From Flavobacteriales bacterium (lineage in GTDB: Bacteria > Bacteroidota > Bacteroidia > Flavobacteriales > UBA7312), in assembly GCA_016779995.1 (NCBI GenBank), contig JADHMO010000005.1, positions 99 through 64,098 on the forward strand: DNA of 64,000 nt, in the 5' to 3' direction. Positions 1 to 64,000 of this stretch are shown here, piece after piece. The notes under the pieces were generated by a model. The model was not told the origin of the DNA. It saw nothing but the letters and a program-made list of their open reading frames with translations, and made no database searches. Position 1 is the stretch's first letter; each line of letters begins with the position of its first letter. A program made the translations under genes and the position numbers.

Positions 1-28
1 CTACTAGAGAATAAGGGGATTTTCTAAG

Positions 29-114
29 TACCCAGGGCGGGACTTGAACCCGCACGGACATTACTGTCCATTGGATTTTAAGTCCAACGTGTCTACCAAT
101 TCCACCACCTGGGC
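29..114 (-). tRNA. tRNA-Leu (anticodon TAA)
   Basis: The reverse complement folds as a cloverleaf. Acceptor GCCCAGG/CCTGGGT (first pair G-U), anticodon stem TTGGA/TCCAA with loop CTTAAAA, long variable arm TGGACAGTAATGTCCGT, T arm GCGGG-TTCAAGT-CCCGC, discriminator A. No CCA is encoded. Confidence 0.9.
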
Positions 115-130
115 TTGGACTTAATTCAAT

Positions 131-155
131 AAAAATCCTCTTTAAAAAAGAGGAT
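131..155 (-). terminator. Intrinsic terminator between tRNA-Gly and tRNA-Leu
   Basis: 8-bp stem atcctctt/aagaggat (135-142 / 148-155) with a 5-nt loop, followed on the minus strand by a T run (A run 131-134 on plus). Confidence 0.5.
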
Positions 156-159
156 GTTG

Positions 160-231
160 AGCGAGTGATGGGATTTGAACCCACGACCCTCACCTTGGCA
201 AGGTGATGCTCTACCCCTGAGCTACACTCGC
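160..231 (-). tRNA. tRNA-Gly (anticodon GCC)
   Basis: The reverse complement reads GCGAGTG-TA-GCTCAGGGGTAGAGC-A-TCACC-TTGCCAA-GGTGA-GGGTC-GTGGG-TTCAAAT-CCCAT-CACTCGC-T. The cloverleaf is complete, the anticodon is GCC and the discriminator is U. Confidence 0.9.
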
Positions 232-286
232 AATTGGAGGGCAAATGTAATATATTTTTCAGATTACACAAACCCTCTTTTGTTTT

Positions 287-2899
287 TTATTTGCCTGTCA
301 TCTTTTTTATCTCATTCAATTTCATCAATGCCTCAACAGGCGTTAATGAATTGATATCTAAATCTTGAATTTCATCTCTGATACGCTCCAAAATAGGATC
401 ATCTAATTGGAAGAAACTCAATTGCATTTCATCGTCTTTAGCAATTAGGTCTTTTGCCTTATTCTCTTGCGAAGCATGAGCTTTTTCTAAGCGTTTCATT
501 ATAATGTTGGCTCTATCAACTACTGATTTAGGCATGCCTGCCATTTTTGCCACGTGAATACCAAAACTATGTTCACTGCCGCCTTCAACTAGTTTCCTTA
601 AAAATAATATCTGATTGCCTATTTCTTTGACTGATACATTAAAGTTTCTAATCCTTTCAAATGATTTAGTCATTTCATTCAACTCATGATAGTGTGTCGC
701 AAATAGTGTTTTAGCTTGTGTGCTATGTTGGTGTAAAAACTCAGCTATGGCCCAAGCTATAGATATACCATCGTAGGTACTCGTTCCTCTGCCAATTTCA
801 TCAAGAAGAATTAAACTTCTATCCGAAACGTTATTTAGGATACTGGCTGTTTCGTTCATTTCTACCATAAAAGTAGATTCCCCCTGGGAAATATTATCCG
901 AAGCTCCTACCCTAGTGAAAATTTTATCAACTAGACCTATTGTAGCACTTTCGGCTGGAACAAAGCATCCTATTTGAGCAAGTAAAACTATTAATGCTGT
1001 TTGTCTTAAAATTGCGGACTTACCTGACATATTAGGACCAGTAATCATGATAATCTGCTGCTGTTCTCTATCCAAGTATATATCATTAGCAATGTATTCT
1101 TCTCCAACGGCTAGTTGCTGTTCAATGACAGGATGTCTACCATTTTTTATGCTTAGACCATAGTCTTCTGAAATTTGAGGTTTAGAGTAACGATACCTTT
1201 TAGAAAGCTCTGCAAAAGAATGTAATACGTCTAATTGAGCTACTCGCTGAGCGTTAATTTGTACATCAGGAATGAAATCTATTAAACTTAACACCAAATC
1301 ATTGAACAATTGTGTTTCAAGAGCTAATATTTTTTCTTCAGCTCCTAAAATTTTAACTTCCAATTCTTTTAACTCCTGAGTTATATAGCGTTCTGCATTG
1401 ACTAGTGTTTGCTTTCTAATCCACTCTTCTGGCACTTTATCTTTATGAGTATTGCGTACTTCTAAATAATAACCAAAGACATTATTAAAAGCTATCTTTA
1501 GAGAAGGTATAGCTGTGCGCTCCGTTTCACTTTCAAGTATTTGTTGAAGTAAGAAATGGCTATCTTTAGATACGGAACGTAAGTCATCAAGTTCTGTATT
1601 CACTCCTTCTGCAATAACCTGCCCTTTATTTATGGCTATGGGTGCATTATCATCAATTTCATTTTCAATTCGGTTTCTGATAAACTCGCACAAATTAATA
1701 TGGTCAGCAAGTTGAATAAGTGCCTTATTATTGGAATTTTCTAAAAATTCTTTGACTGGTTCAATAGCTATTAAAGCACGTTTTAACTGAACCACTTCTC
1801 TGGGGTTTATTCGAGCAGTAGCTACTTTAGAAATGAGTCGTTCTAAATCTCCTATCTCTTTGATATGATTAATAACATCTTCCTTTTCAGAGCTTTCTTG
1901 CATCAAAAATTCGACAGCTGACAATCGGTCTTCTATAAGTTGTTTTTCTTTTAATGGAAATGCTACCCATCTTTTCAACAGCCTTGAGCCCATAGGAGTA
2001 ATACTATGGTCTAAAATGTCCACTAAAGTGGTCGCTCCCTCATTGGAAGAATGAAACAATTCTAGATTTCGAATAGTGAAACGATCCATCCAAACATGCT
2101 TTGATTCTTCAATACGCTGAAGGTTAGCAATGTGCTTGATATGGTGGTGCTGTGTTTCGGATAAATAGTGTAAAACTGCCCCCGCAGCTACAGTGCCTTC
2201 TGTCAATGCTTCTACACCAAAACCTTTGAGTGAAACTGTACCAAAATGAGATAAAAGCTTTTCTTGTGAGAATTCCGATGTAAACACCCAGTCTTCTAAT
2301 GTGCTGGTGTAGTATTTGTCTCCGAATAAATTTAAAAACTTCTTGTGATGCTGTTTTTGAAAAACAATTTCAGAAGGATTAAAACTTTGCAATAACTTGC
2401 CAATGTATTCGTCTTGTCCTTGAGCAACTAAAAATTCGCCTGTAGAAATATCTAGAAAAGATAGCCCAATATCCTTAGCACCAAAATGAATAGATGCTAA
2501 AAAATTATTAACCTTTTGGTCAAGTACTTTATCGTTATAGGAAACGCCTGGAGTTACTAATTCGGTTACACCCCTTTTTACAATTTTCTTAGTGGCTTTA
2601 GGGTCTTCTAATTGATCACAAATGGCTACTCGCTGACCCGCTCTTACTAACTTTGGCAAATAGGTGTCTAAAGCATGATGTGGAAAACCCGCCAAAGCAT
2701 CGTTAGATGAGCCATTGGACCGTTTAGTTAGTGTTATACCTAAAATTTTAGATGACAGCACAGCATCTTCCCCGAAAGTTTCATAAAAATCTCCAACTCT
2801 AAACAACAACATAGCATCAGGGTATTTAGCCTTGATACTGTTGTATTGTTTCATAAGTGGTGTCACTTTAGCTACAGTTGTATTTTTTTTAGCTGCCAA
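287..2899 (-). CDS. mutS: DNA mismatch repair protein MutS
   Basis: 870 aa. N-terminal mismatch-binding motif [17 protein letters not shown], Walker A GPNMSGKS, and [14 protein letters not shown] plus THYHEL in the ATPase domain. Confidence 0.97.
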
Positions 2900-2938
2900 G
2901 AGTCTATTTTATATAGTTTTGTACTTTCATTATAAAAG

Positions 2939-3466
2939 ATGCGTAAGTTAAAAAATAAGGAGCTAAATAGACTCAATTTAGAAGAATTTAAAAACAAAAA
3001 AAAAGTACCTATCATAATTGTACTAGATAATGTACGCAGCGCACACAATGTAGGCTCTGTTTTTAGGACTTCTGATGCTTTTTTGATTGAAAAAATTATG
3101 CTTTGCGGCATTTGCCCAATACCACCAAAAAACGAAATTCGCAAAACAGCTCTGGGTGCAACGGAGTCTGTGGACTGGGAATACTTTAAGGATAGTACAG
3201 ATTGCATAAAAGGACTTACTGAAAAAGGTTATAAAATTGTTAGTATTGAACAAGCCGACAATGCCACCAACCTAAACAACTATGAAATGGAAAAATCTCA
3301 AAAAATAGCTTTAGTTTTTGGCAACGAGGTCAATGGTGTGAGCGAAGAAATTATCCAACTAAGTGATGACGTTATAGAAATACCCCAACACGGAACGAAA
3401 CACTCTTTTAATGTATCCGTAAGTGTTGGGATAGTGCTATGGGATTTAAGCCGTAAAATAGGCTAA
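2939..3466 (+). CDS. TrmH/SpoU family RNA 2'-O-methyltransferase
   Basis: 175 aa. SpoU motifs NVGSVFRTSDAF, LVFGNEVNGVS and IEIPQHG..HSFNVSVSVGIVL. Diverges from mutS. Confidence 0.88.
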   Translation: MRKLKNKELNRLNLEEFKNKKKVPIIIVLDNVRSAHNVGSVFRTSDAFLIEKIMLCGICPIPPKNEIRKTALGATESVDWEYFKDSTDCIKGLTEKGYKIVSIEQADNATNLNNYEMEKSQKIALVFGNEVNGVSEEIIQLSDDVIEIPQHGTKHSFNVSVSVGIVLWDLSRKIG

Positions 3467-3469
3467 CTA

Positions 3470-5008
3470 TTATTTTTTGATAATAAAATCAACCCTTCTA
3501 TTGACTTCATTCAAATAAGCTTCTATCTGATAATTTTCGTATTCTGAAGATGCATCAAAACCTTGTTTTAAAACTAATGGATTGGTTTCTCCTTTTGAAA
3601 CGACTTCCAAGCGATTGGCATCTATTCCGAAAGCTTCTACTAAATAATTAATTGCCGACTGTGCCCTTCTCTTGGCTAAATCAGCGTTGTATTCTATAGT
3701 GCCACGACTATCGGCGTGCCCAACAACAAAATACTTTTCTTTAGGGTTATCTCTCATAATTCGCGCTGCTAATGCTAATCGCTTAAAATCCTCTTGACGA
3801 ATTACATCACTTGAAGTATTAAAGAACAAAGACGGTAAAATTGTAACGCCACTAGCATTATTAGAGTTGGCTTTATTGACCGTAATTCCTTGATAATTCA
3901 CTAAAGCATTTTTAGCTGACTTCTCTAAATCTCTACTGTCTGGAACACCATCACCGTCACTATCAACCTCAACACCTTTAGCATTTACTTTGGCATTTTT
4001 TACAGTGAACAAATCCTCATCTTGATAATCGTAAACACCGTCCATATCTACATCAAGAGGTACTCCAGAACCATCAACAACTACTCCTTCTGGAGTGTCA
4101 TTTTGCTTATCAAAGGCGTCAGCCACACCATCGCCATCAGAATCTCTAGACATTGACTGTACCTTCTTTTTTAATTTACTTTGAGTGTGATATACTTCAT
4201 CAAGAGGATTATACCAGTGCAAAGAAGATTTCTTAGGCCCTAAATTGAACGTTAGTCCAAGAGCAAAAGTGACAAATTTATCGTTCTTTACTCCGTTGAC
4301 ATCTTTAGCTGAATAATGAGTCAGGTCTAAATCGTCTGAGTTAGCAATGTAGTATTTTACTTTTCCAGAGAGGTCAATACGATCACTTAATGGGTATATC
4401 AACTGGGTAGCGAACTTGTAATACAACTCCGTTTGTCTATCTCTCTTTTTTAATTCGTTATTTTCATAATTGGATTCATAGCCCCTTAAAGCAAGTATCT
4501 GACTTTTCTCTAAATTTCTAAGAACACTTCGGAAAGAAATAAGTCCCAATCCAAACTCACCAATGACTTTGATTTTTGATTTTTCATACCTGTTTGTGTT
4601 CAACACCAAATTAGACAGATTAACCAACAAACTAGCATCGTAATTGAAATATCTGTTTTTAAACTTAGTTGACGAGGTGTCAATAGACTCGTTGTAAACT
4701 GTTGAACAGTGTTTACATTTTCCAAACTCTCTCCTAAGCCCTGCTAATTTACCTATTCCAATTTCTCCCTGCAGTCCATATACGTTATTGAACATTTTCT
4801 TAGCATTTAAAGCTCCTGAAAATCGAAACTCATTGAAGTTACCATATGAAGAAGGATAAAAGTCGTGTTGCTTTATATCACCAAGAAATACATTAGATGA
4901 AAAATCTGCACCTAAAGAAATTGAATTATAATTTGTCTTTTTGCTTTGTGAAAAAGTGGCTAATGAAGATAATAACATCGCCAACAATAATGGCATTAAT
5001 TTTTTCAT
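3470..5008 (-). CDS. OmpA family outer-membrane protein with thrombospondin type-3 (DxDxDG) repeats
   Basis: 512 aa. Signal peptide MKKLMPLLLAMLLSSLATFSQ, Asp-rich Ca-binding repeats (DSDGDGVADAFD, DVDMDGVYD, DSDGDGVPDSRD), and a C-terminal OmpA-like motif VVGHADSRGTIEYNADLAKRRAQS. Confidence 0.9.
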   Translation of the reverse strand: MKKLMPLLLAMLLSSLATFSQSKKTNYNSISLGADFSSNVFLGDIKQHDFYPSSYGNFNEFRFSGALNAKKMFNNVYGLQGEIGIGKLAGLRREFGKCKHCSTVYNESIDTSSTKFKNRYFNYDASLLVNLSNLVLNTNRYEKSKIKVIGEFGLGLISFRSVLRNLEKSQILALRGYESNYENNELKKRDRQTELYYKFATQLIYPLSDRIDLSGKVKYYIANSDDLDLTHYSAKDVNGVKNDKFVTFALGLTFNLGPKKSSLHWYNPLDEVYHTQSKLKKKVQSMSRDSDGDGVADAFDKQNDTPEGVVVDGSGVPLDVDMDGVYDYQDEDLFTVKNAKVNAKGVEVDSDGDGVPDSRDLEKSAKNALVNYQGITVNKANSNNASGVTILPSLFFNTSSDVIRQEDFKRLALAARIMRDNPKEKYFVVGHADSRGTIEYNADLAKRRAQSAINYLVEAFGIDANRLEVVSKGETNPLVLKQGFDASSEYENYQIEAYLNEVNRRVDFIIKK

Positions 5009-5124
5009 AGTTTAAGATAATTTAATAAGGTGCTAAAATAACTTAAATTTTGTTACGTTGGCATTGTTAACAATTTGATATTCAAAATTAAAATATACAG
5101 ATTTATATATTAGCCTAATAAACA

Positions 5125-5132
5125 TATATTTG
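5125..5132 (+). promoter_or_regulatory. Bacteroidota -7 promoter box (TATATTTG) for the 5168 gene
   Basis: Exact match to the TAnnTTTG consensus, 36 nt upstream of the ATG at 5168. Confidence 0.4.
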
Positions 5133-5167
5133 CATACAACTATTTAATCTTTAATCATATTTCCAAA

Positions 5168-6847
5168 ATGAAAAATAGACACTTTTTCAGATTACCTCTT
5201 TTATTTTCACTTATACTATTAATCAGTTCTTGTGGACTAGATTCTATGGTTTCAAAATTTAACACGCTAAACTTCACTGTTACCCCTACCCAAGTGGAAG
5301 TTCACGGTGGAAATATAGAAATTGAGCTTGAAGTAAAAATTCCTGAAAAATATTTCCAAAAAACTGCAGAGGCTGACTTCAGAGCTATGCTTGCTCCATC
5401 TGCTGATAGTGAAGCTAAAGTATTTTTTGATCCTGTAAAACTTCAAGGAGAAAAAATTTCTAGCAATGGTAAGACTATTGGTTACATAACTGGCGGTCAA
5501 TTTACTTACAAAAGCACTGTTAAATATAGTGAGGAAATGGCTGATTACGACTTATTCGCCACAGCTATTGCTACAATGAATGACAACAGTAAGAGTCTAG
5601 GTGCTATTAAAGTTGCTGAAGGTGTAATGGCTACAGCTACTAGAGTAAAAGACAGTGAAGAAGCTGCTATTTCTAATCACACTTACGAAAAGGTAACCGT
5701 ACTAGAAGAAACGGCAGTCATTTATTTCACAGTTAATCAGTCTAATGTTAGGTATTCTCAAAAAAGCTCAGACGAAATTAAACGCTTGAAAGAATTTGCT
5801 AAACTGGGATATGAAACTAAAAATATAGAGATTACTTCTTATGCTTCACCCGAAGGAACTTTAGATATAAATGATAAAGTATCAGATAACAGAGGTGAAT
5901 CTACTTTTAGCTACGCAAAACAATTAATGAAAAAATTGAAGGTCGAAGGTGCTAACAATAATGATCTGTACATTAAAAGTTCTAAAGGCGAAGATTGGGG
6001 TGGATTCAACAAACTGGTTAATTCTTCTGACATGAAGGATAAAAATAAAGTATTGAACATCGTTAGAAATCAAAAAGATCCTCAAAAAAGAGAAGAAGCT
6101 ATAAGAGATATGGCTGAAATTTATGACGCTATAGAAGATGATGTATTGCCTAAACTAAGAAAAGCAACTATTACTTTGAGAGTATATGAACCTAAGAAAA
6201 CAGATGAAGATATTGTTTCTCTTGCTATAGCAGACCCTTCTCAACTTGATATTAAAGAAATGCTTTACGCTGCTTCATTAATTGAGGATAACTCAATTAA
6301 AAAGACTATCTATAATACCGTCAGCAAGTCATTCCCTAATGATTATAGAGCTTATAATAATTTAGCGGGGATTTATATTAAAGAAAAGAATATGAATAAA
6401 GCAATTGATATGTTGGGTAAAGCCTCAAAATACAATGCAAATGCTCCTGAAGTGAATGAAAACAAAGGTATCGTCGCAGCTTTAGAAGGAGATTATGATA
6501 AGGCAGCATCATTATATAACTCATCAAATGCATCGGATACTAACAAAGGTATTTTAGCTATCAAAACTGGAGATTATAGTTCAGCTACTGCCAAGCTAAA
6601 AGGCAATGGCTATAATGCTACATTAGCCAAGTTGATGAATGGCAATCCTGTTGCTACAACTGATAATACTGCAGAAGGGAATTACCTAAATGCAATAGTT
6701 AATGCTAGAACTGGAAATTACGATAAGTGTATTGATTTTTTATCTAAAGCTATTCAAATGAATGCTAATTATAAAAACGATGCAGTAAAAGATTTTGAAT
6801 TTAAAAATCTTAAAGATAATGCCGACTTTCAAGCATTAGTGAATTAA
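5168..6847 (+). CDS. Lipoprotein with degenerate OmpA-like (ASPEG) segment and C-terminal TPR repeats; function unknown
   Basis: 559 aa. Lipobox LLISSC. The segment ITSYASPEGTLDINDKVSDNRGEST resembles OmpA-C-like domains. The C-terminal third has TPR-like AYNNLAGIYIKEKNMNKAIDMLGKA repeats. A strong terminator follows. Confidence 0.75.
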   Translation: MKNRHFFRLPLLFSLILLISSCGLDSMVSKFNTLNFTVTPTQVEVHGGNIEIELEVKIPEKYFQKTAEADFRAMLAPSADSEAKVFFDPVKLQGEKISSNGKTIGYITGGQFTYKSTVKYSEEMADYDLFATAIATMNDNSKSLGAIKVAEGVMATATRVKDSEEAAISNHTYEKVTVLEETAVIYFTVNQSNVRYSQKSSDEIKRLKEFAKLGYETKNIEITSYASPEGTLDINDKVSDNRGESTFSYAKQLMKKLKVEGANNNDLYIKSSKGEDWGGFNKLVNSSDMKDKNKVLNIVRNQKDPQKREEAIRDMAEIYDAIEDDVLPKLRKATITLRVYEPKKTDEDIVSLAIADPSQLDIKEMLYAASLIEDNSIKKTIYNTVSKSFPNDYRAYNNLAGIYIKEKNMNKAIDMLGKASKYNANAPEVNENKGIVAALEGDYDKAASLYNSSNASDTNKGILAIKTGDYSSATAKLKGNGYNATLAKLMNGNPVATTDNTAEGNYLNAIVNARTGNYDKCIDFLSKAIQMNANYKNDAVKDFEFKNLKDNADFQALVN

Positions 6848-6870
6848 AAATATAAATAGGATTTAATGAA

Positions 6871-6899
6871 AACCTGACAAGTACTTGTCAGGTTTTTTT
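6871..6899. terminator. Bidirectional intrinsic terminator
   Basis: Perfect palindrome aacctgacaagt/acttgtcaggtt (6871-6894), flanked by an A run upstream and T7 downstream. It sits between convergent genes. Confidence 0.75.
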
Positions 6900-7530
6900 A
6901 TGCTAAAGTAATTCGGTGAATACCTTTATCGTATAACTGAGTTGTTAAACTTAGTAATTGCTGAAAAACATTATTCTGGTTTACGAAGTCAACCTCACTA
7001 ACATCAACAATTAGAACTGGGAATTCTGAGTGTTTTTTGAAGAAATCGAAATACTTATTTTGAATGTCTGAAAGGTAATCATCAGAGATATTTTGCTCAT
7101 AACTTCGCCCTCTTTTTTTGATATTCTCTTGCAAACGTTTTATATCTGAATGCAGATAAATGATTAAATCTGGCTTTGGCAAATTTTTCAACGCTATATC
7201 TGATAATCTATTGAATAACAAAAGCTCGTCATCACTAAGGTTGTTTTCGGCAAACAACTTAGATTTTACGAAGAAATAATCCGATACAATTCCTTTAGAA
7301 AATAAATCTTGCTCTCGTAAATCACCCAATTGTCTGTAACGTTCTGCCATAAAGAAAAGTTCCAAAGAAAAAGCGTAGCGTTCAGGCTGATTGTAAAATT
7401 TTGGAAGAAAAGGGTTGTCAGCAAACTCTTCTAAAACAATACGGTAGCCAAGTTCTTCAGCTAACATTTTCGAAAAGGTAGTTTTACCAACACCAATGTT
7501 TCCCTCTATAGTAATAAATTGATAACTCAT
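6898..7530 (-). CDS. Deoxynucleoside kinase (paralog 1)
   Basis: 210 aa. P-loop IEGNIGVGKTT, LID-region KRGRSYE, and the dNK-family pattern FLPKFY..ERY. Confidence 0.9.
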   Translation of the reverse strand: MSYQFITIEGNIGVGKTTFSKMLAEELGYRIVLEEFADNPFLPKFYNQPERYAFSLELFFMAERYRQLGDLREQDLFSKGIVSDYFFVKSKLFAENNLSDDELLLFNRLSDIALKNLPKPDLIIYLHSDIKRLQENIKKRGRSYEQNISDDYLSDIQNKYFDFFKKHSEFPVLIVDVSEVDFVNQNNVFQQLLSLTTQLYDKGIHRITLA

Positions 7531-8012
7531 AATTTTCTTACATCAGAATTGTCACTGCAAGAATACAACAATTGACTAATGGTTTTGTCAAATTTTGGAT
7601 GAATTTGATTAGGCGCGATTTCTGCTAAAGGTAATAAAGCAAATCGTCTATTCTGTAAATGAATATGTGGAATAATTAAGTTAGTATCATTAACTAATTC
7701 TGTATTAAACAAAAGAATATCTATATCAATAGTTCTTGCTTCATAATTATCTGTATTGGCTCTTATCCTTCCCAATTGTTGCTCTATTGAAAGACAAGCA
7801 TCTAAGGTTTTAAGAGGGGATAATTCAGTAGAAACTAGTAAGGCTTGATTCATGAAATTATTTTCATGCTGAAAGCCCCAAGGTGGCGATTCATACAAAG
7901 ATGATGAGCTACTGACAACACCAACACTCAACTCCAACATACGAATAGCTTGTTGAAATAACTCTTTAGAATTACCCAAGTTGCTACCTAAAAGCAAATA
8001 CACTGTATTCAT
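7527..8012 (-). CDS. folK: 2-amino-4-hydroxy-6-hydroxymethyldihydropteridine diphosphokinase (HPPK)
   Basis: The ORF track extends to 8387, but recognisable HPPK sequence begins at MNTVYLLLGSNLGN (ATG at 8012). Motifs PPWGF and IDIDILLF are present. The extra 125 codons run across the divergent sppA promoter and into its start region. Confidence 0.88.
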   Translation of the reverse strand: MNTVYLLLGSNLGNSKELFQQAIRMLELSVGVVSSSSSLYESPPWGFQHENNFMNQALLVSTELSPLKTLDACLSIEQQLGRIRANTDNYEARTIDIDILLFNTELVNDTNLIIPHIHLQNRRFALLPLAEIAPNQIHPKFDKTISQLLYSCSDNSDVRKL

Positions 8013-8068
8013 AAAAACGAAAATAGATAAAGGCTTTAAATTAAACGAAGTAATCTGAATAAAAAATG

Positions 8069-8076
8069 TAATTTTG
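8069..8076 (+). promoter_or_regulatory. Bacteroidota -7 promoter box (TAATTTTG) for sppA
   Basis: Exact TAnnTTTG. The ORF-track TTG start at 8074 lies inside this box, which argues for the ATG at 8104. Confidence 0.45.
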
Positions 8077-8103
8077 CTACACTTTAAATATAAAATAAAA
8101 GCT

Positions 8104-9861
8104 ATGCTACGATTTCTCAAAAGTGTCCTAAAATCTGTTTTAGTTACACTAATTTCTTTTTTTATCATTGTTTTAATTTTCATAGTTATTGGTCTATCAT
8201 CAAGTATGGAAGAAGTTGAGAAAATCAAAGAAAACACCCTTTTAGAGATAACCCTTTCTGAAAAAATAATTGATAGAACATCCGAATTTGATTTTGACTT
8301 TAGCTCTTTGAATAACGAATCGTCATCTTTAGGCTTAGACGATATCATTAAATCCATTGATAAAGCTAAACATGATGACAACATCAAAGGAATTTATCTG
8401 AATATAGATATGGTCAACGCCAGCATGGCAACATTAGAAGAAATTCGTGACAAGCTACAAGAGTTTAAAGACTCTACAGATAAATTTATTCTATCATACA
8501 GCGAAATATATTCTCAAAAAGCAATTTATATTGCTTCTGTTTCTGATAAAATTTACCTACATCCAGAAGGTTTTATAGAATTCAAAGGAATTAGCTACGA
8601 GGGTATGTTTTTTAAAGAAGCCCTAGAGAAATTGGAAGTAGAACCGCAAATAATACGACACGGAAAATTCAAAAGTGCAGTCGAGCCATTTATGCTTGAC
8701 AAGATGAGCGATTCTAATAGAGAGCAAGTTCAACGCTTTATCAATTCAATTTGGGAAGATGTAAAATTAGGGGTTTCTGGTGGTAGAAATTTGCCTAATG
8801 AAGAATTGAATAATATTGCAGAAAATTTCTTGATTCAGTCTGCTGAAGATGCTGTTGATTACAAATTAGCTGATGCCTTACAATATCAGGATCAAGTTGA
8901 CGACTCCTTGAGAAAAAAATTAAATCTTGAAAGTGATGCAAAAATTGAAAAAATATCACTCAAAGAATACGCTAATGTACCAGTCAGTAAAAAGAAAAAG
9001 TTCTCAAAAGATAAGATAGCTGTTATTTTTGCCCAGGGTGCTATCAATAGTGGTGAAGGAGATAATGAAAATATTGGCTCAGAAACAACCTCTGAAGCTA
9101 TTCGTGAAGCTAGAAAAGACAAAAAAGTTAAAGCCATTGTGCTAAGAGTTAATTCCCCTGGCGGTAGTGCCTTGGCCTCTGAAACTATTCTCAGAGAAAT
9201 GGAGTTAGCTAAAGAAGTAAAGCCCGTGGTCGTATCAATGGGAGATGTTGCAGCTTCTGGCGGCTACTACATAGCATGTAAAGCCGATACCATAGTCGCT
9301 AATCCTACAACTATTACTGGTTCAATCGGTGTATTTGGCGTCCTGATGAATCTTGAAAAAATGATGAAAAATAAGTTAGGCATTACTACTGACAGAGTAA
9401 AAACTAATCAGTTTGCTGATTTGGCCTCACCAACACGTGCGTTAAATGAATCCGAACGAGCTATCATACAAAATCAAGTAGAGATGATTTATGATAAATT
9501 TATTACGCATGTTGCCGAAGGAAGGAATATGACTAAAGAAGAAGTTGACTCTATTGGTCAAGGTAGAGTATGGACAGGAAAAGATGCTATTGAATTAGGC
9601 TTAGTAGATGTTTTAGGAGGCATGGAAGATGCTATTAATATTGCTGCAGATATGGCTAAGCTAGAATCCTACAGAATCACTAAATTACCCATTGAAAAAA
9701 ATCCTTTTGAAAAAATCTTTGAAGATTTAGGAAGTCAAGTAAGAAGTGGAATTATCAAAAATGAACTTGGCAAGACCTATCCATATTATCAAAAGGTCAA
9801 TGAGTTGATTAATATGGATAAAATACAAATGCGTATGCCTCATCAATTTGAAATTTACTAA
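8104..9861 (+). CDS. sppA: Signal peptide peptidase SppA, 67K type
   Basis: Two tandem S49 domains. Motifs RVNSPGGSA and catalytic-Ser MGDVAASGGYYIA. N-terminal TM anchor. Start moved from 8074 (TTG) to the in-frame ATG at 8104. Confidence 0.9.
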   Translation: MLRFLKSVLKSVLVTLISFFIIVLIFIVIGLSSSMEEVEKIKENTLLEITLSEKIIDRTSEFDFDFSSLNNESSSLGLDDIIKSIDKAKHDDNIKGIYLNIDMVNASMATLEEIRDKLQEFKDSTDKFILSYSEIYSQKAIYIASVSDKIYLHPEGFIEFKGISYEGMFFKEALEKLEVEPQIIRHGKFKSAVEPFMLDKMSDSNREQVQRFINSIWEDVKLGVSGGRNLPNEELNNIAENFLIQSAEDAVDYKLADALQYQDQVDDSLRKKLNLESDAKIEKISLKEYANVPVSKKKKFSKDKIAVIFAQGAINSGEGDNENIGSETTSEAIREARKDKKVKAIVLRVNSPGGSALASETILREMELAKEVKPVVVSMGDVAASGGYYIACKADTIVANPTTITGSIGVFGVLMNLEKMMKNKLGITTDRVKTNQFADLASPTRALNESERAIIQNQVEMIYDKFITHVAEGRNMTKEEVDSIGQGRVWTGKDAIELGLVDVLGGMEDAINIAADMAKLESYRITKLPIEKNPFEKIFEDLGSQVRSGIIKNELGKTYPYYQKVNELINMDKIQMRMPHQFEIY

Positions 9862-9875
9862 TCAAACATTCTCAT

Positions 9876-10550
9876 TTGAAATCTCAGGCACAATCACTTT
9901 TCCTTATACTTAGCGGTCTTTTTATCGCCGCCCTAATATGCTGTAATCTGATTTTTCAAAAATTTTTTACCTGGTCTCCATTTGGCATTTATACCTTTGA
10001 GATTTCAGCGGGTATCATTCCCTACCCCATTACCTTTTTAGTGACAGATATCATTTCTGAAATATATGGCAGAAAGAAAGCTAACTCAGTAGTTTTATCA
10101 GGCTTATTTGCTAGTATTTTTGTTCTTGGTATAGTTATGCTTGCAAATAGCGTTCAAGCAACAGAATGGTCACCTGTTAATGATGAAACTTTTTCCAATG
10201 TTTTTGGATTGACAGGTATAGCAGTTGGCGCATCTATGTTAGCTTATCTTCTGGCTCAATTTATAGATATTAGAGTATTTCATTTTTGGAAAAAACTAAC
10301 CAATGGCAAACACCTATGGTTAAGAAATAACGCTTCTACTTTTAGCTCACAACTTGTTGACACTGCAACAGTTTTAGTGCTATTATGTTTGGCAGGTGGT
10401 ATTGCTTGGGATAAATTTTGGGTCTTATTATTGAATGGCTTTCTGTTTAAAGTGATAATGGCATTAATTGACACGCCTATTCTTTACCTTGTAATAAATT
10501 TGATAAGAAAAAGATTTAAGCTCGAAGTTGGTGAAGAAATTGAGATTTAA
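9876..10550 (+). CDS. YhhQ/DUF165 (VUT) family queuosine-precursor transporter
   Basis: 224 aa polytopic membrane protein with YPITFLVTDIISEIYGRKKA, typical of the YhhQ family. TTG start 14 nt after the sppA stop. Confidence 0.8.
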   Translation: MKSQAQSLFLILSGLFIAALICCNLIFQKFFTWSPFGIYTFEISAGIIPYPITFLVTDIISEIYGRKKANSVVLSGLFASIFVLGIVMLANSVQATEWSPVNDETFSNVFGLTGIAVGASMLAYLLAQFIDIRVFHFWKKLTNGKHLWLRNNASTFSSQLVDTATVLVLLCLAGGIAWDKFWVLLLNGFLFKVIMALIDTPILYLVINLIRKRFKLEVGEEIEI

Positions 10551-11344
10551 TACTCAATACTTACCACATAGCCTTGATGTTTTCTGATATTTAAAACGTT
10601 CAAATAATCAAACATTAAATATTGACCTTTAATACCTGTCAAAGTACCTTCTACAACGCTTAGTTTATCAAAGGTCATACTTTTTACTTTTTTAGGATAT
10701 TCAAGAACAGGATAATTCAAATCTAGTAATTGAGAATCATTTACTACATATTGTTTTAATTCAGAAGGCAAAAAACTTTTCATTTCTTCTTTTAGTGCGA
10801 TTAAGTCAATACTTGTATTGATTTCGTTTTTTAACATTTTTTGCCAATGCGTTTTGTCTGCGATAAAATCCTTTAATGTTACCTCAATAACTCCTGCTAA
10901 ATAACGATTTGGCGTTTCTGCCAATATTATAGTCTGTGCAGCACCTTGGTCAATCCAACGTGTTGGGATTTGAGGCTTTCTAGTGATACCCACTTTGGCA
11001 TTAGCCGTTAAAGCAAGGTAAACAATCTGTGGAGTTAAATGGTATTTCTTTTCCCATTCCATATCTCTACCTATACCCAAATGTGCTTGGCACTTTTCTG
11101 GGTGTATGATACATTCTGATGCTAAGGGAGAGGACTGAAAACATGGGTAACACAGACCTTGATTAAATGATTTGTAAGTCTTAGAACCACAATTGGTGCA
11201 AAAAATTTGATTTTCAAAAGTAAATCTAACGGGCTTATTTATCAGAGAATTCATTTCAACACTTTCACTACCTATGGGTAAGTAATACTTAATGGGTTGT
11301 GAAATTTCCGACTTCATTTTTAACAAAGAACCTGTTATTTTCAT
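10547..11344 (-). CDS. DUF2797-like zinc-ribbon protein, function unknown
   Basis: 265 aa. Cys cluster CTNCGSKTYKSFNQGLCYPC...CIIHPEKC, as I recall for DUF2797. Its stop shares the TTAA tetranucleotide with the convergent yhhQ-like gene. Confidence 0.7.
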   Translation of the reverse strand: MKITGSLLKMKSEISQPIKYYLPIGSESVEMNSLINKPVRFTFENQIFCTNCGSKTYKSFNQGLCYPCFQSSPLASECIIHPEKCQAHLGIGRDMEWEKKYHLTPQIVYLALTANAKVGITRKPQIPTRWIDQGAAQTIILAETPNRYLAGVIEVTLKDFIADKTHWQKMLKNEINTSIDLIALKEEMKSFLPSELKQYVVNDSQLLDLNYPVLEYPKKVKSMTFDKLSVVEGTLTGIKGQYLMFDYLNVLNIRKHQGYVVSIEY

Positions 11345-11389
11345 TTCAAAATAGTATTTTTAAATTCAAATATTTCCTGAGTACAAGAT

Positions 11390-12901
11390 ATGATATTTTC
11401 TATAAAAAATACTCTAATGTCGTGGGTAATGCGAAAACGCATTCATCAAATAGAACTCTTTGTAAAATACCCTCATGATGTACAAAAAGATTGGTTAGAA
11501 AGCCTAATTAGTACAGCACGATTCACCGAATTTGGAAAGAAATATCACTTTAATGAAATAAGCTCCTACTCTACTTTTAGAGAAAGAGTCCCTTTGTCAA
11601 ATTATGAGGATTTATCGCCCTTTATTGAAAGATTAAGAAAAGGCGAAGAAAATATATTATGGCCTACCGAAAGCAAATGGTTTGCGAAATCGTCAGGCAC
11701 AAGTGGTCATAGAAGTAAATATATTCCAGTTACCAATGAATCCCTCAAGGATTGTCATTTTAAAGGAGGAAAAGATATGCTATCGCTGTACTGCTACAAT
11801 TATCCTGAAACTCAAGTCTTCAACGGCAAGAGTGTTATAATGGGAGGTAGCCACGAACCCTCTCTTAGCACAAATAAAAAGGACGGCGATTTGTCAGCTA
11901 TTATAGTCGATAATCTTCCTTTTTGGGTAAATATTCATCAAACCCCCAATAAGGATATTCGTTTAATGAATGACTTTGAGAAGAAGATACAACAAATGGC
12001 ACTGATTACTGCCCAAGAAGATGTTAGAACAATTTCAGGTGTACCCTCATGGATGCTTGTATTATTTCATAAAATTCTAGAGTTTAAAGGAGTAGAAAAC
12101 ATTAGTCAAGTTTGGCCAAACCTTGAACTTTATATGCATGGAGGAGTAAATTTTACGCCCTATAAAAATCAATTTGAAAAGTTGATACCAAAAGGCATCA
12201 ATTATTTAGAGACCTACAATGCATCTGAAGGGTTTTTCGGCATACAAGATCAAAAGAATAGCGATGAAATGTTGCTCATGCTAGACTATGGAATTTTTTA
12301 CGAATTTATTCCAATAGAAGAAATTGACAAACAAAAGGCCATACCACTTTGGGAAGTAGAAATAGGAAAAACTTATGCTATGGTTATCTCTACTAATGCA
12401 GGACTATGGCGCTATATTATTGGCGATACCGTTGTTTTCACTTGTGTAAGCCCATACAGAATAAAAATAAATGGTCGAATTGGACAATTCATAAATGCTT
12501 TTGGAGAAGAACTTATAATGGCTAATGCCGAGAAAGCCATACAAATTGCTTGTGAGAAAACTCATGCTAATGTCAATGAATATACGGCTGGACCTATATA
12601 TATGACAGATTCGAAACTAGCAGCTCATGAATGGGTTTTTGAATTCAACAAAAGTCCAGATGATATTGATAAATTTACAGAAATACTTGATGAAAACCTC
12701 AAGAAATTAAATTCTGACTACGCCGCAAAAAGAAATAAAAATTTAGCTTTACAAAAACCAATTCTACATAGTGTACCATCTGGATTTTTCTATAAATGGA
12801 TGAAATCTCAAAATAAGTTAGGTCGTCAATTTAAGGTGCCAAGATTATCGAATAATAGAAATCATTTAGAATCCATTTTTAAATTATTGAAAACACTATG
12901 A
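11390..12901 (+). CDS. GH3-family (acyl-acid amido synthetase-like, ANL superfamily) protein
   Basis: 503 aa. N-terminus MSWVMRKRIHQIELF and adenylation P-loop FAKSSGTSGHRSKYIPVT, typical of bacterial proteins annotated as GH3 auxin-responsive promoter family. Confidence 0.85.
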   Translation: MIFSIKNTLMSWVMRKRIHQIELFVKYPHDVQKDWLESLISTARFTEFGKKYHFNEISSYSTFRERVPLSNYEDLSPFIERLRKGEENILWPTESKWFAKSSGTSGHRSKYIPVTNESLKDCHFKGGKDMLSLYCYNYPETQVFNGKSVIMGGSHEPSLSTNKKDGDLSAIIVDNLPFWVNIHQTPNKDIRLMNDFEKKIQQMALITAQEDVRTISGVPSWMLVLFHKILEFKGVENISQVWPNLELYMHGGVNFTPYKNQFEKLIPKGINYLETYNASEGFFGIQDQKNSDEMLLMLDYGIFYEFIPIEEIDKQKAIPLWEVEIGKTYAMVISTNAGLWRYIIGDTVVFTCVSPYRIKINGRIGQFINAFGEELIMANAEKAIQIACEKTHANVNEYTAGPIYMTDSKLAAHEWVFEFNKSPDDIDKFTEILDENLKKLNSDYAAKRNKNLALQKPILHSVPSGFFYKWMKSQNKLGRQFKVPRLSNNRNHLESIFKLLKTL

Positions 12902-12944
12902 AATATTAGAAATTCCTTTAAATTAGTAGCAAAATAATAAACGT

Positions 12945-13559
12945 ATGCACATAGCCATAGCAGGAAATATTGGGTCAGGAAAGACCACACTAACAACCCT
13001 ATTGTCAAAACATTATGGTTGGGAACCACAATTTGAAGATGTTGACGACAACCCTTACTTAAATGATTTCTACAAAGACATGCAACGCTGGTCTTTTAAC
13101 TTGCAAATCTATTTTTTGAATAGCAGATTCGGTCAAGTACAAGAAATACATAAAGGCGATAAAGATGTTATTCAAGATAGAACAATGTATGAAGATGCTC
13201 ATATTTTTGCACCTAACTTACATGCTATGGGCTTAATGAGTACCAGAGATTTTGAAAACTACCAAAGTCTTTTTAAACTCATGAATAACTTCATTCCTGC
13301 CCCTAATCTTCTCATCTACTTACGTTCATCGGTCTCTAACCTTGTGGAACAAATTCAAAAAAGAGGTCGTGATTATGAAAACTCAATCCGTATTGATTAT
13401 TTATCTAGACTAAATGAACGTTACGAGGCTTGGATATCTTCTTACGACCAAGGGCACTTACTAATTATCGATGTTGATGGATTAGACTTTCAACAAAACA
13501 AAGAAGATTTAGGAACTATTATTGATAAAATTGATGCTGAAATAAACGGCTTGTTCTAA
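12945..13559 (+). CDS. Deoxynucleoside kinase (paralog 2)
   Basis: 204 aa. P-loop IAGNIGSGKTT, DRTMYED, and LID KRGRDYE. Confidence 0.9.
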   Translation: MHIAIAGNIGSGKTTLTTLLSKHYGWEPQFEDVDDNPYLNDFYKDMQRWSFNLQIYFLNSRFGQVQEIHKGDKDVIQDRTMYEDAHIFAPNLHAMGLMSTRDFENYQSLFKLMNNFIPAPNLLIYLRSSVSNLVEQIQKRGRDYENSIRIDYLSRLNERYEAWISSYDQGHLLIIDVDGLDFQQNKEDLGTIIDKIDAEINGLF

Positions 13560-13586
13560 AAATTTAAATTATTAGCAATAAAAAAA

Positions 13587-13608
13587 GCCCAGCGTTTGCT
13601 GAGCTTTT
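13587..13608. terminator. Probable bidirectional terminator
   Basis: Stem gcccagc/gctgagc (one mismatch) with loop gttt, A7 upstream and T4 downstream. It sits between the convergent dNK and hppA genes. Confidence 0.45.
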
Positions 13609-13630
13609 CAATTTTATAGCGTTAAATGGT

Positions 13631-16153
13631 TTAATTAAAATTTATGACACCATTAATGAATTCTCTATCCAAATAGAAAGTAAAAGAGGCAGGAACTATC
13701 TCCGAACCGTTTCTCAATTCACCCCTAGAAATATATTGCTTATTCTTTTTGTCAAAATCAAGAGTCCTAGAGTTGAATTTCAATTCATCAGCAGACATGA
13801 AGCTGTCATTTGAAGAACGTTCATTTCTATAAAAATTTTTGTGTAATATGATAGAAATAGATTTTAGGTCATTACCATCGGCGACGAATTTAGCTTTTGA
13901 AGCAAATTCTGTTTTGTTATCACCACTTACAAGTCCTATCATACCTTCGGCATAATTTACTCCGTCTACAATAGACACAGTCTCATCAGAACTATTAGAA
14001 GTTGATTTACCATCTAAATCCATAGCTATGGATGGCGCAATAACTAAAGCCACTACTGACATCAATTTTAATAAGATATTTAAAGAAGGGCCTGAAGTAT
14101 CTTTGAAAGGATCACCTACCGTATCACCTACAACAGCAGCTTTGTGAGCCTCAGTTCCTTTCTTTCCTTGTTCTTCTATCATTTTCTTAGCGTTGTCCCA
14201 TGCACCACCAGCGTTAGACTGGAAGATTGCCATAAGTACACCACATGTAGTAACACCTGCTAAAAGACCACCTAACATCTCAGCTCCACCGACAAATCCA
14301 ATTAGAACAGGAACAATAATAGCTAATAAACCAGGTAATACCATTTCTTTAATAGAGGCTTGAGTAGAAATTTCTACACATTTGTCATATTCAGCAACAC
14401 CATCAGCAGCATCAAATATTTTTCTATCTGCAGCAGAAGCTTTTGACATATCTGAATTGTTTTTACGCATAACTTCTAAAGCAGCTTTCAAAGCAGGAAT
14501 ATCTCTAAATTGTCTTCTTACTTCTTCAATCATGGCCATAGCGGCACGACCTACTGCATTCATAGACAATGCAGAGAATACAAATGGCAACATACCACCT
14601 ATTAATAGACCAGCCATAATATCAGGTCTAGAAACATCAATTGCTGTTACCTTGGCAGTCTTCATAAAAGCAGCAAATAAAGCTAATGCAGTTAGTGCAG
14701 CAGAAGCAATAGCAAAACCTTTACCAATAGCAGCAGTAGTATTTCCTACAGCATCTAATTTATCTGTTCTTTCTCTTACTTCAGGGTCTAACTCAGCCAT
14801 CTCAGCAATACCACCTGCATTATCAGAAATAGGACCATATGCATCTACAGCCAATTGAATACCTGTATTAGCTAACATACCAACTGCAGCGATAGCAATA
14901 CCATAAAGACCAGCGAATTTATGAGATACTATAATAGCAGCAGCAATTAAGAGGATTGGAATAGCTGTTGACATCATACCAACACCCAAACCAGCGATAA
15001 TATTTGTTGCAGAACCTGTTTCTGATTGCTGAACAATAGAATTGACAGGCTTAGTTCCTGTACCTGTATAGTATTCAGTAACTTTTCCAACTGCTAAACC
15101 AGCAACAAGACCCGCAATAGTAGCCCAAAATACGCCATTAGAAGTATACTGCATACCGCCTTCTACCCAAGATTCTGGAAGCATAGCTTGGATAATAAAC
15201 CAAGAAGCTACCAACATTAAAAATGCAGAGCCAAACTCTCCAACATTAAGAGCAGTATGAGGTGAACCACCATCTTTAACTTTAACGAAAAATGTACCAA
15301 TGATTGACATAATGATACCAACAGCAGCTAGTGCTAATGGAAGATAAACAGCACCTAAACCATCAAACTGCGATTGAAATTCTGGTAATGTAGCATAAAC
15401 AGCACCCAATACCATAGTACCAATTATAGAACCTACGTAAGATTCGAAAAGGTCAGCACCCATACCAGCAACATCACCTACATTATCACCTACGTTATCC
15501 GCAATAGTTGCAGGGTTTAGAGGGTGATCTTCAGGAATACCAGCTTCTACTTTACCTACAAGGTCAGCACCCACATCAGCAGCTTTAGTGTAAATACCAC
15601 CACCCACACGAGCAAATAGTGCAATGGAAGATGCACCAAGAGAAAAACCTGAAAGCACGTTCAATACCTCACCGATTTCCCAGCCTTGGCCACTGTATAA
15701 AATGAATAGTGAGCTAAGTCCTAAAACACCAAGACCTACAACACCTAATCCCATAACTGCACCACCAGCGAAAGCTACCTCTAGTGCAGCACCTAATGAT
15801 TTTCTAGCAGCATTAGTTGTTCTTACGTTGGCTTTTGTCGCCACACGCATACCAATAAATCCAGCTAATGCAGAACAAATTGCACCCACAATAAAGGAAA
15901 CTGCAACCATTCCGTTTGAGCCTTCTTCAGAACTTCCTTTGAAGTAAAGTAAAATAGCTACTGCTAATACAAAAACTGATAAGATTTTGTATTCAGCTTT
16001 CAAGAATGACATTGCACCATCAGCGATGTTTTTTGCAATTCTTGACATCTTTTCAGTACCTTCTTCTTGCTTAGAAACCCAAGCATTCTTCCAGAATACG
16101 TAGCCTAAAGCTAGAACACCGAAAAGAGGTAAAAAGTCTACAATCATTTTCAT
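13631..16153 (-). CDS. hppA: K+-dependent-type membrane-bound pyrophosphatase (H+/Na+-translocating) with a 130-aa C-terminal extension
   Basis: 840 aa. mPPase motifs [36 protein letters not shown] and [19 protein letters not shown] has Ala at the K+-dependence position, where K+-independent enzymes have Lys. A soluble tail follows the last TM helix (..VIAPSIA). Confidence 0.95.
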
Positions 16154-16197
16154 AATTTGAAATTTAAGTTAATTTGATTAATTGTTAATTTGGTTAA

Positions 16198-17178
16198 TTA
16201 TTTTGAATAAGTTACCTCTTTGACAGCTTCTATCAACTTGTCTTTGTTAGGTAAAAACGCCTCTACTAATGTAGGAGCGTAAGCCATTGGGGTATCTAGA
16301 CAAGTCACTCGTTTTATTGGAGCATCTAGAAAATCAAAAGCATCTTTTTGTATTTTAAAAGCAATTTCTGTTGCTATCGAACCCAAAGGCCAAGACTCCT
16401 CTAATACAACAAGTCTGTTGGTCTTTTTCACAGATTCTATAATGGTATCATAATCTATTGGTCGAACTGTTCTCAAATCAATCACTTCGGCTTCGATACC
16501 TTGTTCAGCCAATTCATCAGCTGCCTTGTATGCCTCTTTGATTATTTTGCCGAAAGATACAATAGTCACATCAGTACCTTTTCTTTTCACTTCAGCAACA
16601 CCCATAGGAATAAGGTATTCGCCCTCAGGCACTTCACCTTTATCGCCATACATTTGTTCAGACTCCATAAAAATTACAGGATCGTTATCTCGGATAGCAG
16701 ATTTTAATAGACCTTTAGCATCGTATGGATTAGAAGGTACAACAACTTTCAAGCCAGGGCAATTGGCATACCAACTTTCAAAGGCTTGAGAGTGAGTAGC
16801 CCCTAGCTGACCAGCCGAAGCAGTAGGACCTCTAAATACGATAGGCACTGGGAATTGACCACCAGACATTTGTCTCATTTTAGCAGCATTACTGATAATC
16901 TGATCAATAGCTACAAGTGAAAAATTGAAAGTCATAAATTCTATGATTGGTCTTAAGCCATTCATAGCAGAGCCAACGCCTACACCCGCAAATCCTAACT
17001 CAGAAATCGGCGTATCAATTACACGCTTTTCTCCAAATTCATCTAACATTCCTTTAGACGCTTTGTAAGCACCATTGTACTCAGCAACCTCTTCTCCCAT
17101 CAAGTAAATGCTAGAATCTCTACGCATTTCCTCGCTCATAGCTTCACAAACAGCCTCTCTAAATTGAATTTCTCTCAT
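16198..17178 (-). CDS. pdhB: Pyruvate/2-oxoacid dehydrogenase E1 component beta subunit
   Basis: Transketolase-like pyrimidine-binding and C-terminal domains (EEVAEYNGAYKASKG, RVIDTPISE). Start set at MREIQFREA (ATG at 17178), not the 13-codon longer ORF. Confidence 0.9.
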   Translation of the reverse strand: MREIQFREAVCEAMSEEMRRDSSIYLMGEEVAEYNGAYKASKGMLDEFGEKRVIDTPISELGFAGVGVGSAMNGLRPIIEFMTFNFSLVAIDQIISNAAKMRQMSGGQFPVPIVFRGPTASAGQLGATHSQAFESWYANCPGLKVVVPSNPYDAKGLLKSAIRDNDPVIFMESEQMYGDKGEVPEGEYLIPMGVAEVKRKGTDVTIVSFGKIIKEAYKAADELAEQGIEAEVIDLRTVRPIDYDTIIESVKKTNRLVVLEESWPLGSIATEIAFKIQKDAFDFLDAPIKRVTCLDTPMAYAPTLVEAFLPNKDKLIEAVKEVTYSK

Positions 17179-17202
17179 ACAATTATTAAAAATATAGGAG
17201 TG

Positions 17203-17210
17203 CAAAAATA
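17203..17210 (-). promoter_or_regulatory. Bacteroidota -7 promoter box (TATTTTTG on minus strand) for pdhB
   Basis: The reverse complement of caaaaata matches TAnnTTTG, 25 nt upstream of the ATG at 17178. Confidence 0.4.
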
Positions 17211-17302
17211 ACATTTTTTACAAATTAGCAAAGAAGATAATAACTATTAAAATCTTGTTAATACTATTGTTAAATTCTTGCAAAATAATGCCTCAAAATC
17301 CT

Positions 17303-17310
17303 TAGTTTTG
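17303..17310 (+). promoter_or_regulatory. Bacteroidota -7 promoter box (TAGTTTTG) for etfB-etfA
   Basis: Exact TAnnTTTG 24 nt upstream of the ATG at 17334. A TTG at 17278-17280 gives a 22-nt spacer to a possible -33 element. Confidence 0.45.
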
Positions 17311-17333
17311 CTAAACATAACTAACAACGAAAA

Positions 17334-18086
17334 ATGACTATGAACATACTAGTATGCATTAGTAACGTTCCTGACACGACGTCTAAGATTGAATTCACTA
17401 GTGACTCCACGGCATTCAACACTGAAGGAGTGCAATTTATCATCAATCCCTACGATGAGTTTGGACTTACGAAAGCTATAAAACTGAGAGAAGAACACGG
17501 AGGAAAGGTTACTGTCATTCATTTAGGTGAGGCATCTAGCGAACCAACCCTTAGAAAAGCATTGGCTATTGGTGCTGACCAAGCAATACGAATAGACTCT
17601 GAATCTAAAGATAGTTTTAGTGTAGCTCAAGAGTTAGCCAAGGTAATTTCTGAACAAGACTTTGATTTAATAATTACGGGTAGAGAGTCTATCGATTATA
17701 ATAATGGCGCAGTTCCTGGAATGTTAGCAGCAATTCTCGATTTACCTTTTGTAAATGCCTGTACTGGCTTCGCATTAAGTGGCGATAAGGCTAATATGGA
17801 AAGAGAAATAGAAGGAGGCAAAGAATTTGTCAAAGCATCACTACCACTAATTATTGCTGGTCAGAAAGGCTTAGTCGAAGAATCTGACTTACTCATTCCT
17901 AACATGCGAGGCATTATGACTGCTAGAACTAAACCGCTAACTGTAGTCAGCTCAAACGGAACAGTTGATAAAAGCAAGTCTATATCATTTGAAAAACCTG
18001 CCGCTAAACAAGCTTGTAAAATGGTAGAAGCAGGTCAAGAAAAAGAATTAGTATCATTACTTCATCAAGAAGCAAAAGTAATTTAA
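17334..18086 (+). CDS. etfB: Electron transfer flavoprotein beta subunit
   Basis: 250 aa. N-terminus ILVCISNVPDTTSKI and the GRESIDYNNG motif, typical of EtfB. Followed 3 nt later by etfA. Confidence 0.93.
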   Translation: MTMNILVCISNVPDTTSKIEFTSDSTAFNTEGVQFIINPYDEFGLTKAIKLREEHGGKVTVIHLGEASSEPTLRKALAIGADQAIRIDSESKDSFSVAQELAKVISEQDFDLIITGRESIDYNNGAVPGMLAAILDLPFVNACTGFALSGDKANMEREIEGGKEFVKASLPLIIAGQKGLVEESDLLIPNMRGIMTARTKPLTVVSSNGTVDKSKSISFEKPAAKQACKMVEAGQEKELVSLLHQEAKVI

Positions 18087-18089
18087 GAT

Positions 18090-19055
18090 ATGTCAGTATT
18101 AGTATTCGCAGAAAGTTGGAATGGCTCCTTTAAGAAAGGAACATTTGAAGCAATAACATTTGCACACGATACCGCTAAAAAATTAAACTTATCATGTATT
18201 GCGGTCACATTAGGAAATATCAATGATGATATTAATTCACTATCAAATTATGGAGCTGACAAAGTTATTAGCGTAAATTCTGATTTTGATAGCTGTGATA
18301 ATAAAGGTATGTCATCGGTCTTAGCGCAAGTTGCTAAACAAGAAAATGCTAGCGTATTTATTATTTCAAATAGCAATACGGGAAAATGTATTGGGCCTAG
18401 ACTATCTATTGATTTAGACGCCTCATACATTAGTAATGTTGTCGATATACCATCAGAAACCTCTCCTATTACTATAAAGAAAAAAGCATTTTCTGGGAAA
18501 GCTTTTGAAATTGCACAGACGACCTCTAGCAGTTGTGTTTTAGCACTATCTCCTAATGCCTACACCATCACTGAGAATCCAAATCCCAATTGCCAAATAG
18601 ACACTTTTGACTTTACTAATGAAAGCCCTAACGTAACTTCTGAAAAAGTAGAAAAATCAAGTGGCAAGATTAGTTTGGCAGAAGCTGAAGTGGTAGTCTC
18701 GGCAGGAAGAGGCTTAAAAGCCCCTGAAAACTGGGGTATGATAGAAGAACTAGCCGATTTGCTTAACGCTGGAACAGCTTGTTCAAAACCTGTTTCCGAT
18801 ATCGGCTGGAGACCGCATAGCGAACACGTAGGACAAACAGGTAAAGCCATAGCACCAAATTTATATATAGCCGTAGGTATTTCAGGTGCTATTCAACATT
18901 TAGCAGGAGTTAATTCTTCTAAAGTAATGGTAGCTATAAACACCGATCCTGAAGCACCTTTTTTCAAAGCTGCAGACTATGGTATAGTAGGTGATGCATT
19001 TGAAGTAGTCCCTCGTCTAATAGAAGAAATAAAAAATTTCAAAGCAAATAATTAA
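18090..19055 (+). CDS. etfA: Electron transfer flavoprotein alpha subunit
   Basis: 321 aa. C-terminal FAD-binding signature VVSAGRG...PNLYIAVGISGAIQHLAG...INTDPEAP. Confidence 0.93.
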   Translation: MSVLVFAESWNGSFKKGTFEAITFAHDTAKKLNLSCIAVTLGNINDDINSLSNYGADKVISVNSDFDSCDNKGMSSVLAQVAKQENASVFIISNSNTGKCIGPRLSIDLDASYISNVVDIPSETSPITIKKKAFSGKAFEIAQTTSSSCVLALSPNAYTITENPNPNCQIDTFDFTNESPNVTSEKVEKSSGKISLAEAEVVVSAGRGLKAPENWGMIEELADLLNAGTACSKPVSDIGWRPHSEHVGQTGKAIAPNLYIAVGISGAIQHLAGVNSSKVMVAINTDPEAPFFKAADYGIVGDAFEVVPRLIEEIKNFKANN

Positions 19056-19642
19056 TGAAACTCATTCAACTGGATATAGTTGGACTTTCAAATAGTCAAA
19101 CCCAATCTGGAGCTTATGCTCTAGTATTAGGTGAGATTGGAGGCAAAAGAAGGCTACCTATTGTAATAGGCAATTTCGAGGCAAAAGCCATCGCTATTGC
19201 TTTGGATAATGAATACAAAAGCCAACGCCCCATCACTCACGATTTGTTTAAAACATTAGCCGATGGTTTTAAGATTAATGTTCAAAAAGTAGTAATTAGC
19301 TCTATTAATTCAGGAGGTATATTTTCATCCATTATTTATTGTATAGACCACAACGGCAAAGAAGTTGAGCTAGACTCCAGAACCTCTGATGCCGTGGCTA
19401 TTGCTATACGTTTTAAGGCTCCAATCTTTTCCTACGAAGCCATCATCGATGAGGCTGGCATTATATTAGATAAAGATGTTATTTCTACACAAAGTGAAGA
19501 ATTAGAGGAAAATGAAGATTTCTCCAATGATTTTAATAACATATCCATAAAAGAGTTAGAGGAAAAATTGAATGAAGCTATTGAAAATGAAGATTACGAA
19601 TTAGCTTCAAGAATTAGAGATGAAATTAACAGAAGAAGCTAA
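19055..19642 (+). CDS. Bifunctional nuclease (DUF151/BFN) family protein with C-terminal UVR motif
   Basis: 195 aa. LPIVIGNFEAKAIAIAL..RPITHDL is typical of BFN. The C-terminal ELEEKLNEAIENEDYELASRIRDEINRR resembles a UvrB/C UVR helix. Its start overlaps the etfA stop. Confidence 0.8.
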   Translation: MKLIQLDIVGLSNSQTQSGAYALVLGEIGGKRRLPIVIGNFEAKAIAIALDNEYKSQRPITHDLFKTLADGFKINVQKVVISSINSGGIFSSIIYCIDHNGKEVELDSRTSDAVAIAIRFKAPIFSYEAIIDEAGIILDKDVISTQSEELEENEDFSNDFNNISIKELEEKLNEAIENEDYELASRIRDEINRRS

Positions 19643-19654
19643 CACACAGACATT

Positions 19655-21325
19655 ATGATTAAGCATTTAACCTTTACATTTTTCATCTTATTATCCTTAT
19701 TTGGTCAATCTCAAGAATTAAGTAAGAAATGGCAATTTGAACACATCAGAAAAACTGATGACACTACCAATTTAAGAGTTATTGGAGAAGATGATTATAT
19801 GCTTATAAATGAAGATGGCACTTTTGAATATCTGATTAGTTCCATACCTCTTAAAGCTAGTGGACAATGGGAAGTAGAAGAAAACACACTAGCTTTTCAT
19901 TATAACTTTCCTTCAGATACAAGCCGTTTTTACTCAATTGAACTTAACGAAAATAATCTCCTACTACAAGAAAATGGTATTGACTATGCTTTCAAGGCAA
20001 TTACTTATACCCAGCCCATCCAGTCTAGCTTTGATATTACAACTATTCTAAGAGGGTTGTTAGGAATTTTAGTCCTCATACTTATCGCATTTATTTTTAG
20101 TAGAAACAGAAAAGCAATCAATTGGTCATTAGTATTCAAAGGCATACTGATACAAATTGTTTTTGCCATAGGAATTCTAAAAGTTCCTTTTATACAATCG
20201 GGCTTTGAATGGCTGAGTTCTATTTTTGTAATAATTCTTGGTTTTACTAGAGATGGCTCTCTATTTTTATTTGGCGGACTAATCGACAATATGGATTCTT
20301 TTGGCTATATATTTGCCTTTCAAGTACTCCCTACAATTGTATTCTTCTCGGCTCTTACTAGCGTTTTATTTTATTACGGCATTCTACAAAAGATTGTCTA
20401 TTTCTTTGCCCTTTTAATGAAAAAAACCTTGAACTTATCAGGTTCTGAAAGTCTAGCAGCAGTAGGGAATATTTTCTTGGGACAAACTGAATCACCATTA
20501 TTGATTAAGCCCTACATCGAAAAAATGACATTGTCTGAATTACTTTGTTTGATGAGTGGTGGTATGGCAACTATTGCTGGAGGAGTGTTAGCAGCATACA
20601 TCGGCTTTTTGGGAGGAACAGACCCTACCGAACAATTGTTTTTCGCTAAGCACTTACTAGCAGCATCAGTGATGTCCGCTCCAGCGGCTATTGTAGCTGC
20701 CAAAATTCTTTTACCAGAAACAGAAGCCGTCAACAAAGATATGAGTATTTCTGATGAGCAATTAGGTAGTAATGTCTTAGAAGCTATCAGTATAGGAACC
20801 ACTCAAGGTATCAAATTAGCCGTTAATGTGGGAGCGATGCTTTTAGTATTTATAGCATTCATTGCTATGCTAAACTACATACTAACCAACTTCATAGGTG
20901 ATGTTACAGGTATAAACGCTTGGGTCAACAACTTTACCGAAGGGCAATACTCAGGCTTAAGTTTAGAATTTATTTTAGGCTATACTTTAGCTCCATTGAC
21001 TTGGCTCTTAGGTGTCTGTAAAGAAGACATTGTATTGGTTGGTCAATTGTTAGGTGAAAAAACAATTTTGAATGAATTTGTAGCTTATGTATCGCTAGGA
21101 GAATTAAAAGCTAGTGGCAAATTCTTCCAAGAAAAATCAATCATAATAGCGACCTATATTTTATGTGGATTTGCTAATTTCGCATCCATAGGTATTCAAA
21201 TTGGAGGTATAGGTGCTATTGCCCCATCACGAATGAAAGACTTATCTAGATTGGGAATTTTAGCTTTGATTGCAGGTACACTAGCATGTTTGTTTACTGC
21301 TGTAATCGTAGGAATGATAATATAA
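19655..21325 (+). CDS. NupC/CNT family nucleoside transporter with N-terminal lipocalin-like extension
   Basis: 556 aa. From about aa 130 the sequence is CNT core (LLGILVLILIAFIFSRNRKAINW.., GQTESPLLIKPY, GFANFASIGIQIGG). The first ~125 aa are a signal peptide plus a soluble beta-rich domain. Confidence 0.88.
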   Translation: MIKHLTFTFFILLSLFGQSQELSKKWQFEHIRKTDDTTNLRVIGEDDYMLINEDGTFEYLISSIPLKASGQWEVEENTLAFHYNFPSDTSRFYSIELNENNLLLQENGIDYAFKAITYTQPIQSSFDITTILRGLLGILVLILIAFIFSRNRKAINWSLVFKGILIQIVFAIGILKVPFIQSGFEWLSSIFVIILGFTRDGSLFLFGGLIDNMDSFGYIFAFQVLPTIVFFSALTSVLFYYGILQKIVYFFALLMKKTLNLSGSESLAAVGNIFLGQTESPLLIKPYIEKMTLSELLCLMSGGMATIAGGVLAAYIGFLGGTDPTEQLFFAKHLLAASVMSAPAAIVAAKILLPETEAVNKDMSISDEQLGSNVLEAISIGTTQGIKLAVNVGAMLLVFIAFIAMLNYILTNFIGDVTGINAWVNNFTEGQYSGLSLEFILGYTLAPLTWLLGVCKEDIVLVGQLLGEKTILNEFVAYVSLGELKASGKFFQEKSIIIATYILCGFANFASIGIQIGGIGAIAPSRMKDLSRLGILALIAGTLACLFTAVIVGMII

Positions 21326-21328
21326 TTT

Positions 21329-22123
21329 ATGCAACAATATTTAGACTTAATGACTAGAGTGATGAATGAAGGCACTCTAAAATCTGACCGAACAGGAACA
21401 GGGACTAAAAGTGTATTTGGTCATCAAATGCGTTTTGATTTATCTGAAGGATTCCCTTGTATAACAACAAAAAAACTTCACCTGCGTTCCATTATTCACG
21501 AATTGTTATGGTTCTTGAAAGGCGATACCAACATCAAATACCTCAAAGAAAATGGAGTTAGGATTTGGGACGAATGGGCAGACGAAAATGGCGACTTAGG
21601 TCATGTGTATGGATATCAATGGAGAAGTTGGCCAACGCCAGATGGTAGGCACATTGACCAAATCACACAAGTAATCAACCAAATCAAAAACACGCCAGAC
21701 AGCAGAAGAATGATTGTTAGCGCATGGAATGTTGGTGAAATCGAAGAAATGGCTTTACCACCTTGTCACGCCTTTTTTCAATTTTATGTAGCAGAAGGTA
21801 AATTGTCTTGTCAACTCTATCAAAGAAGTGCAGATATATTTTTAGGTGTTCCTTTCAATATTGCCTCTTATGCCCTACTGACCATGATGGTAGCCCAAGT
21901 GTGCGACTTAGAGCTAGGAGAATTTGTCCATACTTTAGGTGACGCTCACATTTACAGCAATCATTTTGAACAAACTGAATTGCAATTGTCAAGAGAGCCT
22001 AGACCACTACCTAAAATGACAATTAACCCAAAAGTAAAGTCAATTTTTGATTTTAAATACGAAGATTTTCAGTTAGAAGATTATGATCCACACCCTCATA
22101 TTAAAGGAAAAGTAGCGGTATAA
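21329..22123 (+). CDS. thyA: Thymidylate synthase (ThyA type)
   Basis: 264 aa. DRTGTGT, active-site [12 protein letters not shown], and DAHIYSNH. Confidence 0.97.
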
Positions 22124-23232
22124 TGGCAAAAATCATTGTTTTAGGTGCTGGATTAGTAGGTGGTGTAATGGCGAAAGATTTGGCTAAAAACCATCAAGTA
22201 GCATCAGTAGATTTTAAGGAAGATGCTTTACTTCCTTTATCAAAATTAGGCATACATACCATACACGCCGATTTATCTGACAGCTCAACTATTGAACGTC
22301 TTATTAAAGATTACGACTTAGTTGTAGGTGCTGTTCCTGGTTTTATGGGTTATAAAACTTTAGAAACCATTATTAAAGCAGGAAAAAACTGTGTAGATAT
22401 TTCATTTTTTCCTGAAGACCCTTTTGGACTCGACGATTTGGCAAAAGAGATGGGCGTTGTAGCTGTAATGGATTGTGGCGTAGCACCTGGCATGGGTAAT
22501 ATTATTTTGGGACATCACAACCATCAAATGGAAATTTCTGACTACGAATGTCTTGTTGGAGGATTACCAGAAATTAGAGAGTGGCCCTATGAGTACAAAG
22601 CAGTTTTTTCTCCTATAGATGTCATTGAAGAATACATACGACCAGCACGATACGTTCAAAATGGGCAAGTTGTTACCAAAGAAGCTTTGTCTGACACCGA
22701 GCTGATAGAGTTTGAAGGTGTCGGCACCTTAGAAAGCTGGAACTCTGATGGCTTAAGGTCGCTAATAGACACTATGCCACATATTCCTAATATGATAGAA
22801 AAAACATTGCGTTATCCTGGCTGTGTAGAGTACCTCAAGGTACTTAGAGCAAGTGGTTTTTTCTCTTACAATGAAATTGAGGTTAATGGTCAAATGATAC
22901 GACCAATTGATGTAACATCAAAGCTACTATTCCCAAAATGGCAATTGAAAGAAGGTGAAAAAGACTTTACCGTAATGCGTATTCATATTAAGGGTAAAGA
23001 GAATGGCAAAGAAGTCGAGTACAAATATTATCTCCTAGATAGATATCAAGACAATACCATTTCTATGGCACGAACTACAGGTTTCACTTGCACAGCAGTC
23101 GCTAATTTAGTCATTGATGGTCAATACAATAAAGTTGGAATTTCTCCTCCTGAATATTTAGGGGATCATTTTGAATTTGTAAAATCTTACCTTGAAGATA
23201 GAGGTGTAATTTATAATGTAACAACAAGCTAA
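22123..23232 (+). CDS. Saccharopine dehydrogenase-like NAD(P)-binding oxidoreductase
   Basis: 369 aa. Rossmann N-terminus KIIVLGAGLVGGVMAKDL, and the remainder resembles the saccharopine dehydrogenase C-terminal domain. The start ATG overlaps the thyA stop (TAATG), and the stop overlaps the folA ATG (TAATG). Confidence 0.8.
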   Translation: MAKIIVLGAGLVGGVMAKDLAKNHQVASVDFKEDALLPLSKLGIHTIHADLSDSSTIERLIKDYDLVVGAVPGFMGYKTLETIIKAGKNCVDISFFPEDPFGLDDLAKEMGVVAVMDCGVAPGMGNIILGHHNHQMEISDYECLVGGLPEIREWPYEYKAVFSPIDVIEEYIRPARYVQNGQVVTKEALSDTELIEFEGVGTLESWNSDGLRSLIDTMPHIPNMIEKTLRYPGCVEYLKVLRASGFFSYNEIEVNGQMIRPIDVTSKLLFPKWQLKEGEKDFTVMRIHIKGKENGKEVEYKYYLLDRYQDNTISMARTTGFTCTAVANLVIDGQYNKVGISPPEYLGDHFEFVKSYLEDRGVIYNVTTS

Positions 23233-23738
23233 TGGTAGTATCTTTAATAGTAGCCGTTTCGGAAAATAAAGTCATAGGGAAAGACAATGATTTAGTATGG
23301 CATTTGCCTACTGATATGAAGTTCTTCAAAGACACTACCAAAGGGCATTTTGTAATAATGGGGAGAAGGAATTACGAATCTATACCGCATAAATACCGCC
23401 CATTACCAAAGCGTACGAATGTTATTGTAACGAGACAAGATGACTATAAAGCCGAAGGTTGTTTAGTCGTAAATTCAGTTGAGGAAGCTATAGAACTTGC
23501 TCAAAAAGCTGGTGACAAAGAACCTTTCGTAATTGGAGGAGGTCAGATTTACAAGCATGCCATTGAACACAATCTTGTTGATAGAATATATCTTACAAGA
23601 GTTCACACAGAAATTGATGGCGATACCTACTTTGACGATTTAAATGGAAGTTGGAAACTGGTACATACTGACTTACACCCTTCTGATGAAAAGCATCCTT
23701 TTGCTTTTACTTTTCAAACTTTTGAACGCGAATCTTAA
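23232..23738 (+). CDS. folA: Dihydrofolate reductase
   Basis: 168 aa. [31 protein letters not shown] and VIGGGQIY motifs. Confidence 0.95.
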
Positions 23739-24973
23739 GCTACTTTTAGCTTTTGAAGTGTAGAATTTTCTATCTTATTTTGGGCATATTCAAGAGTAAG
23801 CTTGAACTCTTTATTCTCTGAATCTGAAGGGCCGTCAAACATAGCGTCTATCATAATGGTTTCGCAGATAGAACGAAGACCTCGAGCACCTAATTTAAAA
23901 TCAATAGCTTTTTCGACAATATAGTCTAACACCGCATCATCAATACTCAAAGTAATACCGTCCATTTCAAATAACTTGACGTATTGCTTGGTTAAAGAAT
24001 TTTTAGGCTCGGTAAGTATTTGACGTAAAGCTTCTTTATCTAGTGGTTTGAGGTGTGTCAATACTGGTAAACGTCCTATTAGTTCAGGGATTAAGCCAAA
24101 ACCTTTTAAGTCTTGTGGACTGATGTATTGTAACATATTGTCCTTATCTACTTTTTCTTTTTTATGAGTAGCGTAACCAATGGCTTGTGTACTCAAACGC
24201 TTTCCTATTACTCTATCAATGCCATCAAAAGCACCACCACATACGAACAAGATATTTTTAGTGTCGATAGACACCATTTTTTGCTCAGGGTGTTTTCTAC
24301 CACCTTGAGGAGGTACTTGCACCACTGCGCCTTCCAATAATTTCAGCATAGCCTGTTGAACACCCTCTCCAGAAACATCTCTTGTAATAGAAGGATTGTC
24401 ACTTTTACGAGCTATTTTATCTATCTCATCGATAAATACAATGCCTCTCTGAGCGGCTTTGACATCATAATCGGCTGCTTGTAATAATCTAGAAAGTATG
24501 GCTTCGACATCTTCACCAACATATCCTGCTTCAGTAAGAACAGTCGCATCGGCAATACAAAAGGGTACATTCAAAACTTTGGCTATAGTTCGTGCCAAAA
24601 GCGTTTTGCCTGTTCCTGTTTGTCCCACCATTATAATGTTAGATTTTTCTATCTCAATTTCTTCCTTATCCATCGAGGGGGGCTGAACAAGTCTTTTGTA
24701 ATGGTTATAAACCGCTACCGAAAGTATTTTTTTGGCGTTATCTTGACCGATAACGTATTGGTCTAAGTGAGCCTTAATATCTATGGGTTTGAGTAAATTC
24801 ATCTGAGCAGCAAGAATTTGCTGGTCTTTACCCTCTTTTTCAGAGTGAACAATGCCTACGGCTTGTTCAATACAACTGTCACATATGTGCGAATTGATAC
24901 CCGCTATTAAGACGTTGGTGTCTTGCTTATCTCTACCACAAAATGAGCAGTTAATATTTTTCTCTTCTGACAT
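23735..24973 (-). CDS. clpX: ATP-dependent Clp protease ATP-binding subunit ClpX
   Basis: Zinc-binding N-terminus CSFCGR..CDSC, Walker A GQTGTGKT, and pore loop GYVGEDV. Start set at [13 protein letters not shown] (ATG at 24973), 13 codons inside the ORF-track call. Confidence 0.96.
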
Positions 24974-25039
24974 AGGTACAAAAATAACGAAAAACCACAT
25001 ACTTTGCAGCATGTGGTTTTTAAAAAGCCTAAACTTTTT

Positions 25040-25717
25040 TTAGTTTTTCTTTACGAGAACTTCATCAATCATGCCATAAGCCTTGGCTTCTTCGGCAGTC
25101 ATCCAATAATCTCTATCACTATCTTTCCACACCTCATCAAAAGATTTACCCGTATGACTTGCAATGATTTCATACAATTCGTTTTTCAATTTCTGTATTT
25201 CTCTAGCAGTAATTTCGATATCTGAAGCTTGACCACTTGCACCCCCTAAAGGTTGGTGAATCATTACTCGTGAATGTTTTAAGGCTGTTCTTTTACCTGT
25301 TGCTCCAGCACATAACAATACTGCACCCATAGAGGCAGCCATACCCGTACAGATAGTAGCTACATCAGGGTTAATGTATTGCATAGTATCGTAGATGCCC
25401 AATCCAGCATAAACGCCACCACCAGGAGAATTCAAATAAATCTGAATACCTCTTTCCGAATCTACAGATTCTAAAAATAACAATTGGGCTTGTATGATAT
25501 TAGCCACATAATCGTTTATAGGGACACCCAAAAAGATAATTCTGTCCATCATCAAACGAGAAAACACATCCATGGAAGCCACATTCATAGAACGTTCTTC
25601 TATAATAGTAGGCGAAATGTAATTAGCATAAGCCGACTGAAATCGGTCTAAAGTAGTGCTACTGATACCACGGTCTTTGGTGGCAAACTTTCTAAACTCT
25701 TCTGATGGGTCAAACAT
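25040..25717 (-). CDS. clpP: ATP-dependent Clp protease proteolytic subunit ClpP
   Basis: 225 aa. Catalytic-Ser motif GMAASMGA and the His motif MIHQPLGG. Confidence 0.96.
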   Translation of the reverse strand: MFDPSEEFRKFATKDRGISSTTLDRFQSAYANYISPTIIEERSMNVASMDVFSRLMMDRIIFLGVPINDYVANIIQAQLLFLESVDSERGIQIYLNSPGGGVYAGLGIYDTMQYINPDVATICTGMAASMGAVLLCAGATGKRTALKHSRVMIHQPLGGASGQASDIEITAREIQKLKNELYEIIASHTGKSFDEVWKDSDRDYWMTAEEAKAYGMIDEVLVKKN

Positions 25718-25729
25718 ATCTTTTAGTTT

Positions 25730-27070
25730 TTATTTTTCAGTTGCTAATTTAACAAATTCATCGTAAGTCACCTCTTTATCTTTAAGAGTAAACTTTTCTT
25801 TATACAATGCCATTGTTTTTACATCGTACAACTGATTGTATATTTTTTTACGTTCTTCTTCGTTACCCAACACTTGGACAGCTATTTCTTCTAGCTTTTT
25901 ATCTTCTGGTGCTGGTTGACCGTATTGTGCAAAGTTAGAAACGATTAGTTCTTTGGCGTGTGCTAAAACATCTTCATTTTTCACTTCTAAATTATTCTCC
26001 TTGATAATTTTATTTTCTATCAACTGCCATTTCAAACTTTTAGAATATTGCTCGTACTCAGCTTCTACCTGCTCTGCAGTCAAACCTTGTTCGTTAGTAG
26101 TCACTAGCCATTTCTTCAAAAAAGTGTCAGGCAAACTCATTTTAGTTTTTTTGATAAGATGTAGAATAACGTCATTTTTTAATTTGTTATCGCTTTCGCT
26201 AACGAAGGATTTTTCTACTTCTTCTTTTATTTTGGCTCTAAATTCTTTTTCGCTTTTTACGGTGTCTTTGCCAAAAGTCTTATCAAATAACTCTTGATTC
26301 AATTCAGCCGGTTCCATTCGGCTAATTTTGTTCACTTTAAAATTGAAATCTGCGTCAAGAGTCTCTAATTCTTCTTTCTTAATATTTAGCATGTGATGTG
26401 CATCGTTAGAAAAACCCTTATTGACACGCAATTTAACTTCATCACCTTCTGCTAATCCAATTAAGGCTTTTTGAGCTTTTTTATCTTGAATAATATCCAA
26501 TGCTACCGATGCAGTATGATTAACACCACCTTCCAACACATTGCCATCAGCATCTAATTGAGTAAACTCACCCATCATTAAATCTGTTTTTTCAGACTTG
26601 GCTGGTTGAGTCATTTTCCCGAAACGTTTGGCCATATCATTAACATAGTGGTCCACCATTTTCTTGTCCGCTACAATTTTCAAAAAGTCAAATTTGCCTT
26701 TTTTGTCTAGAGCAACCTTGAAATCAGGAGCTAAACCCATCTCGTATTCGAAAGTAAAGTCTGTGGCATTGTCCCAATCCACTTCTGACGTTAATGGCAA
26801 AGGATTTCCTAATACTTCAACTTTATTTTCGGTAATGTGCTTGTAGATAGCTTCTTGAAGCAATTTATTCACTTCATCTACCAATACGGATTTACCAATC
26901 ATTTTTTTGACCTGCCCCATTGGCACTTTACCCTTACGAAAACCAGGGATACTAGCCGTCTTTCTGTAATTGACAATAACCTCTTGTACTTTAGCTTCAT
27001 AATCATTTGCCGAAACTTCTACTTTAAGTTTAGCATTCAAATCGTCTATGCTCTCTTGCGTGATATTCAT
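25730..27070 (-). CDS. tig: Trigger factor
   Basis: Ribosome-binding signature IPGFRKGKVP near the N-terminus. The tig-clpP-clpX order is conserved. Start set at MNITQESIDDLN (ATG at 27070) rather than the upstream TTG at 27142. Confidence 0.93.
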   Translation of the reverse strand: MNITQESIDDLNAKLKVEVSANDYEAKVQEVIVNYRKTASIPGFRKGKVPMGQVKKMIGKSVLVDEVNKLLQEAIYKHITENKVEVLGNPLPLTSEVDWDNATDFTFEYEMGLAPDFKVALDKKGKFDFLKIVADKKMVDHYVNDMAKRFGKMTQPAKSEKTDLMMGEFTQLDADGNVLEGGVNHTASVALDIIQDKKAQKALIGLAEGDEVKLRVNKGFSNDAHHMLNIKKEELETLDADFNFKVNKISRMEPAELNQELFDKTFGKDTVKSEKEFRAKIKEEVEKSFVSESDNKLKNDVILHLIKKTKMSLPDTFLKKWLVTTNEQGLTAEQVEAEYEQYSKSLKWQLIENKIIKENNLEVKNEDVLAHAKELIVSNFAQYGQPAPEDKKLEEIAVQVLGNEEERKKIYNQLYDVKTMALYKEKFTLKDKEVTYDEFVKLATEK

Positions 27071-27192
27071 ATTTGCTCTATTTTTTGAAAGTCTGCAAAA
27101 GTAGTTATTTTCTGTACAATAGCACACAACTGTTTCAATCAATTATAAGTGCTAAAATTTCTTACTTTTGTAATCGAACTTAAAACTAAACC

Positions 27193-27540
27193 ATGAAAGT
27201 ATTTCTTCTATTGATAGGTCTAACATTTTCGATAAGTGCCTATTCACAAAACAACACCGTCACTACAGATTGGGATAATGGTATCTTTAACAAACGTATT
27301 TTAAAATCACATTACTCCGAAAATCATGTGGACTCACTAGCAAAATTACTTAATTCATATATCGATGGGTTCTATTGTTATGGTGGTAGCTGTAAATTCA
27401 CCAAAGTAGAAGATGACTATTATGTCAGTATTAAGATGAGTAATGGCTACATCAAAATCAAATATTACTTCACCGACTTTGATGTGCTGAAAATGAACGA
27501 GCTTTTACCTAAAATTGAAGGGTATTTAAATGAAAAATAA
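27193..27540 (+). CDS. Small secreted hypothetical protein
   Basis: 115 aa. Clear signal peptide MKVFLLLIGLTFSISAYSQ. I recognise no family motif. Confidence 0.6.
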   Translation: MKVFLLLIGLTFSISAYSQNNTVTTDWDNGIFNKRILKSHYSENHVDSLAKLLNSYIDGFYCYGGSCKFTKVEDDYYVSIKMSNGYIKIKYYFTDFDVLKMNELLPKIEGYLNEK

Positions 27541-27577
27541 AAATCTTTAAATAATGTTTTTCAAACCATTTTACTAG

Positions 27578-28031
27578 TGTATTCTACAAATAATTTTTCA
27601 AAGCTCATTTTCTTTCTCTCAATATGGCTTTCAGCTTATTCGAATTCATACTGTTGCCGATATTACGACCATGAATAATACTCTACTCCCAGCTCGAGGT
27701 AATTTGATTTATGTACAGTCCGAAGAACAAATCCATTATTACGATGGTAGTTCTTGGCAACCAATTTCTAGCAACACCTCAACTAGTGGCTGGACTTTAG
27801 AAGGCAACTCCATAGGTAGCAGTCAATTTATTGGCACAACTAACAATGAAGATTTTAGAATAAGAAGTAATAATACGCTTAGAATGATTGTGAAAGCAGA
27901 TGGTAAAGTGGGTATAATTAATGCCAATCCCTACAAGAGCATTTCAAGCAACTACTGGCGGTGGGTTAAGTTCTGATTTAACACTTGCAAACAATTCAAA
28001 TATTAGCGGGCAAATGAGGTTAAAAATTTGA
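27578..28031 (+). pseudogene. Frameshifted, truncated remnant of a tail-fibre-like / surface repeat protein
   Basis: ORF 27671-27976 (..GNLIYVQSEEQIHYYDGSSWQPI..GWTLEGNSIGSSQFIGTTNNEDFRIRSNNTLRMIV..GKVGIINANP) stays open upstream to 27578 without a signal peptide. Protein-like sequence continues in the +1 frame (PTRAFQATTGGGLSSDLTLANNSNISGQMRLKI, stop at 28029-28031). The switch point is near the ccc at 27929-27931. It is much shorter than proteins carrying this N-terminal pattern. Confidence 0.6.
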
Positions 28032-28049
28032 GAAAAAACTAACAAATCA

Positions 28050-28433
28050 TTAAATCTCTTTATAAACTCGAGTTGCTGTTTCACCAATTTCAAAGTCTTG
28101 CTTTATAAATTGATGTATAGAAGTATCTTTACACCAAGACTCTATGGTATAGCCTTTACCAGCATAATTTTTTTCGACCCAATTCATACGAGCTTGCCAC
28201 AACATATTGTAAATGCCACGTCCTCGAAAATCCATAGAAACAAAAGCGTCTTGAAATTTGATAACTTTATCTTTCTGGAAGGTCAAATTAACCCAGCCAA
28301 CAGCTTGGTCGTCTTCGGTCATAGCCACCCAACCTAAAAAATCTCGAGAATGAGTATGCGCAATTATTCGAATACTTGGCTTAAACTTTCTTGTAAAAAA
28401 TTGCCTTCTCTTAACTCTAGACTTAATCATCAT
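28050..28433 (-). CDS. GNAT family N-acetyltransferase
   Basis: 127 aa. The acetyl-CoA binding region VSMDFRGRGIYNMLWQARMNW matches the GNAT motif A pattern (R/QxxGxG/A). Confidence 0.8.
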   Translation of the reverse strand: MMIKSRVKRRQFFTRKFKPSIRIIAHTHSRDFLGWVAMTEDDQAVGWVNLTFQKDKVIKFQDAFVSMDFRGRGIYNMLWQARMNWVEKNYAGKGYTIESWCKDTSIHQFIKQDFEIGETATRVYKEI

Positions 28434-28684
28434 AATTTCAATAGTTTAAAATTGAATAGTTATATTATATAAACGATTGAACTGCAAATCGTTATTTATC
28501 TTCAAAATTTTGGTCGGCGAATGTAAGTAATTTCTTTAAAAAATATGAATGATAAATTATTAAAAATTAAAAATTAACGATTTAATAACATTACTAGATA
28601 AAATAAGCTAAAAACAATTACTTTTTTTATTAGAAATTTCGCTTAAAATTGGTTTTCTTTGTGTCAATTATAAAACTATGAAAA

Positions 28685-29005
28685 ATGATAAATAGCATAA
28701 AAGCGTTTTTTGGTATCACGCCAGCAATTGATTTCGCCAAAAAAGTAAAAGAAGGCGCACTAATTTTAGACGTTCGTAGCCCAGCTGAATTTGAAAACAA
28801 CCATATAAAAGGAGCCGTAAATATTCCATTGAATACTCTGAGTAAAAAATTGAATAAACTTAAAAAGGATAGGGTTATTATTACGTGTTGTGCATCAGGA
28901 ATACGAAGCGCATCAGCAAAAAGTATACTAGAGGCTAATGGATTTGAATCTGTTTATAACGGTAGAGGGTGGCACAGTCTAAATCAAAAAATCCAAGACC
29001 AGTAA
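28685..29005 (+). CDS. Rhodanese-like domain protein
   Basis: 106 aa. Active-site loop ITCCASGIRSASA (CxxxxxR), preceded by HIKGAVNIP. Confidence 0.88.
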   Translation: MINSIKAFFGITPAIDFAKKVKEGALILDVRSPAEFENNHIKGAVNIPLNTLSKKLNKLKKDRVIITCCASGIRSASAKSILEANGFESVYNGRGWHSLNQKIQDQ

Positions 29006-29012
29006 AAAAAGC

Positions 29013-30737
29013 TTAGTTCATATTAGCCAACTCTGTTTTGATGAAGTCGGCTAACTCTTTGACATAATCTTGTGAGAAATTAAACTCTATTCCTGCTGTT
29101 TGGTAAAGCTCTCCAATGGATTTAGTATAACCTAATTTTAAAGCTGCATCGTAATTATCTAAAGCGGTTTTTCCTAGCTGTTTGTAACTTCTCCACATAG
29201 CTATTGCTCCCAATTGAGCCATACCATATTCTATATAATAGAAAGGTACTTCGTACAAATGCAATTGTCGTTGCCATATATTCTGATGGGCTTTTTCATG
29301 CCCCTCCCAATTGACTATTGAACTACTTAATTCAGACATAATTTTATCCCATTCGGTACGTCTTTCGTCAGCCGTATGCGGTGTGGTATAAATCCATTGT
29401 TGGAATCTGTCAATAGCTGCAATCCAAGGCAAACCTTCCAAGACTTTTTGCATTTGTTCTTTCTTTGCTCTGTTAAGTTCTTCTTGGTTGTCGTAAAACT
29501 CATCCCATGTATCCATAGATATTAGCTCCATAGACATAGAGGCTAGTTCAGCCACTTCTGAAGGAACGCTTTTGAAATCAGCCAAGGGCAAATCTCTACT
29601 TAAAAAAGAATGAATAGCGTGTCCACCTTCGTGTACCATGGTCACCAAATCTCTTTGCGAACCTACCGCATTCATATAAATAAAAGGAACACCTATCTCA
29701 TACAAAGGGTAATTAAATCCCCCCGGTGCTTTTCCTTCTTTAGACTCCAAATCCAAATGATTCATAGCCTTCATAGTATTTAAACACTCGCCATAATAGG
29801 GGCGTAAACGCTCAAAACAACGGATAGATTTATTGATTAAATCCTGCCCACCTTCAAAAGGTTTGAGAGGGGCTTTGCCACTTGCATCTACTGAGGTGTC
29901 CCAAGGCTTATAATTTTCTAATCCCATCTTGTCCATTCGGCTTTTGTCAAAGTCTTCTATGATAGGTACTATCTCTTTAGCTATAGAATCGTGAAAAGCG
30001 TAGCAGTCTGCTGGGGTATAATCGAAACGTCCCATAGCTGCAAATTTGTAATCTCTGTAATTTTCAAAACCAGCGTTTTTAGCAATTTGTTGACGCAGTG
30101 CTATCAATTCATCAAATAATTGGTCAAGAGCTTCAACATCTTGCAATCGTCTAGCGTTAATAATATTAAACACTTCTTCACGTTTATCTCTATCCGTATC
30201 CTTCAAATACTGAGCTGCTTTTTGCATAGTCATTTTTTGACCATCTATTTCAACAGTCATCTTGGCTGCAATAGCACCATATTCTTGTTGCTTGGTTTCC
30301 ATTTCAACCATCAAAGGAATATTTTCTTCTCTATATATTTCAATAGCTTTTTGCAAACCTCTAAGGTATATGCGGTATTTTTCATTGTCCAATTCTTTCA
30401 AATATGGACTGTTATTAAGTTTTACATTTAATTGATGTGAAAAAGGAGCTACTTTGGGAGATATCTCTTGAATCCAAAAAGCAAAATCTTTAGCTAATTT
30501 TTGGTCTGTGGTATCAATGTTCATCTTGATGTATCTCCAAGCCTGTTCTTCCTCCAAAACGGATTCTAATTCACTCCTATTGAGCATCCATTGCTCCAAG
30601 TCAGTTACAGAATTAATCTCTCTAGCCAATAAGGATTTAAAATAAACTTCAATTTTTTCCCAACTATCAACCATTAAATTTTCATCAATAAATTGTCTTT
30701 TTGGTCGAGTTGGTATTTTTGCAGTATTACTTTCCAT
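29013..30737 (-). CDS. M3 family oligoendopeptidase (PepF-like)
   Basis: 574 aa. Zinc motif VHEGGHAIHS with a downstream Glu (EVAELASM). Confidence 0.9.
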   Translation of the reverse strand: MESNTAKIPTRPKRQFIDENLMVDSWEKIEVYFKSLLAREINSVTDLEQWMLNRSELESVLEEEQAWRYIKMNIDTTDQKLAKDFAFWIQEISPKVAPFSHQLNVKLNNSPYLKELDNEKYRIYLRGLQKAIEIYREENIPLMVEMETKQQEYGAIAAKMTVEIDGQKMTMQKAAQYLKDTDRDKREEVFNIINARRLQDVEALDQLFDELIALRQQIAKNAGFENYRDYKFAAMGRFDYTPADCYAFHDSIAKEIVPIIEDFDKSRMDKMGLENYKPWDTSVDASGKAPLKPFEGGQDLINKSIRCFERLRPYYGECLNTMKAMNHLDLESKEGKAPGGFNYPLYEIGVPFIYMNAVGSQRDLVTMVHEGGHAIHSFLSRDLPLADFKSVPSEVAELASMSMELISMDTWDEFYDNQEELNRAKKEQMQKVLEGLPWIAAIDRFQQWIYTTPHTADERRTEWDKIMSELSSSIVNWEGHEKAHQNIWQRQLHLYEVPFYYIEYGMAQLGAIAMWRSYKQLGKTALDNYDAALKLGYTKSIGELYQTAGIEFNFSQDYVKELADFIKTELANMN

Positions 30738-30744
30738 AATGGTT

Positions 30745-31170
30745 TTATTTATCTTCTTTAACTTCTTTTTTAGCAGTTTCTTTTTTTGGCAGTTCTATCA
30801 ATCCTTGTTCGTGTAAGATATTGTACCACTGTGCTAATTTTTTAATATCAGAATGGTAAACTTGGTCTTCATCAAACTCAGGTAAAACGGTTCTCATCCA
30901 AGTAAACATTTCATCTTTTGGCGACTTGTGGCTTAAACAAGCTCCTCCGTTTTCTTTAACAGCAATAGCATCAAAAATATCACTTAATGGCACAGTATCA
31001 GAATAGGTATATATGCCAATATCTTCTAAAGCACTAACTTGATGAGAAGCGTAAAGTGGCATTCTCTTTTTATCAATTAATGACTCTACAACAATGGTGT
31101 TTTTGGCTTGACTTATCATCTTGAAAAGACCTGGTTTTCCAGCAATGGATAAAATTCCTTCTAAGTTCAT
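30745..31170 (-). CDS. Conserved Bacteroidota hypothetical protein (DUF5606-like)
   Basis: 141 aa. N-terminus LEGILSIAGKPGLFKMISQAKNTIVVESL, as I recall for DUF5606. Lys/Glu-rich tail. Confidence 0.7.
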   Translation of the reverse strand: MNLEGILSIAGKPGLFKMISQAKNTIVVESLIDKKRMPLYASHQVSALEDIGIYTYSDTVPLSDIFDAIAVKENGGACLSHKSPKDEMFTWMRTVLPEFDEDQVYHSDIKKLAQWYNILHEQGLIELPKKETAKKEVKEDK

Positions 31171-31231
31171 AATGTAAAAAATTAGGCTAGCAAAGCTACA
31201 CTTTTCACATTAGGGGTGCAATAATTAAAAT

Positions 31232-31681
31232 CTAATTTTGATATTCTGGAATTTCCTTTAAAAAATCAAAAGAAGCTGTGTCATAATTCATTTGACAGCA
31301 ATAGTGCTCTAAGCCATTGGAAACCATCAAATAGGGTACTTTTAAATCAAAATTATAACGTGCTATTTGCTCAAAAACTTTTTGGCTAATCTTGACACTA
31401 GGAGCTTTACATTCTACTATAACTATGGGCTGAGCTGAGGTATCAAAACATACAATGTCGGCTCGTTTTTTCATGCCATTATACACCAATGCATGTTCTA
31501 CAGACATCAAAGATATTGGGTATTTTTTAAAGACACAGAGGTAATGCACCAAATGTTGTCTTACCCACTCCTCAGGTGTCAGTTTGATGTATTTTTTCCT
31601 AACTTCATCAAAAATATATTCGGAACCTTCAATCCGTTTAAGTTTGAAGTCGTATTTTGGCAGGTTTAAATTAACTAGCAT
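31232..31681 (-). CDS. HsdR-N-like (PD-(D/E)xK fold) domain protein
   Basis: Start set at MLVNLNLPKYDFKLK (ATG at 31681), which removes the overlap with holA. The motif ADIVCFD...IVIVECK fits a PD-(D/E)xK nuclease core. Confidence 0.75.
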   Translation of the reverse strand: MLVNLNLPKYDFKLKRIEGSEYIFDEVRKKYIKLTPEEWVRQHLVHYLCVFKKYPISLMSVEHALVYNGMKKRADIVCFDTSAQPIVIVECKAPSVKISQKVFEQIARYNFDLKVPYLMVSNGLEHYCCQMNYDTASFDFLKEIPEYQN

Positions 31682-31698
31682 AGTAATAGCACAAAGAA

Positions 31699-32697
31699 AT
31701 GAATTTTGAAGCAATCCTATCGGACTTAAAAGCAAAAAAATATCAGCCCGTGTATTTTTTAATGGGTGAAGAAAGCTATTACATAGACTACATCAGTGAT
31801 TATATCAGTAGCGAAGTACTTAACGATACAGAAAAAGAATTTAATCAAACGGTATTGTATGCTAAAGATATTGATGTTCAAACCGTAATTTCTACTGCCA
31901 AACAATTTCCATTTATGGGTGAGCGTATGGTAGTTATTGTCAAAGAAGCTCAACAGCTCAAAAAAATAGAAGAGATAGAGAACTACCTCAACAGTCCTCA
32001 AGAATCAACCGTTCTTGTTTTTTGCCACAAATACAAATCTCTAGACAAGCGCAAAAGCATTTACAAGACCTTATCCAAAAAAGCAGTCCTTTTTGAAAGC
32101 AAAAAATTGTACGACAATCAAGTTCCAGCGTGGGTAGCAAACTACCTTTCCTCCAAGCAATATAAAATTGGACACAAGGCTTCTCACCTTATCGCTGAAT
32201 ATTTGGGAAACGATTTGAATAAAATCAGCAACGAACTGGATAAACTGATGATTATTACACCACCCAATAGTGAGATTACGTCAGAAAGTATTGAGGTAAA
32301 TATCGGCATCAGTAAAGACTACAACAATTTTGAATTGACAAATGCTCTAGCAAAAAAGGATATTCTAAAATCTAATCGCATTGCCAACTTTTTTGCTCAA
32401 AACCCCAAAGACAATCCCTTGGTTGTTAGCGTTGGCGTTATTTTTAATTTCTTCCAAAAAGTATTGTTGTACCATACTCTGACAGACAAGTCGAGCAATA
32501 ATACGGCACGAGTGCTGAAAGTAAATCCTTACTTCATTAAAGATTATCAAATGGCAGCCATGAATTATAGCAAAAGAAAGTCCATGGAAATAATTGGACT
32601 GTGCAGAACGTACGACATGAAATCTAAAGGCGTAGATAATCATTCCATAAATGACGGCGAATTGTTAAAAGAATTTTTGTTCAAAATTCTACATTAA
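31699..32697 (+). CDS. holA: DNA polymerase III delta subunit
   Basis: 332 aa. N-terminal pattern KYQPVYFLMGEESYYID, with length and helical C-terminal domain typical of HolA. Confidence 0.85.
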   Translation: MNFEAILSDLKAKKYQPVYFLMGEESYYIDYISDYISSEVLNDTEKEFNQTVLYAKDIDVQTVISTAKQFPFMGERMVVIVKEAQQLKKIEEIENYLNSPQESTVLVFCHKYKSLDKRKSIYKTLSKKAVLFESKKLYDNQVPAWVANYLSSKQYKIGHKASHLIAEYLGNDLNKISNELDKLMIITPPNSEITSESIEVNIGISKDYNNFELTNALAKKDILKSNRIANFFAQNPKDNPLVVSVGVIFNFFQKVLLYHTLTDKSSNNTARVLKVNPYFIKDYQMAAMNYSKRKSMEIIGLCRTYDMKSKGVDNHSINDGELLKEFLFKILH

Positions 32698-32703
32698 AAA
32701 CAA

Positions 32704-32711
32704 TACCTTTG
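32704..32711 (+). promoter_or_regulatory. Bacteroidota -7 promoter box (TACCTTTG) for the TonB-dependent receptor gene
   Basis: Exact TAnnTTTG 17 nt upstream of the ATG at 32729. Confidence 0.4.
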
Positions 32712-32728
32712 CCCCCTCAAATTGATTG

Positions 32729-34978
32729 ATGAAAACTAAACTAACTTTTCTACTATTACTTTTTGCTCAACTTACGCTTTTTGCTCAAAAAGGGAGTGTT
32801 AGAGGCTTCGTATATGACAAAGAAAACGGAGAGCCCATTATGTTCTGTAATGTAATTTTAGAAGGTAAGTCGATAGGAGCATCTACGGACGTTAATGGTT
32901 TTTTTAATATCACCAATGTACCCTTAGGAAATCACACTTTATTCGTGACCTATGTAGGTTACGACACCCTACGTCAAGCAATCAACATAAAAGATAATCA
33001 AATACTTAACCAAAAGTTAGAAATTTCACCGTCATCGGTACAGATAAAAACCGTCACCGTATCTGCCGATAAACTAGAAATGAAAACTGAAGTCAAGGTA
33101 TCAGTCACCAAGATTACCCCAAAAGATATTAAGTTAATTCCTGCAATTGGAGGCGAACCCGATTTGGCCCAATACTTACAGGTATTACCTGGAGTGGTAT
33201 TTACTGGCGACCAAGGAGGACAACTATACATCAGAGGAGGTTCTCCCATACAAAACAAGGTTTTACTTGATGGTATGATTGTTTACAATCCCTTTCACTC
33301 TATTGGTTTATTCTCCGTGTTTGATACAGATTTAATACGAAATGCTGACATATATACTGGAGGCTTTGGAGCACAATATGGTGGACGTATTTCTTCCATT
33401 ATGGATATCACTACCAAAGACGGTAATAAAAATAGATTGGCTGGAAAAGTATCAACCAATAGCTTTGGTAGTAAGCTAATGCTAGAAGGTCCATTCTTTA
33501 AAAAAGGTGGCAATGCATCTTTCATACTTTCAGCCAAAACATCTTATCTTGATAAAAGCTCAAAACTACTTTACACCTATATAGATACGGCTGGTTTGCC
33601 ATACAGTTATACCGATTTGTACGGTAAAATTTCTGTCAATAGTAGTAGCGGAAGTAAATGGAGCATGTTTGGCTATAACTACAGAGACAAAGTAAGTTAT
33701 AGAGACGTATCCAATTTAGGTTGGAATTCAGGGGGTATCGGTAGCAGCTTTATACTTGTACCCTCAGGAACTTCAACAATAATAGAAGGTACATTTGCTT
33801 ATTCTTCTTATCTCATTCGTCTGGAAGAAGCCGTATTAAACCCTAGACAAAGTGGCGTTAATGGCTTTAACTTAGGGTTGAACTTTACGAGCTTTAATAA
33901 CGAAAATGAATTGCAATATGGACTTGAAGTTTTAGGCTATCAAACTGATTTTGACTTCACCAATGCTACAGGTTTAAAAACAGAGCAAAAAGAAAATTCA
34001 ACTGAGCTATCGGGTTTTCTAAGATATAAAATCAAAACCCAAAAGCTCATCCTAGATCCTGGGGTTAGAATTTACAAATACAATTCTTTAGGTGCTACAT
34101 TTGAACCTAGACTAGGCGCAAAATTTCTAGCTACTGACAATCTGCGTTTAAAATTAGCGGCAGGAAGATATTCTCAAAATTTAGTGAGCACCAACTCGGA
34201 CCAAGATGTAGTGAACTTATTTTATGGTTTCCTTTCTGCCCCAGACAATTTACCCGATGAATTTAAAGGCGAAGAAGTCGTCAATGGATTACAATTGGCG
34301 AACCACCTAATTCTTGGCGTAGAATATGATATCTCATCAAAGATTGACTTCAACCTAGAAGGCTATATCAAAGACTTTACCCAACTGACGAACATCAACA
34401 AAGAAAAAATTACCCTATCTGACCCAGACTTTATTATAGAACAAGGATTAGCAAAAGGGGTTGATGTAGTACTAAAATATAACGACCCTAAATTCTATTT
34501 TTGGTTGGTTTACTCCCTTGGTCATATCACTAGAACAGGAGAAAATATAGAATACAACCCCCATTTCGACAGAAGACACAACCTAAACTTAGTCAGCACT
34601 TATAAGTTTGGTGCAGAAAACAATTGGAGTTTAGATGCCCGTTGGAATATCGGTTCAGGCTTTCCTTTTACCCAAACACAAGGCTTCTACCCCTCACTTG
34701 ACTTTTCTGATGGCATTAATACCAACTACACATCAGAGAGTGGCGAATTAGGAATTATCTATGCTGGACTAAATCAAGGCAGATTACCTTGGTATCATCG
34801 CTTGGATATTGCATTAAAGAAACAACAGAAATTGAGTAAATACTCTACTTTCGAATGGAATGTTGGGGTTACTAATGTGTACAACAGAGAAAATATATTT
34901 TATTTCAACAGAATAGAATATAAGCGAGTTAACCAATTACCATTTATGCCTAGTGTAGGTTTGAGTTTAACTTTTTAG
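32729..34978 (+). CDS. TonB-dependent receptor with CarboxypepD_reg-like N-terminal domain
   Basis: Signal peptide, then GSVRGFVYDKENGEPIMFCNVILEG (carboxypeptidase-regulatory-like), plug region (GGEPDLAQYLQVLPGV, IRGG), a long beta-barrel, and terminal ..VGLSLTF. ATG at 32729 preferred over the TTG at 32726. Confidence 0.9.
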   Translation: MKTKLTFLLLLFAQLTLFAQKGSVRGFVYDKENGEPIMFCNVILEGKSIGASTDVNGFFNITNVPLGNHTLFVTYVGYDTLRQAINIKDNQILNQKLEISPSSVQIKTVTVSADKLEMKTEVKVSVTKITPKDIKLIPAIGGEPDLAQYLQVLPGVVFTGDQGGQLYIRGGSPIQNKVLLDGMIVYNPFHSIGLFSVFDTDLIRNADIYTGGFGAQYGGRISSIMDITTKDGNKNRLAGKVSTNSFGSKLMLEGPFFKKGGNASFILSAKTSYLDKSSKLLYTYIDTAGLPYSYTDLYGKISVNSSSGSKWSMFGYNYRDKVSYRDVSNLGWNSGGIGSSFILVPSGTSTIIEGTFAYSSYLIRLEEAVLNPRQSGVNGFNLGLNFTSFNNENELQYGLEVLGYQTDFDFTNATGLKTEQKENSTELSGFLRYKIKTQKLILDPGVRIYKYNSLGATFEPRLGAKFLATDNLRLKLAAGRYSQNLVSTNSDQDVVNLFYGFLSAPDNLPDEFKGEEVVNGLQLANHLILGVEYDISSKIDFNLEGYIKDFTQLTNINKEKITLSDPDFIIEQGLAKGVDVVLKYNDPKFYFWLVYSLGHITRTGENIEYNPHFDRRHNLNLVSTYKFGAENNWSLDARWNIGSGFPFTQTQGFYPSLDFSDGINTNYTSESGELGIIYAGLNQGRLPWYHRLDIALKKQQKLSKYSTFEWNVGVTNVYNRENIFYFNRIEYKRVNQLPFMPSVGLSLTF

Positions 34979-35012
34979 AAAAAATCTATTTTCATCTTAG
35001 ATTTTCTTTTAA

Positions 35013-36677
<1,665 letters not shown>

Positions 36678-36680
36678 ACA

Positions 36681-38492
36681 ATGGACAGAAATTCCATAAC
36701 AGGCGTCATTTTAATTGTACTAATAGTAGTTGGCTACAATGCCCTATTCCCACCAGTAATTGAAGTTGAAGCAGAAACATCTGACAACAACAACACTACT
36801 GTTATTGTAGAAGAAGCCACTGTTAATGAAGAAACGAATACTATTATTGTTTCAGACACTACTGAACTCAATGATTTACACCAACGTACATTTGGTGTAT
36901 TTGCTCCGTCGGCACAGGGTAGCGATGAAGACATCGTTATTGAAAATGATGTTTTGAAATTATCCATTTCACCTAAAGGAGGACGAATAGTTTCTGCTAT
37001 TTTGAAAGATTATCAAACTACTGATTCTTTACCCCTAAATCTTGTCGATAGAGATTCTTCGGCCTTTAACATCACATTCTTTTCTGAAGGAAATCGTATT
37101 ATAAATACCCAAGACTTATATTTCAAATCAGTAGATAAATCAGACCGTTCTGTCGCTATGCGTATGATGGCGTCTAATGGTGGATATTTGGAATACGTTT
37201 ACCAACTCAATGACGGCGATTACATGATGGACTTCAATGTAAATACTGTTGGTTTAGAGAAAATTATCCCTTCCAATCGCAATGATTTAGAGTTAAAATG
37301 GTCTATCAATTTGCCTAGTACTGAAAAGAGTATAGAAAATGAAAGAATGTATTCTACAGTTTACTACAAATACCTCAACGACGAAGTAGATTACCTTTCA
37401 GAAACTAAAGATGATGAGGAAAGTTTAGAAGGAAAAGCCCAATGGATTGGACTTAAACACCAATTCTTTAGCTCAGTACTTATCAATAATGACGGTTTCG
37501 AAAAACCGACTTCAGTAAAAACCACAACTAAAGAAAGTTCGACAAATTTTGTGAAAAATCTTGAGGTAGAAACTCAACTGGCATACAATCATAATTCTAG
37601 AGAAAGTATACCCTTAAAATTGTACTTAGGTCCTAACCACTACGAAACACTTTCAGCCTATAATATGGATTTGGAAAGAATGATACCTTTAGGTTGGGGT
37701 ATCTTCAGATGGGTTAATAAATATGCTGTTATTCCTATTTTTAATTGGTTAGACAACAGTATAACCAATTACGGTATCATCATTTTAATAATGACTTTCA
37801 TCATTAAGATGGCTCTAGCACCATTTACATTGAAGGCTTACAAATCACAAGCTAAAATGAAGGTTCTAAAACCTGAAATTGATAAAATTACCGAAAAGCA
37901 TAAAGATAAAGATCCGATGAAAGCGCAACAAGCTACTATGGCACTTTACAAAAAAGCTGGAGTTAACCCTCTTGGAGGTTGTATCCCCATGCTATTACAG
38001 ATGCCTATTTTATTTGCATTGTTCCGTTTCTTCCCTGCTAGTATAGAACTTCGTCAAAAATCCTTTTTGTGGGCAACGGATTTATCCACTTACGATTCGG
38101 TTCTTGATTTACCGTTTGAGATTCCGTTTTATGGCGACCATGTTAGTTTGTTTACTCTACTTATGACTATTTCTACATTGTTATATACCAGAATGAATAG
38201 TCAGATGAGTGGACCACAAATGGCACAAATGAAGTGGATGATGTACCTCATGCCAATCATGTTCTTGGGCTTCTTCAACAACTATGCTGCTGGATTGAGT
38301 TATTACTATTTCCTAGCCAATATGGTAACCTTTGGACAGCAATTTGTAATGAGAAAATATTTCATTAACGAAGATGAAATTTTGGCTCAAATAGAGAATA
38401 ACAAGAAAAAGCCTGTTAAGAAATCTAAATTCCAAAAGCGTTTGGAAGATATGGCTAAGAAACAACAAGAAGCTGCCAATAAAAGAAGGTAG
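36681..38492 (+). CDS. yidC: Membrane protein insertase YidC
   Basis: 603 aa. N-terminal TM helix, a large periplasmic domain, then the conserved core (KMKVLKPEIDKI..GVNPLGGCIPMLLQMPILFALF). Basic C-terminal tail. Confidence 0.95.
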   Translation: MDRNSITGVILIVLIVVGYNALFPPVIEVEAETSDNNNTTVIVEEATVNEETNTIIVSDTTELNDLHQRTFGVFAPSAQGSDEDIVIENDVLKLSISPKGGRIVSAILKDYQTTDSLPLNLVDRDSSAFNITFFSEGNRIINTQDLYFKSVDKSDRSVAMRMMASNGGYLEYVYQLNDGDYMMDFNVNTVGLEKIIPSNRNDLELKWSINLPSTEKSIENERMYSTVYYKYLNDEVDYLSETKDDEESLEGKAQWIGLKHQFFSSVLINNDGFEKPTSVKTTTKESSTNFVKNLEVETQLAYNHNSRESIPLKLYLGPNHYETLSAYNMDLERMIPLGWGIFRWVNKYAVIPIFNWLDNSITNYGIIILIMTFIIKMALAPFTLKAYKSQAKMKVLKPEIDKITEKHKDKDPMKAQQATMALYKKAGVNPLGGCIPMLLQMPILFALFRFFPASIELRQKSFLWATDLSTYDSVLDLPFEIPFYGDHVSLFTLLMTISTLLYTRMNSQMSGPQMAQMKWMMYLMPIMFLGFFNNYAAGLSYYYFLANMVTFGQQFVMRKYFINEDEILAQIENNKKKPVKKSKFQKRLEDMAKKQQEAANKRR

Positions 38493-38493
38493 T

Positions 38494-39222
38494 TTAGGAG
38501 ATTAAATCTAAGAACATCTGCATCGATTTTCTTTTCTCATCAGTCAAATCGTAATTTATCACTTCAGTGAGGTATTTCGTTTTATCAATTTGAGTATCAA
38601 AATCTTCTGACTTTTCTGATAAAGCTAAGTCTAAATTAGAAATACCGTATTGTAAAGCAGAAGAAAAGGCTTTTTTGAAAGACGAATCTAAAGGTTTATT
38701 ACTCACCCAACAGGCAAAGACAAAAGGCAATCCACTGAATTTTTTCCATTCTTCAGATAAATCATAAACAAATGGAAAACTATCTCTGTAATTGTAAGCC
38801 CTATCTCCTATTATGACACCAGCCGTATTACCCTGAATATTGGACTCGAAATCTACATCTGATTTTTTAAACTTAGGCTGTATTTTCCAAAAGTGTTTGG
38901 ATAATAATTGAACGAGTGCATTTGAAGTCCGTGAATGATAATCCAACAATATGGTATCAATCTGTTCTAAAGGCACTTCACTAAATAAGCAAACAGTCTG
39001 CACAGCCCCATCAGAAGAAATACAATAAGGACTTACTACATCAGCATAATCTAAAGTAGGAATAACTGCAATAGGCAATAAGGCTAAGTCCACCTCATTA
39101 TTTTGTAACTTTTGCCCACATACCGAAGGAATTTCTAGTGATAAATCTACTTCTATACCACTATTTTCTAAACCATAAACAAATGGAATACTATTTAAGT
39201 ACGAAACTGAACAAACTTTCAA
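38494..39222 (-). CDS. mqnA: Chorismate dehydratase MqnA (futalosine menaquinone pathway)
   Basis: 242 aa. N-terminus KVCSVSYLNSIPFVYGL, typical of MqnA (SYLN.xP). TTG start lies inside the 3' end of the upstream DUF456 gene. Confidence 0.8.
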   Translation of the reverse strand: MKVCSVSYLNSIPFVYGLENSGIEVDLSLEIPSVCGQKLQNNEVDLALLPIAVIPTLDYADVVSPYCISSDGAVQTVCLFSEVPLEQIDTILLDYHSRTSNALVQLLSKHFWKIQPKFKKSDVDFESNIQGNTAGVIIGDRAYNYRDSFPFVYDLSEEWKKFSGLPFVFACWVSNKPLDSSFKKAFSSALQYGISNLDLALSEKSEDFDTQIDKTKYLTEVINYDLTDEKRKSMQMFLDLIS

Positions 39223-39706
39223 AATATACTTGTATTGTTAAATAAAATTCTCGAATGAGATAAAAGCAAACGACTAACTTTAGAACTAAACCGCCAATGA
39301 AACCAATCAAGGCTCCAGATGAAATTTTAATGACTTTAATAATATCGTCTTTTTCGTCCAAATAAGCACCAATTAATGCTCCAACAAAAGGACCAACTAT
39401 AAAACCGAAAGGTATTGGTGCAAATATCCCAACCAATAAGCCTATCATCGTTCCATTAACTGCTTTTTTAGTCCCTCCGAATTTTTTGACACCATAAATC
39501 TGTAACCAAAAATCAGCGATAGTTACTAAAACTACTATGCCTGCCCACTGCCAAAGAAAATCATCTGAACATTTGTAATCTGTAAAAGCAGTTAGAATTA
39601 ATAAAGCAATATATGCTAGTGGAGGACCAGGAACAACAGGAACAAAACAACCTAATAAGCCAAGTAAAAGTAAAATGGCACAAATAATGATAATTAGAGT
39701 TGTCAT
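39191..39706 (-). CDS. DUF456-like small membrane protein
   Basis: Four predicted TM helices. Start set at MTTLIIIICAILLL (ATG at 39706). Overlaps the mqnA start by 32 nt. Confidence 0.7.
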   Translation of the reverse strand: MTTLIIIICAILLLLGLLGCFVPVVPGPPLAYIALLILTAFTDYKCSDDFLWQWAGIVVLVTIADFWLQIYGVKKFGGTKKAVNGTMIGLLVGIFAPIPFGFIVGPFVGALIGAYLDEKDDIIKVIKISSGALIGFIGGLVLKLVVCFYLIREFYLTIQVYFESLFSFVLK

Positions 39707-39811
39707 GGTGCAAAAATACGAATTTACAATCGTAAAAATCACAAATTAAAGCTGCTTATATGACTATATTTTATTAAACTTGCTAAGCTAATAACCAGTC
39801 TAAAATTTACA

Positions 39812-41863
39812 ATGAAAAAAATAGCATTACTATTGAGTCTATTTTCTGTTTTCACAGTCAATGCTCAATTCAGTTTTACAGATGATTTTGAAAGTTATGC
39901 TGTTGGCGACTACATCGCTGCAGCAGACACCCTTTGGGTAGTATGGCCCGCTGCAGGTGCTCAAGACGTTCAAGTTACCGATAACAATGCCTTTAGTGGC
40001 TCAAACTCTATTTACCTAAATTCTACTGCAGCTACAGGTGGCGGCCCACAAGATGTAGTACTAGAATTTGGAGAACTTTTTGATGAAGGTGAATTTATGC
40101 TTTCTGCAAACTTTTATGTCAATAATAATACAGGAGGGTATTTCAATTTTCAAGCTGAAACTACTATTGGAGAAACATGGTCTATGGACTGCTTTATGAA
40201 TGATGACGGCAGCATAGAGTTTTCAACAGGTGGTGGTGGCACTGTATTTCTAGAAAGCACTTACCCTTTTGATACTTGGTTTAACATAACAATGAATATA
40301 AACTTGACCTTAAATCAGTGGCAAGTTATGATTGATAATCAAGTAGTCGGTACTTTTGAAAACACGATTAATCAAGTCGCCTCATTAAATTTATACCCTC
40401 TTAGTGGAAATCAATATTACATCGACGACGTTAGTGTATCGCACGAGCCATTCAACCCTGTTGGAATTAATGCTATTCTTTCAGATTTAAATGTTCCTAG
40501 CTACGTACAATTTCCTGCTGATGTTGATATTTCTGGTACAGTATTAAACTATGGAGCTGAAACGATAGAATCTATGGATATCGTATGGACGGATGGAACA
40601 AATACATATACGGATAATATCACTGGCGTATCAATAGCAACTCTTGAAACCTATGACTTCACCCATTCAGATCAATTATCTTTTGCTGGTGCTGACACAG
40701 CCAATATTACGGTTAGCATAGAAAACATTAATTCTGGTATAGATGTTGACAATAGTAACAATAGTCTAAGTGCAGAAATCTATTCGGTTGAATTTGTAAC
40801 TCAACGTTTACCATTATTTGAACATTTTACATCTAATACCTGTGGGCCATGCGCTGCTTTTAACCCAGGCTTTCAGACCTTGCTAGACGCTAATGACGTT
40901 AATCTTATTGGTACTGCCAAAGTTGCATGTATTAAATATCAAGTTAATTGGCCTGGTTCAGGAGACCAATCTTACAATGAAGATGTTGGCACTCGTGTAA
41001 GTCATTACGGTGTTTCAGGTGTACCAATCGCTCATATAGACGGGAATTCAACCTCTAGTTCACAAGACGAAATTGATGAACATAGAAGTATGCCTTCTTT
41101 TCTAGATATTACTGCTACAGCAGTAGCAACAGATGGTACAGATTTAGCTGTTGATGTCAGTATAAGTTCATATTATGATTATCCAAATACAACAATACAT
41201 ATTGCAGTTGTTGAAAATGAATACAGCAATACAGCTGGTTCAAATGGTGAAACTGAATTTCATCAAGTCATGAGAAAAATGCTTCCAACGGCAAATGGCA
41301 CTAGTGCCGACCTGAGTAACGGAAATACAACAACAGTTTCCGAAAGCTATACTTTCGCAATGGGTAATGTTACTCAAAATTCTTTTAGAATATGGGAAGA
41401 CTTAAGTAATTGCGTGGTAGTTGTTTTTGTAGAAGATCAAGGTACTAAGCAAGTAATAGATTCTAGAATTTTTGAAATTACAGGCAATACTACCGTTACG
41501 CCAACTTGGGAATGTCAAGCAACAGGCTGTGTAGATCCTGGAACTGGCGAGGGCGAATATAGCACTCTAGCAGATTGCGAGGCACAATGCGTTTCTGATA
41601 TAGCCTTTTGGAATGCCATTGACATTAAACTTATGCCTAATCCAGCACAAGACAATTTCTCAATAGAATTAAATCCATCATCACAAAATGTAGTTGTAAG
41701 TATTTATTCTATTACTGGCAAACGTATCAGCGAATTTGATTATGGCTCTTTACAAGGCAAACAAAGCATACCTATGAATATAAGCACTTTACAATCTGGA
41801 ATTTACACCGTTAAAATTCAATTAGACAATGAAGTGTCTGTTCACAAACTAATAAAGCAATAA
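39812..41863 (+). CDS. T9SS-secreted protein with central thioredoxin-like CxxC domain
   Basis: 683 aa. Signal peptide, a central FEHFTSNTCGPCAAF...VSGVPIAHIDG segment (thioredoxin-like), a Cys-rich linker WECQATGCVD..CEAQC, and a C-terminal T9SS type-A sorting domain (LMPNPAQDNFSIEL...GIYTVKIQLDNEVSVHKLIKQ). Confidence 0.88.
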   Translation: MKKIALLLSLFSVFTVNAQFSFTDDFESYAVGDYIAAADTLWVVWPAAGAQDVQVTDNNAFSGSNSIYLNSTAATGGGPQDVVLEFGELFDEGEFMLSANFYVNNNTGGYFNFQAETTIGETWSMDCFMNDDGSIEFSTGGGGTVFLESTYPFDTWFNITMNINLTLNQWQVMIDNQVVGTFENTINQVASLNLYPLSGNQYYIDDVSVSHEPFNPVGINAILSDLNVPSYVQFPADVDISGTVLNYGAETIESMDIVWTDGTNTYTDNITGVSIATLETYDFTHSDQLSFAGADTANITVSIENINSGIDVDNSNNSLSAEIYSVEFVTQRLPLFEHFTSNTCGPCAAFNPGFQTLLDANDVNLIGTAKVACIKYQVNWPGSGDQSYNEDVGTRVSHYGVSGVPIAHIDGNSTSSSQDEIDEHRSMPSFLDITATAVATDGTDLAVDVSISSYYDYPNTTIHIAVVENEYSNTAGSNGETEFHQVMRKMLPTANGTSADLSNGNTTTVSESYTFAMGNVTQNSFRIWEDLSNCVVVVFVEDQGTKQVIDSRIFEITGNTTVTPTWECQATGCVDPGTGEGEYSTLADCEAQCVSDIAFWNAIDIKLMPNPAQDNFSIELNPSSQNVVVSIYSITGKRISEFDYGSLQGKQSIPMNISTLQSGIYTVKIQLDNEVSVHKLIKQ

Positions 41864-41885
41864 ATCAGATTATCTATTAAATATG

Positions 41886-41915
41886 ACAGCTCACCATTAT
41901 GGTGGGCTGTTTTTA
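41886..41915 (+). terminator. Intrinsic terminator
   Basis: 10-bp stem acagctcacc/ggtgggctgt (one G-U) with loop attat, followed by TTTTT. Confidence 0.75.
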
Positions 41916-41937
41916 TTTTATAACTTCTAAAAAGGTG

Positions 41938-41945
41938 TAAATTTG
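41938..41945 (+). promoter_or_regulatory. Bacteroidota -7 promoter box (TAAATTTG) for purB
   Basis: Exact TAnnTTTG. The ORF-track TTG start (41943) lies inside it, which supports the ATG at 41970. Confidence 0.45.
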
Positions 41946-41969
41946 CAGAAAGATAACAAGCTATTCATC

Positions 41970-43322
41970 ATGTCATTATACGCTTTAAATGCAATCTCAC
42001 CAATAGATGGTCGTTACCAATCAAAAACTAAGGAACTAAGCTTCTATTATTCAGAAGCTGCTCTAATCAAATACAGACTTCGAGTAGAAGTTGAATATTT
42101 TATTTCACTTTGTGAACTACCGCTCCCACAATTAGAAAATTTTGATGCTAAGCTTTACGAACCTTTAAGGAAAATTTACCTTGAATTTAGTGATGCTGAT
42201 GCTCAAGAAGTTAAAGAAATAGAATCTACAACTAATCATGATGTAAAGGCAGTAGAATATTTTTTAAAAGAACGCTTTGACCGTTTAAAAATCAGTGAAT
42301 ACAAGGAATTTATTCACTTTGCACTGACTTCACAAGACATCAATAATACGGCAACACCACTACTCATTAAAGAGTCGGTAGAAGAAATTTTTCTGCCCAA
42401 CTATTTTCAAATGATGGAAAAACTAATAGAACTAAAAGACGAATGGGCAAATATTCCGCTTTTGGCAAGAACACATGGTCAAGCTGCCTCGCCAACTCTT
42501 TTAGGAAAAGAGATTAGGGTGTTTATCGAGCGTCTTGAACGTCAAATGAGCTTATTGAATTTAGTGCCATTTTCTGCTAAATTTGGTGGTGCAACAGGTA
42601 ATTTCAACGCTCACCACATTGCCTACCCAGAAGTGGATTGGGTTGCTTTTTCCAATGAATTTGTGGAAGAAACATTGGGGCTAGATCGTTCTCAGGTGAC
42701 TACTCAAATTGAACATTACGACAACCTAGCAGCACTTTTTGATAACTTCAAAAGAATTAACACCATTCTTATCGATTTAAGTCGAGATATATGGACTTAT
42801 ATTTCTATGAATTATTTCAAACAAAAAATAAAAAAGGGCGAAGTAGGCTCATCAGCTATGCCACACAAGGTTAATCCTATAGACTTTGAAAACGCTGAAG
42901 GAAATCTAGGAATAGCAAATGCAATTTATGAGCATCTATCGGCAAAATTACCTATATCAAGATTACAAAGGGATTTAACTGATTCAACGGTACTTAGAAA
43001 TGTAGGTGTGCCTATGGCACATTCTATCTTAGGCTTTAAATCGATATTAAAAGGTTTGAATAAACTCATCTTGAACGAAGAAGCTATCCGTGCCGATTTA
43101 GATGATAATTGGGCTGTAGTCGCAGAAGCTATTCAAACTATTTTGAGAAAAGAAGGCTACCCAAAACCTTATGAAGCTCTTAAGGCTTTAACTAGAACAA
43201 ACGGCTTAATAGAACAGCCTACACTAAGTAATTTTATTGACACTTTACAGGTTAGTGATGAGTTGAAAGCCTATCTGAAAAGCATAACACCTTTCAACTA
43301 TACTGGAATAGAAAAACTCTAG
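41970..43322 (+). CDS. purB: Adenylosuccinate lyase
   Basis: N-terminus LNAISPIDGRY and the fumarate-lyase signature GSSAMPHKVNP. Start moved to the ATG at 41970. Confidence 0.95.
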   Translation: MSLYALNAISPIDGRYQSKTKELSFYYSEAALIKYRLRVEVEYFISLCELPLPQLENFDAKLYEPLRKIYLEFSDADAQEVKEIESTTNHDVKAVEYFLKERFDRLKISEYKEFIHFALTSQDINNTATPLLIKESVEEIFLPNYFQMMEKLIELKDEWANIPLLARTHGQAASPTLLGKEIRVFIERLERQMSLLNLVPFSAKFGGATGNFNAHHIAYPEVDWVAFSNEFVEETLGLDRSQVTTQIEHYDNLAALFDNFKRINTILIDLSRDIWTYISMNYFKQKIKKGEVGSSAMPHKVNPIDFENAEGNLGIANAIYEHLSAKLPISRLQRDLTDSTVLRNVGVPMAHSILGFKSILKGLNKLILNEEAIRADLDDNWAVVAEAIQTILRKEGYPKPYEALKALTRTNGLIEQPTLSNFIDTLQVSDELKAYLKSITPFNYTGIEKL

Positions 43323-43873
43323 TCTTCTATAACCTTATATTTCGATAGATAATCCGACCAATTCCAAATGAAGTTACTCATTAGGTCAGTCAATTCTTGT
43401 AGGAAAACAGGATTAGGTTCATTCTGATTTTTCAGAAGTTCTCCTTGATATTCGTTTAAATTATATTTGACAAAAATACTTTTTGCCATAGCTTTTTCTA
43501 TGCTAATATCATCGCTGTATTGCTCTTTGAAGAAATTTTCATAATCGATAAACATATCTCTTACAACATCTTCTTCCAAATCAAGGTATTGAATAAGCTC
43601 ATTGAGACTAGCATGGTGTAGGTGATGTACTGTGGAGTCTTCAAAGAAATCAGACAAATAATGATTATTAGCGGCAAAAACAATCATCAAAAACCAATTG
43701 GCATCTTCCATTTTAAGGTTAGGTGATTCTTCGAATTTTCTGTTATCATTAACAAATTCAATGATTTCTGAAAAACCTAAATCGATAACCTCAAAGAGTG
43801 TCCTAGAATATATCGAGGCTAAATCCTTGACGGTAATTTTTTCTTTCTTACTAAAGCCAAATATTTTTAACAT
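43319..43873 (-). CDS. Hypothetical cytoplasmic protein
   Basis: 184 aa, acidic and helical-looking, with no motif I recognise. It is the last gene of a tightly packed minus-strand cluster. Its stop shares CTAG with the purB stop. Confidence 0.6.
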   Translation of the reverse strand: MLKIFGFSKKEKITVKDLASIYSRTLFEVIDLGFSEIIEFVNDNRKFEESPNLKMEDANWFLMIVFAANNHYLSDFFEDSTVHHLHHASLNELIQYLDLEEDVVRDMFIDYENFFKEQYSDDISIEKAMAKSIFVKYNLNEYQGELLKNQNEPNPVFLQELTDLMSNFIWNWSDYLSKYKVIED

Positions 43874-43878
43874 TGTTG

Positions 43879-45096
43879 CTAAGGTAAACTAAAATTTTTC
43901 TTTGCGACTGCCATTACTTCATCCCCTATCGCCAAACAGGCAGTCGCTGCTGGTGAAGGTGCATTCAAAACGTGGATACTATTGCCTTTACACTCTATTT
44001 TAAAGTCGTCAAACACTTCGCCGTCTTGTCCTAATGCCATAGCTCGGACACCACTTCTTCCGACAACAATATCGTCCATTTTTAACGAAGGTATTAATCT
44101 ATTTAATTCTTTCAAAAATAATCTCTTAGAAAATGCTCTTTTATATTCATTTAATCCAAAACGCCAATGTTTAAAGAATAATTTCCACGTTCCTTTATAC
44201 ATTAAGGCTTCTAAAGTGTCTTTTAAATTAAAGTCAGTTTTACCATAGCCTTCCCGTTTGAAAGTAAATACAGCATTAGGGCCACACTCAATGCTACCAT
44301 CTACCATTCTAGTAAAATGCACACCTAAAAAGGGGAATTCTGGATTGGGAACTGGATATATCAGGTTATTAACTTTGGACTTGCCCTTTTCACTTAAATC
44401 GTAGTAATCGCCCCTAAAACCTACTATGCGTACATTTGAATGAACTTGGTCTTTTTGAGCTAACCTATCTGAAAACAAACCACCACAAAGGATTTTTTTA
44501 TCCGACTTATATTGTCCTTTAGTAGTATTAATAAGTCCACCATCAGAAAAAGATTTGACTTCACAAGAATAGATGATTTGACTGTTTGGGTTTATGTCTG
44601 TTATAAGTTCTGCTAGTTTATTGGTCACACCGACAAAATCAATAATACCAGATTCGGGCACCCACAAGGCAGCAATACCTTCAACATAAGGCTCTATTTC
44701 TTTCAAGCGAACAGCATCTATCTTCTCTATACCTTCTAAGCCATTTGCCTTACCCGTTTCACAAATTTTATCTAATCGTTCTTCTTCATCTGGATTTACG
44801 GCTACGACTACTTTACCACAAACATCGTGTTTGATGTTGTATTTTTTAGCAAATTCAACTAATTGCTTTCTACCATTAACACAGTTTTTAGCTCGGAAAG
44901 AACCGGGTCTATAATATAAACCTGAATGAATAACCCCTGAATTTCTACCCGTTTGATGAGTAGCTAAGCTTTGTTCTTTTTCAAAGACCACTATATTGAG
45001 TTGTGGATATTCGACTTGAAGTTTGTAGGCGCAAGATAAACCTACTATACCTCCTCCTACTATTGCAAAGTCAAAACTATTGCTTGTTTTTACCAT
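43879..45096 (-). CDS. lhgO: L-2-hydroxyglutarate oxidase-like FAD-dependent oxidoreductase
   Basis: 405 aa. FAD motif FDFAIVGGGIVGLSCAYKL, with overall pattern (GRNSGVIHSGLYY) as in LhgO/DAO-family enzymes. Confidence 0.8.
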   Translation of the reverse strand: MVKTSNSFDFAIVGGGIVGLSCAYKLQVEYPQLNIVVFEKEQSLATHQTGRNSGVIHSGLYYRPGSFRAKNCVNGRKQLVEFAKKYNIKHDVCGKVVVAVNPDEEERLDKICETGKANGLEGIEKIDAVRLKEIEPYVEGIAALWVPESGIIDFVGVTNKLAELITDINPNSQIIYSCEVKSFSDGGLINTTKGQYKSDKKILCGGLFSDRLAQKDQVHSNVRIVGFRGDYYDLSEKGKSKVNNLIYPVPNPEFPFLGVHFTRMVDGSIECGPNAVFTFKREGYGKTDFNLKDTLEALMYKGTWKLFFKHWRFGLNEYKRAFSKRLFLKELNRLIPSLKMDDIVVGRSGVRAMALGQDGEVFDDFKIECKGNSIHVLNAPSPAATACLAIGDEVMAVAKKNFSLP

Positions 45097-45938
45097 GAAA
45101 ATACTCTTGAAATATTAAACCCAAAGTAGATATCCCCTTCTAGCCATTGACCAGTAGTTTGTGTTAAAAAAGCCTGTTCGTTCATTCCACGTGAATTGCT
45201 TAAATGTAAGGAAAAGACATGTCCTCCTGTTTCTATATCAACACCTAAAGACAACATATTTTGATGTAATTCAGTCATTGTGCTTAGAGCATAGAAATAC
45301 TCGCCATTGACCGATATTTTTTTAGAGACTTTATAACGTCCTCCTGCGCCTATAAACAAAGGGTCGGCAGATGTACCAGCTGAATAGCGATTGAGGTGAA
45401 TATGGGTAGGCAACAATACCAAAGAAAGGTCTGAATTGAATTTTCGTGCTATAATGAGTTGGTTACTGAAGCTAAATTGATTGAGTAAGTCATAATCGGT
45501 TTGCAGCCTATCATTTTCTGAAGGGTGGGCAAAAAACATAGCCGAATAAGCCGATAATACTACTGGGCATTTGTTCGTTTGCTGTAAGATATTAAGTTTA
45601 GCTGAAGCATCAAACTGCTTAGCATTAGAGCTTCGTCCCAGAGCTAGAGCTAGACGTTCTGAAACGCCATAATCCAAACCAAATCTGACGTGAGAATTAT
45701 CGATACCCCATAAATTATAGAAGCCCGAGTTGAGTGTGCCAAAACGGTGTTGAATTAAAAATTTAAATTCTCCTTCGGAAGTCTGTTTAGAAGATTGGGC
45801 GTTGACAATTCTGTTGTCCTTAAAAATGGAAGTTGTTAGTTGCACTTCCTTGTCATCGCTTTCTAACATACTCAGTAAGTCTTGAGCATAAGTTGACTGA
45901 AAACTGATAAAAATTACAAATACTAAAAATCTATTCAT
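45090..45938 (-). CDS. Outer-membrane beta-barrel protein (DUF5777-like)
   Basis: 282 aa. Signal peptide, alternating beta-strand pattern, C-terminal ..YFGFNISRVFSW. Overlaps both neighbours (7 and 8 nt). Confidence 0.7.
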   Translation of the reverse strand: MNRFLVFVIFISFQSTYAQDLLSMLESDDKEVQLTTSIFKDNRIVNAQSSKQTSEGEFKFLIQHRFGTLNSGFYNLWGIDNSHVRFGLDYGVSERLALALGRSSNAKQFDASAKLNILQQTNKCPVVLSAYSAMFFAHPSENDRLQTDYDLLNQFSFSNQLIIARKFNSDLSLVLLPTHIHLNRYSAGTSADPLFIGAGGRYKVSKKISVNGEYFYALSTMTELHQNMLSLGVDIETGGHVFSLHLSNSRGMNEQAFLTQTTGQWLEGDIYFGFNISRVFSW

Positions 45939-46470
45939 CGGTTCTGTTTTGAAGTTTCATATCAACCACTACTTGTATGACTTCTGCAATTTTATACATC
46001 ATAATTTTGGGAATATCAATATCGTAGTCCTCAAGAGCAACATCAAAAGTAGAAGTTATATACAAATCCTCATTTATCATTTGAGCAGTAGCTTTCATTT
46101 GAGCTTCTTTACTAATGCCATGCATGGCAAGACTTCCATTTACCACAAGATTTTGCTTAGTACTCAAATCTAAATTAGAAAAATCATCTATGATTCCCGT
46201 AAAAGTAGATAAAGGATACTTCTCACTTTCTAAATAACTTTCATTGAAATGTTCTTGCATAAGCGAATTAGGAAAAGTAAAGTCTTCTATTTTCAGTCGA
46301 AAAGCAAAACCACCTGTTTGGCTATCAATAATGGCCGAAACATCTTCATTTATAGCCGATATATTTTCTATGGGTGCTTCAGAAAAGAAACTGACGTTTC
46401 CTTTTTTAGTATAATATTGCTGTGCTATAAGCTGAGTGCTGAACAGTAAACAAATCAAGATTAATCGCAT
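45931..46470 (-). CDS. YceI family (polyisoprenoid-binding-like) protein
   Basis: 179 aa. Signal peptide, and a YceI-like pattern (GNVSFFSEAPIENISAINEDV.., SLAMHGISKE). Confidence 0.75.
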   Translation of the reverse strand: MRLILICLLFSTQLIAQQYYTKKGNVSFFSEAPIENISAINEDVSAIIDSQTGGFAFRLKIEDFTFPNSLMQEHFNESYLESEKYPLSTFTGIIDDFSNLDLSTKQNLVVNGSLAMHGISKEAQMKATAQMINEDLYITSTFDVALEDYDIDIPKIMMYKIAEVIQVVVDMKLQNRTDE

Positions 46471-46497
46471 ACAACAAAGATAGTAATTTAGTGGGGT

Positions 46498-47802
46498 TTA
46501 TAGACGCTTCATCAACTTGTATCCTACAAAGAATAAAATAAAAATTACAATAAGTCCAGCTTGTTGTGTGTCAAAATAACGTGTTGCCAAACCAAACAAA
46601 AAAGGCCCTACAAAAGCTGTCATTTTTCCTGAAAAGGCATAAAACCCAAAAAATTCATTTCTTTTTTCTGCTGGAGTAAGACGAGCCATATAGGTTCTAC
46701 TTGCCGATTGATTAGGTCCAGAAAAGAGACCGATTAGAATAGCCGCCATCCAAAATAAATTTTTGGCATTGAACCAATCGGGAATGGCATTTCCTCCAAA
46801 AATAAATTGGAATAAGCCAGGCAATTCAGGTGCTAAAAAGGCTATAAGACAGGCTATCATAAGAAAAACTATACTCCACAAAATCACTTTCTCACTGCCT
46901 TTACCATCTTCTAAATAACCAAATACAAAAGCTCCAATTCCTGCCATAACATTCAGTACAATACCTAGAATAATGATTTCTTCAAAGCTAAAGCCTATGG
47001 TAGTAGCGGCATAGATACCTCCAAAAGCAAAAATGGTTATCAAAGCATCGTTATACACCAGACGAGCCAACAAAAAATGAAATATTTTTCTGTATGAAGA
47101 AAGTTCTTTAAATGTGGTTTTTAGGTTAACAAAAGAATTTTTTACCACAAGTGACAAAGGCTTTTTGCTTGAATTGTGCTTATCCTTAATCCAAACAAAA
47201 ATAGGTAAACTAAAAATCAAAAACCATAAGGCTACAAGTAAATTGGTAGCCCTTATATTTTCTCCATTTTCTGTACTAAAGCCCAAAACAGGCTGTTCTG
47301 TTTGCACAAAAAATACCAATGCCAACACCAAAGCTATTAAGCCACCAACATAGCCTAAGCCCCATGCCATTCCAGATACCTTACCTATCCGTTTCTCTGA
47401 GCTCAATTCTGCTAAGTAAGCATTACAAAATACTGTACCTATCTCAAAAGCAATGTTAGCTATAATGAACAGCGCAAGAGCCGAAAGAACTTGTCCTTGC
47501 TGGGGAAAAAACAAAAGTGCAGTCGCTGTAACACAGACCAAAGTACTCACCAACATGATTCGTTTTCTAGAGCCCCAGTTGTCAGCAATAGCTCCTAAAA
47601 TTGGAGAACACAAAGCTACTACGATAGCTGTAAAAGAAATGGCCCAAGACCAATATTGCGTGCCTAAAATTTCATTATCAGCTATAGATTTGGTAAAAAA
47701 AGTACCGTATATGAAAGTCACTACCAAAGTAGTGAAGGCAGAGTTTGCAAAATCGTACATAGCCCAAGACCATATTTGTCGTTTATCGTCCTTTTGTATC
47801 AT
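46498..47802 (-). CDS. MFS transporter (UMF1/Atg22-like family)
   Basis: 12-TM protein with the N-terminal WSWAMYDFANSAF motif. Start set at MIQKDDKRQ (ATG at 47802). Confidence 0.85.
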   Translation of the reverse strand: MIQKDDKRQIWSWAMYDFANSAFTTLVVTFIYGTFFTKSIADNEILGTQYWSWAISFTAIVVALCSPILGAIADNWGSRKRIMLVSTLVCVTATALLFFPQQGQVLSALALFIIANIAFEIGTVFCNAYLAELSSEKRIGKVSGMAWGLGYVGGLIALVLALVFFVQTEQPVLGFSTENGENIRATNLLVALWFLIFSLPIFVWIKDKHNSSKKPLSLVVKNSFVNLKTTFKELSSYRKIFHFLLARLVYNDALITIFAFGGIYAATTIGFSFEEIIILGIVLNVMAGIGAFVFGYLEDGKGSEKVILWSIVFLMIACLIAFLAPELPGLFQFIFGGNAIPDWFNAKNLFWMAAILIGLFSGPNQSASRTYMARLTPAEKRNEFFGFYAFSGKMTAFVGPFLFGLATRYFDTQQAGLIVIFILFFVGYKLMKRL

Positions 47803-47871
47803 TTTCCGAAAGTACAATTAATTATTATGATAATTAAATGCAATAAAGCACTCCTTTTTCTTCGAATAACT

Positions 47872-47879
47872 TACTTTTG
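47872..47879 (+). promoter_or_regulatory. Bacteroidota -7 promoter box (TACTTTTG) for the SulP gene
   Basis: Exact TAnnTTTG 18 nt upstream of the ATG at 47898. Confidence 0.4.
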
Positions 47880-47897
47880 CCGACTTAAATTATACAA

Positions 47898-49493
47898 ATG
47901 ATTTCACTTAAAAATTTCAAATTCATTGACAGAACTAATGGCAGTATTAAAGACGATATTCTATCTGGTCTTACTGTAGCTTTAGCTCTAGTCCCTGAGG
48001 CTGTCGCCTTTGCTTTTGTGGCAGGTATTTCTCCAATAGTTGGATTGTATGGTGCCTTTATGATGGGCTTAGTTACCTCTATTTTTGGAGGCAGACCTGG
48101 AATGATATCAGGGGCAACTGGAGCTTTAGCGGTGGTTATGGTTCACTTAGTTAGTGAGGGCAATAGCTTAGGCGGTGACAGTTCTATGGGCTTACAGTAT
48201 TTGTTTGCCACACTCATATTAGCTGGTATTATTCAAACTGCCGCCGGACTATTTAGATTAGGGAAGTTTGTACGTATGATACCTCACTCCGTGATGTTAG
48301 GATTCGTTAACGGATTAGCTATAGTAATTTTCTTATCACAACTGGGAATGTTCAAAAGCAATGGGCAGTGGCTAGAAGGTCAAGATTTGATTTACATGAT
48401 AGCTTTGGTTACTCTGACAATGGCTATTATGGTTTTTCTTCCTATGATAACTAAAAAAGTACCTGCTGCTTTGACTGCCATTATTGTAGTTTCTTTGATT
48501 GTTATTTTCGGTGGTATAGAAACTGAAACCGTCAAATCTTTTATTGTTGCTAGTGGTGGAGAAGGTATCAAAGCTGGTTTGCCAACATTTAATATTCCTT
48601 TAATTGATTTGAATTGGGAAACTTTAAAATTCATTAGCCCCTATGCTTTAATTCTAGCGGCTATTGGTTTGATAGAATCATTGATGACGCTAAACCTCAT
48701 AGACGAATTGACCGAAACAAGAGGTAGCGGCAATAGAGAGTGTGTGGCTCAAGGTGGCGCCAATATCATCAACGGATTTTTTGGCGGTATGGGCGGTTGC
48801 GCCATGATTGGTCAAAGTATTATCAATATCAAGTCAGGAGGTAGAGGCAGACTGTCAGGGATTGTGGCAGCTTTAGCCTTGTTATGCTTCATACTTTTTG
48901 CATCGACCTACATAGAAATGGTACCTATTGCTGCTCTAGTAGGTGTTATGTTTATGGTTGTTATTGGCACCTTTGCATGGAGTAGTTTAAAGGTTTGGAA
49001 CAAAGTCCCTTTAGCTGATGTTATTGTGATTGTTTTAGTAACAGGACTAACGGTTATGTTTGACTTGGCTATTGCCGTACTGGCTGGTGTTATTGTATCT
49101 TCTTTAGTCTTTTCATGGGAAAATGCTAAACGCATTAGAGCACGAAAATTTGTTGATGAGCACGGCGTAAAACACTACGAAATTTATGGTCCTTTGTTCT
49201 TTGGCTGTGTAGAATTATTCAATAGTAAATTCGATGTTGCCAACGACCCAAAAGAGATTATTATTGACTTTAAAGAATCTCGTATTATGGACCAGTCGGC
49301 TATAGAGTGCATCAATAAGCTCAGTGAAAAATATTTGAAAAACAATAAAAGTGTACACCTTAGACACCTTTCAAAAGACTGTATAGCACTAATAAAAAGG
49401 GCTGACAAAATATGCGATGTTAACGTCTTAGAAGACCCCGATTATTTCGTGGCTATAGATAATTACAGAACTCTATTAAAGGACAAACAATAA
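47898..49493 (+). CDS. SulP family inorganic anion transporter with STAS domain
   Basis: 531 aa. DILSGLTVALALVPEAVAFAFVAG, a polytopic core and a C-terminal STAS-like domain (YEIYGPLFFG...IIDFKESRIMDQSAIE). Confidence 0.92.
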   Translation: MISLKNFKFIDRTNGSIKDDILSGLTVALALVPEAVAFAFVAGISPIVGLYGAFMMGLVTSIFGGRPGMISGATGALAVVMVHLVSEGNSLGGDSSMGLQYLFATLILAGIIQTAAGLFRLGKFVRMIPHSVMLGFVNGLAIVIFLSQLGMFKSNGQWLEGQDLIYMIALVTLTMAIMVFLPMITKKVPAALTAIIVVSLIVIFGGIETETVKSFIVASGGEGIKAGLPTFNIPLIDLNWETLKFISPYALILAAIGLIESLMTLNLIDELTETRGSGNRECVAQGGANIINGFFGGMGGCAMIGQSIINIKSGGRGRLSGIVAALALLCFILFASTYIEMVPIAALVGVMFMVVIGTFAWSSLKVWNKVPLADVIVIVLVTGLTVMFDLAIAVLAGVIVSSLVFSWENAKRIRARKFVDEHGVKHYEIYGPLFFGCVELFNSKFDVANDPKEIIIDFKESRIMDQSAIECINKLSEKYLKNNKSVHLRHLSKDCIALIKRADKICDVNVLEDPDYFVAIDNYRTLLKDKQ

Positions 49494-49496
49494 AAA

Positions 49497-49523
49497 AGTA
49501 GGAGTGAAAACTCCTACTTTTTT
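49497..49523. terminator. Bidirectional intrinsic terminator
   Basis: Stem agtaggag/ctcctact with loop tgaaaa, A6 upstream and T5-6 downstream. It sits between the convergent SulP and T9SS genes. Confidence 0.8.
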
Positions 49524-49547
49524 ATTGCATTAAGTAATCTTAGGTTA

Positions 49548-52535
49548 TTACTCAATAACAATCCTTGTCTTTAACGATTGTGTTGGACTAGATAAATCCA
49601 TAATATAAATTCCTTTATTGACATTAGCCAAGTCAATGCTATTAGTTATACTTATTAGCTGTTGCTGATGAACAATTTGTCCTAAGGCATTACTAATGGT
49701 AAGGTTCAACTGACTTTGAGGTTTATCACTCAACTCAAGAGTAAATTGTCCATTGTTAGGGTTTGGATAAACTTTGATATCCGACTTGCTAAACTGACTT
49801 ATGGAAACTTGACCAGTATCTAAAGATGATACAGTAATACACTCGGTTGTTTTTGTACAATTACCGATGGTAATTTGACAAGCGTAATCATTAAGAGCAG
49901 TAGCTGTATATTGTCTCGAAGTAGCTCCACTGATTGGAGATAAATCCGAACAATTAAGCCATTGATAAGTTGCCGCAGGGTCAGTTTCATTTGAACTTAA
50001 AAAGATATTTTGAGTTTGACCTAACATCAAGTCCACATACATTATAGAAAGGTTAGTTTCAACTATACTATCACAATTAAACATATCTTGAATAGTATCT
50101 ATATATGTACCAGTTTGAGTATATATATTTCCATTAGCCGATATAAAGGTGTCACATTCTAATACGTTAACTGAAGTTAAAGAGGTAGAGTTTACAGTTA
50201 GATTAATGGTGTAAATACTATCACACATAGTATTACTTATTGTATCTGTATAAACACCTGTTTGAGTATATACATTTCCTGAAATAGGTGAAGTATAGCT
50301 ATTGCATACTGTATCAGTCAATACTAAGTGTTGAGTACATTTTTTGACTTTAAAATTGTCAATGTAGAAATTAAAATCATTTCCGCTTTGTGTACTTTCA
50401 GCATAGAAAGCAAATTTTACCAGAGAAGAATAAGAAGATAAATCATAAACTTGGTGTGTTGATGTATTTGGTATGCCTGTAGTAGATGTCCAAACATCTA
50501 AACTATTTTGCTTACTCCAAGTTATGCCATTATCAGTAGAAATTAATACTCTTACTGTATCATCAACTCCAATCTCTGCAGGACCAACTCCACTATAAGC
50601 CGTTCCAATTATATCAAACTCTAATTGAAAATTCTGACCGTTATTACCTAAATCAATAGATGGTGAAATTAGCCATTCTTTAATATTAGACCCAAATAAA
50701 TTTACTTTAGCTGACATAGAATTTAACGCATTATTACCAAAAAAATCACTTGTCCAAATAGCATCATGAAATGATAAATTCGTGCTATCTGAAATTAAGC
50801 CTTTAGCTTCGACCCAACAATCTGGTGCTATTACATCAAAAGTCTGTAATTGTGTTGGTGCTATAAAATTTTCACATAATGTTGTAAAGGCAATAGGACC
50901 AGACCATAAACTGGTATCACCATCATCACAAAAACTACTCACATAAAATTCATAATCGGTATTTGGCGATAAATCTGTAACAATTAATGTATCGTTAATT
51001 ACATTTACAATATTAGCCGTGTCTTGAGTAAAACCGACCACACCATATTCGACAAAATAAAGTGAATCTGCTCCGGTCCAACTAATAGTCCCACTAGTTT
51101 GTTCAATATTGGAAACAGAAAGAAGTGTTGGTTGTGGACATGGTGGTTTAGAACTAATTAAAAAATTATCAATAAAGAAATCTAAATCACTCGCAGTCGT
51201 ACTAGAAAAAACATAAAATGCCAATTTAACTAAACCGGTATAGTCACTCAAATCAATTACAATCTCTTCACCACTATTGGATAAAGAAACCCCTTCATGC
51301 CACTGGTAAAGTATATCGTTCTGACTCCAAGTTATTCCATTATCAGTTGAAATCACTACAAAAACTGAATCATCTGCATCAAAAGTTCCTGAATTAGAAA
51401 TGTTATATTGTGTAAGAGCTGCATCAAACGATAATTGAAAGTCTGTTGAAGAATTACCTAAATCAATTGTTGGCGAAATAAGCCATTCTTTAGTATTTGA
51501 GTATAAATTTGTTTTTATCGCTCCTGTACCTAAATAACCACCTGAATTTGCAAAGCCTGTTTCAACCCATAAATTCGAAACACTTTCAAATGCAGTAGAA
51601 TCAGAAATCTGTCCTTTATTCATTTCCCAACATAAAAGTGGGAAGTCTGTAAATTCTTGTAAATAATCTGGCATATAAATTCCACAAGCCGTTGTAAATG
51701 AAAGTGGACCTGTCCAAGCACTCGTATCACCAACACCACAAATCTCTCTTACATAAATACGATAATTTGTTGCTGACAATAAAGTATCAACTGATACAGA
51801 ATCTAGTTGTGTTGAGAAGACGTTTCCTTGTCCTAAAGGCAATCCATCTTCACCTAAATCAACTTCAAAATCGAAATTATTACCATTCCAACTGAAAGCT
51901 ACAAAATTAGAGTTTATACTATCAACAACTAAATTACTTGGTTGTGGACACGATTGAGAAATACCAAAAAAGGTTATATCAGAAAAGGCATTGATATTAT
52001 TACCGTCAGTAATTGTATATGGATCAATTGGACCTAAATCTGTTGCAAATCCACGAGACCTACTATTTGGCGTATTTGTACAATAAAATCTATCCAACGA
52101 ACCATTATATCCAAGAGTTTTTTCCAGTACAGCTATTACAAGGTTTTGATTGCCATCATAAAAGAAGGCATTGTCGAAGGGAATATAAACTGTGTCATTA
52201 GTAATGCTAATTTGACCATCAAAAACGGTATCTAATAAAGCAGCATTAATCCATTCAAATCCAAATTCTGATAATGGAGTATAGCCTACAAGAACTAACC
52301 AATCGTTTGAACTAAAAAGATTAGTTCCGGATAATGTTCTAAAACAAATAGAGTCAATACTTCCAGAAGTGTTAATTTCATCAGCCAAATAAATGGTTTG
52401 AGAGTATGAATAAGTGTAATAAGCATCTATTGGAAGAGGCGAGTTTGTATTATCAGCAACTCCCAAACTGACTTGTGAGAATACTTGCGATATGTTAGCT
52501 AACATACCAACTAAAAAGAATAACGTTTTTTTCAT
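49548..52535 (-). CDS. Large T9SS-secreted surface protein (duplicated FN3-like plus choice-of-anchor-J-like modules)
   Basis: 995 aa. Signal peptide, then two ~265-aa modules each starting CPQP and containing KEWLISP(T/S)IDLGN and STDNGITWS. Two Cys-containing repeats follow (C.SY/F...G..YTQTG.Y.DTI....CDSI...NL). C-terminal T9SS sorting domain (VYPNPNNGQFTLEL...GIYIMDL..). Confidence 0.9.
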   Translation of the reverse strand: MKKTLFFLVGMLANISQVFSQVSLGVADNTNSPLPIDAYYTYSYSQTIYLADEINTSGSIDSICFRTLSGTNLFSSNDWLVLVGYTPLSEFGFEWINAALLDTVFDGQISITNDTVYIPFDNAFFYDGNQNLVIAVLEKTLGYNGSLDRFYCTNTPNSRSRGFATDLGPIDPYTITDGNNINAFSDITFFGISQSCPQPSNLVVDSINSNFVAFSWNGNNFDFEVDLGEDGLPLGQGNVFSTQLDSVSVDTLLSATNYRIYVREICGVGDTSAWTGPLSFTTACGIYMPDYLQEFTDFPLLCWEMNKGQISDSTAFESVSNLWVETGFANSGGYLGTGAIKTNLYSNTKEWLISPTIDLGNSSTDFQLSFDAALTQYNISNSGTFDADDSVFVVISTDNGITWSQNDILYQWHEGVSLSNSGEEIVIDLSDYTGLVKLAFYVFSSTTASDLDFFIDNFLISSKPPCPQPTLLSVSNIEQTSGTISWTGADSLYFVEYGVVGFTQDTANIVNVINDTLIVTDLSPNTDYEFYVSSFCDDGDTSLWSGPIAFTTLCENFIAPTQLQTFDVIAPDCWVEAKGLISDSTNLSFHDAIWTSDFFGNNALNSMSAKVNLFGSNIKEWLISPSIDLGNNGQNFQLEFDIIGTAYSGVGPAEIGVDDTVRVLISTDNGITWSKQNSLDVWTSTTGIPNTSTHQVYDLSSYSSLVKFAFYAESTQSGNDFNFYIDNFKVKKCTQHLVLTDTVCNSYTSPISGNVYTQTGVYTDTISNTMCDSIYTINLTVNSTSLTSVNVLECDTFISANGNIYTQTGTYIDTIQDMFNCDSIVETNLSIMYVDLMLGQTQNIFLSSNETDPAATYQWLNCSDLSPISGATSRQYTATALNDYACQITIGNCTKTTECITVSSLDTGQVSISQFSKSDIKVYPNPNNGQFTLELSDKPQSQLNLTISNALGQIVHQQQLISITNSIDLANVNKGIYIMDLSSPTQSLKTRIVIE

Positions 52536-52589
52536 AGCTATAAAGATTTTTTAATTTGAATCAAAGATTAACAATTTTTTTTGAATCTA

Positions 52590-52600
52590 CCCCCCCCCCC
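52590..52600. repeat. C11 (G11 on minus strand) homopolymeric tract
   Basis: Eleven consecutive C, 55-65 nt upstream of the minus-strand ATG at 52535. Confidence 0.95.
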
Positions 52601-52625
52601 GTATTTCGATGAAATACGGGTTTTT
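52598..52625 (+). terminator. Terminator-like hairpin (plus-strand polarity) with no upstream plus-strand gene
   Basis: Perfect 10-bp inverted repeat cccgtatttc/gaaatacggg with loop gat, followed by TTTTT on the plus strand. Confidence 0.4.
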
Positions 52626-52706
52626 AACGACAAAACAGAATAATTAACGATAAACGGATTTTAAAGGTTTTTTTTTATTCTACTTTAAGTTTACTAAAAC
52701 TAAAAA

Positions 52707-52735
52707 AGCCCTTCATTTTGAAGGGCTTTTTTTTT
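52707..52735. terminator. Bidirectional intrinsic terminator downstream of the aconitase gene
   Basis: Stem agcccttc/gaagggct with loop atttt, A6 upstream and T9 downstream. Confidence 0.8.
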
Positions 52736-52751
52736 GTATTTGTAAAATTGT

Positions 52752-55019
52752 TTAAGCATTTTGCTCACGAATTAAATTCAAGGCCGAACCGGCTTTAAAC
52801 CAGTCAATTTGCTGAGCATTATAAGTGTGGTTCAAAACAACATTATCAGTAGAACCATCGGCATGAACAACTTCTAAAGTTAGGGTTTTGTTGGGTGCAA
52901 ATTCGGATAAATCTACAAAGTTAAAAGTGTCATCTTCTCTAATCAAATCGTAATCGCTTTCATTAGCGAAAGTTAAGCCTAACATCCCTTGCTTTTTCAA
53001 ATTGGTCTCGTGAATTCTAGCAAAAGATTTTACAATGACTGCTCTAACCCCCAAATGACGAGGCTCCATAGCGGCATGCTCTCGTGAGGAACCTTCACCA
53101 TAATTGTGGTCACCTACTACAATAGTATCTACACCTGCAGCCTTATAAGCTCGTGCTACATTAGGCACTTCGTCCTTACTACCATCTAATTGATTGACTA
53201 CACTATTAGTAGCACCTCCAAAAGCATTAACTGCTCCAATTAAGCAATTGTTAGAAATGTTATCTAAATGTCCTCTAAACCTTAACCAAGGTCCTGCCAT
53301 AGAAATATGATCGGTAGTGCATTTGCCTTCTGCCTTGATTAATAGTTTAGCATGGGTAATGTTGCCACCGTCCCAAGCTTTGAAAGGAGTTAATATTTGT
53401 AATCGGTTAGAGTCTTCTTTGACCACAACTTCTACTCCACTCCCATCTTGGGCTGGTGCTTGATAGCCATTGTCCTCTACATCAAAGCCCTGAGTTGGTA
53501 ATTCAAGACCTGTTGGCTCTGCCAATTGTACAGACTCGCCATTTTTATTGACTAAACTATCAGTGATAGGGTTAAAATCTAATCTTCCCGAAATAGCTAT
53601 TGCCGCTACCATTTCTGGCGATGCCACAAAAGCGTGGGTATTAGGATTTCCATCGGCACGTTTAGCAAAGTTTCTGTTAAACGAATGAACGATGGAATTT
53701 TTTTCTTGCTTTTCTGCACCTTCTCTGTCCCACTGACCAATACAAGGCCCACAAGCGTTAGTGAAAATACGAGTAGATTCGAATTTATTAAAAGTGTCTA
53801 AAAGTCCATCTCGTTCTGCTGTGTAGCGTACTTGCTCTGAACCCGGATTAATTCCTAAGGTAGCTTTAGGCTCAAGTCCTTTGGCTACTGCATCTTCGAC
53901 AATAGAGGCCGCACGTGTCAAATCTTCATAAGATGAATTGGTACAAGAACCTATGAGCGCCCATTCTATATCTAATGGCCAATCGTTAGCCACTGCTTTT
54001 TCTTTCATCTCGGCTACTGGCGTAGCTAAATCTGGCGTAAATGGGCCATTCAAATGAGGTGTTAAGTCCGAAAGATTAATTTCAATAACTTGATCGAAAT
54101 ATTGCTCAGGATTAGCATAAACTTCAGCATCTCCAGTGAGGTGTTCTTTAATAGTATTGGCGGCATCTGCCACATCGTTTCTATCGGTAGCTCTAAGGTA
54201 TCTTTCCATACTATCGTCGTATCCGAAAGTAGAAGTAGTAGCCCCTATCTCTGCTCCCATATTGCAAATAGTCCCTTTTCCTGTACACGATAAGGATTGT
54301 GCCCCCTCGCCAAAGTATTCTACTATACAACCTGTACCACCTTTAACAGTTAGGATACCTGCTACTTTCAAAATAACGTCTTTGGCAGAAGCCCAACCGT
54401 TTAATCTACCAGTTAGTTTTACCCCTATCAATTTAGGGAATTTTAACTCCCAAGGCATACCTGCCATCACATCCACTGCATCGGCGCCCCCAACACCAAT
54501 AGCAACCATACCCAAACCACCAGCATTAACGGTGTGTGAGTCGGTTCCTATCATCATACCACCAGGGAAAGCATAATTTTCTAATACCACTTGGTGAATA
54601 ATTCCAGCACCAGGCTTCCAGAATCCAATGCCGTATTTGTTACATACCGAACTCAAGAAGTTAAACACTTCATTGTTGGTATTTAAACTTTCTTGTAAAT
54701 CTTTGTCTGCACCTATTTTAGCTTGAATAAGGTGGTCGGCATGGGCTGTTGAAGGCACAGCAACTTTGTCCTTACCCGCTTGCATAAATTGTAATAATGC
54801 CATCTGAGCAGTAGCATCTTGCATAGCCACTCTATCAGGTCCAAAATCAACATAATCAGCACCTCGTTCAAAGGCTTGCTCTGCCTGACCGTTCCATAGG
54901 TGTGTGTACAATATCTTTTCAGCTAAGGTCAAAGGTTTACCAACTACTGTTCTTGCTTGTGCTATGCGTTCTGGAAATTTCGCATAAACTGCTTTTATCA
55001 TATCAATGTCAAATGCCAT
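52752..55019 (-). CDS. Aconitate hydratase (755-aa, mitochondrial-type aconitase)
   Basis: Fe-S cluster and substrate motifs [24 protein letters not shown] and [10 protein letters not shown]. The 755-aa length fits the short (mitochondrial-like) aconitase rather than AcnA or AcnB. Confidence 0.95.
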
Positions 55020-55064
55020 ATATCTTTAATTTTTAGTTTAATATTCCTTATTTTTTAGCTTTTG

Positions 55065-55072
55065 CAAAAGTA
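55065..55072 (-). promoter_or_regulatory. Bacteroidota -7 promoter box (TACTTTTG on minus strand) for the aconitase gene
   Basis: The reverse complement of caaaagta matches TAnnTTTG, 46 nt upstream of the ATG at 55019. Confidence 0.4.
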
Positions 55073-55119
55073 CTTTTTTTAATTCATCTTAACAAGACAA
55101 AATCGTACATTAGCACTCT

Positions 55120-56349
55120 ATGAAGTTAATGGTAGAAAATATAAAAATTGCTCTGCAATCCATTAGAACAAACCTACTTCGAACCGTACTAACTATTTTT
55201 ATTATAGCTATAGGTATTGCTGCTTTGGTAGGCATACAGACAGCTATCGAATCCATTAAATCTTCCATTAGCGATAACTTTACTAGCATGGGTGCTAATA
55301 CCTTTAACATTAGAAACAAAAGCTCGTCCATCAGAATAGGTAAAAAAGGCACTAAACCAAAACGCTACGCTTCCATTAGCTATGCCGAAGCCATAAGGTT
55401 TAAAAATGAATTTCCCATTACTACTTCTATATCGTCGTGGGCGAGTTCTACAGCTACTATCACTTATCAATCTAAAAAGAGTGACCCTAACATCAACATT
55501 ACGGGCACAGACGAGAATTATATCTTGACAGCAGGGTATAAATTAGCTGAAGGGAGAAACTTCACTTTAGATGAAATCCAACAAGGGAAGCATATGGTTA
55601 TTATTGGCGAAGAAGTCAAAAAAAGCGTCTTCGGCTCATCTAAGGCTTTAGGTAAAATTATTTCTATAGGTGGTAACAAGTTTAAAGTCATTGGTGTTCT
55701 TGAAGCAAAAGGAGCTAGTATGAGTTTTGGTGGAGACAAAACTTGTCTTATTCCTCTGACTAATGCTAGGCAATATTTTGGTTACCCTGGTCAATCATTC
55801 ACCATCAGCGTATTATCCATAAATGCTGAAAAACTCAATGCGACTATAGGTCAAGCCATCGCCAAGATGCGTGTTGTAAGAAAGTTAAAGCCTGTTGAGG
55901 CAGATAATTTTGATATTATCCGTAGCGATAATCTAACACAAATTATGTTCGAAAATATAAAATATGTAACCATAGCCGCTCTTGTGATTGGCATCATTAC
56001 TTTGTTTGGCTCTGCCATAGGCTTAATGAATATCATGTTGGTATCCGTAACGGAACGCACCAAAGAAATTGGAACACGCAAAGCCTTAGGCGCAACCTCA
56101 AAAATTATTCGATGGCAATTCTTGGTTGAAGCTATTGTTATTTGTCAAATCGGTGGGCTAATGGGTATTGTTTTGGGTATCCTTATAGGTAACCTTACTT
56201 CTCTAATTGTCGGCAGTAGCTTTATCATACCTTGGGTATGGATTATGTCAGGTGTGGCATTATGTATTGTAGTAGGCTTAATTTCTGGATTCTTCCCCGC
56301 TGCCAAAGCAGCAAAACTAGACCCCATAGAGGCTTTGAGGTATGAATAA
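55120..56349 (+). CDS. ABC transporter permease (MacB/FtsX family)
   Basis: 409 aa. N-terminal TM helix, a MacB-like periplasmic domain, and a C-terminal FtsX domain with [15 protein letters not shown]. Confidence 0.9.
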
Positions 56350-56355
56350 AAAAAA

Positions 56356-56379
56356 AGCTCTCGAAATTTTCGAGAGCTT
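56356..56379. terminator. Bidirectional intrinsic terminator
   Basis: Perfect palindrome agctctcgaaaa/ttttcgagagct, with A9 upstream and TTT downstream. It sits between the ABC permease and rplI. Confidence 0.8.
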
Positions 56380-56403
56380 TTCATTAAATTCAATTTGTGT
56401 TAT

Positions 56404-56847
56404 TTATTGAGCAACAACTTCAACAGTTACAGCAGCCTTAACTTCTCTGTGCAAACGCACTTCAGCAGCATACGTACCGACTGTTTTGATATTGTTTAGC
56501 TTAACAAATTTACGATCCACGTTATGACCTAACTTTTCTAGCTCATCTGCTAAATGGTTAGAAGTCACCGAACCGAACAATTGCTTACCACCTTCAATAG
56601 TCTTAGCAGTAATAGTTACTGTCAAGCCATTGATACCTTCAGCTAATTTGTTAGCGTCTTCAATAATTTTATTCTCTTTCTTAGCTCTTTGACGTAAGTT
56701 TTCAGCTAAAACTTTTCGAGCTGAGTCAGTCGCTAAAATAGCATGACCACCAGGGATTAAGTAGTTACGACCATATCCGTTTTTCACGTTTACAATCTCA
56801 TCTTTAAAGCCTAATTTCTCTACGTCTTGTAATAATATCAATTCCAT
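56404..56847 (-). CDS. rplI: 50S ribosomal protein L9
   Basis: 147 aa. N-terminus MELILLQDVEKLGFKDEIVNVKNGYGRNYLIP. Confidence 0.96.
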   Translation of the reverse strand: MELILLQDVEKLGFKDEIVNVKNGYGRNYLIPGGHAILATDSARKVLAENLRQRAKKENKIIEDANKLAEGINGLTVTITAKTIEGGKQLFGSVTSNHLADELEKLGHNVDRKFVKLNNIKTVGTYAAEVRLHREVKAAVTVEVVAQ

Positions 56848-56856
56848 AGTTGTAAA

Positions 56857-57120
56857 TTATTTTAGCATATCGCCAACGTATGGCATCAATGCCAAGTGAC
56901 GGCATCTTTTGATTGCTTGTGAAACTTTTCTTTGGTACTTCAATGACGTTCCTGTGATTCTTCTAGGAAGGATTTTACCTTGCTCGTTGACGAATCGCAT
57001 AAGGAAGTCAGGGTCTTTGTAGTCAATGTATTTAATACCAGCCTTTTTGAATCGGCAGTATTTTTTACTATTTCTGTTGTTTACATCAACGGGGGATAGG
57101 TATCTAATATCGTCTGCCAT
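56857..57120 (-). CDS. rpsR: 30S ribosomal protein S18
   Basis: 87 aa. [45 protein letters not shown]. Confidence 0.96.
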
Positions 57121-57122
57121 GA

Positions 57123-57476
57123 TTATGCCTCCTGTTTTTTGTTAGTACTCAGTCTTTTTCTTCTGCTTTCAGCATATACTACAGCATGCTTATCTAGCTT
57201 TACTGTTAGCCAACGCATCAAACGTTCATCACGTTTGTAAGCTAATTCAAGTTTATTATTTATCTCCTTGTCATCAGAAGTGAATTCAATAAGATAGTAA
57301 AAACCTGTTCTTTTCTTCTGGATACTGTAGGCCATCTTTTTTAGCCCCCAATGTTCCTCGGCAACAATTTTTGCCTTACTTTCTTTCAAAAGTTTCGTAA
57401 ACTTTTGAACCGTCTCCTTCATCTGATCTTCAGACAAAACGGGATTCAAAATGAAAACGGTCTCGTAATGGTTCAT
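57123..57476 (-). CDS. rpsF: 30S ribosomal protein S6
   Basis: 117 aa. [12 protein letters not shown]...[12 protein letters not shown]. First gene of the rpsF-rpsR-rplI operon. Confidence 0.96.
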
Positions 57477-57525
57477 AATGTTAATGTTTTTAATTTAATT
57501 CCTCTCTTACTTTAAAAAAGGGTTG

Positions 57526-57533
57526 CAAATTTA
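57526..57533 (-). promoter_or_regulatory. Bacteroidota -7 promoter box (TAAATTTG on minus strand) for rpsF-rpsR-rplI
   Basis: Exact TAnnTTTG 50 nt upstream of the rpsF ATG. A TTG lies 21 nt further upstream on the same strand and is a possible -33 element. Confidence 0.5.
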
Positions 57534-57643
57534 GAATAATTTTCCACATAAACAAAGTATTGTTTTCAATAGCAAAACAAGACCCAGAAAGCGTTTAAAA
57601 ATAACGTATATTAGCAAAGTAATACTAATTAAAATAAACCCTC

Positions 57644-58657
57644 ATGAAAAGAACTTTTACTCTATTTGCCTTGATTAGTTTATTCTTGGCAAGTTGCATA
57701 AAGCAAGACCAAACCTACGTTACTCTCAAAGGTCATATTCTTAATGCACCATCAGACACCATCTACATTTATGACAATTTTGACGCCTATCAAAAAGTTA
57801 TTATTCTCGATGAACATAATAACTTTAACGATACCCTAAACATTAGAACTGCGGAATATTATTTTGAAATTGGAGAAGAATCTACCAACCTATTCCTTAG
57901 CGAAGGCGACGAGATGGAAATTACCTTAGATTACCTCTCTTTCGACGAAACTATCAATGCTAGTGGAAAAGGTCAAAAAATTAACAATTACCTTTTTAAA
58001 AGAGTATTATTAAGAGAAAAAAATATTTACGAAGACCCTACTTTCTTTGATAAGGATTCGGCTCAATTCTATCACAATCTTAATACCTTTTTTGATAAAG
58101 AAATACACACCTTAGAACGTTTGCATTTAGACTCTCACATATTTGCCGAAGAAAAAGAAGGTATAGCTATGACTAAGAAAAATATTGGTTATTTCTACCG
58201 CAGCAAACAAGAACTCAAGCAACTTGCTATGTTAGAAAATGCTCCCGAATTTACGCTCAAAGATACAGATGGCAACAGTGTATCTTTATCTGATTTTAAA
58301 AGCAAACTTGTATTGATAGATGTTTGGGCAACTTGGTGCAAACCTTGCATACAAGAAATTCCTGACCTCAAAGCTTTACTACAAGACTATGAAGAAAGTA
58401 ATCTTAGCTTTGTAGGCATAAGCATAGACCAACAAGAAGATATTGAATTATGGAAAGAAAAGGTAGGAGAAGAACAACTACCAGGAACACAGCTCATTAT
58501 GGATAACGGCTGGCAATCCAAATTTAAATCTGACTATGTGGTTTCAAGCGTGCCTCGCTTTATTCTTATTGATGAAGAAGGTAAATTTATAGATGTAGAT
58601 GCTCCTAGACCTTCAGAAGGCAATAAGCTTAGGATATTAATTGACGAACATTTGTAA
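57644..58657 (+). CDS. TlpA-family thiol-disulfide oxidoreductase lipoprotein
   Basis: 337 aa. Lipobox LFLASC, and a C-terminal thioredoxin domain with VWATWCKPC and SVPRFILID. Confidence 0.88.
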   Translation: MKRTFTLFALISLFLASCIKQDQTYVTLKGHILNAPSDTIYIYDNFDAYQKVIILDEHNNFNDTLNIRTAEYYFEIGEESTNLFLSEGDEMEITLDYLSFDETINASGKGQKINNYLFKRVLLREKNIYEDPTFFDKDSAQFYHNLNTFFDKEIHTLERLHLDSHIFAEEKEGIAMTKKNIGYFYRSKQELKQLAMLENAPEFTLKDTDGNSVSLSDFKSKLVLIDVWATWCKPCIQEIPDLKALLQDYEESNLSFVGISIDQQEDIELWKEKVGEEQLPGTQLIMDNGWQSKFKSDYVVSSVPRFILIDEEGKFIDVDAPRPSEGNKLRILIDEHL

Positions 58658-58662
58658 AAAAA

Positions 58663-58691
58663 GGGAGAGCAATTTGCTCTCCCTTTTTTTT
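58663..58691. terminator. Bidirectional intrinsic terminator
   Basis: Stem gggagagca/tgctctccc with loop att, A7 upstream and T8 downstream. It sits between the TlpA-like gene and mscS. Confidence 0.8.
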
Positions 58692-59499
58692 ATCGGTTGA
58701 TATGAACCACATGAGGAAATGGAATTTCTACACCTGCTTTGTCCAGTGCCAACTTTGCATTTTCATAAGTATCGAAATAAACATCCCAATAATCGGCTGG
58801 TTTACAATAAGGTCTAACCACAAGCGTAATGGAACTCGAAGATAAGTCCGATACGCCAACATAAGGTTTGGGACTTTTAAGTACCTTTTTGTGATCTGTC
58901 AATACAGCCATCAATGCCGATTTAGCCTTTTTTAAGTCTGAACTATATGCCACTCCAACTTTTATATCTACTCTAATCTTTCCTTCGATCGTGTAGTTAA
59001 CAATGTTACCGTTAGCTATAGCACCATTGGGGATAATGACTCTTTTATTGTCAGGCGACACCAATTGAGTGTTAAAAATATCAATTCCTCTAACCTCACC
59101 TATCAAACCCTGAGCCTCAATAAGATCGCCTATTCTGTAAGGTTTAAAGACCATTAATAGGACACCTCCAGCGAAATTAGCTAAAGAACCTTGCAAAGCT
59201 AAACCAACCGCCAAACCAGCCGCTGCTATGATAGCCGCAAAGGTAGTTATGTCTATTCCTAAGGTGGAAATAACTAAGAGTATCAACATAATTTTCAGTG
59301 ACCAAGACAAAAGGTTATTAAAAAACCCTTGAAGAATTAAATCGTATTTGGTTTTTTTCATAATTTTATTGAAGCCCAAAAGCAACTTTTTAATTATCCA
59401 AGAGCCAATAAAATAAATAAGTAAGGCACCCAAGACTTTGGGACCATAATGCGTGATGAAATCAATTGCTTTTTCTAGCAACAAATCTGCTTTTTCCAT
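58690..59499 (-). CDS. Small-conductance mechanosensitive channel (MscS family)
   Basis: 269 aa. Three TM helices, with the pore-helix motif GSLANFAGGVLLMVFKPYRIGDLIE followed by a beta domain. Confidence 0.9.
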   Translation of the reverse strand: MEKADLLLEKAIDFITHYGPKVLGALLIYFIGSWIIKKLLLGFNKIMKKTKYDLILQGFFNNLLSWSLKIMLILLVISTLGIDITTFAAIIAAAGLAVGLALQGSLANFAGGVLLMVFKPYRIGDLIEAQGLIGEVRGIDIFNTQLVSPDNKRVIIPNGAIANGNIVNYTIEGKIRVDIKVGVAYSSDLKKAKSALMAVLTDHKKVLKSPKPYVGVSDLSSSSITLVVRPYCKPADYWDVYFDTYENAKLALDKAGVEIPFPHVVHINR

Positions 59500-59587
59500 G
59501 TTTTAAGTTTTTAAAGTTTAAGTGGTAAAAGTAATTAAAAAAGAAGTTCTTAAAAAGAAATGTAAACAGTTATACAAAAACAGCAAT

Positions 59588-60649
59588 TTATTGTTGCGTT
59601 GACGAAACAATAAGCTCAATAGGCATGTAGAGTGTACTACAGTCTTTTATTGGTTTTATTCCAGCAAGTGAACTATGAATAAACTCTTTATATTTTGACA
59701 CAACTTCATCAGCGTTAATATCTTGTATATAAATGAATTCTAAATTAGTCATGTTTTTAATTAGCTTACGGTCAATCTCTAGATTGTATTTTGGAATTGA
59801 GTAGCCAGAAATTACGAGAATATTAGTGTCTTTAGTATGTTCTAGTGCTGATTTTAATACGCTTCTGTTTTCCCCTCCCCATTCTTCTTCATAAGCAAAT
59901 GATAATAAAGAGTAGAGTTTTTTTTCAGTCGCAAACATATATCTTCTTAGGATTTCCTTTATTGAGTCTTCCAAGACTGTTGAGTGTTTATTCGTAAAAT
60001 AATGCTCATTATGTTCTCTATCCAAGAAGCCAAGCATACCATTTAACTTAAAGATTTGTGGATTATGGGCGAAGCTTCTATGTTTAGTTGTCATTTTGAG
60101 ATTTGAAAAGGATGTTTTATGCCCCCAATCGTTTTCGAAAAACTCTTCGTATGATGACTCTATAAGATTATCGTAATTCCAACTTAATATTTTAATCTCT
60201 TTTTTTAACGAATAATCGTGCAATTGGTCTGTAAAAAAATCTTTATATCTAGTTTCTCTCAATCTCTTTATCAATTGATTGTTTTTGAAAATTTCTTTTC
60301 CTCGTATTTCAAGTATCGTTAAAGCTACTGAATACGTATGTTTAAATTCGTTAGATACAGGCTGATTTCTAACAAGTTGTCTTTTGCAATATGCGTCAAC
60401 AGATAGTCCAAATTTTCTCACTCTTTCTACCATATCTTTTAAATTTGATATAAGTGTATTTGCTGCCTCTTCTTGTGTGAATTTTAAATCTCCAACTTGA
60501 AGTACTTCCTTAGCATTAAAATTCTTACTGTGTTTATAATTCTCAAGTAATGAAATGACACTAAAAATAGCATTATTCATTTCTTTAACGACTGGCATCC
60601 CATTTGCACTAGCCCCAGCCCCTAATAAGTAGGTTACATTTTTTTTCAT
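59588..60649 (-). CDS. SIR2-like (SIR2_2 / DHS-like NAD-binding fold) family protein, orphan
   Basis: 353 aa. Ordered motifs LLGAGAS (aa 8-14), ILSWNYDNLIE (154-164), IFKLNG (199-204, Asn where SIR2 enzymes have the catalytic His) and ILVISGYSI (277-285). The gene is AT-rich relative to its flanks and has its own consensus -7 box. Confidence 0.65.
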   Translation of the reverse strand: MKKNVTYLLGAGASANGMPVVKEMNNAIFSVISLLENYKHSKNFNAKEVLQVGDLKFTQEEAANTLISNLKDMVERVRKFGLSVDAYCKRQLVRNQPVSNEFKHTYSVALTILEIRGKEIFKNNQLIKRLRETRYKDFFTDQLHDYSLKKEIKILSWNYDNLIESSYEEFFENDWGHKTSFSNLKMTTKHRSFAHNPQIFKLNGMLGFLDREHNEHYFTNKHSTVLEDSIKEILRRYMFATEKKLYSLLSFAYEEEWGGENRSVLKSALEHTKDTNILVISGYSIPKYNLEIDRKLIKNMTNLEFIYIQDINADEVVSKYKEFIHSSLAGIKPIKDCSTLYMPIELIVSSTQQ

Positions 60650-60670
60650 GTTCTTTAATTTTGTTCAATC

Positions 60671-60678
60671 CAAATCTA
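60671..60678 (-). promoter_or_regulatory. Bacteroidota -7 promoter box (TAGATTTG on minus strand) for the SIR2-like gene
   Basis: Exact TAnnTTTG 21 nt upstream of the ATG at 60649. A TTG lies 20 nt further upstream on the same strand. Confidence 0.45.
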
Positions 60679-60718
60679 AAGAATATCAATTTAAAACTCA
60701 ACATTTAAATCATTATAT

Positions 60719-60726
60719 TATATTTG
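60719..60726 (+). promoter_or_regulatory. Bacteroidota -7 promoter box (TATATTTG) for dnaX
   Basis: Exact TAnnTTTG. The ORF-track TTG start (60724) lies within it, so translation more likely starts at the ATG at 60736 or 60745. Confidence 0.45.
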
Positions 60727-60735
60727 TTTTCCCAA

Positions 60736-62508
60736 ATGAATCAGATGGAAAATTTTGTTGTTTCGGCTCGTAAATACCGCCCTGCTACATTCGATACTGT
60801 AGTGGGTCAGCAGTCCATTACCAACACTTTAAAAAATGCCATCAAAAACAACCATTTGGCTCAAGCTTTTTTATTTTGTGGTCCTCGAGGAGTTGGCAAA
60901 ACATCTTGTGCCCGTATTTTAGCTAAGACCATCAACTGCATGAATCTTAGCCCAGAAATAGAGGCTTGTAACGAATGTGAGTCCTGCCAAGGCTTTAACA
61001 ACAACCACTCATTCAACATTCATGAATTGGACGCTGCCTCCAATAATGGCGTGGATAAAATTCGTGAGTTAGTAGATCAGGTACGCTTTGCACCACAAGT
61101 AGGCAAGTACAATATCTACATCATTGATGAGGTACATATGTTATCTCAAGCGGCTTTTAACGCTTTTCTAAAAACTTTAGAAGAACCCCCTGCTCATGCC
61201 TTGTTCATACTTGCTACTACCGAAAAACATAAAATCATACCAACCATTTTATCACGTTGTCAAATATTTGATTTCAAGCGCATACAAATTGCTGATATCG
61301 CTGAGCACTTGGCTTATGTGGCAAAAAATGAAGGTATTGACGCCGAGCAAGAAGCCTTGCACATCATTGCTCAAAAGGCCGATGGCGCACTGAGAGATGC
61401 TTTATCTATTTTTGATCAAATCATTAGTTTTTGTGGCGATAAACTGACTTATCAAGCCGTTATACAAAACCTTAACATACTTGATTACGACTATTACTTC
61501 AAAGTAACTGATGCTTTGTATCATTCGGATATTCCTACGGCACTCAACGAATTCAACGAAATCCTAAATAACGGTTTTGACGGCCATCATTTTATCAACG
61601 GCTTGGGCATGCACTTCAGAAATTTACTGGTAGCTAAGGATAGTAGTACACTAAGTTTATTGGAAGTTGGCGATAGCATCAAAACGCGATACCTCGAACA
61701 AAGCCAAAGTTGGCAACAACAACACTTATTACAGGCTCTTGAACTTTGCAATAAAGTGGACTTGAACTACAGAATGAGTAAAAATCAGCGTCTGTTGGTT
61801 GAAATTACCTTAATGCAAATTTGTGGCGTTAAAGAAGATAATACTACAGTAGAAAAAAAAACTTTCGTCGTTAAGCAAAAGCCGTCAAACGAAGTAAAAA
61901 CTGTAGTAACAAAGGAAATTGAAGAGCAAAAAGTAGTTGCTACTCCATCAATCCTACCAAAAGATGAAGAAAAAGTAGAAATTGACATACCCAAGACATC
62001 CACAAAAGCCATTAAAATTGTCAACTTTAAAGACAACATTCCGAAAAAGACCATTTCCATTAACCCTCATTCTAAAACAGAAAAACAAGATGAGAAAAAG
62101 GATAATAGTGTAGTCCAAGAAGAAAAGCGTAATGAACAAGCGTTTTCACAAGAAGACCTCAACGAAAAATGGGAACAATACGCCAATGAAAAAGAGAACG
62201 TTGGCAAACACAATTTACTATCTATTCTAAAAGATAAAAAAGCCATATTGAAAGAAAGCTTCAATGTGTGCATAACATTAGACAATAAAGTTCAAGAAGA
62301 GGTGATAAACGATGAAAAGACTAAGCTTTTAGGGTATCTGAAGTCACAACTAGAAAACGATTACATCAGCTTAACAGTTGAGGTTACACCTCTTAAAGAA
62401 GAAGAAATGAAAGCTTATACTGCTGAAGATAAATTTAAAAAAATGGTCAAAAAAAATCCTGACTTATTGAATCTAAAGGATAAATTTGACCTCGAAATAG
62501 ACTTCTAA
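60736..62508 (+). CDS. dnaX: DNA polymerase III subunit gamma/tau
   Basis: ARKYRPATFDTVVGQ, Walker A GPRGVGKTS, zinc module CNECESC, IIDEVHMLS, and sensor ILSRCQ. Long Lys/Glu-rich tau-type C-terminus. Start at 60736 (MNQMENF..) or 60745 (MENF..). Confidence 0.93.
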   Translation: MNQMENFVVSARKYRPATFDTVVGQQSITNTLKNAIKNNHLAQAFLFCGPRGVGKTSCARILAKTINCMNLSPEIEACNECESCQGFNNNHSFNIHELDAASNNGVDKIRELVDQVRFAPQVGKYNIYIIDEVHMLSQAAFNAFLKTLEEPPAHALFILATTEKHKIIPTILSRCQIFDFKRIQIADIAEHLAYVAKNEGIDAEQEALHIIAQKADGALRDALSIFDQIISFCGDKLTYQAVIQNLNILDYDYYFKVTDALYHSDIPTALNEFNEILNNGFDGHHFINGLGMHFRNLLVAKDSSTLSLLEVGDSIKTRYLEQSQSWQQQHLLQALELCNKVDLNYRMSKNQRLLVEITLMQICGVKEDNTTVEKKTFVVKQKPSNEVKTVVTKEIEEQKVVATPSILPKDEEKVEIDIPKTSTKAIKIVNFKDNIPKKTISINPHSKTEKQDEKKDNSVVQEEKRNEQAFSQEDLNEKWEQYANEKENVGKHNLLSILKDKKAILKESFNVCITLDNKVQEEVINDEKTKLLGYLKSQLENDYISLTVEVTPLKEEEMKAYTAEDKFKKMVKKNPDLLNLKDKFDLEIDF

Positions 62509-62525
62509 TTACTAAACAAAAAACT

Positions 62526-64000
62526 ATGAAATCCAAATTAACCATTATTCTTATTCTAGTCGCTTTAGCATGGATAGGATATAACGTCAATAAAAACATG
62601 AATAAATTAGAGAATAGCTACGAGAAGGTGCAAAACGATCCTATGAATGCCAGAATTTATACCTTGGACAATGGGCTTAAAGTTTACCTTTCAGTATATA
62701 AGGATGCTCCAAGAGTACAAACTTATATTGCTGTAAGAGCTGGTAGTAAAAATGACCCTGCCGATGCCACAGGTTTAGCACATTATCTAGAGCATATGTT
62801 GTTTAAGGGCACGGACAAATATGGATCTTTAGACTATGCTAAAGAAGAACCTATGCTTAAAGAAATAGAAGCTTTGTATGAAGAGTACCGTCAAATTGAT
62901 ATGAATGATACTGAAAATAGAGACAGAGTTTGGGCTCAAATTGATTCTATTTCTGGAGAAGCTGCCAAATTTGCTATCGCTAACGAATACGACAAAATGG
63001 TTTCTAACATAGGGGCTAAAGGAACCAATGCCTACACCTCTGCCGAGGCAACCGTTTATGTCAATGATATACCTTCCAATCAATTAGAAAAATGGTTAGA
63101 CATAGAGTCTGAGCGTTTTCGTATGCCAGTCTTTCGTCTCTTTCACACTGAACTAGAGGCTGTTTACGAAGAAAAAAACAGAGGATTAGATAGCGACGGT
63201 CGTAAAATGTTTGAGGCATTATTAGAAGGTCTTTTCCAAAAACATACCTATGGAACACAAACTACCATAGGTACTATTGAGCACCTTAAGAATCCTTCTC
63301 TTTCGGAGATTAGAAAATATTTCAACAAAAACTATGTGCCAAACAATATGGCTATATGTATGTCAGGAGATTTTAACCCTGATTCGGTAATCAATTGGGT
63401 TAACCAAAAGTTTGGTGCTTATGAAAGAAAAGACGACCCAGAGTTCGCACCTGGCGTTGAAGAACCCATATCCGAACCAATTATAAAAGATGTTTTCGGT
63501 CCTGAAACAGAAAGAATTTACTTAGGCTATCGTTTCCCAGGCGTCAAGGATAGAGAAACACAAGTAATGCGAATTATTGATATGGTGTTAAGTAATAGTC
63601 AAGCAGGTCTTATTGACCTTAACTTGAACCAGCAACAAAAAGTACTTCAAGCCAGTTGTTTCCCATACATCCTATCAGACTACAGTACGCATATTTTATA
63701 TGGTTCTCCAAAGCAAGGGCAATCTTTAGACGAATTGAAAGACTTGCTTATCGCCGAAGTAGAAAAAGTTAAAAATGGTGATTTCCCAGATTGGCTTTTA
63801 CCAGCTATTATTAGCGATATGAAACTTTCAAAAATTAAAGTTTACGAAAGCAACTCAAGTAGAGCCAATGAATTTGTACAATCGTTTATTCAACGTATCG
63901 AATGGAAAGACTACGTTAAAGAAATGGAAGTACTAGAAAGTATTACCAAAGAAGAAGTCATGGAGGTAGCTAAAAAATACTACCAAGACAATTATGTTTA
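62526..64000 (+). CDS. M16 (insulinase/pitrilysin) family zinc peptidase, 3' end outside window
   Basis: Not in the ORF track because the frame stays open to the window edge. My translation from the ATG at 62526 reads MKSKLTIILILVALAW...RAGSKNDPADATGLAHYLEHMLFKGTDKYG. It has the inverted zinc motif HxxEH (HYLEH) and a signal/anchor helix. Confidence 0.85.
   Translation, partial: MKSKLTIILILVALAWIGYNVNKNMNKLENSYEKVQNDPMNARIYTLDNGLKVYLSVYKDAPRVQTYIAVRAGSKNDPADATGLAHYLEHMLFKGTDKYGSLDYAKEEPMLKEIEALYEEYRQIDMNDTENRDRVWAQIDSISGEAAKFAIANEYDKMVSNIGAKGTNAYTSAEATVYVNDIPSNQLEKWLDIESERFRMPVFRLFHTELEAVYEEKNRGLDSDGRKMFEALLEGLFQKHTYGTQTTIGTIEHLKNPSLSEIRKYFNKNYVPNNMAICMSGDFNPDSVINWVNQKFGAYERKDDPEFAPGVEEPISEPIIKDVFGPETERIYLGYRFPGVKDRETQVMRIIDMVLSNSQAGLIDLNLNQQQKVLQASCFPYILSDYSTHILYGSPKQGQSLDELKDLLIAEVEKVKNGDFPDWLLPAIISDMKLSKIKVYESNSSRANEFVQSFIQRIEWKDYVKEMEVLESITKEEVMEVAKKYYQDNYV

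What the first reader, a model, noticed from the sequence alone, without database searches (positions are those of the whole stretch)
59588..60649. Orphan, AT-rich SIR2-like gene with its own promoter between mscS and dnaX; the catalytic-His position reads Asn
This 353-aa ORF has no obvious housekeeping role. By eye it carries, in the right order, the motif set I associate with prokaryotic SIR2_2-type domains, the NADase module of Thoeris ThsA, DSR1/DSR2, SIR2-HerA and SIR2-pAgo systems. The motifs are a glycine loop LLGAGAS (aa 8-14), ILSWNYDNLIE (aa 154-164, the xxNYD Asn motif), IFKLNG (aa 199-204) and ILVISGYSI (aa 277-285). IFKLNG occupies the position of the KxHG strand, but Asn replaces the catalytic His. 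I see no fused sensor or effector domain (no SLOG, TIR, HerA-like ATPase, Argonaute or TM segment). No partner gene is adjacent: the flanks are core genes, with mscS co-oriented 88 nt downstream and dnaX divergent. Composition is atypical. My hand counts of three consecutive 60-nt lines inside the gene (59641-59820) give 16, 14 and 21 G+C, against 22 for one line in mscS (59101-59160) and 26 for one line in dnaX (60781-60840). This is a small sample. The gene has its own exact TAnnTTTG box (60671-60678). Together this looks like a laterally acquired single-gene islet in an otherwise core region. It could be a minimal or noncanonical SIR2-type defence or NAD-sensing module that fits no described multi-gene architecture, and the His-to-Asn change suggests altered chemistry or a binding-only role.
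Basis: partly seen in the sequence, partly recalled or inferred. Interest (0 to 1): 0.7.

Follow-up and report, generated by a model that had tools for sequence, protein, structure and literature searches.

The report
Standalone SIR2-like gene, catalytic His→Asn
This accessory gene, gained between two core genes, encodes a lone SIR2-fold (NAD-binding) protein from a large uncharacterised bacterial family in which the histidine that every studied anti-phage SIR2 enzyme needs is always asparagine, so its chemistry and role are open and testable.

Summary
Window 59588-60649(-) is a real 353-aa gene under purifying selection (dN/dS 0.15). A confident model (pLDDT 90.7) has a SIR2 fold; the best PDB match is the SIR2 subunit of SIR2-HerA (E 1e-6). 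Mapping fragments onto Pfam SIR2_2 places N203 at the position of ThsA's catalytic H152.

- The Asn is not private to this gene. It is fixed (245/246) in a family of about 1,900-3,100 clusters at 50% identity. Members are about 335 aa, have no fused domain, and match no Pfam, NCBIfam, PADLOC or PHROG model above threshold.
- Composition does not show foreign origin. Codon usage is host-like; the low GC comes from amino-acid content.
- Acquisition is shown by comparison instead. The junction is intact in the window and one relative, reduced to a 63-codon remnant in another, and empty in a third.

No partner gene recurs across 90 family loci. A minority sit beside restriction-modification genes, Abi/PARIS-like ATPases, integrases or transposases, or inside phages.

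Best reading: a mobile, single-protein NAD-binding conflict (probably anti-phage) effector with non-canonical chemistry. SirTM sirtuins, which carry Gln at the His position and ADP-ribosylate, are a precedent. Function is inferred, not shown.

The parts
59588..60649 (-). CDS of the standalone SIR2_2-like protein (353 aa).
   Evidence: ORF. Family of at least 775 proteins, or 1,937 clusters at 50% identity at E<=1e-30. AlphaFold2 model pLDDT 90.7, pTM 0.90. Foldseek finds a SIR2 fold. dN/dS 0.15 against the ortholog in L096.
60608..60622 (-). Codons for G10-A-G-A-S14, the NAD pyrophosphate-binding glycine loop.
   Evidence: 100% conserved in 246 family members. hhalign pairs it with ThsA GAGLS.
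60200..60592 (-). Mainly helical insertion (aa 20-150) between the glycine loop and the NYD strand. It carries the invariant D85, K89, K103, R134 and Y135, and is the candidate substrate- or trigger-binding cap.
   Evidence: Secondary structure of the model. Conservation: D85 and R134 in 246/246, Y135 in 245/246. Its role is inferred.
60170..60181 (-). Codons for W157-N158-Y159-D160, equivalent to the ThsA TNYD motif with catalytic Asn N112.
   Evidence: N158 and D160 in 246/246. HMMER and hhalign align it to ThsA N112-Y-D. It maps to the start of the Pfam SIR2_2 profile.
60038..60049 (-). Codons for K201-L-N203-G204. The N203 codon AAT (60041-60043) occupies the catalytic-His position of SIR2 NADases.
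   Evidence: The fragment register on Pfam SIR2_2 puts ThsA H152 and window N203 at profile position 47. N is present in 245/246 members.
59798..59806 (-). Codons for G282-Y-S284, equivalent to the G-F/T-S strand of SIR2_2 and sirtuins. It is followed by the invariant P286, N289 and D293.
   Evidence: Conservation. The Pfam match extends to residue 285, profile position 93.
60671..60678 (-). TAGATTTG, a Bacteroidota-type -7 promoter box (TAnnTTTG) 21 nt upstream of the ATG.
   Evidence: Exact match. Conserved in the orthologous loci L141 (TAGATTTG) and L096 (TAAGTTTG). Not significant from motif frequency alone.
59546..60690 (.). Approximate extent of the accessory segment, judged against the empty junction of L001. 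L141 lacks 59546-60471 of it.
   Evidence: Alignments with L001 and L141. No tRNA, Rfam family or convincing terminal repeats are present.

Best explanation
The gene encodes a functional, standalone member of a large uncharacterised clade of SIR2_2-like proteins. I call it the 'K-x-N-G clade'.

Shown:
- It has a SIR2 Rossmann-type fold and keeps every NAD-binding signature: GAGAS, N158-x-D160, G-Y-S and Q309.
- The general-base His of all studied SIR2 NADases and deacylases is an invariant Asn.
- A helical cap carries its own invariant residues (D85, K89, K103, R134, Y135).
- The gene is accessory. It was inserted with its own promoter into the rpsF|dnaX divergent spacer of one Flavobacteriales lineage, then kept under purifying selection in some relatives and deleted in another.
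- The family has no conserved partner gene and moves between varied chromosomal sites, islands and phages.

Inferred:
- The protein binds NAD+ (or an ADP-ribose-containing ligand) and cleaves or transfers from it by non-canonical chemistry.
- The amide of N203 positions the nicotinamide ribose, as Gln137 does in SirTM ADP-ribosyltransferases.
- It acts as a self-contained conflict effector, most likely anti-phage abortive infection or exclusion. Its cap domain, or oligomerisation, would couple a trigger to activity.
For: - Fold: Foldseek top hits are SIR2 of SIR2-HerA (8wld_J E 1e-6; 8uae_F TMq 0.46), then CobB, Sir2Tm, DSR2 and ThsA.
- Pfam: SIR2_2 is the only recurring Pfam family (13/44 members, best E 4.9e-6).
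- Register of N203 with ThsA H152.
- Invariance of NAD-site and cap residues in 246 members.
- Functional gene: dN/dS 0.15.
- Accessory gene with gain and loss at one site. L001 is empty. L141 keeps a 63-codon remnant and lacks 926 bp. L096 is an intact ortholog.
- No conserved partner among 474 neighbour ORFs of 90 loci.
- Nearest neighbours include Eco57I/type IIG and type I R-M methylases (6), AbiLi (3), AriA (3), MADS components, integrases (4 loci), IS200 transposases (3), resolvases and RadC.
- Phage carriage: the gene is an opposite-strand insert between the head genes of a bona fide phage contig, and is present in Leptospira LE1-type phages.
- Precedent for an amide at the His position: SirTM Gln137 'replaces the catalytic histidine' and the enzyme ADP-ribosylates (PMC4518038).
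Against: - Mutating the equivalent His abolishes NADase activity or defence in Sir2-HerA (H287; PMC11514289), KomC (H146A; PMC13454610) and FAM118B (H206A; PMC12700824). SPARSA H186 is called crucial for catalysis (PMC11452484). PDB entry names include DSR2 H171A and KomC(H146N) variants. A plain NADase is therefore doubtful.
- No activity, phenotype or ligand has been measured.
- In this window the neighbours are core genes, and most family loci are not obviously defence islands.
- I had no background rate for the defence and mobile-element association, so enrichment is not quantified.
- The window protein falls below Pfam's SIR2_2 gathering score (19.6 against 24.5 bits).
- Foldseek TM-scores are modest (0.43-0.46).
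- This sub-lineage has lost several family near-invariants (Q162L, W253Y, R290L, F340L).
Confidence: 0.5

Rival explanations
1. Catalytically inert SIR2 pseudo-enzyme. It binds NAD+ or an NAD-derived nucleotide such as ADPR or cADPR isomers, and acts as a sensor, regulator or sponge rather than as an enzyme.
For: Asn replaces the His whose mutation abolishes activity in Sir2-HerA, KomC and FAM118B. A PDB entry name lists a KomC(H146N) variant. All ligand-binding motifs are retained. The gene occurs in phages, where signal sponges are known.
Against: N158 and D160, the residues tied to nicotinamide cleavage, are 100% invariant, as is N203 itself. A mere loss of function would not fix one residue in 245/246 members. 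SirTM shows that an amide at this site supports catalysis. A 350-aa protein with no output domain and no conserved partner has no evident way to signal.
Confidence: 0.2
2. A gene that serves mobile elements or phages: a counter-defence or host-takeover enzyme, for example one that ADP-ribosylates a host target or removes immune signals. Chromosomal copies would be leftovers of mobile elements.
For: 12 IMG/VR viral contigs and 3 Leptospira phage genomes carry homologs. In L098 the gene sits as a moron-like insert between head genes. Integrases and transposases lie nearby in several loci.
Against: The window copy and its ortholog sit between core genes with no mobile-element genes, under purifying selection across species. 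Prophage morons are as often defence genes. No PHROG family matches.
Confidence: 0.12
3. An ordinary housekeeping or metabolic sirtuin-like enzyme, such as a deacylase or an NAD(P)-dependent metabolic enzyme.
For: SIR2 fold with an intact NAD-binding site. Core-gene neighbours in this window. Host-like codon usage.
Against: Absent from the closest relative and deleted in another. The genomic context differs in every lineage sampled. It lacks the His essential to the deacylase mechanism. There is no match to the canonical SIR2 Pfam family or to any NCBIfam model.
Confidence: 0.08
4. A decaying, non-functional remnant of a former SIR2 NADase.
For: The catalytic His is missing. This copy deviates from several family near-invariants. 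A relative has a truncated copy.
Against: dN/dS is 0.15 over 351 codons, the ORF is intact, and the deviations are shared with the ortholog at 79% identity. The Asn is a family-wide invariant. The promoter box is conserved.
Confidence: 0.03

Closest known systems
SIR2 subunit of the SIR2-HerA anti-phage system (PDB 8wld, 8sub, 8uae)
   Same: Best structural match (Foldseek E 1e-6 to 9e-6, probability 1.0). Similar size (337-400 aa). SIR2 core plus a cap, and the same glycine-loop and Asn motif logic.
   Different: SIR2-HerA needs an adjacent HerA ATPase and an N226/H287 dyad (PMC11514289). Here there is no HerA in the window or in 90 family loci, and His is Asn. TM-score is only 0.43-0.46, and there is no sequence-level hit to the PDB.
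SIR2 domain of Thoeris ThsA (Pfam SIR2_2, PF13289)
   Same: The only sequence family detected. Motifs are collinear: GAGxS, NYD, K-x-[H/N]-G and G-[FY]-S.
   Different: ThsA has catalytic H152, a C-terminal SLOG/STALD sensor domain and a ThsB partner. None of these is present here. The window protein scores below the Pfam gathering cut-off.
Class M sirtuins (SirTM), protein ADP-ribosyltransferases
   Same: The only described sirtuin class in which the catalytic His is replaced by a conserved amide residue (Gln137) while the enzyme stays active on NAD+ (PMC4518038). This gives a mechanistic analogy for N203.
   Different: SirTM belongs to the canonical SIR2 family and uses Gln, not Asn. It works in an operon with a macrodomain, GcvH-L and LplA. 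No such neighbours and no sequence relationship were found here.
Vertebrate FAM118A/FAM118B noncanonical sirtuins
   Same: [quoted passage not shown] The active-site spacing is alike: N163/H206 there, N158/N203 here (PMC12700824).
   Different: FAM118 proteins keep the His (H206A prevents NAD processing) and need the A/B pair and filaments. Oligomerisation of the present family is untested.
DSR1/DSR2, SPARSA SIR2-APAZ and Kongming KomC
   Same: SIR2-fold effectors in anti-phage immunity. DSR2 appears among the fold hits.
   Different: These are large multidomain proteins or obligate multi-gene systems. The catalytic His is reported as needed in SPARSA (H186) and KomC (H146A), and a DSR2 H171A variant appears among PDB entry names. 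The PADLOC models give no hit.

Membership tests
SIR2_2 superfamily (Pfam PF13289) | Score at or above Pfam's gathering cut-off (24.5 bits) | tested here: not met
   The window protein scores 19.6 bits, E 0.001. Family member P0075 passes at 27.1 bits, and 13/44 members hit at E<=0.01. This is a remote subfamily, not a clean member.
SIR2_2 superfamily (Pfam PF13289) | SIR2/DHS-like Rossmann fold | tested here: met
   AlphaFold2 pLDDT 90.7. Foldseek hits to SIR2-HerA SIR2, CobB, Sir2Tm, DSR2 and ThsA at probability up to 1.0.
SIR2_2 superfamily (Pfam PF13289) | NAD-binding glycine loop GAGxS and catalytic Asn in N-x-D | tested here: met
   GAGAS, N158 and D160 are invariant in 246 members. NYD aligns with ThsA N112-Y-D.
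SIR2_2 superfamily (Pfam PF13289) | Catalytic His in the K-x-H-G strand | tested here: not met
   N203 occupies profile position 47, where ThsA has H152. Asn is present in 245/246 members.
Thoeris ThsA | C-terminal SLOG/STALD sensor domain and an adjacent TIR protein ThsB | tested here: not met
   No STALD hit, whereas the ThsA control gives one. The neighbours are mscS and dnaX.
SIR2-HerA | Adjacent HerA-type ATPase gene; N/H catalytic dyad | tested here: not met
   No ATPase neighbour in the window. No recurrent neighbour in 90 loci. His is absent.
DSR1/DSR2 | About 1,000-aa protein with a large C-terminal sensor region fused to SIR2 | tested here: not met
   353 aa, a single domain. Family representatives are 324-368 aa. 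No PADLOC hit.
SPARSA (SIR2-APAZ plus short pAgo) | APAZ fusion and an adjacent short Argonaute | tested here: not met
   No extra domain and no pAgo neighbour.
SirTM (class M sirtuins) | Conserved amide residue at the His position with an Arg partner; operon with macrodomain, GcvH-L and LplA | tested here: inconclusive
   An amide (Asn) is fixed at the site and R134 is invariant, but their spatial pairing could not be checked. The operon partners are absent. This is an analogy only, not membership.
Known anti-phage defence systems (PADLOC-DB v2.0) | Match to any defence-protein model | tested here: not met
   0 families at E<=10. DefenseFinder and post-2023 models could not be run.
Anti-phage defence genes in general | Protection from phage on expression | not testable with these tools
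   This needs experiment. Only contextual hints are available.

The most novel reading that the evidence does not exclude
The K-x-N-G clade is a widespread new class of single-protein immune effectors. A SIR2 fold that has swapped its catalytic His for Asn would not deplete NAD+. It would instead ADP-ribosylate a phage or host target, or make an NAD-derived product, sensing the trigger directly through its conserved helical cap. That would be a second, independent origin of the 'amide-for-His' sirtuin chemistry seen in SirTM.
Probability: 0.2. Interest if true: 0.8.

Novelty: new variant of a known kind. Interest (0 to 1): 0.55.

Why it matters
SIR2-fold NADases are among the most common effectors of bacterial immunity (Thoeris, DSR, SIR2-HerA, SPARSA, Kongming, Avs5). 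A family of roughly 2,000-3,000 sequence clusters that keeps the whole NAD site but has fixed Asn at that position, works without any partner gene, and is gained, lost and carried by phages would do one of two things. It would either extend SIR2 chemistry in prokaryotes (ADP-ribosyl transfer or another NAD reaction) or define a ligand-binding pseudo-enzyme class.

The hypothesis is directly testable with one small protein and two point mutants (N158A, N203H/A). It would also give an annotation to thousands of 'hypothetical proteins', mainly from Bacteroidota.

Tried and rejected
- Sequence searches of the PDB, with the protein alone and with the family profile, gave nothing useful: one chance GNAT hit at E 0.41, and 0 hits for the profile.
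- hhalign against a single ThsA sequence anchored only the NYD motif at default settings. A global alignment failed. I replaced these with the Pfam fragment-register test.
- DARNA (bioRxiv 10.64898/2026.02.22.705581) looked relevant from its search terms, but it is a HEPN tRNase. Rejected.
- Literature searches for SIR2 proteins lacking the catalytic His, and for standalone SIR2_2 defence genes, found no description of this family.
- No homolog in PLSDB plasmids. No PHROG family.
- Composition as evidence of horizontal transfer is rejected: GC3 and codon usage are host-like.
- Sigma-70 promoter and terminator scans were uninformative.
- The hairpin over the stop codon is no better than shuffled sequence (z -0.63).
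- The flanking 29-nt inverted repeat I1 is only 72% complementary in AT-rich DNA and is misplaced relative to the insert boundary. I judged it chance.
- No tRNA or Rfam element marks an integration site.
- Upstream co-oriented genes in L088, L090, L092, L093 and L094 were tested as a possible partner. They are unrelated to one another.
Full report
**1. The observation**

Window 59588..60649(-) is an intact 353-aa ORF with an ATG start. The flanks are as described. mscS (58690..59499, -) lies 88 nt downstream and is co-oriented, and dnaX is divergent. Identical copies of the gene in the same context occur on three independent public contigs.

**2. What the protein is**

- The only Pfam hit is SIR2_2 (PF13289), at E 0.001 and 19.6 bits. 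This is below the 24.5-bit gathering score.
- PADLOC, NCBIfam and PHROGs give nothing.
- The protein belongs to a large family. The word-indexed search found 775 proteins. An exhaustive profile search of 1.84 billion representatives found 3,102 clusters at 50% identity at E<=1e-3 and 1,937 at E<=1e-30.
- All of the best 150 representatives are 324-368 aa and match end to end. The standalone, single-domain architecture is therefore the rule.
- Almost all members are unannotated. Source names point mostly to Bacteroidota, with a few others.
- 13 of 44 members hit SIR2_2 on their own (best E 4.9e-6), and no other family recurs.
- An AlphaFold2 model built on the family alignment is confident (pLDDT 90.7, pTM 0.90).
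- Foldseek against the PDB returns only SIR2-fold proteins at the top. First is the SIR2 subunit of SIR2-HerA (8wld_J E 1e-6; 8uae_F TMq 0.46), then CobB, Sir2Tm, SIRT3/5, DSR2 and ThsA.
- The viral library gives a giant-virus sirtuin as its only significant hit.
- There is no TM segment.

**3. The His position**

I verified a ThsA reference sequence against PDB 6lhx_A, then mapped matched fragments onto the Pfam SIR2_2 profile.

| Fragment | Maps to profile positions |
|---|---|
| ThsA fragment ending ...KMHG | 2-48 |
| Window fragment ending ...KLNG | 3-48 |
| ThsA fragment starting KMHG | 45-108 |

ThsA H152 and window N203 therefore both occupy profile position 47. A low-MACT hhalign independently pairs GAGAS with GAGLS, WNYD with TNYD, and FKLNG with YKMHG. 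Default hhalign and unfiltered HMMER anchor NYD to ThsA N112-Y-D.

The Asn is not a mutation of this gene. In 246 diverse members, conservation is as follows:

| Residue(s) | Conservation |
|---|---|
| N203 | 245/246 |
| N158, D160, G10-S14, D85, R134, G282, Y283, P286, N289, D293 | 246/246 |
| Y135, Q309 | 245/246 |

The whole NAD-binding signature of sirtuins is kept, and the cap domain (aa 20-150) has its own invariant polar residues.

**4. Is the gene functional, and how did it get here?**

- Against its ortholog on contig L096, dN/dS is 0.15. That ortholog is 79% identical at the protein level and aligns end to end with window 59493-60736, both flanks included. The neighbouring genes give 0.08-0.09.
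- The window protein departs from the family at several near-invariant positions: A88C, Q162L, W253Y, R290L and F340L. These are shared with the ortholog, so they are sub-lineage traits, not decay. T86A is private to the window copy.
- The junction exists in three states:
  - Intact: the window and L096.
  - Decayed: the TARA scaffold L141 has the same dnaX-mscS-TlpA-rpsF synteny but keeps only the promoter and first 63 codons. It lacks window 59546-60471.
  - Empty: L001, the relative with the most similar dnaX (86% aa), has mscS 107 nt from dnaX.
- In more distant Bacteroidota, rpsF abuts dnaX directly. So mscS, the TlpA-like gene and the SIR2-like gene are successive insertions into one divergent spacer.
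- Composition does not show foreign origin. GC 0.312 is tied lowest of 42 ORFs (z about -2.1). GC3 (z -0.6) and synonymous codon usage (z +0.53) are host-like, and the protein is simply rich in FYMINK residues.
- No tRNA, Rfam element or convincing terminal repeat marks the insert.
- The TAnnTTTG box at 60671-60678(-) is not significant by count (110 against 93 +/- 10), but it is conserved in both orthologous loci.
- No terminator is evident between the gene and mscS.

**5. Context across the family**

- Eight members with precomputed annotations showed eight different neighbourhoods. Their adjacent genes are unrelated to each other.
- Clustering 474 neighbour ORFs from 90 loci found no universal partner. 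The largest groups were:
  - recG (six loci, at least three distinct contexts);
  - N6-adenine methylase or R-M proteins (six loci, four abutting at 16-29 nt on the same strand);
  - tyrosine integrases (four loci);
  - IS200-type transposases (three loci).
- A bulk scan of 145 nearest neighbours from 82 loci gave Eco57I (6), N6_Mtase (4), MmeI (3), AbiLi (3), AriA (3), MADS components (3-4), AAA_21 (3), Y1_Tnp (3), Resolvase (2) and RadC (2).
- Twelve IMG/VR viral contigs and three Leptospira LE1-type phage genomes carry homologs.
- In L098 the gene sits on the opposite strand between the portal and head-morphogenesis genes and the major-head gene.
- No PLSDB plasmid carries it.
- This is the profile of a mobile accessory gene with some affinity for defence and mobile-element neighbourhoods. 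I had no background rate, so I cannot claim statistical enrichment.

**6. Mechanism**

In Sir2-HerA, N226 and H287 are 'completely conserved' and a point mutation at H287 abolishes NAD+ hydrolysis (PMC11514289). KomC H146A abolishes defence and almost all in-vitro activity (PMC13454610). SPARSA H186 and N142 are described as crucial for NAD+ catalysis (PMC11452484). FAM118B H206A prevents NAD processing (PMC12700824). PDB entry names list KomC(H146N) and DSR2 H171A variants. A plain ThsA-like NADase is therefore unlikely.

An invariant Asn is not what loss of function produces, and the nicotinamide-cleavage residues N158 and D160 are untouched. The one precedent I found is class M sirtuins, where an absolutely conserved Gln137 'replaces the catalytic histidine'. 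It contacts the ribose 3'-OH and a conserved Arg, and the enzyme is an ADP-ribosyltransferase (PMC4518038).

I therefore favour, at about 0.5 confidence, an NAD-binding enzyme with non-canonical chemistry (ADP-ribosyl transfer or modified hydrolysis) that acts as a self-contained conflict effector. Its conserved cap is the candidate trigger or substrate site.

Rivals:

| Rival | Confidence |
|---|---|
| Ligand-binding pseudo-enzyme | 0.2 |
| Gene serving phages or mobile elements (counter-defence) | 0.12 |
| Housekeeping enzyme | 0.08 |
| Dead gene (contradicted) | 0.03 |

**7. Comparison with known systems, and novelty**

The protein works most like the SIR2 effectors of anti-phage systems and resembles the SIR2 of SIR2-HerA most in structure. 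It fails defining features of every named system:

- no His;
- no HerA, ThsB, pAgo or KomAB partner;
- no SLOG, APAZ or DSR sensor domain;
- below the Pfam threshold;
- no PADLOC model.

It shares the standalone format of about 350 aa, and the Asn/His spacing, with vertebrate FAM118 sirtuins. It shares the amide-for-His swap with SirTM, as an analogy only.

I found no paper describing this clade. I rate it a new variant of a known kind and moderately interesting (0.55). The anatomy and evolution are solid. The function is inferred and cheap to test.

Noticed in passing
window 57644-58657 (+): The TlpA/AhpC-TSA-like thiol-disulfide oxidoreductase lipoprotein gene is also absent from the close relative L001, where rpsF follows mscS directly. 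It is present in L141. In more distant Bacteroidota, rpsF abuts dnaX with no mscS either. The rpsF|dnaX divergent spacer looks like a recurrent landing site for single accessory genes.
   Followed up: partly
L141 4900-5340 (TARA_Y100000385_G_scaffold48309_2); window 60472-60872: The 63-codon remnant of the SIR2-like gene, the spacer and the dnaX 5' end are about 91% identical to the window, against 70-80% for the flanking genes. The remnant's dS is 0.21, against about 1.9 for the flanks. It also carries a 6-nt GCTAGT duplication that turns GAGAS into GAGASAS. This may reflect a more recent recombinational exchange of this segment, or constraint from overlapping promoters.
   Followed up: partly
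L001 7086-7893: mscS in the closest relative is split into two overlapping ORFs (7086..7592 and 7531..7893). This is either a frameshift pseudogene or a long-read assembly error.
   Followed up: no
window 60719-60745 (+): The mechanically listed TTG start of dnaX (60724) overlaps dnaX's own TATATTTG -7 box (60719-60726). The start conserved with L001 is probably the ATG at 60745 (MENFVV...), which implies a very short leader.
   Followed up: no
L161, L167, L172, L179 (family loci): In four unrelated metagenomic loci, an Eco57I/MmeI-type (type IIG) restriction-modification gene directly abuts the SIR2-like gene at 16-29 nt on the same strand. It is about 900-1,000 aa where complete, and is cut by the contig end in L172. 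This may be a functional pairing in a subset of the family.
   Followed up: partly
L098 7073-7816 (+): In a phage contig the SIR2-like gene is followed on the same strand by a 247-aa ORF of phrog_34615 (unknown function). Together they form a two-gene opposite-strand insert between the head-morphogenesis gene and the major head module.
   Followed up: no
window 59588-59613 (-): A 12-bp hairpin overlaps the stop codon of the SIR2-like gene. Its folding energy is no better than shuffled sequence (z -0.63), so there is no evidence for a terminator and read-through into mscS is possible.
   Followed up: yes
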